Source: Octopus vulgaris (lineage: Eukaryota). Taken from it: a DNA stretch of 64,000 nt. This document shows, piece by piece, positions 1 to 64,000 of this stretch. A program made the translations under genes and the position numbers. The stretch lies in assembly GCA_951406725.2 (NCBI GenBank), contig OX597824.1:2232001-2296000 (forward strand), in the 5' to 3' direction. Each line of letters starts with the position of its first letter. Position 1 is the stretch's first letter. The notes beneath the pieces were generated by a model, which had not been told where the DNA came from, ran no database searches, and was given only the letters and a program-made list of their open reading frames with translations.

Positions 1-894
1 TAGTGACGTTAATTGAAACTATGTGTATACAGGTTGACTACAACATTCTACAATGTTTAAATAGAATAAATATGATTAAAAAGAAAAACTTAATCGTGAA
101 TTATTTCAATTAAATGAATCTGAATTATAGAAAATATTTCAGAAATGCAACATTTTACAGAATCTTTCACTACTTTAACATGAAGTACCAAATAGCAAAC
201 TCTAAACGAATCAATATAATTTTTTTCTAATTTCTTAAGAAATCAGATAACAGCCGGCATGCGTTGTAATTAACTTCGCAGTAATATTTGAAATGTCATA
301 TGTTAATTATAAACGAACCGGATCATTTGTGAAGTAGAAGAATTCATTATTGGTAAAATATTGATAGTGTAAATTCATAGAGAACTCCTACTAAAGACAT
401 TCGTTCTATTATGAAATTATCATGTGGTGCTTTTCCATCAAGGAATGACACAGTGAGGATATCAAGTTGAAATATTGAATAACAATGGTTTGTAAAATAA
501 CTTTATAAAACATTCTGTACAAATACACATAGTGCTTGGAAACTGTCTACCTATTAGACACAGTAAATATATCAACCTGAAAAAAAAACTTCATAAAAAA
601 ATTAACACTTCATATTATTTCTAGCGATGGTATGCCGGCAATAGAAACGAGGGAGAGAGAGAGAGAGAGAGAGAGAGCGCCCCTCGAAAACATTTTAGCT
701 TTGGTCTTCTGTGTGACAATGGGTTGCAGCCAAACAGAGCAACCAATGTTATATACACACATTTGCTTGTGTGTACACGTGCGTGTGAATGTATGTATAT
801 ATATATGTATATATATATATGCTTACATACATCTATCGCGTACACATAAATATTGGGTAATCCCTTCAATGATGTGGATTTTTCAATTGTATGA

Positions 895-1260
895 GTTAAA
901 GGTCGGAGGGTGGCGAGGTAAACTACCTGCATCAACTTGCTATAAAAGAAGGTAGTAGTTTTAGCTTGTACTTTTTCTTAGTGCAATTTTTGAAGATTGA
1001 AGCTCGAAGTGAAGTTCGGTTTTAACAGTTATATTTTCAAAGCTATAATGGAAGTGACAAAGGAGCATATTCAGCATATTTTGCTTTGTGAGTTCAATAA
1101 AGGTAACAATGCAACGGAAACTGACGATCGGGCTTTAACAATGCAACGGAAACTGACGATCGGGCTTTAACAGTAGTTCCAGAAATTGCTAGCCGGAAGC
1201 TACAGCCTAGAGGACGAGCCTCGTCCCGGAAGATCTGTAGAGCTTGACGGAGACGTCCTG
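895..1260 (+). mobile_element. mariner transposase 5' fragment (decayed)
   Basis: ATG at 1048 reads MEVTKEHIQHILLCEFNKGNNATET, later LEDEPRPGRSVELD (mariner HTH region); upstream sequence matches the copy at 57970-58320. Confidence 0.85.
1104..1172. repeat. perfect 32-bp tandem duplication inside the mariner fragment
   Basis: TAACAATGCAACGGAAACTGACGATCGGGCTT at 1104-1135 and 1136-1167. Confidence 0.95.
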
Positions 1261-1480
1261 AAAATACGGAAAAATCAACAAACGCTTGTCTATTCTAATC
1301 TTGCCTCTGCTATTAAACCGGTTCCACTCAGTGAAGTGCTTCCTGTTCCTGCCTTCAATGACTTGTCTCAGATAACTTTACCCTCAGCCAAAGAAGGTTC
1401 CTCACTAACGATGACACTTTTCAGTTGAGATTTTACCTCAGCTTTTCTCCCAGGTAGAGGTGAATGATCTACGTCAAGTG
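1261..1480 (+). mobile_element. DNA transposon fragment, Chapaev3 (CMC)-like
   Basis: RKNQQTLVYSNLASAIKPVPLSEVLPVP and downstream FSQVEVNDL resemble the YPNLPSAIRPVPH..LPVP and FSQ.ELNDL motifs I recall for this family. Confidence 0.55.
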
Positions 1481-2499
1481 CTTACGGATTTGTGCTCCAA
1501 ATTAACTGAGCTGCAGAGTATGACATTAGATTAAACCAAACAGGAGCGCAGTGGTTAAAATGATTATTAGAAACTCTATGACTTTGCGTTTATGAAGTAG
1601 CGTACATCCTAAAAAATAGTGTCCTTTTGATACAGGTGTAGCATTAGCAGAGGATTTGGAATGAACTAACATAGATATTTGTTTTTAAAAATGCCTTAAG
1701 TAAAGCGTATGTTTTGCTTTTATGCATGAAATAATATTAAGCACTCAACTAGAAATATCTAAGAGAATTACAAATTATTTGAAATTTCTTTAGGAATAAA
1801 TAAGAGATCTGATGCATAGGTTATTCATAAAACGGAATAAGGAATGAGGAGAGGGTCGATTAGTTCTGTAAATGGAATTAGATTCTGTATTTCGGGTTAT
1901 TAAATAAGTAGTAATATAGATGGACATTTGTGGCTTATGGGTAAGAGAATATTAAAAATATTCTATTTGTATCCGAATTAATAATACATATTTGCAGAAT
2001 GAGTTAGTATCTGATAACGATATTTTAAATTATCGATATCAGTTTGGTGCTACTAATTTGCATATACAAATCAACATTCAATATTCATTTACCGGAGCAT
2101 ATATTCGATGATTACACTAATTATACTAATTCTATATTCATATACATGCATATTCAGTGCAGATGATATTTTTAAAGAATAATTTTGTAAGAATAAGAAC
2201 GGGACACTTTCTGATAGTCTGAATCGATGCGATGAAAAAGAAAGCAAAGTTGAAAGGTATTACAGGTTACTCTTTGTAACATGGAAACATGGCTCATCTG
2301 GAAGAGTTCCATGGACCCCGCTACGTGTTTGTGTGAGTATGTACGTATGGTAGACGTTGTGAACGCAGGAGTTTTATGTTTATGTATTGTGAGAATATGG
2401 TTGCGTGCATTTTTCATCTTATATCTTTTTTTTGGGCTTTTTCTCCCTATTACAATAATGTCCCTTTTATTTTCATAGCGTCTTTCGCCGTTAATAGCA

Positions 2500-2665
2500 G
2501 ACGAAAATGTATCATTGTTCTTCTCCTCAACATTCGAAACTCCGAGTACTATAATGACAACTTCTTACTGTTTGTTCTAATTTTTTTCTCGAGCGTTGAA
2601 CGAATACACCTGTTTGTTGTTTACACACCCGTCTTCGTCTTTTTCTTTTGTAAATTATCACTATA
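2500..2665 (+). mobile_element. degenerate solo PLE terminal repeat (family A)
   Basis: ACACCTGTTTGTTGTTTACACACCCGTCTTCGTCTTT..TGTAAATT is the reverse complement of the copies starting at 28381, 38180 and 55978. Confidence 0.7.
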
Positions 2666-2684
2666 TATATGTTATTTTTTATTA

Positions 2685-2696
2685 ATATTATTACTA

Positions 2697-2783
<87 letters not shown>
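2685..2783. repeat. (TTA)n microsatellite
   Basis: direct inspection. Confidence 0.97.
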
Positions 2784-2792
<9 letters not shown>

Positions 2793-3891
2793 ATATATAT
2801 ATAAACCATTCAGATTTTATGATATTGGTTCTAGGAGAAAACAACTATCAGAAGGTTAATAAAATAGTTTTAGTTTATGTAGCTTTCAAATATATTCGAC
2901 GCACTCACCCATTTATGTATGTATATATATCTATATATACTTGAGTATGCATCGATATACATGCATGTATATGTATGTGTGTGTATGTATGTATATATGT
3001 ATGTAAGTGCATTGGTATTGTTTTACTTTGCTTGATCTTTCCTAACAAATTATCAGTAACAACGTGTTCTCTCCCTCTGTGATTTCCTCTTTGTTTCAAT
3101 GCAAATATATGAATTGTTTCTGCCGTTAATGTTATGTTTTTGTTTTTCTTAAGATATCTCTTATGTGTCTACATTTAGCTCTTTGTCTGTGGCTTTAAAA
3201 GCGAACGAAATAAAAACACCATTCGCCTTACAACAACAACAACAAACCGCAAAAACAAAATCGTTCGATCTACTTCAATCAAATCATCTACCGCGATCGA
3301 TGATGTTTGCATTTATTTGATGTTTTAAAAGTGAATTGTAATATAAACATGATATTATAGATAATGAAACGGACATATATGGTAAGATGTGAGTGATATT
3401 AAGTGACATCGGTTCTGAGATAATAGGAGGTGTCTGAGGATAAGAGAAAGGTAGGGAGAAAGACGGGGATGAGGAAGGGGATCGGAGAAGGGAAAGAGAG
3501 CGAAAATAAAAACTGCCAAGTCCAGTGAATGGTATTCAAGCAAGAACTATATGAAGCAGTCTCGATCATTACAATAATACCTTTCAATTACACGTCTCGT
3601 GGTCGGAGTAGAGTAAAGCACATTGCTTCAGTATAAAAGATGTTGCCGGTGTATCTTAGATGTTGCTTAGTCATCGCAATGCATTATGCTAACCTCCATT
3701 AATGCAGCTTCGTCTCTGTAAAAGGATTACATAAAGGGTTTTTCAGCGGCAATCATGGCAGAGTGCTGTTGTTTTACTTCAATGTAACTGTTGTTGTTTT
3801 AAGGGCGTTTCTATTTCCTATAGAATTAAAAGTGCAACATTCGTAACTTAAGTGATATACAAATATTATATATCTATATATGTATATATAT

Positions 3892-3938
<47 letters not shown>

Positions 3939-4503
3939 CATACATACATACATATATGTATATATACATATACATACACACACGCATATATATACGGACA
4001 TGTGCATATGTATATATATATATATATGTGTTGTTGAAAAGTGGTTGAGTCCATGCAAAGAAAAATTGGCTTGCAGGGATTAAAAGTTTGTACCCATATC
4101 TAAAAAATCAAATGTGGGTCTAAACTGTTTAACCAATCCTACCCTTATGACTCTCACAAAGAATTCGTTCTAATATTTGGTAAGATGGATACATGGAAAT
4201 CTGTTATATTTAATTAAACATGCGTTGCATCAGCATGGCCACAGCTCATGAGCTGAAACTAAAATATCAAAATCAAATTCTCTAAAACATACCTCTGCAT
4301 CTTATTCAACCATACTTACATTTCTTTTATACATATATCTACCCTTTGAATTAGGCAGAACGAACGATGAATACGTTTTAAAAATATACTGACCTATTGT
4401 AAAGTTTATAAGCTATTGCAACTATCTTTTCTTGTGACTTGAATTCCATGCTACAACGATCTTCACGCGGGAACTGTCGCAGCTAGGTTCTCATGTTGTG
4501 TGC

Positions 4504-5009
<506 letters not shown>

Positions 5010-5010
<1 letters not shown>

Positions 5011-5200
5011 ACTCTACCTAATCTCCGCCTTCTGTTTCTTTTGGGATTCCCCTTTGTCCTGTTTCAGAAGAAGTGCTGCGCTCGAAATGTAAATCAACTA
5101 CATTTTCCTTCCTAGGGCGTCTTATTAATATTTTGCAAGTGATACGTCCTTACGCTCTTGTTTTTTCTTGTCTTTTTTCTCCGTTTCTTAATCAAGTATA
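5010..5200 (+). mobile_element. PLE terminal-repeat-like piece with degenerate HHR
   Basis: TTT-CAGAAGA-A-GTGCTGCGCTC-GAAATGTA-AA at 5062-5093; downstream sequence resembles 38400-38510. Confidence 0.55.
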
Positions 5201-5802
5201 TGTATGTGTGTGTATGCGTGTGCGTGTCTGTGTAGGTATGTATCTGTTGTTGGATTGTCCTCTTGACTCTGTGTGTTTACTGGTCGGCGATTTGTATTTG
5301 AGTTATTTCATGATAGTGTAATTATTTTTCCTGTAATTCAAGAAGACATGCAACCTGACACCAATGAATTTATAGCTTCCTCATAGGAGGAACTTACAAA
5401 TACTATTACTCTCTTACAAAATACTATAGTCAATCGCATGTCAATACGACAATACGAAGCTTCTCTGCTCCGATATAGATAAACAGAAACCGCCGTGATT
5501 CTGATGTTGCATGTCACCGTTCGGTGGGATAAATGTTTGTACATCATCATTATAACGTACAATGACACTGAGATGCCCTTAGCAATCTCGCGAACCACTT
5601 CAAGGACGATTTTATTCTGCCTCCGACATATATATTATGTCTTTAAACAACATCTAAAATAGATATTATCTCGGGTTGAATACCACAGTAAATTTACCTT
5701 TCAAACACTATTTTCATTAAGTAAGCTTTGGTCTAATATTATTTCTGTAGCATATAACAGATATACGTACATACACACACATATATATACATTATATCTA
5801 TC

Positions 5803-5887
<85 letters not shown>

Positions 5888-6400
5888 ATGCAATTATATG
5901 CATATTGTGTAGATCATGTTGACTGCATTATCGAGTTTCATCTGGTAGGTGGTTAGAATAACTAACGTAAATTCAAAATCTCAACGACATTGGTCTTCAC
6001 AATAAATTTGATTCTACTCCCAGGGCAGCCCCACTAATCCCATTAGTAAATCCTACGTTTCTATAGATATATACCAGGTATAACCTAACGTACATTTATA
6101 TCTACATAAGTGTGTGTGAGCGCGGGTGTGTGTCTGAGCATGTGTGAGTGCGATTGCACTTGTGTGTGCATACGTGTGTACATAAAACTTTGTAAACACA
6201 TAAACGCAGCTCCTTATGCTTGCAATGAAGCATATGTAACTATATATATACACGGAATCACAGACGCGCGCGCACACACACAGCCTCACACAAAAAAAAT
6301 ACGTAGAAAGAATGTGACAGAATGTATTAATTTGAAATTTTAGTCACCTGTATTCCGGCATAACCATTGCTCGTGGTTTTATACTTTGTACGCGAGTTAA

Positions 6401-6470
<70 letters not shown>

Positions 6471-6509
6471 TATATATACATGTATGTATATATATGCATA
6501 TATATACAT

Positions 6510-6567
<58 letters not shown>

Positions 6568-7161
6568 TATAAAATTAAATTTCTAGCATGTTGACTGTCC
6601 ACTTTTCGTGTGCAGTCCTTAATTGGTATATATATATATATATATATATGATTTGTATATATTTTTATGTCTATATGTATGTATTCGTCTCTGTTGGTAT
6701 ATTTTGAAAAATTGCAAAATATTCAATTGTCGCTCGCTTCTGACAACGTAAATAATTTGATTGTGTGTTAGCGGGCTGTCCCGTTTGGGGACCATTCGGT
6801 AATATATTCTATACGTTTCAATAAGAATATTATATGAGTGAGACAGACTCAGCTGGATATAGAGCAAAGCAAAAACGATAACAAATAATATCACTAATAA
6901 ATAAAACTGCAGCATTACTCAGTATCTTATCTACATTTACTCGATACACACACACTCTACGATTATTTATGTCAAAACACGCACACACACACACACGCAC
7001 ACACACACACATATGCAATTTCTTTGTGCTTATACATTCATACATACATATATAAATATATATATGTGTATATTTATATATGTGTGCGTGCGTGTGCGTG
7101 TGTGTACATGTGCATGTATATCTTACGAGTTCGTATTTTTATATGCACGAAATATATTTAC

Positions 7162-7223
<62 letters not shown>

Positions 7224-7647
7224 TGTATGTTTATGCAGGCGGTTGTATATATGCGTGTAAGTGGTTGTGTGCTTTCCTAGTTATTGACATGTGGATGGTG
7301 AGAGGGGCTTTCATACAAAATCGTATCACTGAAACACGGCTGAAGGATGTCTTGGAAAGCCATCTTGGCAGCACCTGTGCGTCTCTGGTGACAGTATTTT
7401 GAAGTTGATGGCTCCATTATTTTATAACTTTATTTCCTCCATTTCAATTTTCCTCATCGGTGTAGTCACATTTACAACCATATATCAGCAACCATTGCAT
7501 GAAATAAACATACATGAAATAATCTTGACCCCAGCAGTAAAATAAACTCACACAGATACAGACACAGATGCACGCTCGCGCGCACACACTTATTCACACG
7601 CACATACACACACATATATACATACAAATATACATACATATATATAT

Positions 7648-8043
7648 ATCAAAATAAGCAACAAGGATATCCAATGTAGTGTAGTACAATAGTTTCATGC
7701 TACTTTATTTCATTAAATACTGTAAGTATTACATCAGTTTTAAAATGTCGAGCAATCTTCAGCCACATATAGAATTTTTTAATTAAACGGACAATGCACA
7801 TGTGTATACTTATTTCATTTGACAACATAACAAAGAGGGTAGATATATAGACAGATAGGTTAATTTCATCATTAAGAACATGGAGGTAGCCTGTCTCCAT
7901 CTGTAGATTTTTTATCACTGATGTAATACTTACAGTGTTTAATAAAATGAAGTAGCATGAAACGATTGTACTACACTACCTTGGATATCCTTGTTGCTTA
8001 TTTTGATTATAAGCACCCCATTTGATTTATATGGATAATACCA

Positions 8044-8045
<2 letters not shown>
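7648..8045. mobile_element. fold-back PLE-terminus-like insertion in (TA)n
   Basis: about 91-bp inverted arms at 7648-7738 and 7917-8007 with few mismatches; flanked by TA repeats; related copy at 37685-37850. Confidence 0.8.
7680..7767 (-). ncRNA. type I hammerhead ribozyme with long stem II (family B)
   Basis: UGUGG-CUGAAGA-U-UGCU...AGCA-U-GAAAC-UAUU-GUA-CUACA; stem I UGUGG/CUACA pairs. Confidence 0.6.
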
Positions 8046-8112
<67 letters not shown>

Positions 8113-8193
8113 AATATAGGACACTCATATAGATTAATTCCTGTATTTACATAATATCGAGGTCTCTTTCATTCTTTTGATGTCCTATTATTA

Positions 8194-8272
<79 letters not shown>

Positions 8273-9296
8273 TATGAATATAATTAACATACTACTGGAA
8301 AGCTTCGAAGTGTAGATGCATGATACGAAAAGTAGTTCCAGTGCCATAGTATCTGACGTTATGTGCATCTCTAATCATGAGCAGAAGTGGTGAGGGAGAA
8401 TCACAGCTGTGTGTTGAGAAAGATTCTCTGAGGTTTGAATAAATGTAACATTAAAAAAATCCATTGAAAGAAATATTAGCCATTTTTCATACTGTCTACG
8501 GGTAAGTTAAAAGGAAATAACAGTTGCTACACAGCATAAGATCAGAAACGAATTAAGAACGAGGAATAATATTCTATAAAAACTATCAACCTATTAATAG
8601 AGCGAATGTTTTATGGTCAAAATTGTATTTCTTTTATTGTTTGTTTTGCTTCTCGGCTGCTAAATACGCTGCCCATCTCCTCAAAATCTTCAGCCACATA
8701 AACATTATACAATGGTTTTAATTCAAACTACCTTTATAGAAGACGAAAGAGAAAGAAAAAACATCTCATATTTTAAATGGCTACGAATGTGGCGTTCGTT
8801 ATGCGAGATATATGGGAAGACAGGACTTACTAGCAGCTTATGCTTTATCGTTTCTCTTTTTCTGCTTCTTACAATTTTGGTTTGGTCTTGTGCGTACCAT
8901 TGTTCTCTATTTAATGTCTGATCTCAGGCTTTTTATGTCTAACGGTCTAAACAACTTTTATCAGACGTCTGAGGTGGATTTAAGGGAAACGAGGAGGGAT
9001 GTGTCTTGTAAAGCTGAAAAAAGAAAAGTCATGTTTGAGGTAAGAGAGCCAGTAGTAGTAGTATTAGTAGTAGTAGTTGTAGTAGTAGTAGTATGGGAGA
9101 ATGCGCTGTAAGTGTGACCCTTTAGGTTATGCGTTCAGAACCCATCGGTTAATAATATACGATATCAGTCAGCAAAGAATATCGATGTATCTTCGAATAT
9201 TGCACACAGCAAGTTAATGGCATGGGGAAATAGCACAAAGTTTAATGCCGACTGATACGAAAACATCAGTGAGATGGAAAATAGCAGAAAATACGC

Positions 9297-9391
<95 letters not shown>

Positions 9392-9404
9392 TGATGATGA
9401 TGAT
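9297..9404. repeat. (TAA)n(TGA)n microsatellite
   Basis: direct inspection. Confidence 0.97.
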
Positions 9405-9593
9405 ACCACTATAAACTTGGTTGGTTGCTAGGTGGGTTTTTTTCTAGTCACACTGCATATAGCATGGAGAGAGGACGAAAAAGAGAGAATTAAGGTAAAT
9501 AATGCAGAATGAGTACATACACTAGGTTTGATGCCAGACAATGAGTAATGGAATATGACAAACACACAAACACACACACAGTGAGAGATAAAG

Positions 9594-9644
<51 letters not shown>

Positions 9645-9985
9645 GCCAGAATCGTTAAAGGGTGATTTACACAAATGAGTAATTTGTTTTATTGACTTTT
9701 ATTTGAAGGTAAAATATATGGTTCTTTAACAAATACATACGTCAAAGTCTAATTGTGTCTGTGTGTCTGGGTGCGTCAGTGTTCCATGCTTTAAGTATTC
9801 GAATAATTTCAGTATGCAGAGATAGTCATTTGCGTAGACAATGACGTAAGTGTGTGGATAGATAGGAACGGAATTAGCTGAGGTAGTTTAATCAAATTAA
9901 ATCTGGTTGGAAAGCTAGCAGATAATTTGATAACGTCGAAGATTTCACAGAAACCGTAATGAAGAGTTTCGCTCGAAACTCTTAT

Positions 9986-10031
<46 letters not shown>

Positions 10032-10203
10032 GCACACACATGCATATGTGTGTGTGCGTATATATATATATGCATACAACTACATATATATACATACATA
10101 TATATACTACATATATATACATATATATAGATACATAGATATATATATATATATATATATATTTACATACACATATATTTATACATGCATATATATATAC
10201 ATA

Positions 10204-10249
<46 letters not shown>

Positions 10250-10269
10250 TAGATAGATAGATAGATATA

Positions 10270-10303
<34 letters not shown>

Positions 10304-10348
10304 CATACACATATATATCTATACACACACTTATATATATACAACTAC

Positions 10349-10398
<50 letters not shown>

Positions 10399-11579
10399 TC
10401 ACAGAGAGAGAGAGAGAGAGAGAGCGGAAGAAGGAGGCCGCCGTACATAAATTGCTTGATTCATAGATAATTAGATATATATTGATATGGAATGGATGAT
10501 TATGCATCGTAGAATGGGAAGTGTATTTGATCACCTGTAAGGTTTTGAAAATATATTGAATCTTGATAATTTTCTCTGTTAATCCAGATGATTAAAGCGT
10601 TCTCTCTTAGCTCTTCTGCATTGTTAATATACTTAAATGGACGTAATCTACTTTGAATATAAATTTGCATCGTACTAAATACAAAACTTTTCAAACCTCA
10701 AACATCCGCGCTTTGAAATTGTCTTAATGAATCTAATAACCTCGTCTACATACCTACGTAGGCACCCGCATCCCACCCACAAACGCGCGCGCGCACACAC
10801 ACACATATCCAGACTGGTTTACGAATTTATTCACCTTCAACGTAGGAAACTTCCTAATGCATTCTCTTGCATCGCTGATAACCGCCAGATTGAGAAGTCA
10901 CATGGTGACCCCGACCCTTAACTGAAGAAATGCTAAATTAAGATAGCCATCTAGATGTCCTGTTTCATGTATATACACTATTGACATGAATTTTACAGCG
11001 GTCTTTGTGCGAGTTAAACCCTGTTTCCATTGTGCTATGTTTTAAAACAGAACATATATTTGAGACACGAAATATTGGAACTCAGCCAAGAAGCAGGCTA
11101 GTGGGTCAGCTTGCACAAGTGGAACACCATTGGTTAAATCTTTAGCGGGCTGACGTTGGCTGTCAGCTAGCGACAGCGTGTGAGTGTATGTGTATAGTCA
11201 TTTTAGTATACTTAAAGAAACATTAACCTCATGATTGTAGTTATACAAATAACTTTTAAATGTCAGTTAATTGACGGCCATAATTATATTACGAAAATTT
11301 GTTCTGCAAAATTAAAATCAAATAAATTGTAGCATAAAATCCTTTATGAGTTTTAAAACTGATAGTTTTTGTTCCATAAGCAAAAACTATTTCATCTTCC
11401 AATAAAACTCAATTTTATATCAAAATCTCAATTTATTTTTTTTCCCTGACTGCATCTACTTTTTCTTTCTTAATTTCATAAATATACGTCCTGTACCTGA
11501 TAATGTTGAATTGAGAATGACTGTTGTACATTACAAATTAAGCAGACTATCAATGATATATGTCTTGGCCAAAGATGTA

Positions 11580-11811
11580 AGGCGGCGAGCTGGCAGAATC
11601 GTTAGTGCGCCGGACGAAATGCGTAGCCGTATTTTGTCTGCCGTTACGTTCTGAGTTCCAATTCCGCCGAGGTCGACTTTGCCTTTCATCTTTTCGGGGT
11701 CGATTAAATAAGTACCAGTTATGTACTGGAGTCGATGTAATCGACTTTATCTGTGTGTCTGTCCTTGTTTGTCCCCTCTATGTTTAGCCCCTTGTGGGTA
11801 GTAAAGAAATA
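11580..11811 (+). mobile_element. tRNA-related SINE, near full length, with target-site duplication
   Basis: AGCTGGCAGAATCG A-box-like and GAGTTCCAATTCC B-box-like motifs; 15-bp direct repeat GATATATGTCTTGGC at 11555-11569 and 11812-11826; related copies at 43416, 56380, 62940, 63187, 63490. Confidence 0.85.
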
Positions 11812-12137
11812 GATATATGTCTTGGCATATAAAAGCCATCAATGAAATAAGTGAAGTTCAAACATTTAAATATCATCGAAGTTTTATCTGTATTAGCAGA
11901 AGTAATGACGTAGATGTTCTTGCGCATGCCCATTGACTGGAGAGTGCTTCTGGAGAGCCAACAACGTCATGAGGTCAGATATCAGTTTAGACAAACTCCT
12001 GTTCATAACATCTGTGACCCTGTTAAACACATTTTTGAAGGGTGGGGTCATTTCATTGAATTATTTCTTATCGTAAATTGTAAATGATAGCGGTATGATT
12101 AAAAGACTACAATGCACCAATCGTTGGGCCCAAAATT

Positions 12138-12735
12138 ACAGGCCATGCTGGGGCATCGCTTTGAAGATATTTTAGTCAAGCGAACTGGGACCCGTATTCT
12201 TTTTAAAAATAGTACTTAATTTATCGGTCGCTTTTGCCGATGTGATAAGTTACGGGAGCGCAAGCACATGCACAAAAATAAACAGACAAACACACACACG
12301 CACGCATGCACACATACACGCTCACACACGTGTATATACTATATATATATATAAAGGGTAAAGACCCCCTTCGGTCATGAATGACCATGGGATTGCACCT
12401 AGAAAGTTACCTTCCTAGATACAAGTCCGGGCAAGGTTGTTTATGGAAGACCAGCAGTCGCCCATGCATACCAGCCTCTCCTCTCCACGCCACCAGTGTT
12501 ATCCAAGGGAAAGACAAAGGTCGATACAGCTTGGCACCAGTGACGTCGCAACTCATTTCTACAGCTGAGTGAACTGGAGCAACGTGAAATAAAGTGCCTT
12601 GCTCGAGAACACAACACGCAGCCCGATATATATTCGACGGGTTTCTTTCAATTTACATCTGGAAAATCCACTCAAAAGCCTTTGGTCGGCCTGAAACTAT
12701 ATTTCAAGACACATGCCCAAGTACCACGCAGTCGA
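12138..12735 (-). mobile_element. SINE (same family as 61227-61667), interrupted by a second SINE
   Basis: GGCCATGCTGG tail near 12142 and TTTCAATT..AAATCCACTCAAAAGCCTTTGGTCGGCC near 12645-12690 match 59064-59108. Confidence 0.7.
12352..12625 (-). mobile_element. SINE body nested in the preceding SINE
   Basis: minus strand GCGTGTTGTGTTCTCGAGCAAGGCACTTTATTTCAC matches the core of the SINE at 34430-34462. Confidence 0.7.
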
Positions 12736-12830
12736 TACATACATACACACATACATACACACACACATACACACACACATACACACACATACACACATAC
12801 ACACACATACACACACATACACACACATAC

Positions 12831-12863
<33 letters not shown>

Positions 12864-12887
12864 TATACACACATACATACACACATG

Positions 12888-13019
<132 letters not shown>

Positions 13020-13520
13020 AGAGCAAGAGCAAGGCCTGAGTGGTAAACCACAGTTTGAGATCTGTATGGAAGTCTGACCTTCGTTAAAATTCTAATGATC
13101 GTATGCTTGTTGCTGCAGTGGAGTCAGTGCCCTTGTACCGGTCTTTAGACTTGGACACTGACCAAGAACCTCACTCACATGGTGGATGGGTGCTATACGA
13201 GAATGCTGAGGATGGCTCTGAACAATCAGAAGTTTACACTGAAGATGAAGAACTCAGAGCTATAAGACGGCTCCCAAGTGTTATTTCGTAAATAACACAG
13301 AGGCGACTGAAGTTATTAGGACCTCCTCAATGTCAATCAGAGTTGATACTGCACTCAGTGGTCCTGTGGAAGCCCCTACATGAACACACAAGAAGAGAGG
13401 GACCGAGGATGGCATATGCTGATGCCCTAAGGACAGACACTGGTCTCTGGGAGAAACACGGCATGCCAGCGACGATGAGGAACAAGAGTCGCTGGAGAGA
13501 ACTCGTCCATGGATCTCAGG
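13020..13520 (+). mobile_element. RTE/RTE-X LINE 3' ORF fragment (decayed)
   Basis: frameshifted AAVESVPLY, TWTLTKNLTHMVDGCYTRMLRMALN and VLWKPLHEHTRREGPRMAYADALRTDTGL..MRNKSRWRELV, typical of the RTE C-terminus. Confidence 0.8.
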
Positions 13521-13727
13521 TGTTTTATCCACCCTAGATAGATATGTAGGGTGCAGCGAAAGCCAATAGCCAAGGGTGAAGGGAGACAATCATTAATCTC
13601 CATGATTCTTTAGTGACCGCAAGATGGTGGTGCGGCCGAATTTCGATAACCAGTGGCAAGGGAGATAATCACCTAAAGCTTACTTTTATAGAGAGGCATT
13701 TCTCTTCCATATTTCGAAGAGGTTTTA

Positions 13728-13813
13728 GGCCGGCAGTGTTTGGGGCCTGAAGGTGCGCCGTAAGGTTAAACTCCTTATTAGCGTGAAACCCAGGGTACCT
13801 TCATAAACCGGCC
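13728..13813 (+). ncRNA. putative type I hammerhead ribozyme (A9G variant)
   Basis: CUGAAGG 13747-53; stem II GCGC/GCGU plus UAAGG/CCUUA; GAAACCCAGGGUA; stem I UGGGG/CUUCA with outer GGCCGG/CCGGCC. Confidence 0.5.
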
Positions 13814-13944
13814 CCATTATAATATCAAATGCTCTACATCTTAGAGTGCGCTTCTCCCCCGAATTTATGAATTACTACAAACGATGTGTGTGTATGTGTG
13901 TACGCATATACACTGGAGAAATAGACAGCCAGACAGACAGATAT

Positions 13945-14350
13945 ATACATACATACATACATACATACATACATACATACATACATACACACACACATAC
14001 ATACACACATACATACATACACACACGCATACATACACACACATATATACACACACACACATACACACATACATACATACATACATACATACATACACAC
14101 ATACATACACACATATATACATACATACACACATACATACACACAGACATACATACGCACACACATACATACATACATACACACATACATACACACATAC
14201 ATACACACATACATACATACACACATATATACATACATACACACATACATACATACATACATACATACATACATACATACATACATACATACACACACAT
14301 ACATACACACACACACACATACATACGCACATACATACACACATACATTC
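13945..14350. repeat. (TACA)n/(CA)n microsatellite
   Basis: direct inspection. Confidence 0.97.
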
Positions 14351-14446
14351 ATAGGTCTAAGTCCCAAACAGCGAGCATTACGAAATCCAAGAGATTAAAA
14401 GCAGTTAGATTACAGAAGATTCCACCAAAATACAATAAACAATCTA

Positions 14447-14491
<45 letters not shown>

Positions 14492-15069
14492 TTTGTGTGC
14501 GTGTGTGTGTGCATTGGTAACATGCAAAACAAACGGGAAGATTCTCTTTTACGATGTCGTCGTATGAATTCAATACGTAACATAAAACTGATTGTATTAT
14601 AACTGTTAATGCGACAGTCTTTTAATAATAACAGTTGAATATACAGTTATACGACTTTGTTAAACATGTTTCCCTGCAGCGCCAAGTTGAAACCGGACGA
14701 CAAAGAACTAAGACTAAACAAATACAAACACAGCATTCTTTATAATCTGAAGTATGGAAGTCTAATATAGATATGTGTGTCTATGTGTGTATGTGTGATA
14801 GATAGATAGATAGATAGACAGACAGATAGACGCATATATAGATAGACAGACAGATAGACAGACACATAGATAGATAGACAAATAGATAGATAGACACATA
14901 GATAGATAGACACATAAATAGATAGTCAGACAGATAGATAGACACATAGACAGACAGACAGACTGAAAGACATAGACAGACAGACAAACACACACACACA
15001 GGCACACACACACAGACGCACAGACACACAGACACACATACATACAGACAGACAGACAGACAGACAGAG

Positions 15070-15148
<79 letters not shown>

Positions 15149-15495
15149 CAGACATCCATATGTTTTTGTATAGTAAAAGAAAATATGGGTAGAAAAATAA
15201 ATTCGAGACAGAGAAACGAAGTAGCTCTAACTAAACCATAAAAGACAGCAGACACGCGGAAGCTGAAATTTGATTTGGAAAGAGTTATACGAAAGAAATA
15301 AACAAATCATTAAACATTAATTTCCTGCGTGTAATGAGGCATGAACGGATAAATTGCTTGCTGACAGAATTCACTGAGTGACTGTTTAATATTACAAGCG
15401 ATGTTCGTTCTGTACATGAGCACGAATGTTTACAAGGCTCTCTCATTCTCTTTATAATCCTATACAGTAAAGAGATGAGTGTACATGAGTGATAC

Positions 15496-15683
<188 letters not shown>

Positions 15684-15827
15684 CAAACTGGGACAAGAAC
15701 GCAAAACATTTAGAAGGCGATACAAAAAAACACGGATGGGAGATTCGAAGCCTTCAATCTTCAGTCAAGAACCGGATCATCCTCGCAATTTCGGCTGATT
15801 AATCTTGTATGTATACATATTATATAT

Positions 15828-15883
<56 letters not shown>

Positions 15884-15886
<3 letters not shown>

Positions 15887-17010
15887 TTCAGTAAAAGTTA
15901 GATTCAGTTACTTAAGGGAAAGGCAACAGAATGGAGTAAGAGAGCAGAGTATGGCAGAAGCCACAGCAACTCAAAATAAAACTGGTGGAACGTCCCCGTG
16001 AAAACCTCCGTATAATATAAACACAATGGACCTAACATAATGATTTCGGACAGAGAAGAATAAATCTGTACAGTTGCACAACTCAGTTGCCCAGTTGATG
16101 TTAACATAAAACAAAAGGTCAACGAAAAAGAAAATACCTACGATGAACTACTGAATGACTTGCAGTTACTCTATTCAGATTACAAGTTTAAGTTTATACC
16201 TGTAATTATTGAGGCCCTGGTATATGTAATACACTGCCTACATACCAATCTTGAGAAATTAGGCTTCTCGAACCCAGAAAGAAGGAAGCTGATTCGAAGA
16301 CTACAGATTCAATCCATCACTGGAACAGTAAAAATTTGTAAAACATTTCAGAAGTTCATCGTTTATGAGCATGTCTTGATGTGCAAGCATATGCTTGAGA
16401 AGGCATATATAAGTAAATATACAAATCTGCACTTATACATACGTACGTACTTATGTACGTACATACAGACATGCATACATACATATGGAATATGTAACAC
16501 ACTGCCTAAATACCAATCTTGAGAAATTAGGCTTCTCAAAACCAGAAACGAGAAAGATAATTCGAAGACTACAGATCCAAGTCATCGCTGGAACTGTAAA
16601 AATCTGTAAAACTTTCTAGAAGTTTATCATTTAAATATATATGAGCATGTCTAGATATGCAACTATATGCATGAGAATACATACATAAAACATACAAATC
16701 TGCGTATACATACATACATACATACATACATACATACATACATACATACATACATACATACATACATACAAAATACCCTGTTGTTGATGTTGCAATTAAA
16801 ATGAAGAAGTCTTGGATCTAAGTTAGAAACCGGTTCTTTTGCTATTGGCAAGCAAACTTGAAATAAATTGAATAATAACATACGTATATATACACACAAA
16901 CATACATACAAAAGCACCCATTGATGTTGCTGAAATTCCAATAAAGGACCTTGGATTTAGGTTAGAAACCGGCTCTTTCTGTATTGGCAAGAACTCTTGA
17001 AATAAATAAT
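15884..17010 (+). mobile_element. R4/Dong-clade LINE 3' end (restriction-like endonuclease) with duplicated tail
   Basis: WWNVPVKTSV*YKHNGPNIMISDREE*ICTVAQLSCPVDVNIKQKVNEKENTY..FIPVIIEAL (decayed RPD..E..P motif); 16222-16440 is repeated at about 16490-16710 and 16770-16865 at about 16910-17005. Confidence 0.8.
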
Positions 17011-17015
17011 GGCAG

Positions 17016-17069
<54 letters not shown>

Positions 17070-17072
17070 TAT

Positions 17073-17135
<63 letters not shown>

Positions 17136-18396
17136 CATACATACATACATACATGCATACATACATACATACATACATACATACATACATACATACATAC
17201 ATACATACATACATACATACATACATACGTACAACTCTGTCTAATTTAATATTTGCATGATCACGGAAGGTAGCCAATTGAAAGTAATAGCAGATTAGAA
17301 GATGTCTGCAGAGAATGGTGTTAAATTTATGTCAATATCCGCGAAGTTCAAATCCGTGTCGATAAATTATGTGGCCATACATTTCCACTTGGTGATCTCT
17401 ATTACAAAAATTGCCCTCGTACCAAGCGAAACCATTAATTATTAATCGTTATTCTTAACTAGAAAAATTGCGTGAGCCAGCTCGTTATTGAAACGTGTGT
17501 GTATTAGAGTTCTAATAATGGCAGAATAAGCACTTTATTTCATTTTCTCTTGAACGGGAACACTTATATATAATAATTACATTATTCATATACTCCTAGA
17601 TTTACGTAGTCTGGTTGCTATTATTAACGTTAACGAGAAAAGCAATCTACCGTTCTCCTTGGTCAACTATCACCAAGATACGATTAATGGCGCTACACGA
17701 ATACAGGGACCTTATAATTTTGTCTTGAAAAGAGCGTTTTGTTTTGTTCTTGCTCTTCTCTTCAACATGCCTATTAGTATACTATCGTTCAAAATTATTC
17801 CAACTAATACAAGGATCCCCAAGAACACATCAGGATACGTGTAACATCTATATTCTTAAACGTTCACACATATGCACATCTAAGTATGAGCGTTTGTGTG
17901 TGTATATACATACACATTTATATAATGTAAGTTTACAGGAATATACTATCCAGGCGGATATCGTGGTAGCTTTCAGTTATGTTCCAGGTTATAGCTAACC
18001 ACATCGATTAGTATTTAAGGTCTAGGACTAATAAAAGTTATCGCTCACGCTGTTAATAACTCTGATGGGTAATTACGCCTTCCCTTCACTGGATGGTAAT
18101 GTTGTCTGGAGTGTGTATCAGTAATAATTACAATGATAAAGAATATGAAGTCAGGTACGTCCTCAAAATGTATAACCTTTTATTTTACAATGTCATTCAG
18201 CACGTTTTCATGGGTACGACCGCCACCTACACGTGTTCCCACTGCACAGCGTATGGGCTGTTGCATATGTAACCCCGGGGAGGATTTTCTGTGCAGCTTC
18301 ATTCAAGGTCTTTCACACAGCTTGGTTCCAAATAAAAGGAAATAAATTTTGAGGAAGCGCCAGCCGCCATATTCTTTGTCATTATAATCATTGATC

Positions 18397-18440
<44 letters not shown>

Positions 18441-18814
18441 CTACACACACACACACACACACAAGCACATATTTATGTATATAATTTCACAGTTTGATTC
18501 GGTCCATTATGACTCAGAATTTCGCAGGTCTCTAACAGGAGCCCACCACATTCACATTTTAGATTACCGAAAGGGGGGAATCAGGAATTCCAAGGTGGCT
18601 ACTGGAATTTATCCAGCTATTGTTCAAGACAGGTCACATGATGTTGTGAAAGAATACCGGTTGCTTAGCGACGGCAGTTCATTTAAAGAAAAGGGGAATT
18701 TCCGACAGGAAGCTTGTGGTGCCTGGATGGCTGTGTGTAACAGACATAAGCCTGGAAAGTGAATAAGAGATGTATAAGTACGTGGATGCAGACGTGTTGC
18801 TGGTTGTATGACTT

Positions 18815-19075
<261 letters not shown>

Positions 19076-19091
19076 AGAGAGAGAGAGAAAC

Positions 19092-19125
<34 letters not shown>

Positions 19126-19299
19126 GAAGTCAGAGAGTAAATGCTGTTACCAATTTTACGTGTCTGTTCGATGCTGAACAAATGTTACTGTATTTGAAAC
19201 CCAAGAAAACAACTTTTTCCCGCCGACTAACGACACACAACCTGTTTCTGTTTTATTGTGAGCAAGGGGGCGAACCGCTCCCACTCTAGCAAAGCAAAA

Positions 19300-19346
19300 C
19301 CAGTATACCGGCCGGCTTCTAGGTACCTTCCCGTCCTCAGTACTGG
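19300..19346 (-). ncRNA. type I hammerhead ribozyme (family C, left arm)
   Basis: CCAGUA-CUGAGGA-CGGGAAGGUACCUA-GAAGCCGGCCGGUA-UACUGG; 6-bp stem I; palindromic stem III; A15.1G change. Confidence 0.6.
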
Positions 19347-19494
19347 ATGTTTTGCATTGCTAACTATGTGAATGCCTTTTAGATATTTAAAACCTGTAAC
19401 TTTAGCTCGTTGTAAGATCAGCTACTTATGGCCACTCCTTTGTTTATATATTGCGAGCAAGGACCAATAGCTGCCATCTCTAGCAGGCAAACAT

Positions 19495-19537
19495 CCAGTG
19501 CTGAGGACGAGAAGAAGCCCTGAAACCGATCTACTGG
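19495..19537 (+). ncRNA. type I hammerhead ribozyme (family C, right arm)
   Basis: CCAGUG-CUGAGGA-CGAGAAGAAGCCCU-GAAACCGAUC-UACUGG; 6-bp stem I; stems II and III eroded. Confidence 0.6.
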
Positions 19538-19897
19538 GTTTACTTTGCTGGAGTGTGAGTGGATCGATCCCTTGCTCACAATAAAACAGACACAAGTTGT
19601 TTGTCGTTAGCCAGCGAGGAAAATGTTAAAACATAGTAACATTTGTTCTGCATGGAACAGTCACGTAAAAGTGATTGCAACCATTACTATTTCATATTAT
19701 TACTATGTGAATCTCTTTCAGAGATTTAAAACCAGCTTCTCTATATATGAACAGGGTGTGTGAAAAGTAAGTAGGCATTAAAATTGGTTATAAAACCAAT
19801 ATTCCTTTTTACAAATTCACTGAAGCAAATGATACATGCTCTTAATTATACAGGAAAATGAAAGTAATCTTCATATTTCAACGTAAGCACCGTAAGA

Positions 19898-19947
<50 letters not shown>

Positions 19948-20029
19948 CTATTAGCATATATAAACATCTGTATATAAGTGCGCGTGTGCATGCACACATA
20001 CAGACACGTGCGCACACATACACACATAT

Positions 20030-20420
20030 ATATAATTAAGTTAGGTGTTAAATAAACACCTATATGGTATCAAATATCGAAAGAACTTACTGGTTATTTA
20101 CCCATATAAATAACCTTCTTATGAACAACCACTCATAACAGATAGGTAAAGAGTAAACAAGCAGGTTATCTAAATATTAAGATGAATTAGAAATGGAAAG
20201 AAATTATAAAATTCAATAATTAAATACTTTAATCATTAAATGAGAAATTGAATTAATTTTTTTTTAATGTCTATAGAAAGATATGACAACTCTAGTTACT
20301 GCTGTTTCCACATCATTAACTAACAAGGATTTTTTTTCTAAAACTTGAAAATAGCGTTTTAAATCCGATGAGGTTTCATCAGGCAGCCATATCTTGCAAA
20401 TTATTTTTCGAAAGTAACAG
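20030..20420 (-). mobile_element. PLE-terminus-like AT-rich repeat with degenerate HHR
   Basis: minus strand CUGAUGA (about 20381-20375) ... GAAACAGCAGUA (about 20307-20296); stem I weak. Confidence 0.4.
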
Positions 20421-21132
20421 GTTAATAGTTTCATAATTTTAAACGCCTTAAATAAAAAAAAAACCCTGAAATATCGTAAATTCTTTAATTCAAATCTATT
20501 AGTCTCTAGTTCTATAACCGAATTTGTTACATAATATACGCATTTATATATAAATGTTTATATATACACACACTCATCCCCATATTTACACATGTATATA
20601 TATATAAACATGCATACGTACATACACACACACACACACATATATAGGCATATTTCCAAACGTGTACTCACAGTCACACACACACACACACACACACAAA
20701 CACATATATGTGTGTGTGTGTGTGTGTGTGTACATATATTTAATTTTTTATAGAACTTCTTATCTTCTTTCTTGGAGCTCTAAAGGAATAGAAATGCTTT
20801 CAGTGATGCCCGACTCTATCCTTTTCCACTATTTTCCCCATCCTAAAAGAGGTTACCATCCTTGAATACTACAAACAGGACCGACTAAAAACAAACTAAA
20901 CATTAAAAATAAATACTGGGGTTGATTTTCCCGGCTAAAATCTCCAAGACGTTTCCCACCATGGATGCAGTCCTATGGCTGAAGCACAAAAAATAAAAGA
21001 TGAATTATTGAATGCTTTTCGGGGGTTTGATTGTATATACACAAGGGAAGAATCTGTTTTAGTTTACATCAGGATACGTAGATACGTATTTACTTAGGAA
21101 AACGCTATCACTAGAAATATTCAATATTATAG

Positions 21133-21166
<34 letters not shown>

Positions 21167-21392
21167 GAAATATTAAAATAACTAAGTCTCTCTAAAAGAG
21201 AACAGCGGCAGCGTTCCCGGAAAATAATAGTTATCGCCATACTAATATGGCATTCTTATAAAAATAAGAATAAAGCTGTCCGCTTATTAGCTCCATGAGG
21301 CCATCGCCTTAAGTTAGCTATTTGATACACAAACTGTATCCATATAACCTTCGAACAAGGGAGGTCAGTCGCTCCACACTACTTGACCGGCA

Positions 21393-21434
21393 GCTACAGA
21401 CGCGTTTCGGGGTATTGCCCCTTTTCAATGCAGC
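21393..21434 (-). ncRNA. type I hammerhead ribozyme, U3-A8 variant
   Basis: exact reverse complement of 21799-21840. Confidence 0.8.
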
Positions 21435-21798
21435 GTAGCCAGCCAGTAGGTGTCGCTTCCGACAATCTCTGTTCGATGGTTTTATTTACCTAGTTTCGGT
21501 GGAATACATCCACTTGTTTTCAATAATAGAAATATTAAAATAACTAAGTCTCTCTAACTTAAGGCGATGGCCTCATGGAGCTAATAAGCGGACAGCTTTT
21601 TTCTTATTTTTATAAGAATGCCATATTAGTATGGCGATAACTATTATTTTCCGGGAACGCTGCCGCTGTTCTCTTTTAGAGAGACTTAGTTATTTTAATA
21701 TTTCTATTATTGAAAACAAGTGGATGTATTCCACCGAAAGTAGGTAAATAAAACCATCGAACAGAGATTGTCGGAAGCGACACCTACTGGCTGGCTAC

Positions 21799-21840
21799 GC
21801 TGCATTGAAAAGGGGCAATACCCCGAAACGCGTCTGTAGC
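21799..21840 (+). ncRNA. type I hammerhead ribozyme, U3-A8 variant
   Basis: GCUGCA-UUGAAAA-GGGG(CAAUA)CCCC-GAAAC-GC-GUC-UGUAGC; predicted cleavage after C21834. Confidence 0.8.
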
Positions 21841-22003
21841 TGCCGGTCAAGTAGTGTGGAGCGACTGACCTCCCTTGTTCGAAGGTTATATGGATACAGT
21901 TTGTGTATCAAATAGCTAACTTAAGGCGATGGCCTCATGGAGCTAATAAGCGGACAGCTTTTTTCTTATTTTTATAAGAATGCCATATTAGTATGGCGAT
22001 AAC

Positions 22004-22089
<86 letters not shown>

Positions 22090-22368
22090 ATATATATATA
22101 ACATTGTGACTTGACTGGAGAATTCTGGAAACGTCTTTTTATAATTTTTTTATGGTATCACTTCTCATGATAATATTCCCAGAGTACGATTCATTCATGT
22201 GCACAAGTCGTTGATATTACTGCAATGAGAAAGATAATTTTACTCAAGCATTCATTTTAGAAAATCTACATAAACAAGTATGCTATCAAGAAGCTATTTC
22301 TCTCCAGCTTGTTTAACCAAATGAAGATTTAAAATAAACATTGATTTTAAATATATTCACGTAAGCAG

Positions 22369-22607
22369 TATTAGGTTGTCAGATAAATTCATGGGTAGTT
22401 TTCTACTTGGCACTCCATCATCATGTGTCTGAAAAGAGATAAGATTTTTTTCAAATTTCAAAAACGATAGACAAAAGTTTTAGAGATAAAATTGAGCTAT
22501 AAAATAACATGAAACGCAGCGATAGAAATAGTTTCCGTATTAATCAAAGAGCCATGGAAAGGATTAAAATAAATGGAGGGAAAATGAATTTATCTGACCA
22601 CTGAATA
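22369..22607. mobile_element. mariner-type MITE
   Basis: TA-TTAGGTTGTCAGATAAATTCAT ... ATGAATTTATCTGACCACTGAA-TA; 24-bp inverted ends including the TA, 3 mismatches. Confidence 0.75.
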
Positions 22608-23253
22608 ATTTTGAAAGATGCATGCAAATTCTTTCGTAAATATAGATTGCATTTGATACAAAAAACGATACTTACATAGGGAATACGAGCAAATTATGGC
22701 TGAGAAAATTTTTGTCGTCGAATAAGGCAATTGACTGTCAGTGGATGCCCGTGATTTGAAAAGATCACGTGGTTTGATATCCTCTATATATCAATTTAAT
22801 ACACATATCAACACGTATAAAAAATAATTTTACTATTGTGTTAAATACTGGGTGATTACCGCCGTTAATTAACTTTTCGTGATGTAATTTTATTAAGTAT
22901 GATACATAGTGGGCTTTTTTAATGTAATATGGACTCTGTTGCTAGTAACGAATTTTATTTCAGCCTGGCACCTAGCTCCAGCATCAGTGACATTTCATTA
23001 TTATTTTTTCTATATTAGAGTCAATGGATTTTGTCTTAGCATATGATTGACACTTGATAAGTGATACTGTCAATGCCCATGGGAGCAGAAATACACATCT
23101 AACTTCATCACAGCTACTAATGGCTGATACTACTAATATCGTTCCCAAATGTACTACAGAACCAATAGTACATTTGGGAACGATATTATCTCCGGAATAA
23201 CACGGTTGATTTGACTTTTCGCAACGTATCTGTATTAGGTATGATACGCGCGC

Positions 23254-23287
<34 letters not shown>

Positions 23288-23291
23288 GCGC

Positions 23292-23334
<43 letters not shown>

Positions 23335-23336
<2 letters not shown>

Positions 23337-23460
23337 GAAGTAAGCACATAAATGAGAAACAAGGTGGAAAAAAGAGTACTCAAATACCAGCGGTAGAGTA
23401 GTGTGCTTTATTTAAAAGCAGCAGAAATATAGTTATATTTCTGCTGCTTTTAAATAAAGT
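23335..23460. repeat. short insertion in (TA)n ending in a perfect 26-bp palindrome
   Basis: 23406-23431 and 23434-23459 are exact reverse complements with a 2-nt spacer. Confidence 0.9.
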
Positions 23461-23480
23461 ATATATATATATATATATAT

Positions 23481-23748
23481 ATACTAAGTAATTAAGGGTT
23501 TAGCAACGAATTGCCTCACCAACACACCGAATTTAGAAATAGCAGTCAAAGAGATATAGCTATTCCTTCTACTCTTTGACTGCTATTTCTAAATTCGGTG
23601 TGTTGGTGAGGCAATTCGTTGCTAAACCCTTAATTACTTAGTATTACTTAAATTTTCCTCGAATGGGGCTTTTACATGCCGAAATCTACTTGGTGTAATT
23701 GATGATTATTCCAAATTAATTAATTTCACCCTTTATTATTACTGATAA

Positions 23749-23750
<2 letters not shown>
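23481..23750. repeat. fold-back insertion in (TA)n with perfect 73-bp arms
   Basis: 23481-23553 and 23572-23644 are exact reverse complements with an 18-nt spacer; right arm runs on about 105 nt to the next (TA)n. Confidence 0.9.
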
Positions 23751-23799
<49 letters not shown>

Positions 23800-25149
23800 G
23801 TTGGAAAAAAGAGAGATCCAATGGTTATGAATGAATGAATTAATTAATCAATAGATTAGTCAACAAGTGTTTCATTTCTCAAATAAGATTAAAATTGCAA
23901 AACATATGAGCATATAATTTTGCATTTTAAATACCTAATAAGGAAAATTGTCAGGTTTTTCAGGGTACAATAAAGATTGCATTAGGATACTTTCGGAATA
24001 TACAGGTGATATAAATATGTTTAATATGCGTGTATGTATATGTGTATATGTACACGCCCATCTATGTGTATATGTATGTGCGTATGTTTGTGCGCATGTG
24101 TGTTTGAGTGTATACATATGTATACACGCCCATCTATGTGTGTATGTGTGTATGTGTGTGTGCATGTGTGTGTGTGTATATATAGAGGGATGGATAGCTA
24201 GCTAGAAAGATAGACTTATGCATAGATACATGTAAATGTAAGTCGCTAATGAACATGGCTCAATTTTATATAGTGAATAATTATGAATAATTAATATTGT
24301 TCTTTGATGATTTAATGTTCGGCGCTTTCTAATAGTTTACGTTTCATCTTTTCAGTTAGATCTCGTGAATGTCATAAATATTCAGAAGAAAAAAAAGACA
24401 AATGGAATATATCGAAATATGACTAAATTAGATTTCTGAAGATTCATCGAACAAATCCGTAAATAATATTTTGCCGACTGCGGTATACTCTTCCCACGTG
24501 TTAATCTTATTTTTCATACTTAATTCTCAACGAGTAACACTATTTCTCTCTTCAGATGTAGCATAAGACGTGGAACTCACTCTTCCCATCAATAAAAGAA
24601 TAGCAGAATTCTTGTATTCTTCATCAATTTTCTGTTGCGAGTTTCAGTCAGCTGGTTGACATTGCAAAGTGCTATCTTGTCTTACAGATAACAAAATCAT
24701 TTTATTTAAGAATTATTTCTAGAAATTCATAAATATTAGTATTCCATCCAATATTTTTCTCGCACTTGCTTAAAACTAGGAAAATTCCTTTGACTCTGTT
24801 ACGTCTGTTACATATACAGACACAAACAGATTAATTACATGTATTTATTTTTATGTGTGATTTGTTTCAGTCATTGGACAGCACCCTTAAAGTGTTTTAG
24901 TCGGAAAAAAGGACCATTTCCAGTACTTGTGTTAACTGCTAATTATTCTATGTCTTACCAAATCGCCATGTTGCGAGAATGAAAATAAACCAGCACCGGT
25001 TGTCAAGCGATGGCGGTTGGGTCACAAATAGTCAGAGGCACAGAGATAGACACACACGCGCACGCATTTCCAATTGTTGTTGGAACGGTAACTATAGACT
25101 GGGTTACTTGTATCTTGGTCTGCCTTTTCAGTTAAGGACCAACGTGGCG

Positions 25150-25800
25150 ATTTTAGGGACATTTCCCTATTGCCTAGTTGTTGTCTAAGCCATAGCACGT
25201 GGCCTTTTCGAACGGCTTAATAAGTACATTATAGCAACTGCAGGGAAAATGAATCGAACAGAACCTCGCCTTCAACCAAATATTTGTTGATTTCGGTAAC
25301 GCATTCGGCACTCTTAACAGGAGTGCTTTATGGCTGTCTTTTCCCCATATTTGGATGCGCTCAAAGCTTATGGATATATTGAAAGCACTCCTAAGAATAT
25401 GAAAACCAGAGGCAAGTTTGAGGACACAGTCTCTGAATTTTTTCAGTGATGAGTAGTATAAAATAGGGAGAACTCGATGCACCTACTCTCTTTGCAATAT
25501 ACTTTGCTGCCATGTACTTCTATGCTGTCCAATACAAATATGTGGCAGGTTATATCTAAGATATCAGACCACAGGACGTGTCTTGTATTTAGCAAGGATG
25601 AAATTTAAAAGCAAAATATTCACCTCACTAAGAGACCATCTGTAGGCTAATGAACGCAACCATGTTGGTCATTTGGAGCACGGCCTGTGATCGTTGGTTT
25701 CTACATTTCAATTGGCATGTGATACCCTGGACTTGACTATGAATTAAAAGAAAACACTAATTCTTTGTGAACCTGCATCTATACTCCTTTGAAACGTGTT
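25150..25800 (+). mobile_element. RTE (BovB-like) LINE reverse transcriptase fragment (pseudogenised)
   Basis: IEQNLAFNQIFVDFGNAFGTLNRSALW, SSIK*GELDAPTLFAIYFAAM, LYLRYQTTGRVLYLARMK..LRDHL*ANE, FQLACDTLDLTMN*KKT match RTE RT motifs in order. Confidence 0.85.
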
Positions 25801-25931
25801 ACAAACATCTCATCAGACTCCTCGAACGATTTCATTAAAAAGGTAATACACGGGTAGTATAATGGATACCTTTATAGCTGAGACGGTTATTTTAACTTGC
25901 ATCTCAACCAAACTTATATATATACATACAT

Positions 25932-26023
<92 letters not shown>

Positions 26024-26025
26024 AC

Positions 26026-26059
<34 letters not shown>

Positions 26060-26062
26060 CAC

Positions 26063-26105
<43 letters not shown>

Positions 26106-26412
26106 CACAGGAACATGAATGCGCTTGCAGAGAGTTTCTCCTCTACCGAAAAATTGTGTCTTCACCTCACCGCTAAGGGTAAGGAGAAGACACTTGCTGA
26201 ATCATAGTAACGTGATTGAAACGAACGCTACGAGCAGCTTAACCTCAGCCACTGCACCGCGTTCGTCTTGTCTTTTGGGATTGAGTTCATCCTTATAAAT
26301 ATTTGGGATATATGTGCACATGCATTGATTCACATGTGCGTGTGTGTGCTGTGTGTGTATGTGAGTTGGTCTGTGCGTGTGTATATTGGTTTGTATCTGT
26401 GTGTGTATATAT

Positions 26413-26445
<33 letters not shown>

Positions 26446-26525
26446 TATATACACATATATGTATTTTACTTTAACAGAAAAATGGTGACTGACTTCGAAG
26501 GTATGTCCTATTATACACAGACATA

Positions 26526-26575
<50 letters not shown>

Positions 26576-27371
26576 TGCACCTATCTACTCATCAATACAT
26601 ACATACATACATACATTTATTACGCATACACACACATATGATTGATAGGGTGATCTAGTGATATTAATCACGTCGGTTAAATGTCATTAGTGGACGGGAC
26701 AATACTCTGACGTCACTGCTGACATTCCGAAACTATTTTCTACATCCTTCCCTTGAGCATCGCAAGCAACAAATTGAATACAGAAGCAAACGCCTGCAGG
26801 CTACTTGATGTCTTTATCTTTGAGCTGGAAACAGAAACGGTTCTACTTACATAGTTTAATTGTTCTGGCGAAGAACTGTTCATGTTATAAATATCCGTTG
26901 AAGTATCGGTATTGTAATCTATTTCTAATGGATATTGATGCAAACCCAAGCAGTATGATTCGAGGAGATTTTGGTAGGTCTGCGTTGTAAAATGAAGCGG
27001 TTAAATGTGACTGGTGTTATTGAGCAGACATCAATGAAACAAACCGACAAACAAGTCTCAAAGCAGCACGTTTATAATTATTTGCGATTCACAAATCACC
27101 AAGAATTAAGCAAGGAAAGAGAGGCATTTGTTGTGTTATAGATTCGCGATCTACAAACAAAGATTACGCTGTAGTTTGTACATACTTAAAATAATTAGAG
27201 ATAACAAACTATCCGTTTCAAATACATAGGTGTCTTCTTGCTTAATTGCACAAGTCATTGATACGGCACGGCGTTTTTCTTCATTGATTAGCGCAGTTTG
27301 GATGCATTAATATGCTCACATATGACATACATAAATGCTTATATATATATATATATATATATATACGCCGT

Positions 27372-27475
27372 TGGATATTCCATAAGCTTCAGCCATCCAT
27401 GAGTCTGATATTAATTCACCAAATGGATATTTCATGAGCTTAAACCATCCGCGTGTCTGGTATTAATACACCAAT
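27372..27475. repeat. diverged 52-bp tandem duplication
   Basis: TGGATATT.CAT.AGCTT.A.CCATCC..G.GTCTG.TATTAAT.CACCAA twice. Confidence 0.8.
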
Positions 27476-28306
27476 TGGGCAGTCTATATCTGATATTCTT
27501 ACAAGAGACGAGAAGGGTGAGAGTAGGCGATGAGTTTGTGTGTGTGTCTTCATGCAAATGTGTTTGTGGGTGTGGATGTAGAGCCTCATGATGCTTGTAT
27601 GTGTGTTTGTGTTTTAATCAGTGAGTGTGCTCATTAGCCATCTGCGGCCTCTTATATGGGGGGAGGAGAATATTGTCGGGGGTGAGGTATAGGAGTGCGA
27701 ATCACTCTCTGTACGCTAATATCATTGCTAATTCACCTCGGCATGCCACCATGTTTATCTTTGGCAAGTTGACAGACAATTGTTTCCTGCCATTATACTC
27801 CCATCATTGTTTATTTAGCCTCTCCGCTAAACACCGAGAAGTCATCCCAAAGTATGTTGTATTCCGGTTCTTACAATACACCTCCATGCAATTTATGCTG
27901 TAGACAACATGTCTGGTCATACAGTTAGTACTAGGGTTCAAAGAAATACGATACACTTCCTATAAGTACATTGGGGTGGGGGAGAACAGGGTAGCAAATA
28001 TGTCTTCTGATGGTCCCACAAGACAATATATTATCTATAGTGTTTCAATGTAGTTTTGTCATAAGATCTTTGCATAATGAGTGATACTTAATTGATGAAA
28101 CCGATTTACATGTTGTTTTTTTTTATTATGGGGTATGACACAGAAGCATATTTGAGAGGAGAATGTTGACAACAAGTGATTTAGAAATCTATGTGCACAC
28201 GATTCAGTGGATGAATGTTAAAGTGCTCTGAGGAATAATGTTAATTATGGTTAACTCAGTAAATAGTGAAATAGTAAAGTTTAATTCTGGTGTTTACGTA
28301 TATGAG

Positions 28307-28380
<74 letters not shown>

Positions 28381-28385
<5 letters not shown>

Positions 28386-29690
28386 GGAATTTATACAAAA
28401 GCAAAAGACGAAGCAGGTGTATGAGTTTGAAGCTCGGAAATATGAAAATGTCTTTTATGTTTTGAGCTTAAGCTCTTCAGCAGAAAGGAATAAGAGAAAA
28501 TAAACAGAGAGAATGAGAGAAAAAAACGTAGATTTAGGGGGTCAGGCATAACGAATGATTAGTAAAAAATAAGTTGAAAGAAAGGGAGATAATAAAGTGC
28601 TGGTGATCCCAAATGAAGGTGCGCTTGCGTGTGTGTATATGTGAGGGTGGTGTGTGTGAATGCATAAGCGTGTTTTTGAATAGGGGCTCGTGACTCTGAC
28701 TCGTGTGAGTGCGTGTGTAACGAGTAGCTGCGCATACACTGGTACGTGTACTGACGTTATTGAACATTGTGTGTGGGTGGTGGGAGGTGGTCAGTGTATG
28801 GAGTGGTGTGGAGTGGTGTGGTTTGGTGTGGTATGGAGGTGTGGGGTAGGTACAATCGAAGAGAGGAAGTAGGTGTCAGATGAAGAGAGGAAGGGAGTTG
28901 AGCCCATGTGACATAAATGAGCGAAGAGAGAAGATTAATTCTGCTCACGGCGAAGGCTGATGTCCAGATGGCCCATGCGCAAAGACTGTCCGAACAGACA
29001 GATATTGTAGTGAATGACTGTAAAGCAGAAAGGGTGGAAGACCAGGGCGTGATGTCGAGATTTTCGAGGGAAGAATTAGAAATAGTGTAGGAGAATTCGA
29101 GAGCAGGATGGAAGGATTGTACAAAAGAGAGGAAAGAATCTAATTGCTTGCAGGAAAGAGAGGTCGCACTGATACAGTCGTTGATATAACGACCGTATAA
29201 TTCGGGAGTGGGATCAGTAAATCGTGAGAATATTTGGGCCTGAGCGTAGCCAACGAATTGGTTTGTACAATTAGGGTCCATTCTCGTTCCCCTGGCCAAT
29301 CCCGAATGTGTTGGTAAAAATAATCCGCGAACGGAGAGTTGAGGGAGAGAACAAGTTCAACCAGACGAAGAAGGGTGGAGGTGACAGGTTGGAGGTTAGC
29401 TCGAAGGCCCAGAATATATTTCAGCGCAAGAAGTCCTTTGTTGTGTGGGATCACCGTATATAAATTCCTGATATCAAAAGTGAAGAGAAGTTAGAGAAGC
29501 CAGGAGGGAAGGAGTCAGAGCCAAAGAGACGGAGAGCATGGTCAGTGTCGTGGATGTGGGATGGGAGGGGCAGTTTCAGGCGGAGACGGTGCGTGGAGTG
29601 CGGACAATGAGGTCGGAGGCGGTGGAAGGGAGATGGGAGGAGGAAATGAGTTCACGCATTGAGGAGGACACAGTCTGTTGGTATTTAAGC
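28381..29690 (-). mobile_element. Penelope-like retroelement (Neptune-type), internally deleted, with 3' terminal repeat
   Basis: LISSSHLPSTASDLIVRTPRT, LFTFDIRNLYTVIPH, ARGTRMDPNCTNQFVGY, YGRYINDCI, FHPALEFSYTISNSSLENLDI (RT motifs), then RREQ-LIFSLRSFMSHGLN (GIY-YIG C-terminus) and an HHR-bearing repeat at 28381-28530. Confidence 0.9.
28452..28487 (-). ncRNA. degenerate minimal hammerhead (family A) in PLE terminal repeat
   Basis: CUUU-CUGCUGA-A-GAGC(UUAA)GCUC-AAAACAUA-AAAG. Confidence 0.5.
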
Positions 29691-30399
29691 GTGATATATA
29701 TATGTATGTATATATGTATGTATGTGTATGTATGTATGCATGCATGTATGTATGTATGTATGTATGTATGTATGTACGTATGTATGTATGTATGTATGTA
29801 TGTATGTATATATGTATGTATGTATGTGTATATGCATGTATGTATGCATGTATGTATGTATGTACGTATGTGTATATGTATGTATGTACATATTCATATT
29901 CATATATACATACGCATAATACATATATAGATTTTGGTAACTGAATATGGTTGAAACGATATATCACCATCAAAACGAGTAAAAAAAAAGAAAAAGGTGT
30001 AAACAAAACTACTTAAAAAAAGTATACGGATAAAGAAGAACCTGATGAACGCATGAAAGGATGCATGTAAACGAGACGACGGGAGGGTTACTATGCGATG
30101 CTTTGACCTGGTAGAAATAGTAGCTAAATCTCACTCAAATACACACTGTATCACTGTATATAGACGGGAGAATCAGTGTTGAAATGCCTTTGATCTCAAT
30201 TGTGTTCGATCCGGGGTGAGGTGAGGTGGAGACACCATCAAAAATATAAAATAAAATAGAATACACACAAATAATAACAGACAGTTGCCTCTATGTTTCA
30301 AATAAATGCTTTATCAACATATGTTGTCACCAAATTACACATATCAATGAATGTGTGTGTGCGTGTACGCGCGGAGGGGGTTGTGTGTGTATGTGTGTG

Positions 30400-30440
<41 letters not shown>

Positions 30441-31040
30441 ATATACATGCATACAAATATATATGTGTGTGTGTGTGTGTAGAGATATGTACATATATGC
30501 ACGCAGGTATGCACACATTCGTATATATATATATATTGATGTATACATATAAAATATATATATATAAATATATGTATGTATATATATATATATACGTATA
30601 TATATATGTATACATATATATATATATACATATATATATATGCATGTATATATATATATATACGTATATATATATGTATACATATATATGTATTCATATA
30701 TATATACATATATACACATGCAAACATATACATATATATATCTATGTATAAATATACGCATATATATATATATATATGTATGTATGTATATATATATATA
30801 TATATACGTATGTATACATATATATATATATATATGTATGTATATATATATATATATATATGCATATATATACATGCAAACATATACATATATATATGTA
30901 TGTATAAATATATGTATATATATATTGTATCAATGACATATATACTTATATGTATATGAATATCAAAGTATTCATATATAGAGAAATATCTATTAAAACA
31001 CATATATATGTGTGTGTCTGTGTGTGTGTGTGTGTGTGAG
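30400..31040. repeat. degenerate TA/TG microsatellite block
   Basis: direct inspection. Confidence 0.9.
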
Positions 31041-34000
31041 CGTGTGTGTCATATACACTGGCGTAACGCATGTGATTGAAAAATAAGCTTAAATATTGCA
31101 CTTCAGTTGTAGGTTTTATTCTTCGGAATTATTAATAAATGGATGAAAAGAGTCATATTATAGTTTAGCAACCGTCTCTCTTCCATTGCTCTGCTTTTGT
31201 TTTCTACTGACTTATATGTGTCTATATTTCAACTTCAGCCACATGTGTATTCATTTACTGCATAGTTTTTAATATCAACAAAACAGCGGGGGTAGCCACG
31301 GCAGTGATTTGGCAATGGATATAGATTCCACGAAAACAAAGGGAACGTTTATAATAAGCATGTGAGGATAAAAGAGATTAATAAATACGAACAGGCAGAA
31401 ATTACAGTGATGTAGCTGATAGAACTGTTGATATAGATTCTAGCAGAACACAAATAGCGTGTAAAATAAACATATAATGAAAGAAAAAGAAGAGAGAGAG
31501 CGAGTGAGAGAGAGAAAGTAAGAGAGAAGGAATTGACTTTATAATTTTTGTATGTTTTGTGAGTAACTGGAATGAATTCTCGGGTGATTATGTGAATTGT
31601 TGCGGATACATTAGTATAATGACATCATCAGGTCTGTAATACCGATAGAGTGAAGATACAAAAATCAATAACGTAACTTTTTTCCCCCCTTCTGCTTATG
31701 TTCGAACAGATAAATCGTTTATGACTACCATTTGGAATTGTCTTTCAGACACAAAGATTGATTTCCCATTAATTTCTTTAGAAGTTTTGTTGGAAGTATT
31801 CGAGTCAACTCGGGTGAATTTGTAATTTCTAACTGAATCGTTATACGTTTATGTGTGACGGACAAAACTCTTATTCAAACACTACAGATTCATCAGAGAA
31901 CACACTGTAGTAAAAACTAAGAATCAATGGATTCCGAGCTAAAGCCGCAATGGTATTTCATGTCGATAGGAGACATATTGTTTCACATACGCTGCCAATG
32001 TTTTCGTATTGATCTAATAACTATTGAACAGGGAATCAGAATTAACAACAAAAAAAAAAACGGGCAAAATATTAACAGCTGATGCTTGACCTGTCACCTA
32101 TTTTGGTGTATGTTATTATAAAGACTTAGCTTCACCTAGTTTAATAGAGCTTAAATTCTTCACACCAAAATCTTACTACTTTTATAAAACATTCAGTGTT
32201 GACACATGTCACAAGTTATAAAATTCGACGTTAGTAAATTCATCAGATTCCTATATGTACGGGTCTACTCCATATTAAGCGAGTCAACCTCGCGACTGAC
32301 TGGAATTCCTTGCAGCAGTAGAAATATTGTGATCTCGCTTACTTAAACACCATATGCCGTCTTGAAGGCCCGCTCGCCCTGCAAACGAGGAGGCAACATT
32401 CGAAATGTACAATAGTGTGAGGAAGTGCATTGTGACTGGCGGTACATAATAACATCCGATAGTTAAGTCAAGAGAGCCTGAGCAGGCCGTTGACGATAAA
32501 GAAGTCTTCAAGGTGTCATTACTTCTCGATGTTTATAGTGTTAAGCGTAACGAAACGAAGTGCAGCCAGAAAGAAAATATGTTTTCTCTCCTTTAGACTA
32601 CACATAAAATAAAACTTAGCAAAATTGGTTTCTTCCACAAAATATTCTTAAAACTACAAGTCAAGATATTCCACTCTGCGAACATATATTTACCATTCAA
32701 GCACAGTTTATACGGCATCTTCAGACGTCACATTGTCCTTCCCCGTGATTTAAATACTCAATGGCAAAGATGAGCAAAATGTGAAACGCATAAGAATTCA
32801 TTCTCTTGAAATAATCTTTGCTCTGCTTGAATGCTCGAGAATGGTGAGTTGTTAATATATTGATCTGATGACACAAGGACCTTTCCCGAAAATTAGGAGT
32901 GGATGGCAGAATATAGCATACACACATACATTTGCGCTTTGTCACCATCAGAATACATTCGAGTTTTAATTACACTTGGGCCAACATTTGCAATATTTTG
33001 GAGTTGTATCTGTTCTTACTAAAAGTCGAACCCGGAACCTGAGTAGAGAAACATTATATGATTAACGGTTCCAATGTAGTAACTTTACAAGTAATTTTAT
33101 AAATGAATGCAGCCATATAAACACTCATAAACACACAAATACACATGCACATATATACACACAGATAACTACCTACCTACTAACTTGAATAACATACATA
33201 CATACATAAACACACACACACGCACATGCATACATGCATACATACATACAATATATACATGCATGCATACATATTTACATACATATACATACATACACTC
33301 TACTTATATTTTTGATTTGTTCTCTCATTGAAAAGATGTGGGATTCATTCTCGACAAACACCACAAAAAATATTCTCAATAATTTCTTAATACTGACTTC
33401 TAAATATAGCAATGAATTTGGCAGATTTTTGACAAAATGGATGTTTTGCCAAATGCCTTTTATATTTTGCTTTAATCTTTTGCTCAATAATTCATAAAAA
33501 TTACTGGTTGGGAATATTAATGGGATACTTTTCATTTGAAAACATGTAGCAGGCTGGAATGTTAGAAAGCAGAAACTAAGAATCAAATAATAAATCCAAC
33601 TAGTTATTGTCTAATCAGTTTTATTAAATTAAACTCTGGAATCTGTCGGCTTACTCAACCAGTGAAAATTATTAAAGCAAATCTGAGTGACAACTAATTA
33701 CCATGATAATACTCCGCCATGTTTGATGATGGCGGTTTAATTGCAGTTTTGAAAGCAATATTTCTGCTTTTATTGAGAATTCCAACGAATGTGACTGGCA
33801 TTTAGGGTTGTATTATTTAGGCACACATGTTTCCAAGTTATTGCAATACAGTAAAGTTTAAATATTTTTAGAGGTAGAAATAGCAGAATATTGACCTAAA
33901 TATGCTACAATACTTAAGATATATACTCGCGTTCAGAGTACAAATTCTGCAACGGTCAGATAATAAAACACAAACAAAGGTTATACACACGAATTGATTT

Positions 34001-34360
34001 AATCAAATATAATATTTTTTTCACATAAGTCCCTTCTAACATCGTTCATTCTAGTCCTTTCGTATTGTGCACCCAATTATTATTGAATTTGATTTGGCAT
34101 TTTTTATTGTACGGAGTAAAAAATATTCCTCAGTTCACACGCAAGGATCGGTTCAACCATTTGTTTCACCTCTTTAATCTTGTCAAGATTTTGAACGAGA
34201 GTTAAGAAAATTAATACAATTAACACGCAGAATTTGCATTGTGATCCTTATCTCTAGTCGGGACTACATAATTTCATTCACGTGAAAATAGGGAATGTGT
34301 AAGCCTCATGCTAATTTATTCTTTCCTTTCGAATTCAAATATCAATTATCCCAATTATGA

Positions 34361-34694
34361 AGGCGCGTGGCTTAGTGGTTAGAGTATTAGACTCTCGATC
34401 GTAAGGTCGTGAGTTCAATTTCTGAACACGCGTTGTGTCCTTGAGCATGACGCTTTACTTCACCTTATTCACCTGTCTATTCAGCTGGCAATGATGAGTA
34501 TGTGTAGTACCTGTATTTCAAAAGGTCAGCCTTGTCCCTTTCTGTGTCTCGCTGAATTTCCCCGAGGACTACGTTAAGGGCACATAAGACTGTGGAGTGC
34601 TCAGCCACTTACACGTTAATTTCACGTGCAGGCTGTTCCGTTCATCGAATCAACTGGGACCCTCCTCGTCGTAATCGACGGAGTACCAGTGCCA
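34361..34694 (+). mobile_element. tRNA-derived SINE
   Basis: A-box TGGCTTAGTGG, B-box GAGTTCAATTTC, core GCGTTGTGTCCTTGAGCATGACGCTTTAC. Confidence 0.85.
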
Positions 34695-36075
34695 GACTCA
34701 TAAGTGGAAAAGAAGGAGAGGAAGTTTAATAAAATGTTTGAAAATCAAGCTGAGATGTCGAATTTTGTGGCTCATTTCAAATCCCTAGATCAGCTAATAG
34801 CTTCAAGATATGCAGAGTATATTTTCCCTTTTGTAATCCCTAATATACAACAACCTTCAACATTTTTACAATCGAAATAAATCAATATCGTATCTCTTAT
34901 CAAGTTCAAGTCTCATGAGATGTGACGCCTCGGGGGCATTAAAATCGTTATCGATTTCCTCTTGAAAACCCGAAAAGTTGTGCGGGGTATCAAAAACCTA
35001 TATTATGTTGTTGTTTTTTTTTTGTTTTTATCTATGTAGTTGCAGTCTCTGAAGAAGCACTAAGTTTTCAAATAAGTTTTTATTCACAACTCGCTAGACA
35101 GAAATTCACTTTGTTTCCAGTTCTAAAGTTACTGGGGAAGACCATCTTGTTAAAATATCATTTTCTCATAATCCCTTAAAACACTGGGCCTCGTATAATA
35201 CTCTATAAACAATCGATACCTTGATCCTACTTAAAACCCAACTGCCAGCTAGGATGGACACACCGACAACTATTCGTCCAAACATGAATCCATATATCTA
35301 AAGTAAGCCTCGTTTGAAATTTTAAAGACCAATTAACACAGATTGTCCAAAATCAATCATATATCTATTCGATCTGACACACTGAAATCCAACCAGCTCA
35401 CTCAAACTGTTTTTTTTTTAACTAAAAACAAATATGTAATATACAACATCATTAGTATTCACCACTTATAGACCATGATTTACTTAACCGATTGTCTTTT
35501 GTAAAAATTTCTTTTTGATGTAGAATTCTTCAGTACAAGTTAAGCTTTTTCATTTCAAAGGAAATGGAAAAAAGTTTTGTGAGAGTGTGGGAGGCGGCGC
35601 CTGAATATATTTATTGATCTATTTGCTTAATGTTTCCCCTTCAACAGCACCGAATCGATACTTTAGAAGAGAATATAATACCCTGTATTATGTTTCACTT
35701 TCTATTCGATCTAACAGCAATTTAACTGTTTATTACCCTCACCATCACAAGCGTTCTTTTCTTTTTTTTTTTTAATAATTGTATTTTTCGTTATCACGTA
35801 TTCGCATATTTCACCACTCAAATATAATCTTTACATTGTTGGTTTATATATTTTGCATAATTTCGCCAGCTAAATCTTTTATCAACTTTATATCATTGGC
35901 TTTGAAGTTAGTTTATAGGATAAAATGCAAACTATTAGGCTCTTAAAAGAAAAGAGCTCCTTATTCCTTTTATGATTAGGTATTCATACATACACATTTG
36001 TATGCGCATCTACGTTTATGAATATATAAATATATATATATATATGTATATATGCGTGATATACATTATGCATTC

Positions 36076-36110
<35 letters not shown>

Positions 36111-36202
36111 TTTATGCTTGTGTATGTATGCGTGGACTGTACAGATAATTTCTAGAAAAAAGAGCATGGAAATCAGAACAACTTTGTGAGATTAGAGGTA
36201 TA

Positions 36203-37010
<808 letters not shown>

Positions 37011-37350
37011 TACGTGTTTCACGGATCTGGTTTTGTGCCGAATTAGTTATTTTCTTATCGAACCATAGACCGTAGTATAAGATGTTGCATATTCTGAACG
37101 TTCTATAGAAAAGTCTGTTTCTTTTTCTACACTTATATCTTCATTATTTTATTAAATACTTTCTGAATAACTTTTGATGAACTTAATAAAACTGTTTTCC
37201 TGCAATAAACGCACTTCTAGATTAAGATCAAGTTTTGCAAGGTCTGTTCTTAAATTCTTTGATATTCTTCCTAAAGGCCTAATGGTAACTGACAAGATGA
37301 TGACGATGCTTACTTCTCTGACCAAGAAAATCAGGAAATTTATCATTCAA
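37011..37350 (-). mobile_element. R4/Dong-like LINE extreme 3' end
   Basis: ILSVTIRPLGRISKNLRTDLAKLDLNLEVRLLQ then KTVLLSSSKVIQKVF (frameshifted), resembling IPVVIGALG...LQK..LL; 3' end abuts the (TAA)n array. Confidence 0.6.
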
Positions 37351-37719
37351 ACTTATATAAAGCTCTAATTTTTCCAAGGCAAAGTTGATCGAGACAATAT
37401 TAAAAACAGGACGCAAAACGCCGGAACAAAAGTCTGCAGCGTTTTTTTCCCCTTCTCTTCTGCTGTCTGAGTGATATGACCAATCTAACGCCGTTATGTG
37501 CGGCTGACCACAATCTTTTATATCAATGCCGAATACGCGTGTGTGTGTGTATGTGTGTATGTAAATCAGGCTGAAACCGGGTACAGCTCTCCGGCTTACA
37601 ACTTTCAGTCAAAAACTGCAGCCCGTGCCAGTAGGGAAACCAGACGTTAAATGATGATGATGAGAATGATAGAGATGATAGATTATAATCAAAATAAGCA
37701 ACAAGGATATCCAGAGGTA

Positions 37720-37807
37720 ATACAGTACGATCGTTTCATAGGACTCCATTTAAGTGTACAATGCAAATATTACATCAATTTTAATGTAGAGCAATCTTCA
37801 GCTGCAT
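37720..37807 (-). ncRNA. type I hammerhead with long stem II (family B)
   Basis: AUGCAG-CUGAAGA...GAAACGAUCGUA-CUGUAU; 6-bp stem I covaries with the 7680 copy; palindromic stem III. Confidence 0.65.
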
Positions 37808-37941
37808 AAAATTATAGAATGTAGTTAAATGTGAAGGACTCATTTGTATAATTTTTTATCCAAAATCACCAAGAGTATAAGGAAATAGACAAAGAAAAAG
37901 TTTTACCAACAACATCATAGTTGTAACTGAGATTTTGTCAA

Positions 37942-38060
37942 AACTTTCCTGGAAACTTCCGAGGTTGAGACTTCCTGGAAAATTCCGAGGATTTCTGGAA
38001 AGTTCCGAGGATGAGTCTTCCTTGAAAATTTCGAGGATTTCATGAAAAGTTCCGAGGATC
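37942..38060. repeat. minisatellite (TTCCTGGAAA..TTCCGAGG), about 5 units
   Basis: TT(C/T)CGAGG recurs every 20-29 nt. Confidence 0.8.
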
Positions 38061-38179
38061 ATACACACACATATATGCACTCACACACACATATATATAT
38101 ATACACAAACACACACACACATATATTTACATACAGGCGTGTATCTATCTATCTATCTATCTATCTACCTATCTATATA

Positions 38180-38510
38180 TAGTTGAAATTTGCAGAAAAA
38201 CAAAAGACGAAGGTAGGTGTATAAGCAGCAAACAGGTGTATTAGGGTTTAACGCTTGGGAAGGTGAGTCTTTTATGATTCGAGCTTACGCTCTTCAACAG
38301 AAAGGAACATGAGGAAATAGAGAGAGAAATAAACTTTTGGAGTTAACAGTACACACATACACACGTGTACTCTATTTCCGAGGAAGAGCGTTGCACGAAA
38401 CGTTAAACTATCATTCTTTCCTTCCCTGAGCGTCTGCTAATACTTAACATGTGCCACATCCTCGCTTTGTTGCTTTTTGTGTTTGTTGTTCTTCTTTTTG
38501 GGATTTACTA
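38180..38510. mobile_element. two opposed PLE terminal repeats, each with a degenerate HHR
   Basis: minus CUGUUGA-A-GAGC(GUAA)GCUC-GAAUCAUA at 38269-38304; plus CCGAGGA-A-GAGCGUUGCAC-GAAACGUU at 38375-38407. Confidence 0.65.
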
Positions 38511-38685
38511 TATATAATATATATATATACATATATAAATATATATATATATATATACACACACAATATTAGACACATATGTGTATAAATATATATAAAT
38601 ATTCTATAGAAATTTTGGGGGTGGGGAGCGAGTCGATTACATTGAACTCAGTACGCAACTGGTACTTAATTTATCGAACTCGACC

Positions 38686-38950
38686 TCGGCGCCCACAGCT
38701 TTTTAATATTCTCCCAAAGAGTCTGAAGAACTTGCACAAAGTAGATGTAGCAGTTTTTAAATCAAAGCTGGACATATTCCTGTCGAGAGTCCCAGATGAA
38801 CCTACCTCACGGCAAGAGGTGCAAATGAGAGTAGCTATATCAAATTCCATTCTTCACCAAGTGCCACATATTAGAAGAGGTTCTTCGTAATAACAGTGTA
38901 GCACAAGACGGCGGTACATCAGCATGGCCGCAGCTCTCAGCTGAAAAAAA
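38686..38950 (+). mobile_element. CR1-like LINE 3' end
   Basis: PQLFNILPKSLKNLHKVDVAVFKSKLDIFLSRVPDEP..SNSILHQ, short 3' UTR and A tail. Confidence 0.8.
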
Positions 38951-39850
38951 GTATATATAAGTATCTATTTATATTTAAGATCTTTAAATTGTAAATATTT
39001 TATAAGTCTTTGGTGTAATAATATTTTTCTTATGTAAATATCGCTGTTTATGTAATGATCTAATTATCGTAATTTTCTATGTTATTAGATATTAAATTTA
39101 AGTTTATTCGTAAGATATTACTTAGCGATAGATTTGTTGTTTGATAGCAAGTATACGAGGTGTCTAAAGTTAGGTTTTTGTATATACATGTATTAACAGT
39201 ATTAATTGTAGTTTTAAATTTCTTATAATTAAAATTAGATAAACTTTGATAAACTTAGATATGTTTCGACCAAAGATTGGTCCAGGCCATGTCTAACTTT
39301 ATAGCATAACTTAGTTATTGTCTTTTTAAATTGATATCGCTAGTTATTCCCATTGATAAATATATTTGTAGTATTTATAGTATTTATTCGATACTATATA
39401 ACTAGGAATTGAGTATTTTAAATAAGATTTCCGAAAGTTCGTTTAAGTTTGTTTGTATTTTTGAAATTAGCTATTCCATCTTTGAAAATTAATTTATTGG
39501 GTCTTTATTATATGTGCATATATATTTATTTATAGAGATTATTTTAGATCTTAATTATAATATTTATATACATTTATATATTTTCATTGATAATTTTTAT
39601 ATAATAGTCATTTTTTAAAAATATTTATGTAATTAGATATAGACTATTACCGATATTAGATTATTGGTGGGTTTCTTACATTATAAATTAAAATTAATAT
39701 TTAACATTATAATCGATTTTGGTATAATCATAAATGTTAAGTTTTAAGTTTCTAGTTTGATAATAGAGTTTATTATAAGTAAAATTATTATATTATATAT
39801 ATCTTAAAAATATTGTTTAAATATTTCTGATTATTTTTAAAATATTTAAA

Positions 39851-39950
39851 TTAACCTGAAGATTGACTGTAACCATAACTCGAATTATTAATTGAATTTA
39901 AATTATTGTTATTCGAATTGGTACAGCCATGAAACGATCGTAGTGTTTTA
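39851..39950 (+). ncRNA. hammerhead-like motif with long stem II (family B-related) in very AT-rich repeat
   Basis: CUGAAGA-U-UGACUGUAACCA...UGGUACAGCCA-U-GAAACGAUCGUA; stem I only 2 bp. Confidence 0.5.
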
Positions 39951-40301
39951 CTCTTTATCTTTTATTAAACTTTTAATACTTTTGATGTTTATAAAAAAAA
40001 ATTAATTAATTAATTAATTAATAAAATAATATATAAATATAAAAATATACATATATATATATATATTTGTATATATATATTTAAAATTTATAAGTTTAAA
40101 TTATTTAAATATTTTTTTTAATTTTTAACTTTTATATTTTTAAGTTAATTTTATGTATTGGCTTACGTTTTTTCACTGTTTGATTTGCCTAATAGTGGTT
40201 TTATCTCTAATTTAATATAATATAATATATTTATACTATAAAATTGGATTTAATCCTAAATCTAATTTTTCCCCTGTAAGTTTGGATTTATTCCCTAATC
40301 T

Positions 40302-40341
<40 letters not shown>

Positions 40342-40345
<4 letters not shown>

Positions 40346-40455
40346 CCAGCCACTACACCTTTTCCTATTTTCTCTCGCTGTTTATTCCTGTGTTCCTTTC
40401 TGTCGAAGAACATAGGCTCGAAACGTAAAGTCTTTCTCACTTTCCGAGCTTTAAA
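40342..40455 (+). mobile_element. solo PLE terminal repeat (family A) with minimal HHR
   Basis: CUUU-CUGUCGA-A-GAAC(AUAG)GCUC-GAAACGUA-AAG at 40396-40430. Confidence 0.7.
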
Positions 40456-40634
40456 TATATATATGTGTGTGTGGGGTGGGGTCTGTGTAGATATATAGAT
40501 ATATATATAGTTATACATTTATATCTATCTACCTACTATGCACCTATGCATCTCTCTCTCCCTCTCTATCTATCTATCACTTTATCTCTCTTTATCTCTC
40601 CATATATATATATACATAGAGACGGATAAGTGAA

Positions 40635-40721
<87 letters not shown>

Positions 40722-43415
40722 AAGAGAGAGAGAGAGATTCGGGCTCACGTCAGAGGTTTGCGAAACTTGAAGTAGCACGGAACTGAATGAGACTCTTTTA
40801 AATAATAGATACAACTCCAACTAAATGTGTTGATTGAGTTTTTCTTTCATTTATCCACTCACTCGTGCACACACACACTCAGACACACACAGACACGCAC
40901 ATACGCATATACATGTGTGCGTATATGAAGGCATGTACATGTGTGTGCTTATAAGCATGCATGCAACTTCCATTAAGCATGCTGGGAAGCAAGAACGGCA
41001 TTTCTTTAGCAGTGGCCAGAGGTTATTCATTATAGCGGGTTATCTGTTTACCCTGTTTGCGAGGTTCTTCCTGTCATCTTACATCCAGAGTAGAAAGTAT
41101 GAAGAAGAAGGAAGTAACTTCTGCCTTCACTTCCTTTTCTCGCCCTCTCTGTGCAGCGAATACCTAAGGGTGAGAAAGAACAATAAATCAATCGAGGTTA
41201 ACTCAGTGGAAGTAGTAGCGACATTATTACAATAGAAAACAGAGAGAGAGAGTATAGGACATTTCTAAGCTCTAGAGGTCTAAATATGCTTCATGTCAAA
41301 TATCATTTCTTTGGATGCAGCGTAGCATCACTGTATTATATGTCTCAGCAACAGCAGCCATGGAAAAGTGTAAAAGTGTATTTCATTCAGGGTTTATGTG
41401 AGTTGTTAGCAAAGTCAGTAGTTGTAATGTGAAATATTTTCTACGGATTGTGAAGCGTTTTGGCTATTTCGAGGTTGTGTGGATTCGGTTGTGTTGAGTG
41501 TATGATAGTGAGGAATGGCATTTGCGTTGACCTTGTCTGTTCTAATTGTATATTGGTCAGGCTAGAGAGATATGCATATAGATTTCGGTGATATATTTCG
41601 TTAAACTGAAATGTAATCAACCAGTCTTCAGGTTTTGGTAGAATCCAACATAACACGTGACCGCTCAACTTATTTCACGTGGCGAGCAATCTTCATTAAA
41701 TTTTACTCTTCTACCATGGAAAAAAAAAGACTTTATATAATGCAGTTTTGGCTTACTCTATTGCTCAACAAAATGGGATAGACATATCAGAAACGTGTTT
41801 GATTACATGTGTAATATCTCAGGGTTGAAAGTTGACGAAAGCACATCAACAATAGCAATTATTTGAATAACAGAATTGGTGGTAGAAGGAACTGTTAGAC
41901 TCTTAATATCTACTGAAAAGTGAATTTTATGTCTTATGTGGGCATATAGTCTCATTTTCATAACCGTGAAAGAGTCACGTGATAAATGATATTTGCCTGA
42001 AATCGAAACTAGTTTCTAGTCTTTACTCAGAGTGAGATTCGATTCAAAATTATCCAGTTCTTTCATGAAGAGAAAGAAAATTTAGTTGAAACTAATAATA
42101 AAAAGTCGTTTTATAGCATATTTTATTACACATTACTGTTTCATCATTGTTGGCAGAGACAATAACGAGTTTATCAAAGTCTGGAGATCAGATATAAATG
42201 TAATAAATCTTTGTGTAACCAACCAACAGTAATTTATGGATTTCACACATAACAAAAATTTATATTCGTTCAACAGTTATCGCTCATTAACTTTCCTTTT
42301 GATTTATGTAAAACAAAAATGTGTGCACGCACGAGACAAATATATATGAACTTACTGAGACAAAAAAAAACACTTTATAATTGTGACATATTGAACCAGA
42401 ATTCGTTGTGTATCAGTTAATCAAATATCTCAGCAATTTTATAAAAAATCAATTTCTTCTCTCATTCGATCTGAAGGTCAGATATCATCTCATGGATGCG
42501 GATGTGAGAGCGCGAAGGAGTGAATAGTTTTTCTTAACATGCCATGGAAGTAGTTGAAGTCAATATTGCAATTTCTTGCTTATTGCCCAGTTTTATCATT
42601 TCTTGTAGAGTGGAACTGCTCCACATCCAGGAACTTGCCCAGATAGAAGCAGAACGGATATCTGAGACCTGTGTGTCTCAGCTATAAATCCTGTATTTTA
42701 GTAAGAGTTCCTCAAGAGATATTTTGCTAATCCACTCATAGAAATCTTAAAATAAACACAAAAGCAATTCTTTCGGGAAATAACCAATAGAAAGAGTTAC
42801 ACAACGTAAAAGCATTAAGCAGACCAATAAAATGTATTAAGAGTTAGAAGCAACAGAAAACTGATATTAATACCAACTGCGTAATAATATTTCATTCCCT
42901 CTTCATCCCTGAATTCTGTTAGATTATCGGCAACTACATTGCGACGCGGTGTAATACATCTTGCTACCAGGAATGGTATGTGTCCGTTGTAACTGCATGT
43001 AATTCACAAGTCAACCATAAATTAATAAATGTTTTGCTTTTTCATTATGATAAGCGCATATAATCTTGTCATCTAACAAAATAGCCATAACTTCAAATCT
43101 CTCAACACTGCTGGGGGATAGGATCAAACAGAGAATTGCCGATTGGGAAAAGTGTCATGAATTTGCTTCATACGTTCTGAGATAAAGAATCGGATATGGA
43201 AAGGCTTATCTCTCAATATCAGGAAAATATTTTTCATTGTTTTTAAAGAATTATTGTTGCAAATTATTTCATATGACAGAGCAATCCAGCCGCAAATCGA
43301 TAAGATAGCTGATATTGCGAATCTATCAATCAGATAATATCTTGTGCAATCGCTCTTTCTGTTAATGCAACCTTGTACATGAAAGCCTTCTCATCTTGAT
43401 TGACACCATAGCATT

Positions 43416-43555
43416 AAGGTGGTAAGCTGTCATAATCGTTGGCACACCGGTCAAGATGCTTGGCTGCTTAGCGTCCGCCTTTACATTCTGAGCTCAAATG
43501 CCGCCCAGGTTGACTTTCTCTTTTCTTCTTTCGGGGTCAATGAAATAAGTATTCG
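43416..43555 (+). mobile_element. diverged SINE 5' part (family of 11580)
   Basis: colinear similarity to 11580-11715. Confidence 0.75.
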
Positions 43556-44245
43556 TTACTCGCATGGGCGAGGAACCAATTACTGAACAGTGAAGGCGTC
43601 TTTCCCAACATTCCAACTTTTTAGAAATAAACCGGTTAAAAGAGTTAAACGAGGTTTGACTTGACTGTTCGTCAACAACCGATTGGGGAGTAGCCCTGAG
43701 AAAGGGTTTTAGATTAGAGATTATTAGGTTCAGTAAGGATACAATTATGGAGAATTCTAGATTAGAGACGGATTGGTTAGGAATCCATTAAAAGCGCAGA
43801 GGAAACCTAGGGCAAGTGTTCTAAGACCTGACGGAACGAAGGTCCCTCGATGGACCCAGAGAGCAGAGTTACAGCATGAGAAGAAAGCAGCAGTTTAGCA
43901 TTTGGCGGATCGGGTGGAGTGGGGTGTGTTACTCTTCCCCAAACAGATGTGTGCGGCTTTTCAGAGGCTCTTTTCTCAGCGGTCAGAAGATCTGGGATGG
44001 AGGTGGGTTTGCTGCCTGCGTCGACGTTATGCCTCAGCTCCTGGATAAACATGCCAAGTTTTGCGAAAGGCCGGTAAAACCTTTTGAAATAAAGTGATAG
44101 CTAGCTGCACGACGTGAAAGTTACAAGTACTGGATTGTCTGCCCTACGAGTCTTATCTTGATAAGCCATATTTCTGCGGGTATCTCTTAGGAAATATGTT
44201 CCGAAACTTCCAAGCAGAATGGGAAAAGTGAATCTGTAGTTTTAA

Positions 44246-44292
44246 GGCCGCCACCTTCTCTCGCCCTATCTGGGCGAGAGAAGGTGATGGCC
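44246..44292. repeat. GC-rich 21-bp hairpin
   Basis: GGCCGCCACCTTCTCTCGCCC-TATCT-GGGCGAGAGAAGGTGATGGCC; 15 perfect inner pairs. Confidence 0.85.
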
Positions 44293-45369
44293 AGTAATTA
44301 TGCCAGATACCTGACTTCAACTTTTAGCTGAGGTGTTAACTGAGTGGTTGCATCTTGTCATCATCGTTGCGACTGGTTAAGGTGAGTGATGTGCCATACC
44401 AACAAATCTATCTGTGTATACATACATACTTACATATATACACATACATTCACAAACACGGGCAACTGAGAATTTAAGTATACGCAAATATATGATTACA
44501 TTATTACACACACACACACACATAATTTTTACCAACATACAGACATGTTAGCATTTTTATACCAAAACCTATAGCAAAACAGTTGAATTGTACGTATACA
44601 GAACACTGAGAGGAGAGAGAGGAAGAAATGTGAAGGGGTTTATTGAGGGGTGTACTTCAAACATATTAGGAAAAACAATACTTCAGAAAAATATAATTCA
44701 AAATAAATTAACGTTGGAAAGAAATACAATAAAATTTGATTACTGATATGAAATAAAATAAGGAAAATAATGACAAGATAAAAGAAGAAATAGAGATAAA
44801 AGGAAAGAAGAAAGAAGTATATTGTGGAATGATGCCAAATAAGATGTTTGAAGACTATGAATTAGAAAATAACTTGTAATTAGAATATGATAGAAAAAAG
44901 TCCAGATCAATGAATAAGCAACGTAATCGTGACGTAGATATGCATGTATATACATATGTGTATGTGTTTATATGTGTGAATATATGTACGTGAGTGCGTG
45001 TGTATGTTTTTACATTAGAATGGAGCGAAAAAGGTACTTTTGACACAGATTTACGAAATATGTTTTCCAGAATATGTGTTTGATATCGACATTTGTTAAC
45101 AACAACCGTATTAAAATCAGAAGTTATTAATCTTACATCTTGAGGCTTCGCAGCCCAGCTGAGAGTTTGAATAATGAGCGGAAAACTCAATTTATAACTT
45201 GCTTGCCGTTCTTCATTTTACCTTTGACAACGATTTTCTTTTGTGAAATCCTTTAAGAATAAAACGGTTAAAATCTGAGACACCAAAATTTATATCTTCA
45301 GGTTTCGCAACGCACTTCAAATTTCGAAATTATGTGAAATAAATAGACTTCACGACTTTGTTATCTTGA

Positions 45370-46830
45370 ATACGAAATGTTTATCCTCTTAGTTCACTAT
45401 TGAAGGTTGTATCCTTCCTTCTATCAACATTCACGGCAGACGATGGTTTCTGTGGCCTACCTACCTGCTGCAGGGATTTAAGCTTTCTGGATCGTCCTCA
45501 CCTTCCCTTCGATCTGTCTATAACAAAAGAATATTCACCAGATGTACATGCCGTGAAGTCGCTGATGACCGAATTAGTAAGATGAGCAGCAGCACTATCT
45601 GACACACCGGTGCAGTCACAGGCAGAAGCCAGTTCTGCGAATTTCATTCCTTTCATTGGTTATTTTGAACTTCTGTTTTTGCTAACGTCTTTTCGATTCA
45701 TGGAAAACGAAATTGGAAAATCTTCATCTACGCCTGCTGATCCATCTCCAGAATCACTGGTTGATGAAAACGCTATCAATACTGAAATAGAAGGGTGACA
45801 GTGATCCGACCGATTCTGTCTAATTAACCTCTGAACGTTCTGTTTGATACTGCTTGATCTATTCCACCAATGATCATTTATCGATTTGTCCAATGATCCT
45901 GTAAAAACTCTTGTTCTCTCTGGGGTACTTTTGTTGTCTCTACTGCAACAACTGCAGTTTTTAAAGGAGTTGCACTTGCAACAGGAAATGTCAAATAAAT
46001 ATTTTGCTGCATTGTTTTTAAACGCATAATACTTTGTTTGAAACGATGGCACCTTTTTTCTATTTTTCACAGATTTTAGTCATGTTTGGTACTTTAGATG
46101 GAAATGTTAGATTTTCGGTTTAACTGACTCAATCGTAAAACAAAGGAATGGATGCCTTTTGCCAAAGAAGAATTGTCTTTCCTGCAACAATCTTGACAAT
46201 TTGTTTAATTGAAGGATCTTCTTAAGTACATTCTTTTCTTTTGCTCGTTCGAATAAAACGCATTTTAGTACGTCCTTAAAACTCGCTCGCTGATATCACA
46301 TGGTGTACCAAATTTGGGCATTCGGTATCATGACGCATTATTGGTTTATGTGTCATTGTTAAATGTAAACAACTCTAAATTTAACACGATCATAAATTTT
46401 AATACAATGGCCTAAAGTCAAAATACAAAGCAGAAAGCTCCATACACGCACGACGTACCTACACACGCAATGACCGTTTTAGTGCCACTGGAGGCAAGTT
46501 CACACCCCCGTTGTCTTTATAGTCAATGCAGAATCTGAACATATTAGTTAATTTTATATCGAAACTTGGTACGCAATCTCCTAAGCAGATTATGTTTACT
46601 GCTTTGAATTCTTCTATGCAGAAATATGTATTGGTTACGACTTATAATCCATGAATTTAAAATTTGACCCAAAATAGCGATTTATTAAAATTTTCATTTG
46701 CTTTACGGAGTCTGGAAAAATATTTAACCACAAATTTCTTTATATACCTTTCTTTTAACCCGAATTCGCAAAACATATCAATTGTTGGTTACCAATTTTG
46801 AAAGTTGCATTTTTCGCTCCACCCCAATGT
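45370..46830 (-). mobile_element. decayed DNA transposon, Sola2-like transposase 5' half (family call tentative)
   Basis: LLWQKASIP, YLFDISCCKCNSFKNCSC, LASACDCTGVSDSAAA, VDRRKDTT (cf. FDGRKD); minus strand GGGGTGG terminus near 46825. Confidence 0.6.
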
Positions 46831-48518
46831 ACATGTGTATATGCGTACACTTCCAATACCATTTCTATAACACGGCTTATATTGCATATGGAAAGAAAAA
46901 GTTTCACCCATTACTATTATCATAATCATCCTTTCCATATTTCCTTATTTGGAAAGTACATCAGAAACATCATCTCACAGTAAGAATATGTGACTTCTTT
47001 TTGAAAACATGCATAGCAGTGTTGAAGGTTAAAGGAAGATATACATACTTCGAAGTTAAAATAATGGTTTTAATCTAATCATGCTTCCAACTGATTATTC
47101 GAAATCCTTTTGACTTAGCCCCATGTTAATCCATTTCCATTATGATATGCAATTTTTCATGAATCCCATAAATTTCATATAAATTTACTCATATATTTAC
47201 TCATATATAAATTTACGTCAAATGCTTAAGAATAACCAGCTCTGAAGTCATCAGTTCCGGCAGCTACGAAATTTTCTTCAGATTGTAACCTTCGAATTAT
47301 TGCTTTGTTTATTGGTAGCTCGTCGTTACACTTCAACTTGCCATTTCTGCCACTTACTACCCTTTAGTACAGAACTATGTCTGTCAATATATTCGTGAAT
47401 TCTATTACTCAATGTAAGATAATATATAAATAGGAAGACGTATCATCACTGGCCAATAAATCGAAGATTCGTTTGCCTGTGTGTTTTTCTCAAAGGACAA
47501 TAGCTTATCCAAAGTCCTGCCACTCCTTTATTTGCAATGAGCACCCTATTTTATCGAAGCACTTCGCCATACGACAGTGTAAGACATATATGTGTTTCAG
47601 CCACAAATATTTTGTTGTTCTTTACTGCAGTTGATATCCAGGCTAATATGCCTGCTCCTTCTTTATTCTGATGGGATGTGGAAGTATTGTATTACCTTTC
47701 TATCCTAGAAACGGTCATGTATGGAATACTTTTTTTTTTGTCGGATTCTGTATGTGAAGGACCCAATTATCAATGTCTACTCTACCATTTAAGGTGATAA
47801 GTTGCCAAGCTTCCATGTATATTCAAAGCTAGTGTTATTAAAAGGACGAGGAATCGCGAGAGGATCCATTGACAGGCTTGTGAACCAAGATAACGGCTGC
47901 TAATTTTATCGTCTTTGTTCAGACTGAAAGGCAAGTCAAGGCAGCATGGGGTTTGAACTAAGAAAGAAATAACGCGCAAGATAATTATTCAGCCATTCAG
48001 ACCCTTTCTTTCAATGAATGTTCACGAAACAATTAAAATATTACAGGCAAATGAATTGTATCTAAATTGGTAAAGGAATAAATCTTCTGTGATTAACGAT
48101 ATGGATTTCGCATGAGACAAGCATTCTCCGGTCTTTATTAATATTCATAGATTTTCTCGAAAGCTGAATGCGGATTAATATTAAACATAATAGGATTTCT
48201 TGTTTTGTTGTCATAAAATATGTAACTGATTCTCCGTTATCGCTTATTGAAATCAGACGGAATATACTGGAACATTCCAACTAATTCTCTTTCAACCATT
48301 CTAACATTAATATTTTCTAGATACACATTACGATCTCTAATCACACACGCACATTCACGAATATTGACAGGCTCTCTCTCTCTGTGTCTCTCTCTCTGAC
48401 ACAAATATATCTACTCCAGCACACTTACATACACATCGATACATACGTGTGTGTGTATGTGTGTGCGTATATATATATATATATATATATATATAACGTA
48501 TATAGATAAATATGCATG

Positions 48519-48550
<32 letters not shown>

Positions 48551-48867
48551 TGCATACATACATGGCTACATACGTGCATAGCTACATAATTAGGTACATA
48601 CATACATGTATATATACGTATATAATTCTTTGTGTGTGTCTATTCATCTATGTGTATTTTCGAGTGATTCAGGACGGATGTATATATCCATATATGTACA
48701 AATCTCCAGAAATATTCGAGTCTTTTATGGAATTCAGCATCTGATTCTGATCTCGATATTGTCTGCTACGTGTAAGAAAACTGAGAGGACAAGTCTGTTA
48801 GAACCTGATTTAGTATGACTTTGTTAGGGGAATAAAAGAAGTTGTCACTGCAAGAAACGCACTGAGT

Positions 48868-48920
<53 letters not shown>

Positions 48921-48932
48921 CATATGTATATA

Positions 48933-48965
<33 letters not shown>

Positions 48966-49039
48966 ATAAATGTGTGTGTGTATATATTTATATACACATA
49001 TATAAATGTACATATATATCCATATATAAAAATACATAC

Positions 49040-49090
<51 letters not shown>

Positions 49091-49785
49091 TGTGTGTGAG
49101 AGTGTCGCTGTGTAAGTATTAAATAATATCTTGTATTTATTAGTTTAATGTGTCAGATATATAATTAAGATTTATTATAAGGAATAACAGAGGAGTTGAT
49201 AATGTCATTCCTTTGTTAATATCATTATTTATTATTCCAAATATTGTCGATCAAAGAACTTAGTTTTCGATTTAATAATGCAGATGCTAACTGGTCAGAC
49301 AAAATATTGCACAACGGCTAAAGAAGTTTTCGTATTCGTTGGACATTACTTTAAATGATTTTACGATTACATCAGAATATCTTTGAACCAATAAAACCGA
49401 TATTCTTAACGGGGATCGCAGACAAAATTTCGTATTTTAATATATACAGGATAATTATATTTTTCCTCGTACAACGATTTTTCAGGCTATAAATCAAAAC
49501 ATAGCTTCGATGTACACATTCAAATGACGCCTGAAATCCGACTGAAACTTAATACTATAGGTAAGTAGTGTTATTATATCAAGCTCTGACGAATTATATC
49601 TAAGAAAATTATGTTATTTCTCGCGATATCCGTAAATAGATTTGAGGATTCTCTCTTACGTTTCGTTGTAAATACTTAATATAAATGAATTGAATGTCAG
49701 ATTTCATGGGTTAAGGGTGCACAATGACATGATCTATTCTCAGAGAAACAGAAATATATTCCTATTTAAAGAATATTTGAATTAG

Positions 49786-49852
<67 letters not shown>

Positions 49853-49854
<2 letters not shown>

Positions 49855-50524
49855 TAGCTAGGGTACCCGGTAATACCCAGGAGCAAGGATATTCCCAGTA
49901 CCCATTGCTATGTCTAATTTCTTTCAGACGAAAAATGAAATAAAGACAGATAATAGAAGGCGTAAGCAAATTCATTCACGAAACAATAATACAAATAAAT
50001 ACGTGTGGTATCGGAAAATGTCAATCGTTTGGTCAGATGGGTGGAAAGCTGCAAATATATAATCAATGGAAATATCAAGAAGGGATACTAAATAAATGTT
50101 AATTATATGTTTGACACCTACATCTAATAAATACTAAAGGAATATTATGAAACAAGAGCATAAAAATTTGAAAAGTAAACAAAAATTATTTAGAGAGAAT
50201 TTGACGACCGCGTTTCATGGGCATAGTTCAACTGATCGTGAGAATCAAATATCGATTGCAACGGTTAGAACCGAAAATTTTAAGTTCAGAAGTTAAGATA
50301 ATTACATGTTACATGTATTAGCAGACGATGTTGCAACGTTTAGAATCGATAATTTTAAGTGGGTGTGTTAAGCAACCTGAGATTGCTGAAATAATTGATG
50401 AAAATTTTAACCCCACAATGACGGGGAACCTGTTGTTGGGGTGCCTAGTGGGGTAATCTATAGTTACCTTGATACTTTGGATGCTCTCCGTTACGTTCTT
50501 CTCAGTTTCTACATTAATGGAGAT
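49853..50524 (+). mobile_element. possible non-autonomous Helitron-like element
   Basis: starts ACTAGC..TACCCGG like the element at 54964; ends ..GAGAT; 3' boundary uncertain. Confidence 0.4.
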
Positions 50525-50599
50525 CGTCCAACAAGTAGCTGTATATATGTTTCGGTATATGCACAGGTATGTGAGCGTATGGATATGAAAGTAAACAGA

Positions 50600-51030
50600 T
50601 AGAATACAGATACATCAAAATACTACACATCACACAAACACAACACCACACACTCAAAGCCCCCTTTCCAAATGCTGTTGGGGGGTTCCAAAAATACCTC
50701 TCACAAAAACTCTATAAAAACCTCCTCCAAGACACATCAAAGAACGAGGAAGCCAAAACCTTCGACACAAGTAAGTAACTCTCTGTACCTTCCTTTTTGT
50801 GTTTTAAAGCACACACCCCAATAGAATCATGGTCAAGATTGGTTGTGTGAATGCGCGTGGCTTGGGGTCTCCTTGGAAACAAGGATACCTCCTAAATGAC
50901 ATCAAGTCACACGATTTGGGAATCATAGCCATAAGCGAGACCAGACTCCACGAGCCACGGGCCCTAAAGTCCATGTTTGGCGGACAGTTTAACATTTATT
51001 TTGCTCCCTGTCTGTCGATGATGGGTAGTA
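50600..51030 (+). mobile_element. L1/Tx1-like LINE fragment: start of ORF2 apurinic endonuclease
   Basis: 50829: MVKIGCVNARGLGSPWKQGYLLNDIKSHDLGIIAISETRL (N-x-RGL and SET motifs); truncated by (GATA)n. Confidence 0.75.
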
Positions 51031-51055
51031 CCGATAGATAGATAGATAGATAAGT

Positions 51056-51129
<74 letters not shown>

Positions 51130-51812
51130 AGGGATATTAATAGGAGCAGGCATGGCTCTATGATAAGAAGATTGCTTCTCAAGCACATGACAAAGGAACA
51201 AAATGATTATCTTATGATGTGTACGTATAAATACATTTTTATTCTTTTGTCATCTCTCTTTCTCATATATATGTATGTGTGTGAGATTATTCACTTTTAT
51301 TTCTAGTGAAAGAACAGGTTTCTAACCTAGATTCAAGGATATATCTGTATGTATGTAGCCATACATATAGTGTTTCATAAATGTGGCTTACAAACTTAAA
51401 TTGTAAAATATGAAATGCAGCATAAGGCGATATGGTTTGAAAATACTTTTTATTAATAACTCATTAACGAATGATATTTAAACAACAAATGTGTTCCTTC
51501 TGTCAAAATAAATTTGCAGTTTTTCACAAACCATCTGATGGAATTTTGACACTTTTGAGGTGTTATTCTTCAATTGAGATTTTTCTTTCTTTCGTGGCAT
51601 TTCCTGCAGATTCTCAACACATTCATTGTACTATGCAGCATTTTGAATTACACTCAATATAATCAAAGAAGTAGAAAATATGAAGTACCACATTGGTAAA
51701 CGCTTCACTTTCTGAATGAGTTGTGGCTGAAAAATTATTTTCATCCTCTTTTACATAAAACCTAATTTTGTTTCAGATGTAATAGCTTATAGATGGCATG
51801 TATATATATATC

Positions 51813-51843
<31 letters not shown>

Positions 51844-52007
51844 GTGTGTGTGCGTGTGTGTATATATATGTTTGTATGTATGTATCTATGTATTTGTGCG
51901 TGTGAGCGTGCGTGTATATATATATATAACTGCTAGAGTAAGTCAAAATTGTACGTAATCGTGTTTCTATAATTCATTAATGCAAAAGTTGGCACCTAGC
52001 AATTACC

Positions 52008-53008
52008 TCATCTTTCGATATAGTCTCCTTGCTTTCCGATGCACATCTTCCAGCGATCTTCAAGAAGAAGAATTTATATGTATCACTTCCTGCAATTCTT
52101 CGCACGTAGCAAATCGATGACCCCGTAAAGAATGTTTTAGCAGATCAAAGAGATAATAGTGGGAAGGAGAAAAATCTGGACTATAGGCTGGGAGGTTCTA
52201 AACGCCCAATTTTTCCATGGGTTCAACTGTTTGAGTGGCCGTATGTGGGCGTGCATTGTCGTGCTTGGATAATACACCTCGATGGTTTGTGCACATTACT
52301 GATTTAAATTTGCTGCCCAGTATTTTACGGCAGCCTACACTGGTGAATGTTGACCCCTTTTGCAGGTAATGTTTCGGTGTAGGTCCCTTTGTGTTTCACA
52401 TAACGGCTAGTTTATTTTTCTGTGGCAGATCGAGTCTGGAAGTTCTTTTTCGCTGGCGATTCCAGGTGTTACCATTCTATATTCTGCTTTTTGAATTCTA
52501 TTTCAAACTGATAGATCCCTATGTCTCTTCATTTGTGACTATTTTTTCCAAAAATCTTCGCCCTCTGCATTGTAGAAGATGCATGAAATGTTGACATATC
52601 TCCACACGATTGCGCTTATGCGCTTCGTTAAGCACCTTTGGCACCAATTGCACACAGACTTTACAAAAGCCAAGCTTCTGGTGGCTCATTTCGTATGCAG
52701 AGCCATGATTAGTTAGTAGAGAGCATGACACCTCATCGATGGCTACTCGTTAGTTCTCCAGAACCATCAGGCGTGGCTCATGAATCTTCACGTTAGTGTT
52801 GGAAGCTGACGAGAAAACTGATCCTATATCGTGCTTCAGCCCATCTGGGGATTTTTAAATTTCACTATGCAATCATAGAGACTTCTACGCGCAATTATTG
52901 TACTGAAAGCCTGCGTGGAATTTCAGCCCTTGACGCACATTAAGACAAGAGAAACCGGATCACTGATCTTTGTACTTCCTTGGTACATACTGACAGTGGA
53001 GAGGCCAT
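52008..53008 (-). pseudogene. mariner transposase pseudogene (irritans/Hsmar2-like)
   Basis: MASPLSVCTKEVQRSVIRFL, GSAYEMSHQKLGFCKVCVQLVPKVL, FLEKIVTNEET, DRWKMCIGKQGDYIER*; multiple stops and frameshifts. Confidence 0.9.
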
Positions 53009-53164
53009 GTTTTTTCTGTAACACAGGAACGAAAGCTAGAGCGAATAAAGTCAAAACTCAGTATCGTAAGTACAAGAGTACCACCGTTTAACATGCGAGA
53101 TCTAAAGGCAGTGCAACAGACCTCAAGTAAGCTTTAGTGAAAATGCACACACACATATATATAT

Positions 53165-53475
53165 ATCACCGTGATCACCGTGACTGACCAGACTATCAGA
53201 TGTGGTTACATATCGCTGGTCACAATGCGCTTCAAATTGTTTTAGCCTTCAAATGACGCCACCCCGCTGGCTAAGCGAGCAGGCCAACAGGAGTAAGAGT
53301 GAGAATAACTTGTGGCGAAAGAATACAACAGGGACCGCCACCACCCACTGCCGGAGCATCGTGGAGCTTTAGATGTTTTCGCTCAATAAACACTCACAAC
53401 GCCCGGTCTGGGAATCGAAACCACGATCCCACGACTGCGAGTCCGCTGCCCTAACCACTGGGCCATTGCGCCTCC
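53165..53475 (-). mobile_element. tRNA-derived SINE with (CACGGTGAT)2 tail
   Basis: head GGCGCAATGGCCCAGTGGTTAGGGCAGCGGACTCGCAGTC..GGTTTCGATTCCC with A and B boxes. Confidence 0.85.
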
Positions 53476-53722
53476 ACACACACACACACACAAACATACA
53501 CACATATATTTGTATATATTTAGGTATGTATACATGTACGCTCATTCACACTAAAACAAGCGTACACACGCGCGCGCACAATTGCTTTAGATTTTTCTAA
53601 ATGGCCAACTGTTCAACAGATGGTACAACTTACTTAGCTTTACGTATGTATGTTTTGCCTTTTATTTTAATCCGTTTTGGTTGATTCCGCTACCAATACG
53701 CTATCGATCTGATTTTACATCA

Positions 53723-53768
53723 AAAATTTACTTGTCATTCGAATGAAAATTTACTTGTCATTCGAATG
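53723..53768. repeat. perfect 23-bp tandem duplication
   Basis: AAAATTTACTTGTCATTCGAATG twice. Confidence 0.95.
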
Positions 53769-54355
53769 AAATGAATCATTAGAGATATAGCCTTCACATT
53801 TCAATATAAATATTCAATTTTCCGTATTATACGATACATCAAAATCACCGCCGGCAATGAAAAGAAGAAAGGCATGAATGCCACATCTTTTCAGTAAACT
53901 TCCCAATAAATTCAGAGCATTGTCACACAATAATATATCAATATTTAACAAGCAGGTGTATATAAGCGAATTCTGACTGTCTATTACCTGAGAAATGTCT
54001 TTCCTATTAACTCACCTTGTTTCACCCAAATTCTTATTAATGACATTTTATAGACACTTGATAAAATATGATTGCCACAAGGCAATCTATTGTCTACTTT
54101 AGAAATACATCTCCGCTAACCAGAAGGCCAGTTTTCTCTCACCAGTCAATTTATAGAACTCAGAGGTATGAACACACACACACATATATTTATATACATA
54201 CATGTATACTTAAATATACATACGTACATATATGCATACATATATACTTACATAGGTATAAATACATATGTGTGTTTGAGAGTGTGTGTGCGCGCGAGTG
54301 TGCGTGCGTAATTGTGTTTGTACGTAATTGTGTTTGTGTACGTATATGTAAATTA

Positions 54356-54560
54356 GTGACTTAGTGGTCAGGGTGTTGTACCGTGAATCGGAAAATTGTG
54401 GTTTCGATGCCTGTACCGCTTGAATCGTTGTGATATTAAAGGGAACATTTTATTTCATGCTGTTTCTTTGCACCAAGCTTGCAAAAGAATAAAACGAAAA
54501 CAAAAATGGCGTATGAAGGATTGGCGCCCCATCCAATACAAGGCTATATATACCACACAA
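54356..54560 (+). mobile_element. diverged tRNA-derived SINE
   Basis: TGACTTAGTGG A-box, GGTTTCGATGCC B-box, degenerate core. Confidence 0.6.
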
Positions 54561-54963
54561 AATCCAGAAGGCCGAAAATCTTAATATATTTTAAAACCTT
54601 AGCCTAATAAATCCACTAATATTTAATTCTAACTCTTATTCCTAAATAATTTAACATTCAGCTGGTTTCTTCATCCACAACTACCTACACACTCAGACCC
54701 TCTTTGCAAAGCTTATTTCTACAGCCACTGATTTTAGCCATAAAGCGATAACAAGCATTTACTACTACATCTCCTGTCCAACCCCTACACACTAGAAGGA
54801 TACCACTGACACCTACTATTCTCTTTGAATTCCTTTCACTTTACTTTTTGTTTTTTTCCGTTATCTTCATTTACCTCCTCCTCATCTCTCCTTATTTACT
54901 TTTATATATTTTGTTTACCTTGCTTAGCTTTGTACACTATATTCTTATACAGTATATTCTTAT

Positions 54964-55351
54964 ACTAGCAGTATCACCCGGCGTTGCTCGGGTTTGTAAG
55001 GGAAATAACTATAAAGCATTTTTAGACAGTTATAGCCAAAAAATAGCAAAAAAATGGAAATAAAATTATGGTAAATTTTTTGGGGGAGAGTTAAAAAGGT
55101 CGAGTTGCGTCCCCTAGACAGTCTGTGGTTTGTGTTTCTGATTCTCGACCCCATGTCGAAATTATCGATTTTTTTCAGAACTGGGGGAACTTTTCAAAAT
55201 TTTCGCTGCGTTAGTTTTGAATTATGACATTGGGCTATGTGTGTATCAAGTTTCATCAGAATCGGTTGAAAGCCGTGGTCAGGGTGAGAGTACAACCTGA
55301 CGGACACACAGACACACACACAGACAAACTGCCGTTTATATAGAGAGAGAT
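54964..55351 (+). mobile_element. non-autonomous Helitron-like element (Lep1/HINE-type architecture)
   Basis: 5' ACTAGC followed by hairpin CCCGGC-GTT-GCTCGGG; subterminal CACAGA microsatellite; ends TTTATATAGAGAGAGAT. Confidence 0.7.
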
Positions 55352-55977
55352 AACTAATTTTATCCTTAATATCGTTCCTTAATTTCCACCCTTACTCTCA
55401 CTACCACTCTATCTTTTTACCAATTAATATCCACCTCCACTACCATTCTGTTTTTGAATGGTGATACGTTTGCGTCTATTCCTGGATATTTACACTGTTA
55501 GGACATTAACCTTTAAGAGTTTACACAGGATTGCACCTAAGGACTTATGGACTTATTTCTACATGATTAGGGATTTGAACCGTGAACTTTTATGCTTCTT
55601 TCTTCTGTTTCTTCATCTCCTAATTCCTTTTCTCATGTCTTCTGTGTCGTCATTTCATTAATCTATACCATTCTCATTTTTCCTATTTCTCTTCGATGAC
55701 AGAATATCCCATACTCTAGGAAATCACAGAAACAGCTGTAAGACTTTGAATTTTTCCAATATCAATAACGTATATCACTTGAAATCTTGGTCTTGACTTA
55801 ACGTTTGTTGTCCACATTAACACTTGTATATTCGTTATATCGGAAATCTAAAATCGCTCTGTAACTACCGTCTCGGATATAACTTTGGAGCTTTGGTAAT
55901 CCGTTACGGCACTTACATAGCGTACCTAATCGTTTACATCACATGTGAACCAAACCCGATACAATATATATATATAT

Positions 55978-56274
<297 letters not shown>

Positions 56275-57300
56275 TAGAGAGAGAGATAGATAGATATGCA
56301 TGCTTCCGTGCATATATAGTGTGTGTCGCAATGCACCTCTCGTTGGCCTGAAACTAAACCTATCATCTGCTGTAAAAGCAATATTATTCTTAGTAAGTTC
56401 CCTTTTGCGTTTTGTCTGTTTTTACGTTCTGTGTTCAAATTCCACGCAAGCTGACTTTGCTTTCCATACTGTTGATATCGATGAAATAAATTTCACCACT
56501 GAGATAAATTTCGGGTATTGTGCCTTTAGTAGGAAAAACTATTTTGTATTGCTGTGCAGATATTCTTGCAGAATAACTGTAATAATTCGTATTATGTAGA
56601 AAAGAATTGAGAAACTCAGTCATTATTTCCTTCAGTATTATATCGTTCTTCGATGGTTGTTCCAATTTAGATTGTACTATCAGAATCCTGTGCAATTCTA
56701 GTTTGAAATAAGCTTTTCAAGTTTGATTCTACATCCAACACATTTGTGTATTCCAGTCACATATTAATTTCCGATGATATTATTTACATATATATTTTCT
56801 CATTGGTTTTAGCAGTTCATTTGTTAAAATATAAAAGCTACGTAGACTTTGAATTTGATACATACCTATCGAAATATCACCTCAGGTACTTTGTAATTTT
56901 TTCTTACGCATCTCCTCCACTATTTATTTCTATTCACAACGTGTCTACTCAAACTCATTCAATAGTTATAACCTGATTAATAACAAATCTTCAATAACAT
57001 TCTGCACTATAAAAGTCGCACAACAAAGTTAACAAAATTCTCAAAACTGTTTTGTTATTTTTGGTTAAATCAGCATTCAAAAGTTACATCGTTATTTTAA
57101 CGAAACAATTATTTTGTTAGTTTTCCATATATTGTACTAATAAAATTTGTGTATGCATTTATCCCAAAATAGAAGATAGCGGATTCCTTCTGGCATCTTT
57201 CGAGAATTTACTCCACTTTCTCCATCTTTATTCATTATATTCGTCGTTATATTATTTCTAAACACACGACCACACATATATGTATATGTAAGAATATGAT

Positions 57301-57913
57301 ATAGTAGTTGTTGGACTCGGCGTTGCTCGTGTTTTCCGTGTTGAAGTTTAAGTCCACCTCTGAACTTGTATTGAAATCTACGTTCCTCGTGCCAACTATT
57401 ACCCATTAAGATATTCATATCTGGTTCGGCAGGGATTTTACCCGGTTAACGCTTTTGACATACTCTTGTATACTGGACCGTCTGAAATCGTAGTCAAACT
57501 TTTGGGTGAACCTGGACCCGTTGAGAGTGATGTTTATTTCTCTCCCCTTAATGGCACTCACTGTACAAAATTGATCAGCCTCCACAATCTCAACAAAATC
57601 CGAAGAAACGTGTTAAATTTATGTCATAAAATAAATGTGACCATTTACATGAAAATATAAAAGTGACGGCCAAAAATAAAATCCCTATAACATCGTTATG
57701 CGAATTTCCATTCAGACGCCCGATTCAGGTCACATAAATCGATTCCATCTGAGCATTATCGAGTTTTCGAAAAATTCTGGCCTTATTTCAACTTCAGGGC
57801 ATGTGATCTACCCATGTGGCAAAACTGTTAAAATCGGTTGGACGGTGTGAGAGGAGTTAGAGTAACCCCAATCACACACAGACAGACATCATTACACATT
57901 TATGTATAGAGAT
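57301..57913 (+). mobile_element. non-autonomous Helitron-like element, related to 54964
   Basis: AGTAG..CTCGGCGTTGCTCG at the 5' end; AATCGGTTG..ACACACAGACAGAC..TTTATGTATAGAGAT at the 3' end. Confidence 0.6.
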
Positions 57914-57914
57914 T

Positions 57915-58820
57915 GGCTCATCTCATACATAATGCAGTTTTTTCAACTGCATGAACTAATAGTCAAAGGGGACGGGGTAAACTACCTGCATCAAATTGCT
58001 ATAAAAGGAAGTATTAATTTTACATTGTAGTTATTCATAGTGTAAATTTTGAAGAGGGTAGTTCGATTTTTACAGTTATTTTTCCAAAGCTATAATGGAA
58101 GTGACAAAGGAGCATATTTGGTATCTTTTATTTTTTGAGTACAATAAATGTAACAAGGCACCGGAAAGTGCGAGGAATATTAATGCAGTAAATGGGATCG
58201 GACCATAAGCATAAGCCAGTATCAACGGTGGGTCCAGAAATTCCCAGGTCGAAACAACATCCTTGAAGACAAACCTCGTCCTGGAAGATCTGCAGAGCTC
58301 GATGAAGACGTCCTGCAAACCTTAGAGGAGCTAAATCTCATCGTAACTGTTGAGTAATTAGCAGAGAAACTTGGATTCGTTCATTCAATCAGTCATTCAA
58401 GTCAATGCTAGAAGGAAAACGATCATCTTTGATTTCAAGACAAAAGGCGTTCTACCATCACGATAATACTTAGCCATATATAACGTGGATGACATTCAAA
58501 AGCCTGGAGCAGTTCAAATGGGAAACAATGCCCTAGCCACCATATTCGCAGGTCATTACCCCATTTGATGCTCGTTTATTCCGCAGTCTTCAGAATTATT
58601 TCGACGGAAGAATTAATTATTTAGACACAGTCAGAACAGTAGAGGAGGAGTATTTTTCGTCACGGTCAAGTGAATTTTGGCAGAGGGGCCTTGCAAATCT
58701 ACCAGATAGATAAAAGAGCATTGACAAAAATGGAGAGTATATTTTAGATTTTAAAAAAAAGGATTTGTTCATCTAAATATTGAAATATAAAAGGTAAAAA
58801 AAAAACCCGGCATCGTTTAT
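57915..58820 (+). mobile_element. mariner element, internally deleted and pseudogenised
   Basis: ATG 58095 MEVTKEHIWYLLFFEYNK, LEDKPRPGRS, YHHDNT, PPYSQVITPFDARLFRSLQ, GEYILD; same family as 895-1260. Confidence 0.9.
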
Positions 58821-58825
58821 ATTTT

Positions 58826-59213
58826 GTTATTCTTTTGCTTCTCCGAGTCATTTGAGTGCGACAATGCAGAAGCAAGTTTTAGTCAAACGGACCGACCCCA
58901 GGGATTATTCTTTGTAAGCCTAGTACTTATTCTATCAGTCTCTTAGTACAGTTACGGTGATGTAAACACACCAACATCGGTTGTCAAGCTATGTTGGGGG
59001 ACAAAAACACATACATACATGCATACATACATACAGATACATATATATATATGAGAGGCTTCTTTCAGTTTCCGTCTACCAAATCCACTCACAAGTCTTT
59101 GGTCGGCCGGAGGTCATAGAACAAGACACTTGCCAAGGTGCAACGCATTGGAACTGAACAGAGAACCACGTGGTAGGGAAGCAAGCTTTTTTATCACGTA
59201 GCCATGCCTGTGC
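58826..59213 (-). mobile_element. SINE with internal microsatellite (family of 61227)
   Basis: reverse complement aligns with 61227-61667 (GAAACTGAAAGAA; TTGACAACCGATG.TGGTGTGTTTAC). Confidence 0.8.
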
Positions 59214-59214
59214 C

Positions 59215-59373
59215 CACGTGAGGGATTGATGCTAGATGTATCGAAACAATTGTCGTGATTAATAAAAATTCTTTGTCAGCTTCGATTCAAAACTTTCCGA
59301 CGAACAGGAACGTGAAACTAAATACCAGTTTTCTGTGATATATTTGTGATATTTTTGCAGCGTTAATAATAAA

Positions 59374-59380
<7 letters not shown>
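59215..59380 (+). mobile_element. PLE-terminus-like piece with degenerate HHR
   Basis: CAC-GUGAGGG-AUUGAUGC(UAGAU)GUAUC-GAAACAAUUGUC-GUG; palindromic stem III; 3' end resembles 23435-23460 and runs into (TA)n. Confidence 0.5.
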
Positions 59381-59446
<66 letters not shown>

Positions 59447-59630
59447 GTGTGTGTGTGTATTTATATGAACAAATTTTTATATTTCATTATTCGCTTGAAC
59501 AAATTCTGTGATAATGAATAATTGCGCTTTTCTTTGTCCATTCATACATACATACATACATACATATATACATACATACATACATACATATATACATACA
59601 TACATACATACATACATGTATACATACACG

Positions 59631-59866
59631 CACATGGTTGGCCAAAAAGTTACCTGACGGTATATAATAGGCATTTGATTCCAAAATTTATGTTTAACAA
59701 GTGAAAGAATTTAATAAAAGCTTCGAAATACGAAACGTCATGAAAATTGTTCAAACTGAAGACCTTCTCGAGAGAAACCGTTTTTCCAAATCAATAGATA
59801 AAATTGAATATTAAGTATTTCTGGAATTTTGATTTTACCGTCGGGTGACTATTGGTCAACCATGTA
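59631..59866. mobile_element. Tc1/mariner-type MITE
   Basis: about 31-bp imperfect inverted ends CACATGGTTGGCCAAAAAGTTACCTGACGGTA / TACCGTCGGGTGACTATTGGTCAACCATGTA. Confidence 0.75.
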
Positions 59867-59912
59867 TATATAGAGAGATAGAAATAAATAGATAGATAGA
59901 TGGATAGCTATG

Positions 59913-60040
<128 letters not shown>

Positions 60041-60211
60041 TAGATATAGATATAGATATAGATAGATAGATAGATGATAGATATGTATAGATAGATATAT
60101 AGACAGACATGAATATATATGTATATATAGATAGATATGTATGTATTTATAGATAGATATGTATGTATGCATAGATAGATAGATGTGTATGTATATATAT
60201 GTATATATGTA

Positions 60212-60269
<58 letters not shown>

Positions 60270-60443
60270 CATATTTATTTATTTATTGTACCTATGTTTG
60301 ATGAGCAATGCAAGGCCTGTCCTTGCTTCAATTATATTGAAAAAGAAAACCTTATTTTGTACAAAATTGTATATATTTATTAGCATGGCTATAATATACT
60401 CGTAAAACCTGTAAAACAAATGTGTTTTTCATCCTATCTCTTT

Positions 60444-60494
<51 letters not shown>

Positions 60495-60601
60495 AGTACA
60501 CATATATATGTGTGTGCGTGTGTCTGTATACATATATGTCACTGTGTATTTTATATATACACACACTCTTATATCTTATAAGTATGTATAATATATATAC
60601 A

Positions 60602-60654
<53 letters not shown>

Positions 60655-61100
60655 TTATGCATATATGTGTATATAGATTGCAAACAAACATACAAACACA
60701 CGTGCACATGTTAACACAAAAATCATAGCAAATATGGAAGATGCAAGAGGTAATGCAATCTCGGATATCGCGTTGGTAACCGATTTTATTTTTAGTTTAG
60801 TTTTTGTTCTTCTTTTACTTTGACTTAATATTCGATTATTGATATTTAACACAAGGAAAACAAACCTGTATTTTTGGTACGAAGTTACTTCATTGCAAAG
60901 CATATTGTTTAGATTCTCCAGACAAAAGTATCCAACGTTCTATTTCTTTTTTTTTCTATGGAAATATGTAACTACGTAAAGTCATCTTCTGTACAGGTTA
61001 CATACCAAGATCGATATGAATTAATATTTGTTTCTTATTGTTTCAGGAACCAAATTACATTCTTTTATTCCATATATCTACGTATGAGTGTTTGTGTGTG

Positions 61101-61158
<58 letters not shown>

Positions 61159-61226
61159 TATGTGTGTGTGTGTGTGTGTGTGTGTGGTTGTTTGTGTATG
61201 TGTGTCCATGTGGTCCGTGTGCGCGA

Positions 61227-61416
61227 AGAGTGGCTTTCTGTTAAGTAGCTTGCTTACCAGCCACATGTTCCGGGTTCGGTTGCACTGCGTGGCACCTTGG
61301 GCCAGACTCTTCTACTTAAGACTGGCAAATGGAAACTGAAAGAAACCCGTGGTATATAAATATATATATATATACATACATACATACATACATACATACA
61401 TACATACATACATACA

Positions 61417-61450
<34 letters not shown>

Positions 61451-61666
61451 CATATGTGTTTGTGTGTCTATGTTTGTTCTCCACCATCGCTTGAGCGCTT
61501 GACAACCGATGCTGGTGTGTTTACGTCCCTGTAACCTAGCGGTTGGGCAAAGGAGACTGATAGTATAAGTACCAGGCTTACAGTAAATAAGTTCTGGGGT
61601 CGACTTGCTCGACTAAAGGCAGTGCACCAGCATGGCCGCAGTCTAATTAATGAAACAAGTAGAAGA

Positions 61667-61667
<1 letters not shown>
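61227..61667 (+). mobile_element. tRNA-derived SINE with internal (TACA)n and CR1-like tail
   Basis: B-box-like GGGTTCGGTTGC; tail CAGCATGGCCGCAG identical to the LINE tail at 38920-38933. Confidence 0.8.
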
Positions 61668-61697
<30 letters not shown>

Positions 61698-61704
61698 AAA
61701 GAGA

Positions 61705-61768
<64 letters not shown>

Positions 61769-62934
61769 GTGTATCTGTGTAAGCTTGCTATGACATTCAG
61801 TTACATTCAGTTACAAAGACAAGATTCTATCTCTGAAACAAGTTTCCATTCGGTTAATCTGCCGGTTGACTCTACACGGCAGTATATGATGGGCGGAAAT
61901 ATGCACGTGTGGAGTGATGGTTACAATTCTTATGACCCCAAAGTATCTGTTTGAATGTGTCACTCTCTAATTTAGAGAGTCAGCAATCTTTCACATTCTT
62001 ACCCTTATCTAAACTTACGCTACTCCGTACCCTTGTTCACGTTAATTTTAGTTCTGCTTCTTTGCTACGACATGTTTACCAAAACCTGCTGCAGAACAGA
62101 TAACATATTCTATTAACTTTGATAATTAAAATGCCAAAACATGTCGCACAACGTGCTGCATATTTAATCAATTTTGTTTTGAAAATCCTTTAATTTGAAG
62201 CACATTCATGTTTAATAGAAATTATTTACAAATTTACGGAGCATCTCCATATATTAAGTGCTTTATATGTAAGACGAGTATGGTTACCCTACATAAAAGA
62301 GAATTTTATTGATGTTCAATATTTAAACTACAGCCGATCATATTTAGTGTAAAGTTTATTTAAGTTCAAATAATATGCATGCATAAATACATCGTAAAGG
62401 TTTGCTGTAATTTTTGAAATAAATGTTCTAAATTTGAACTTTAGCATTTACGGTCTCCGTCTTTTTTATTGCCTCTTCGTTGTTTTTTTTTTATGTGGCG
62501 TCTGTTTTTATTTTTTCTTGCTTTCTCATATATATCCTCTCTCCCACTTGTTTTTTAAATATATCATATAAAATGCATAATGCATTGTTTTAATCTCAAG
62601 GATGTGGTATTAATTTATTTCTGTTTTATAATTTCCATGCCCTTTTCCTTTGTATTTACTTTGTATCGACCATGAGGCCTTACATTTGATACCACAGTGA
62701 CTTATGTCGGGCGGTTAGGATTTTTTAAACCATGCAATGGGAATTGAATTGATGAAACGAGGAGCGTATAAAAGTTATTGCGATTTTACTTGTAATTCTC
62801 TCGCAAAGTGTCTCACTGGCGCCGCCTGCGGATTGCTTGACTACTACATGTGTCTGATTTACTTGGGTCTAAAACTGAATCCCCATCGCTGAACAATGAG
62901 ATCCACCACCATCACCACCATCATATGATATAAA

Positions 62935-63645
62935 GTCGAACAGCGGACAGTGACTGGAGTCGGGTGCTTTATTGGAAGTAACATTTCAGAGTCAGACTAA
63001 AAGTCTTTCGTCAGTTTCTGGTTTCTGGGTTCAAATCCCACCAAGAGTAATTCTGCCATTTTGCCGTCCGGCTTTGATACAGTCAAATATCAGTCACGTA
63101 GTGGAGTCGTTTTACTCCACTCCACCCCCATACATCCGTCAGTTTCTGTCTTGATGATTGTGGAACAAACACAAAAGCTTGAAAATCTGGCAGAATCGTT
63201 GCCTATATTTCCGGGCATGGCCATCCGACGGTATTTGTTACATATTTTTAAAAGCTTGTTTCAAATCCAGGTTTTGTCAAATTTCATTCTTTTTGAAACG
63301 AGAAAATAAAATATCGGCCAATTCCAGATTTCGATTTAATCAATTAATCCGCTGCTCTCAAATATAAGGTTCTGCGCCTAAATTAGAAACAAGAAACAAT
63401 TACGTTTTCTAAGCATTTACTTGAAGTTCATAAAATAACAAATGCAAATAAAAAATAAGCTTTGTTCAATTTCTTGTTAATATTATTCTTATTTGCGTTC
63501 AAATTCTACCGCGATCGACTTTGCCTTTCATCCTTTTGGAGTCGATAAATTGAGTACCAGTGTAACACTGGGGGTCTATGTAATCGACTATCCCTCCACA
63601 CACACACACAATTTCAAGGCCTTGTGCCTTCAGTAGAAAGGATTG
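62935..63645 (+). mobile_element. cluster of three diverged SINE copies (family of 11580)
   Basis: GTTCAAAT.C..C...G..GACTTTGCCTTTCATCC..GTCGATAAA motif near 63030 and 63498; CTGGCAGAATCGTT head at 63187. Confidence 0.7.
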
Positions 63646-64000
63646 TTATTTTCGTTGCTGTAGTTTCTATTTATTTTGGGAGATTTGAGTTTCAAATCAA
63701 ACCTAAAACGTTTTTCACGAAGCGTTATTTGTTTTACTAGTTCGGTTTACCTCGGAATAAAGCCTACAACACTCCTCGTTTTACAAGAGAGGGCCCCAAC
63801 ATTTCACTGCGAAATGTTTCACTCTTCTTTCGAGATGCCTATGAACAATTTGTGCGTCATTTGGTTTTTATTTCTGGCAAGTCAGCTGACATTAAATGGC
63901 GTCTTGCTGAGAAGAGATTTTTACACTTCTTTTGGTGCTGCAGCGGCTACACATTTAGTGCTGCTGCTCTTACCGTTTTTTGCTGCTGTTTCACTGAAGC

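Follow-up and report, generated by a model that had tools for sequence, protein, structure and literature searches.

Animal non-LTR retrozymes, in the accessible text of two sources (PMC7229834; 10.64898/2026.07.22.740005), are non-coding tandem elements with a short unit of about 150–450 nt (350–390 nt in mussel) and a GC content below 50%. Each unit carries one type I hammerhead ribozyme with a palindromic helix III, copies are dispersed as anything from monomers to multimers, and Penelope-like elements are present in the same genome, with a proposed cycle leading from circular RNA through reverse transcription to tandem cDNA. Endonuclease-bearing (EN+) Penelope-like elements of the Neptune clade are characterized, in the parts of the reports available, by 5′ truncation, partial tandems, an inverted 5′ copy, a tail at one end, a preference for (TA)n and target duplications of 8–10 bp, and non-autonomous multicopy derivatives of Penelope-like elements are known in Chlamys (MRC1) (PMC8557442, PMC3846280). 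Poseidon of Anolis, in the accessible account of its activity in vitro (PMC11167929), uses two internal reverse transcription start sites that define the tail, prefers an AT-rich target, cuts and extends both DNA strands, is predicted or modelled as a dimer, carries a ribozyme upstream of the start sites and needs no ribozyme cleavage for insertion. The 362-nt element described here can be likened to all three systems.

The locus under study lies in the window, the 64-kb stretch of DNA that was analysed, and consists of two arms of a non-coding 362-nt unit, a length that fits the retrozyme range, which meet at their 5′ ends and both point outward into (TA)n tracts (Table 1). The sequence-only reading of this locus as a retrozyme-like unit in two head-to-head copies was borne out in its particulars. 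The exact 362-nt period is present in the left arm (21161–21195 equals 21523–21557; 35 nt, 100%) and in the right arm (21554–21647 equals 21916–22009; 94 nt, 100%), the arms cover 1.10 and 1.26 units and differ at two positions (21493/21740 and 21271/21600), each holds one type I hammerhead (core starts at 21805 on the plus strand and 21428 on the minus strand), and there is no open reading frame of 60 aa or more, the longest with a start codon being 47 aa and the longest stop-free stretch 66 codons. Its description of the arms as circularly permuted was right for the 5′ ends, which are variable, but the arms are not freely permuted, as their 3′ ends are two fixed sites used throughout the family. 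As there is one ribozyme per arm, this locus cannot itself release a unit-length RNA. The unit folds with a z-score of −5.31, none of 100 shuffles being equally stable. A motif scan of the window found no type I hammerhead beyond those of the two arms; the ribozyme was undetected with Rfam, which gave no match at the gathering threshold and only hairpin-type chance matches at E<10, and there was no tRNA gene at 21000–22200. Elsewhere in the window are two other inverted repeats (19214–19623, with 98-nt arms at 83%, and 23481–23644, with 73-nt arms at 100% and an 18-nt spacer), a 152-codon frame (16064–16522, plus strand) that by eye is like the C-terminal endonuclease region of a non-LTR element and has no Pfam match, and a decayed, internally deleted Neptune A-like element with a reverse transcriptase (RT) fragment and terminal repeat that ends at a (TA)n tract (28330–29700, minus strand).

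Table 1. Features of the head-to-head insertion and its flanks (window coordinates)
Feature	Position	Strand	Basis
Left (TA)n target flank	21124..21163	.	TRF period 2 and sequence
Left arm, 397 nt, unit 123 to 157 of next round, 3′ end at site B	21161..21557	-	Sequence comparison
63-nt 'tail' (unit 95–157), this end only	21161..21223	-	Family mapping
Left-arm type I hammerhead, predicted cleavage after 21399	21393..21434	-	
Inversion junction, 4-nt microhomology CTAA common to both arms	21554..21557	.	
One full 362-nt unit (reference, 41.7% GC)	21554..21915	+	
Right arm, 456 nt, unit 1 to 94 of next round, 3′ end at site A	21554..22009	+	
Internal copy of putative priming site A (CTATTAT, unit 88–94)	21641..21647	+	3′-end pile-up at unit 94–97
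Internal copy of putative priming site B (CTATTAT, unit 151–157)	21704..21710	+	3′-end pile-up at unit 154–157
Long hairpin bearing the hammerhead (unit 199–334)	21752..21887	+	Folds and pair counts on 40 copies
Right-arm type I hammerhead, C17 = 21834	21799..21840	+	
Right (TA)n target flank	22007..22100	.	TRF period 2

The hammerhead is made up of stem I (GCUGCA/UGUAGC), the core UUGAAAA (U3-A8), stem II (GGGG/CCCC), GAAA, a palindromic helix III (CGCG) and UC. At L210:2090–2140 and 7360–7410 (minus strand) and at L162 there is also a hammerhead-like motif of the U3-A8 type, again with a CGCG palindrome. The fragment just upstream of this motif resembles, on a tentative reading, the restriction-type endonuclease of a non-LTR element. 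The U3-A8 core, unlike that of the animal non-LTR retrozymes compared in the accessible text, is a variant known from Penelope-like elements of Schistosoma, and the same source, as far as available, states that a short palindromic helix III requires a second ribozyme for cleavage (PMC4209133). Over 40 distinct copies, the ribozyme hairpin has 93.3% standard pairs and U3-A8 is kept in all 40 while other positions vary; CGCG is replaced by CATG in the helix III palindrome of some copies, and G-C by A-U in stem II. On these 40 copies the predicted ribozyme is kept under sequence change. Two-sided change was seen in 7/49 pairs, a number that did not exceed that in shuffles (128/500), and these changes are mostly accounted for by a single divergence of two families. 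With RNAalifold, the long hairpin and stem I were obtained but stems II and III were missed. Only one of nine retrozyme dimers tested is described as cleaving in the accessible part of the 2026 preprint (10.64898/2026.07.22.740005).

The host genome (G000) is 2.8 Gb and rich in microsatellites. An exact 30-nt core has 892 matches genome-wide and none in the control; the 62 matches on contig C1 represent 39 insertions, which by extrapolation scales to about 560 insertions in all. There are 46 full units sharing one near-perfect score, and a relaxed pattern gave 2,547 matches against 58 in the control, most of the first 100 being from the lineage of the unit. A second family (family 2) is 81% identical to the 362-nt unit and has 191 exact cores, and intermediate forms occur such that families are 81–99% alike. 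The suggestion of a recent and possibly active family is supported by the 892 exact cores and 46 near-perfect units of a young, active-looking, non-coding element. In the literature covered, where subscription journals were mostly outside the search and supplements excluded, we found no paper on the 362-nt family, on a Penelope signature in a retrozyme or on a counted rule of one end of each kind per insertion. Its arms are repeats of the unit throughout, with no LTRs flanking a different internal body, and two or more ribozymes in tandem occur at 41/84 mapped loci (24/59 in the sample chosen by core alone), the window locus not being among them. By the features examined the element fits the animal non-LTR retrozymes, with cleavage and circular RNA as predicted properties. 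We note that in public sequencing runs the unit is present at 81–90% of words under seven coded organism labels, and that run X9 (label B) matches the youngest haplotype; a related species, diet or labelling could explain this.

A total of 84 insertions were mapped, of which 25 came from the strongest matches at the DNA level and 59 were selected by the core alone (all 39 on C1 and the first 20 on C2). Head-to-head arms were found at 62/84 insertions and at 40/59 of those chosen by core, while none was tail-to-tail. The 5′ ends of the arms are scattered round the unit, but the 3′ ends pile up at unit 94–97 (site A) and 154–157 (site B), 63 nt apart and each directly after CTATTAT. Among the 54 head-to-head loci at which both ends could be assigned, 52 combine one A arm with one B arm (p 8e-14 compared with free choice). 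The remaining two are B+B and none is A+A, with one end elsewhere or unassignable at eight further head-to-head loci; the two B+B loci and the 22/84 loci that are not head-to-head count against a two-ended reading. The same rule extends to family 2, where 14 of 29 loci are head-to-head and A+B was found in 10/10 scorable cases with four unassignable, and to further and intermediate haplotypes (7/7 scorable, three unassignable). Both flanks are (TA)-like at 46/62 head-to-head loci. Outside pure (TA)n a single target duplication of about 6–12 nt frames both arms at a few loci (L007, L094, L249, L062 and L078), and one duplication around both arms indicates that the pair arose in one event. The arms agree at 465/474 diagnostic sites, compared with 71.8% when arms are shuffled. 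Their lengths are uncorrelated (rho −0.17, n 48), which argues for two copying reactions that are not in lockstep and end independently, and copying in lockstep was rejected on this basis. The offsets between the two 5′ ends are spread over the whole unit, and where the arms meet without inserted bases they overlap by at least 2 nt, typically 2–6 nt, in 40/45 junctions as against 16% by chance; inserted bases are present at 13/58 junctions. Scrambled unit-like or unrelated filler lies at 5′ junctions of L026:2210–2300, L052:1873–2008, L017 and L024, which suggests template jumps. As a separate observation, a piece resembling the site B end lies in the flank beyond the arm in the window (21110–21140), where it may be due to chance, and at L019, L037, L054 and L076, as if priming had restarted; such pieces accompany 4/70 B ends and 0/66 A ends.

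In LINE-1 twin priming both target ends prime and the cDNAs join by microhomology to produce an inversion, the two parts covering different stretches of one linear RNA. The present family is unlike this in that the starts are 63 nt apart at fixed sites and the same sequence is copied in both arms, often repeatedly. It also differs from Poseidon, for which the accessible text reports that neither strand favoured one start site over the other and that primer and RNA start were not homologous (PMC11167929), as here each site is used once per insertion and both end in bases that match (TA)n. The head-to-head form seen in the window recurs at 62/84 loci and is a signature already described for Penelope-like insertions (PMC8557442, PMC3846280, in the parts available). 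Compared with the Neptune clade as described there, however, the 362-nt family has no open reading frame, its tail is 63 nt rather than 30–40, and both of its arms can be longer than one unit. Inverted arms, fixed 3′ ends and a tail are undescribed in the accessible retrozyme literature, the word 'inverted' occurring 0 times in the available text of PMC7229834.

A predicted cleavage site is read through by 79/108 arms, and two such sites by 33. This read-through requires that the template was a circle or an uncut multimer, as had been supposed from the window alone. Stops occur at the predicted cleavage site in 12/125 passages against 2.9% expected (p 3e-4), which suggests that some templates may have been cut there. 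However, stops are about equally enriched at the hairpin foot and other structured places (unit 323–336, 113–126, 169–196 and 239–252), and so the excess at the cleavage site may equally represent pausing. At five loci, counted outside the divergent L093, variants unique to the locus among those sampled are present in all passes of both arms (L052, L062, L094, L095 and L099), a pattern that fits one template molecule; against this, 112/132 locus-private variants are in a single pass only. A-to-I editing of the template was considered and rejected, since A>G changes were not clearly in excess (single-pass A>G 14 and T>C 17; all-pass 5 versus 2). The unit-to-unit joint is present in all four public runs examined, none of the 23 runs being recorded as RNA. 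A single closed 392-nt contig from run X9 was not used as evidence of a circle or of expression since any tandem copy yields the same.

The genome also holds young Neptune-type families with RT, CxxC linker and GIY-YIG domains. Neptune B, which is autonomous, terminates at either of two 3′ ends separated by 39 nt, of which the second follows CTATTAT, and it carries a ribozyme-like core resembling that of family 2. Seven of 43 Neptune B loci, 24 of which were selected for the first end, are head-to-head, and the two ends are paired in all seven; head-to-head is thus the majority form in the 362-nt family (40/59) but not in Neptune B of the same genome. Its unit length is 4,712 nt with many near-identical copies, and at L205:1081–4784 a 479-codon open frame lies upstream of and overlaps a 781-codon RT-endonuclease frame. 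Neptune A is linked to the unit at L046/L314 (G000:C1:46034700–46036800), a chimeric head-to-head insertion with a retrozyme arm ending at A on one side and, as the other arm, a 1.2-kb young Neptune A 3′ end that switches to unit sequence across a brief, imperfect match. The same structure could also result from a subsequent insertion accompanied by a deletion. L237 and L091 were not counted as chimeras, being ambiguous cases in which the unit adjoins older Neptune-like DNA. Neptune A has also given rise to mini-units of about 456–570 nt (L351–L354, G000:C8:18599700–18602500; also L340, L345, L346 and L339) which consist of the terminal repeat and 5′ end with a ribozyme-like motif, in tandem. 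In the mini-units of about 456–537 nt the junction left by the deletion recurs in tandem. At L353, with 4.5 units of 492 nt and a short inverted arm ending at a second site, it occurs five times and in a head-to-head arrangement. These mini-units have the appearance of retrozymes that arose only recently. Neptune A and Neptune B are therefore candidate partners, each by circumstantial links. Alignment scores of the unit against the terminal regions of Neptune A or B were within those of shuffles, with no significant match, and no unit linked to an open reading frame was found among 44 RT-query loci, 30 GIY-YIG loci and 40 wider stretches, an incomplete sampling, or with three relaxed ribozyme patterns. 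A homologous pseudo-LTR is reported, in the accessible text, for 24/57 Xenopus families; none was found for the 362-nt unit in the sampled Penelope-like loci, and an RT plus GIY-YIG frame between pseudo-LTRs was absent from the unit and the loci screened.

We propose that a Neptune-type RT/endonuclease probably made these insertions by two-ended target-primed reverse transcription at a single (TA)n cut, with an RNA template that was probably circular or otherwise an uncut multimer. Loci with tandem ribozymes would be transcribed, paired hammerheads would cut after unit base 281 and the monomer would be ligated into a circle. The target duplications suggest that the endonuclease would make a staggered cut of about 8–12 nt in AT-rich DNA. 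One DNA end would then start at RNA site A and the other at site B, the pattern seen in the arms, each start following CUAUUAU, the last bases of which match a (TA)n end. Each cDNA would run on independently, as the arms do, often for more than one unit, to a variable stop, in many cases the base of the ribozyme hairpin or the predicted cleavage site. The cDNA ends would pair through 2–6 nt and be filled in, giving the observed head-to-head insert with a 63-nt tail on one side. The geometry is the outcome expected if both 3′ ends of a staggered cut were extended on sense RNA, with the enzyme, cut and circle as postulated components. This reading is consistent with the activity of the Anolis element in vitro, in which the two strands are likewise both cut and extended and two internal starts set the tail (PMC11167929).

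An alternative keeps the two-ended priming but does without a circle: the RNA copied would be a linear transcript, partly uncut, produced by read-through of a small number of long master arrays. Arrays of 4–7 units do occur (L005, L034 and L315); copying ends at the cleavage site in some arms, which is where the 5′ end of a linear template would halt it; in L005, L084 and L034 a few rare variants reappear at intervals of two or three units; and ribozyme mutants still insert in vitro (PMC11167929, accessible text). However, many haplotypes have homogeneous multi-unit arrays, each of which would need its own master, and copies could become shorter from one generation to the next but never longer. 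No daughter was seen to carry the inversion junction or flank of a parent, only 1/48 junctions recurring and that in different haplotypes, and a linear master is difficult to reconcile with the unique junction repeated five times within the L353 insert. We regard this explanation as possible but rather unlikely. Another possibility is that the inverted arm results from fold-back self-priming of one cDNA or from an antisense template. Self-priming on an antisense template was the explanation given for head-to-head repeats with junction palindromes of rotifer Penelope elements (PMC3846280, in the part available), and it would give both arms one haplotype, as observed. In such a case the second arm should mirror the first from the turning point, and fold-back is disfavoured by the unrelated phases of the 5′ ends; moreover both arms exceed one unit at 17/58 two-arm loci and the outer ends are almost never the same site (52/54 A+B), so we consider it very improbable.

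The units could instead be fragments (pseudo-LTRs) of an undiscovered autonomous Penelope-like element rather than an independent non-coding family. They share their insertion signature and the U3-A8 ribozyme variant with Penelope-like elements (PMC4209133, accessible text), and only 84 of about 560 insertions were read. Against this, the unit repeats head-to-tail without an open reading frame, the 5′ flanks of 37 single-orientation loci have no common element body, Neptune protein matches lie within reach at 7/113 loci with none a recurring fusion of frame and unit, and the non-coding unit has evolved as such across families 81–99% alike. Fixed termini on a Penelope-like reading frame had been named at the outset as pointing to an ordinary pseudo-LTR; the 3′ ends are indeed fixed, at two sites, but apart from chance or chimeric neighbours no such frame is attached to the unit in the 113 loci screened. 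An origin as pseudo-LTRs is therefore improbable. It is also true that inverted repeats beside microsatellites are hard to assemble, and no independent contig was shown to span the exact junction in the window, as would be a concern if the inversion were an assembly artefact or a DNA-level satellite rearrangement. Yet 62 of the 84 loci, with different junctions, follow one rule, target duplications are present, and head-to-head joints are found in independent public data (12 distinct inversion joints in run X16 and one in X10), leaving such an origin with hardly any likelihood.

How Penelope-like elements make tandem and inverted insertions is called undefined (PMC8557442), and the mobilization of retrozymes by such elements has been argued from co-occurrence and homology only (PMC7229834; 2026 preprint), both as stated in the accessible text. 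Here every element of the Penelope insertion signature is found, at hundreds of young sites, in a non-coding retrozyme. The pairing of one A with one B end, the junction microhomology and the presence of only one target duplication point to a single, specific reaction. With two mapped putative start sites on a 362-nt RNA and two intact candidate enzymes in one genome, the family offers a small test system. As a tentative model, perhaps a dimeric Neptune RT/endonuclease holds one 362-nt circular RNA, primes both target ends at A and B and rolls round by strand displacement until the cDNAs meet, and the Neptune A mini-units may be retrozymes born in this way. If true, this dimer-on-circle reaction would account for the way in which all Penelope-like elements come to have inverted copies, tails and tandems.

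Follow-up and report, generated by a model that had tools for sequence, protein, structure and literature searches.

We propose that a locus in the Octopus vulgaris window analysed here (64,000 nucleotides of contig OX597824.1; all positions are those of the window) carries a predicted self-cleaving type I hammerhead within a non-coding 362-nt retrozyme. We hold with considerable confidence that this unit has a likely snRNA-type promoter, that its RNA would be cut to unit length and probably circularized, and that its copies were likely inserted into (TA)n by a Penelope-like element (PLE). Transcription by Pol II would start at 21773, and cleavage would occur after the GUC ending at 21834 in a dimer that pairs two ACGCGU palindromes; the unit-length RNA would then be ligated into a circle. 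A PLE dimer would nick both (TA)n strands and begin one cDNA at each of two positions of the template that are separated by 63 nt; cDNA synthesis round the circle or along a multimer would give up to 7.5 tandem units.

A predicted type I hammerhead at the tip of a rod

A first-pass annotation of the window described a hammerhead in which the core UUGAAAA replaces CUGANGA, both partners of the C3-G8 pair being changed (U3-A8); this core is present, and each of the other segments named was found in the sequence where it had been placed (Table 1). UUGAAAA and GAAA face each other with U3-A8 as a Watson-Crick 3-8 pair, and are surrounded by helices I to III (6 bp, 4 bp and a 2-bp palindrome), A15.1-U16.1, C17 and an open helix I, as in type I hammerheads. 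Canonical type I hammerheads of metazoans that act as dimers are described with this geometry: 6 bp in helix I, 4 bp in helix II and a palindromic helix III of 2 bp (PMC4209133). Helix III, 2 bp with a 2-nt loop, is predicted to need a dimer for its stability; the pairing of two short strands with the palindrome gives -8.9 kcal/mol. Each arm of the insertion in the window contains a single hammerhead, so that any dimer at this locus must form in trans; with this single hammerhead, and with a change at 21740 that is private to it, the window copy would release no monomer in cis.

An internal loop that follows the 6 bp (UAC/UGC plus U) and the helix II loop (CAAUA, CAAAUA or CAACUA) were kept in all 16 representatives of the family. 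These two loops may be the counterpart of the loop 1-loop 2 contact of the schistosome hammerhead.

The rod at the base of the hammerhead was also found, shorter than the approximately 50 bp first given: the listed segments add up to 39 pairs, and the minimum free energy structure has 42. The described rod is the predicted fold of the 136-nt stretch (-62.7 kcal/mol, z -6.47; equalled by none of 200 shuffles), the antisense fold is weaker (-53.5 kcal/mol), and the minus-strand copy at 21346-21481 is identical over the entire rod. Folding of the whole unit as a 362-nt circle, a check proposed at the outset, gave -118.4 kcal/mol (z -6.1 compared with 100 shuffles).

Rfam returned no hammerhead match in 21165-22005 (841 nt) at E up to 10, and microsatellite noise only over the whole window. 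The motif is therefore missed by a standard search, as predicted; U3-A8 alone need not explain the miss, since Rfam, at a stricter E of 0.01, also gave no hammerhead for a related repeat with a CUGAUGA core (in L278).

Table 1. Positions of the retrozyme insertion, its predicted elements and an intact LINE copy
Feature	Position	Strand	Remarks
362-nt unit	21648-22009	+	
Whole insertion	21161-22009	both	two head-to-head 5'-truncated arms
Right arm	21554-22009	+	1.26 units; (TA)n adjoins its 3' end at site A (unit position 362)
Left arm	21161-21557	-	1.1 units; (TA)n adjoins its 3' end at site B (unit position 63)
Tail	21648-21710	+	63 nt between the two fixed 3' ends, the putative reverse-transcription start sites
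(TA)n target, left	21124-21163		
(TA)n target, right	22007-22100		
Hammerhead look-alike	21706-21750	+	UUGAAAA, 5-bp hairpin, GAAA, GUA; overlaps the PSE-like element
PSE-like element	21713-21728	+	best match of the unit to the U1/U2-only matrix; minus copy 21505-21520
AT-rich, TATA-like box	21745-21753	+	about 28-20 nt above the predicted start; from sequence
Predicted +1 to +17	21773-21789	+	site of 17 bp that the LINE duplicates elsewhere, without insertion in the window; copy on the minus strand at 21444-21460
Rod extending helix I	21752-21887	+	39-42 bp; compensatory changes between subfamilies
Type I hammerhead	21799-21840	+	U3-A8 core, palindromic helix III
Helix I strands	21799-21804 / 21835-21840	+	6 bp
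Core box UUGAAAA	21805-21811	+	
Helix II strands	21812-21815 / 21821-21824	+	4 bp, CAAUA loop
GAAA box	from 21825	+	
Helix III palindrome ACGCGU	21828-21833	+	
GUC	last base 21834	+	predicted cut after 21834
Second rod and hammerhead copy	rod 21346-21481, hammerhead 21393-21434	-	
Intact LINE copy	L071:691-6043 (G000:C1:162622090-162627442)		

The core variant is fixed in a large family

In the genome searched (2.8 Gb, 227 contigs), the exact 30-mer core had 892 matches (control 0) and cores with another N7 had 503 (control 3), the latter mostly from older subfamilies and not all of the family; counted by exact cores, the family has at least 892 copies, with about 500 older ones. Covariation of the 3-8 pair across genomic copies had been put forward as a check and was not found inside the family, where U3-A8 is fixed. 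None of the 31 matches of a genome search for C3 (control 13) combined C3-G8 with the stem II of the family; six carried this stem, all of them C3/A8 mismatch copies, three from one older subfamily. G8 was absent among the 173 rods parsed out of 178. N7 is variable (A, C, U) and changes while U3 or A8 seldom do, and A8 and GAAACGCGUC were retained in 16/16 representatives. We regard U3-A8 as an isosteric replacement that became fixed when the family was young; the same pair forms the core of the main PLE of this genome (UUGAUAA).

U3-A8 is already published and is not new to this locus. It is described as a natural hammerhead covariation that is active in vitro (PMC3088659), and is reported in about 1,300 Schistosoma PLE motifs, the minimal hammerheads of Cercyon PLEs (PMC4209133); literature searches returned nothing for the wording 'C3U/G8A' and only PMC4209133 for 'U3-A8'. 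At L032, L033, L039, L042, L044, L095 and similar loci there are diverged motifs of the type CUGANGA/UUGANAA ... GAAACGCGUC, whose middle parts contain AAAGA and are similar; they have no match to the 362-nt unit and are perhaps an old hammerhead family.

Conservation of the structure was examined in 16 representatives, hand-picked from 78 distinct sequences and covering subfamilies down to about 82% identity. The pairings are retained family-wide: for 48 pairs, 96.5% of 766 cells were paired, compared with 28-44% in slid controls. The stems covary between subfamilies, 5 of the 48 pairs being changed on both sides, and the helix II pair 10.1-11.1 was kept as G-C, G-U and A-U. Since the aligned sequences are related by descent, this covariation amounts to about five events; three of five covariation measures were above all of 500 shuffles and two were not (62/500 and 500/500). 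These results uphold the initial proposal of a selected RNA structure. A-U/G-U exchanges at two pairs, together with the better fold of the plus strand, point to the plus strand as the RNA.

We consider it rather improbable that the same mobile element carries a vestigial or very weak hammerhead, its rod being kept for RNA stability or enzyme binding and its copies being made from uncleaved multimers. Such a situation has precedents, as eight of nine predicted Xenopus retrozyme dimers were not cleaved in vitro and one was (10.64898/2026.07.22.740005), and as the hammerhead of the purified PLE PAc is dispensable in vitro, ribozyme mutants still inserting (PMC11167929); C3/A8 copies and a helix III of just 2 bp and 2 loop nucleotides would also agree with it. 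However, box 2 and helix III differ at 2 of 170 positions (an inflated conservation, as that motif served to find most of the loci), and divergence is 6% in the hammerhead compared with 12-16% in the rod arms (most loci were found via the core, again inflating its conservation). The freedom of N7 next to the near-constancy of U3 and A8, the lack of G8 in the parsed rods and the succession of pairs at 10.1-11.1 likewise argue against a vestige. In conclusion, the hammerhead is real, selected and of a known core variant, and is likely to be active.

A likely snRNA-type promoter in the unit

Several retrozyme loci are interrupted by a LINE that duplicates the 17 bp equal to window 21773-21789 (described below), and this site was compared with the snRNA genes of the same genome. 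An ATCAGT-type upstream motif was found at 48 of 50 U1/U2 loci, its AGT lying 54-58 nt above +1; LINE ends precede the other two. When both strands of the unit were scanned with a matrix built solely from the U1/U2 upstream sequences of this genome, the top match was 54 nt above the LINE site. A score as high was reached by 1/3,000 shuffles at the fixed position and by 16/1,000 anywhere in the unit; the score itself is 11.5, compared with 14-22 for the training sites. In five copies of two other hammerhead repeats, the best match within 100 nt was 55-57 nt above the LINE sites (0-8/3,000 shuffles each). The combination of a PSE-like motif at U1/U2 spacing with the LINE site makes a snRNA-type promoter likely, with a start at 21773 deduced from the LINE site. 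A 2020 review states that retrozymes seem to lack promoters (PMC7761336), and newt satellite 2 is cited as a hammerhead tandem repeat with an internal copy of a snRNA promoter read by Pol II (PMC2220036).

Since Pol III would terminate at the T5-T6 runs of the unit, the model requires read-through by Pol II. Bases upstream of the predicted start take part in the lower rod, which would thus form only in read-through or circular RNA. The U1/U2 motif was not visible by eye in U6 upstream regions; five tandem variant U6 genes with octamer and TATA (L233-L237, G000:C1:139.42 Mb) lack it upstream by eye.

Of the two other repeats, the second hammerhead family (L268, L269, L273, L275, L278, L279) has a C3-G8-type core, CCGAUGA in 4/6, apparently a U4C variant; its PSE-like layout is the same, its core follows the LINE site at a distance of about 32 nt, like that of the 362-nt family, and its ends adjoin microsatellites. 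The third (L265, L270, L284) has a PSE-like motif, a rod, a decayed hammerhead-like motif and an inserted sister LINE.

A stretch that overlaps the PSE-like element (21706-21750) was initially read as a second hammerhead, and was downgraded after the comparison with U1/U2. Two working hammerheads per unit, the second being this minimal U3-A8 look-alike, would be a model to which we give little credence. The look-alike does contain the two boxes, GUA and a 5-bp hairpin without mismatches, no other part of the unit is as conserved (4.4% divergence), and 765 exact matches occur in the genome. A relaxed descriptor, loosened after the motif had been seen, finds the look-alike and the main hammerhead and nothing else in each unit, with no hits in 5,000 shuffles. 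As a ribozyme, however, it would require three additional bases ahead of helix II and an A bulge beside U3, and its hairpin shares bases with the PSE-like motif. Two related repeat families keep the same palindrome, equally spaced, but not the first catalytic box; this and the overlap with the PSE-like motif mean that a promoter function explains the conservation, and 21706-21750 is probably promoter DNA rather than a second ribozyme.

Insertions with two fixed ends and the likely role of Penelope-like elements

The unit is non-coding and the arms consist of pure unit sequence, devoid of an ORF with reverse transcriptase (RT) and GIY-YIG; elsewhere in the genome, 362-nt tandem arrays reach 2,731 nt (7.5 units). 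A non-coding unit in dispersed tandems, with one type I hammerhead per unit and a self-paired predicted circle, fits a non-LTR retrozyme. A literature search for octopus and hammerhead found no description of this family among the papers listed, and the word 'ribozyme' does not occur in the passages of an octopus repeat-annotation paper (PMC13282606); supplementary files and Repbase/Dfam entries may already list the family or the LINE targets. Assembled contigs from four runs presumed to be RNA cover parts of the element, strand, ends and level not being readable from contigs. In runs X16-X20, which bear five other organism labels, 0.83-0.90 of the words of the unit were present. The window also contains open frames of 199 aa (28760-29356, minus strand) and 152 aa (16064-16519, plus strand) that look like decayed retroelement pieces; neither had a match in Pfam.

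Arms were scored at 72 distinct loci, after removal of 11 overlapping duplicates and one locus without the element: 44 are plain head-to-head insertions, 25 single arms and 3 complex. Of the 121 arm ends, site A (unit 355-4) accounts for 52 and site B (58-66) for 58, and 98 of these 110 adjoin (TA)n. All head-to-head pairs in which both ends could be classified use one site each (34/34, binomial P = 6e-11); in 11 further pairs one end is unclassifiable, elsewhere than A or B. The 49 listed 5' ends are scattered over the entire unit.

PLE insertions are described as carrying an inverted truncated copy with a tail on one end only (10.1101/2021.04.23.441226), and the purified PLE PAc as cleaving both strands and starting reverse transcription at two template sites that bound the tail (PMC11167929). 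The octopus insertions similarly have an inverted 5'-truncated copy, a one-sided tail and a microsatellite target. Given this match of the two fixed ends, the inverted arms and the (TA)n target to the PLE signature, we infer that the retrozyme was likely copied into (TA)n by a PLE RT and endonuclease. PLEs have been called a strong candidate for retrozyme copying, the question being described as open (PMC7229834), and the mechanism is asked for again in a report that relates Xenopus retrozymes to PLE pseudo-LTRs (pLTRs; 10.64898/2026.07.22.740005).

A young and abundant PLE is present in the genome (L155-L163, L129-L154). It has an intact 781-aa frame with RT, a CxxC linker and GIY-YIG at the C terminus, and a minimal U3-A8 hammerhead about 75 nt from the end that adjoins (TA)n. 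This hammerhead reads UUGAUAA in 30/30 motif matches, with a pattern open to both cores and 40 loci scanned, some overlapping. Some PLE copies have a 479-aa upstream frame. The 40 GIY-YIG loci (30 of 150 scored, from 6,136 candidate hits, and 10 wider regions) contained no sequence match to the unit, apart from one neighbouring retrozyme copy (L143).

It is very unlikely that the unit is itself the pLTR of an autonomous PLE and the copies its 5'-truncated ends. The PLE-type ends, the (TA)n targets and the relationship reported in Xenopus would suit such an origin, but the arms repeat the unit up to 7.5 times, the 5' ends spread across it, the flanks of the first 30 loci (mostly 1.5 kb or less) share almost nothing beyond the unit, and the LINE is the only coding passenger found.

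A LINE lineage inserted at the predicted start site

The LINE that interrupts retrozyme loci is 5.35 kb long, has two frames, and is young and intact. ORF1 contains zf-CCHC, and ORF2 (about 1,130 aa) contains Exo_endo_phos, RVT_1 and zf-RVT (Pfam). An ORF2 of the APE-RT type, an upstream ORF1 and a fixed target with duplication correspond to Tx1-type elements, so that domain layout and target indicate a putative L1/Tx1-type LINE; protein searches placed it neither in Tx1 nor in L1, and returned no named Tx1 references. Tx1-clade LINEs are known to target other transposons, satellites and U2 (PMC4494074), and, as of 2015, Keno and Utopia are given as the only elements targeting U2, and Dada as targeting U1 and U6 (PMC4640811, PMC8869645).

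All 19 exact 3' ends of this LINE in the genome, and two close copies, are followed by the target site (21/21 of the subfamily); these copies occupy 16 chromosomal places in three retrozyme subfamilies. The 17-mer precedes 16/16 full-length 5' ends examined. LINE-site-LINE tandems and differing 5' truncations (L074, L120, L323) represent independent events, and one tandem array (G000:C2:73.04-73.07 Mb) contains five LINE copies. Specificity is not strictly family-wide, as eight further copies (81-97% identity) lie outside the retrozyme: one exactly at +1 of an Rfam U1 gene (L188:2090) with a 17-bp duplication, one at a start resembling that of U1, and six at unrelated sites whose first bases are, as in U1, ATAC or ATAT. 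More distant sisters (about 83-90%) lie at +1 of U2 at two loci (L290, L297); L211 and L212 are listed among sister-LINE insertions at the first base of U1/U2 snRNA genes. Another sister lies in the second hammerhead repeat, which accounts for 6/9 of the 3' junctions of that group, three being elsewhere, and one 3' junction was found in the third, hammerhead-like repeat. In a tree built from one 370-nt stretch, with L189 omitted and most inner nodes weakly supported, the copies that target the retrozyme group together in a single clade (support 0.92) among the U1-like ones. No paper that combines a retrozyme with Tx1 was found, and none in titles and abstract openings describes this start-site-targeting arrangement.

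The 5.35-kb insert was considered as an autonomous partner of the retrozyme and was rejected as its mobiliser when it proved to be an APE-RT LINE. That the LINE mobilises the unit as a SINE-like passenger is extremely improbable: it is young, intact and tied to the repeat, but its insertions give 16-17-bp duplications at one repeat site, the retrozyme arms lack the LINE 3' tail and end at two internal sites in (TA)n, and L120 and L122 show LINE pieces carried in head-to-head arms. These LINE fragments within arms suggest that a LINE-retrozyme read-through RNA was copied by a PLE-type route.

More tentatively, and with somewhat more doubt than belief, we propose a three-tier system in which a hammerhead circle with a snRNA promoter would be copied by a PLE dimer from two start sites and parasitised by a LINE lineage. 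This lineage would find the first base of PSE-driven genes by position, for example via promoter-bound SNAPc, with family specificity coming from the 3' read-through target RNA, here trimmed by the hammerhead. If so, a LINE copy that lands on the first base of a different PSE gene would thereby take on a new target; this would account for the switches between U1, U2 and three retrozyme families, with a LINE divergence of only 3-17%.

Comparison with known systems

The core variant alone is ordinary, and its context matters more. The identical substitution occurs in the minimal hammerheads of Schistosoma Cercyon PLEs (PMC4209133) and in the variants of Perreault et al. (PMC3088659), whereas the octopus motif is of canonical size, at the tip of a long rod and in a non-autonomous unit, and is not a minimal PLE motif. 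With the metazoan non-LTR retrozymes described from mussel (350-390 bp), axolotl and coral (PMC7229834), the octopus element shares a non-coding tandem unit (362 nt here), one type I hammerhead of canonical size with a weak palindromic helix III, a strongly self-paired predicted circle and coexisting PLEs. It differs from them in the fixed U3-A8 core, the head-to-head arms with two fixed ends in (TA)n, the PSE-like element and the dedicated LINE parasite; the circle here is predicted from sequence.

Inverted 5'-truncated copies, partial tandems, a tail on one end, two RT starts and a bias for (TA)n are shared with PLEs (PMC11167929, 10.1101/2021.04.23.441226). In contrast to PLEs, the octopus unit has no ORF, its tail is 63 nt rather than 30-40, and no PLE sequence match was found. 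The 34 of 34 insertions with the two-start-site signature, which has an in vitro precedent, name the exact template sites. Newt satellite 2 (PMC2220036) is similarly a hammerhead tandem repeat with a snRNA-type promoter; the octopus promoter is a prediction, and its PSE-like element would supply the source of transcription that retrozymes are said to lack (PMC7761336).

Tx1L, Keno and Tx1-Mar (PMC4494074, PMC4640811) resemble the octopus LINE in combining APE with RT, in a fixed target that lies within a repeat or a snRNA gene, and in tandem insertions separated by the duplicated site, but the octopus target is a hammerhead retrozyme. The flank of Keno and Utopia begins at U2 nucleotide 39 (PMC4640811, PMC8869645), whereas the octopus sister LINEs use +1 of U1 and U2, and, unlike those of Tx1L, Keno and Tx1-Mar, the octopus targets are alike in their distance from the PSE-like motif more than in sequence. 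The radiation of the LINE points to promoter position as the basis of targeting, possibly programmable, and to fast switching of targets, which our literature search did not find in print. Compared with these systems, what the octopus family adds is a two-site PLE signature, a predicted promoter and a LINE that targets the putative start site.
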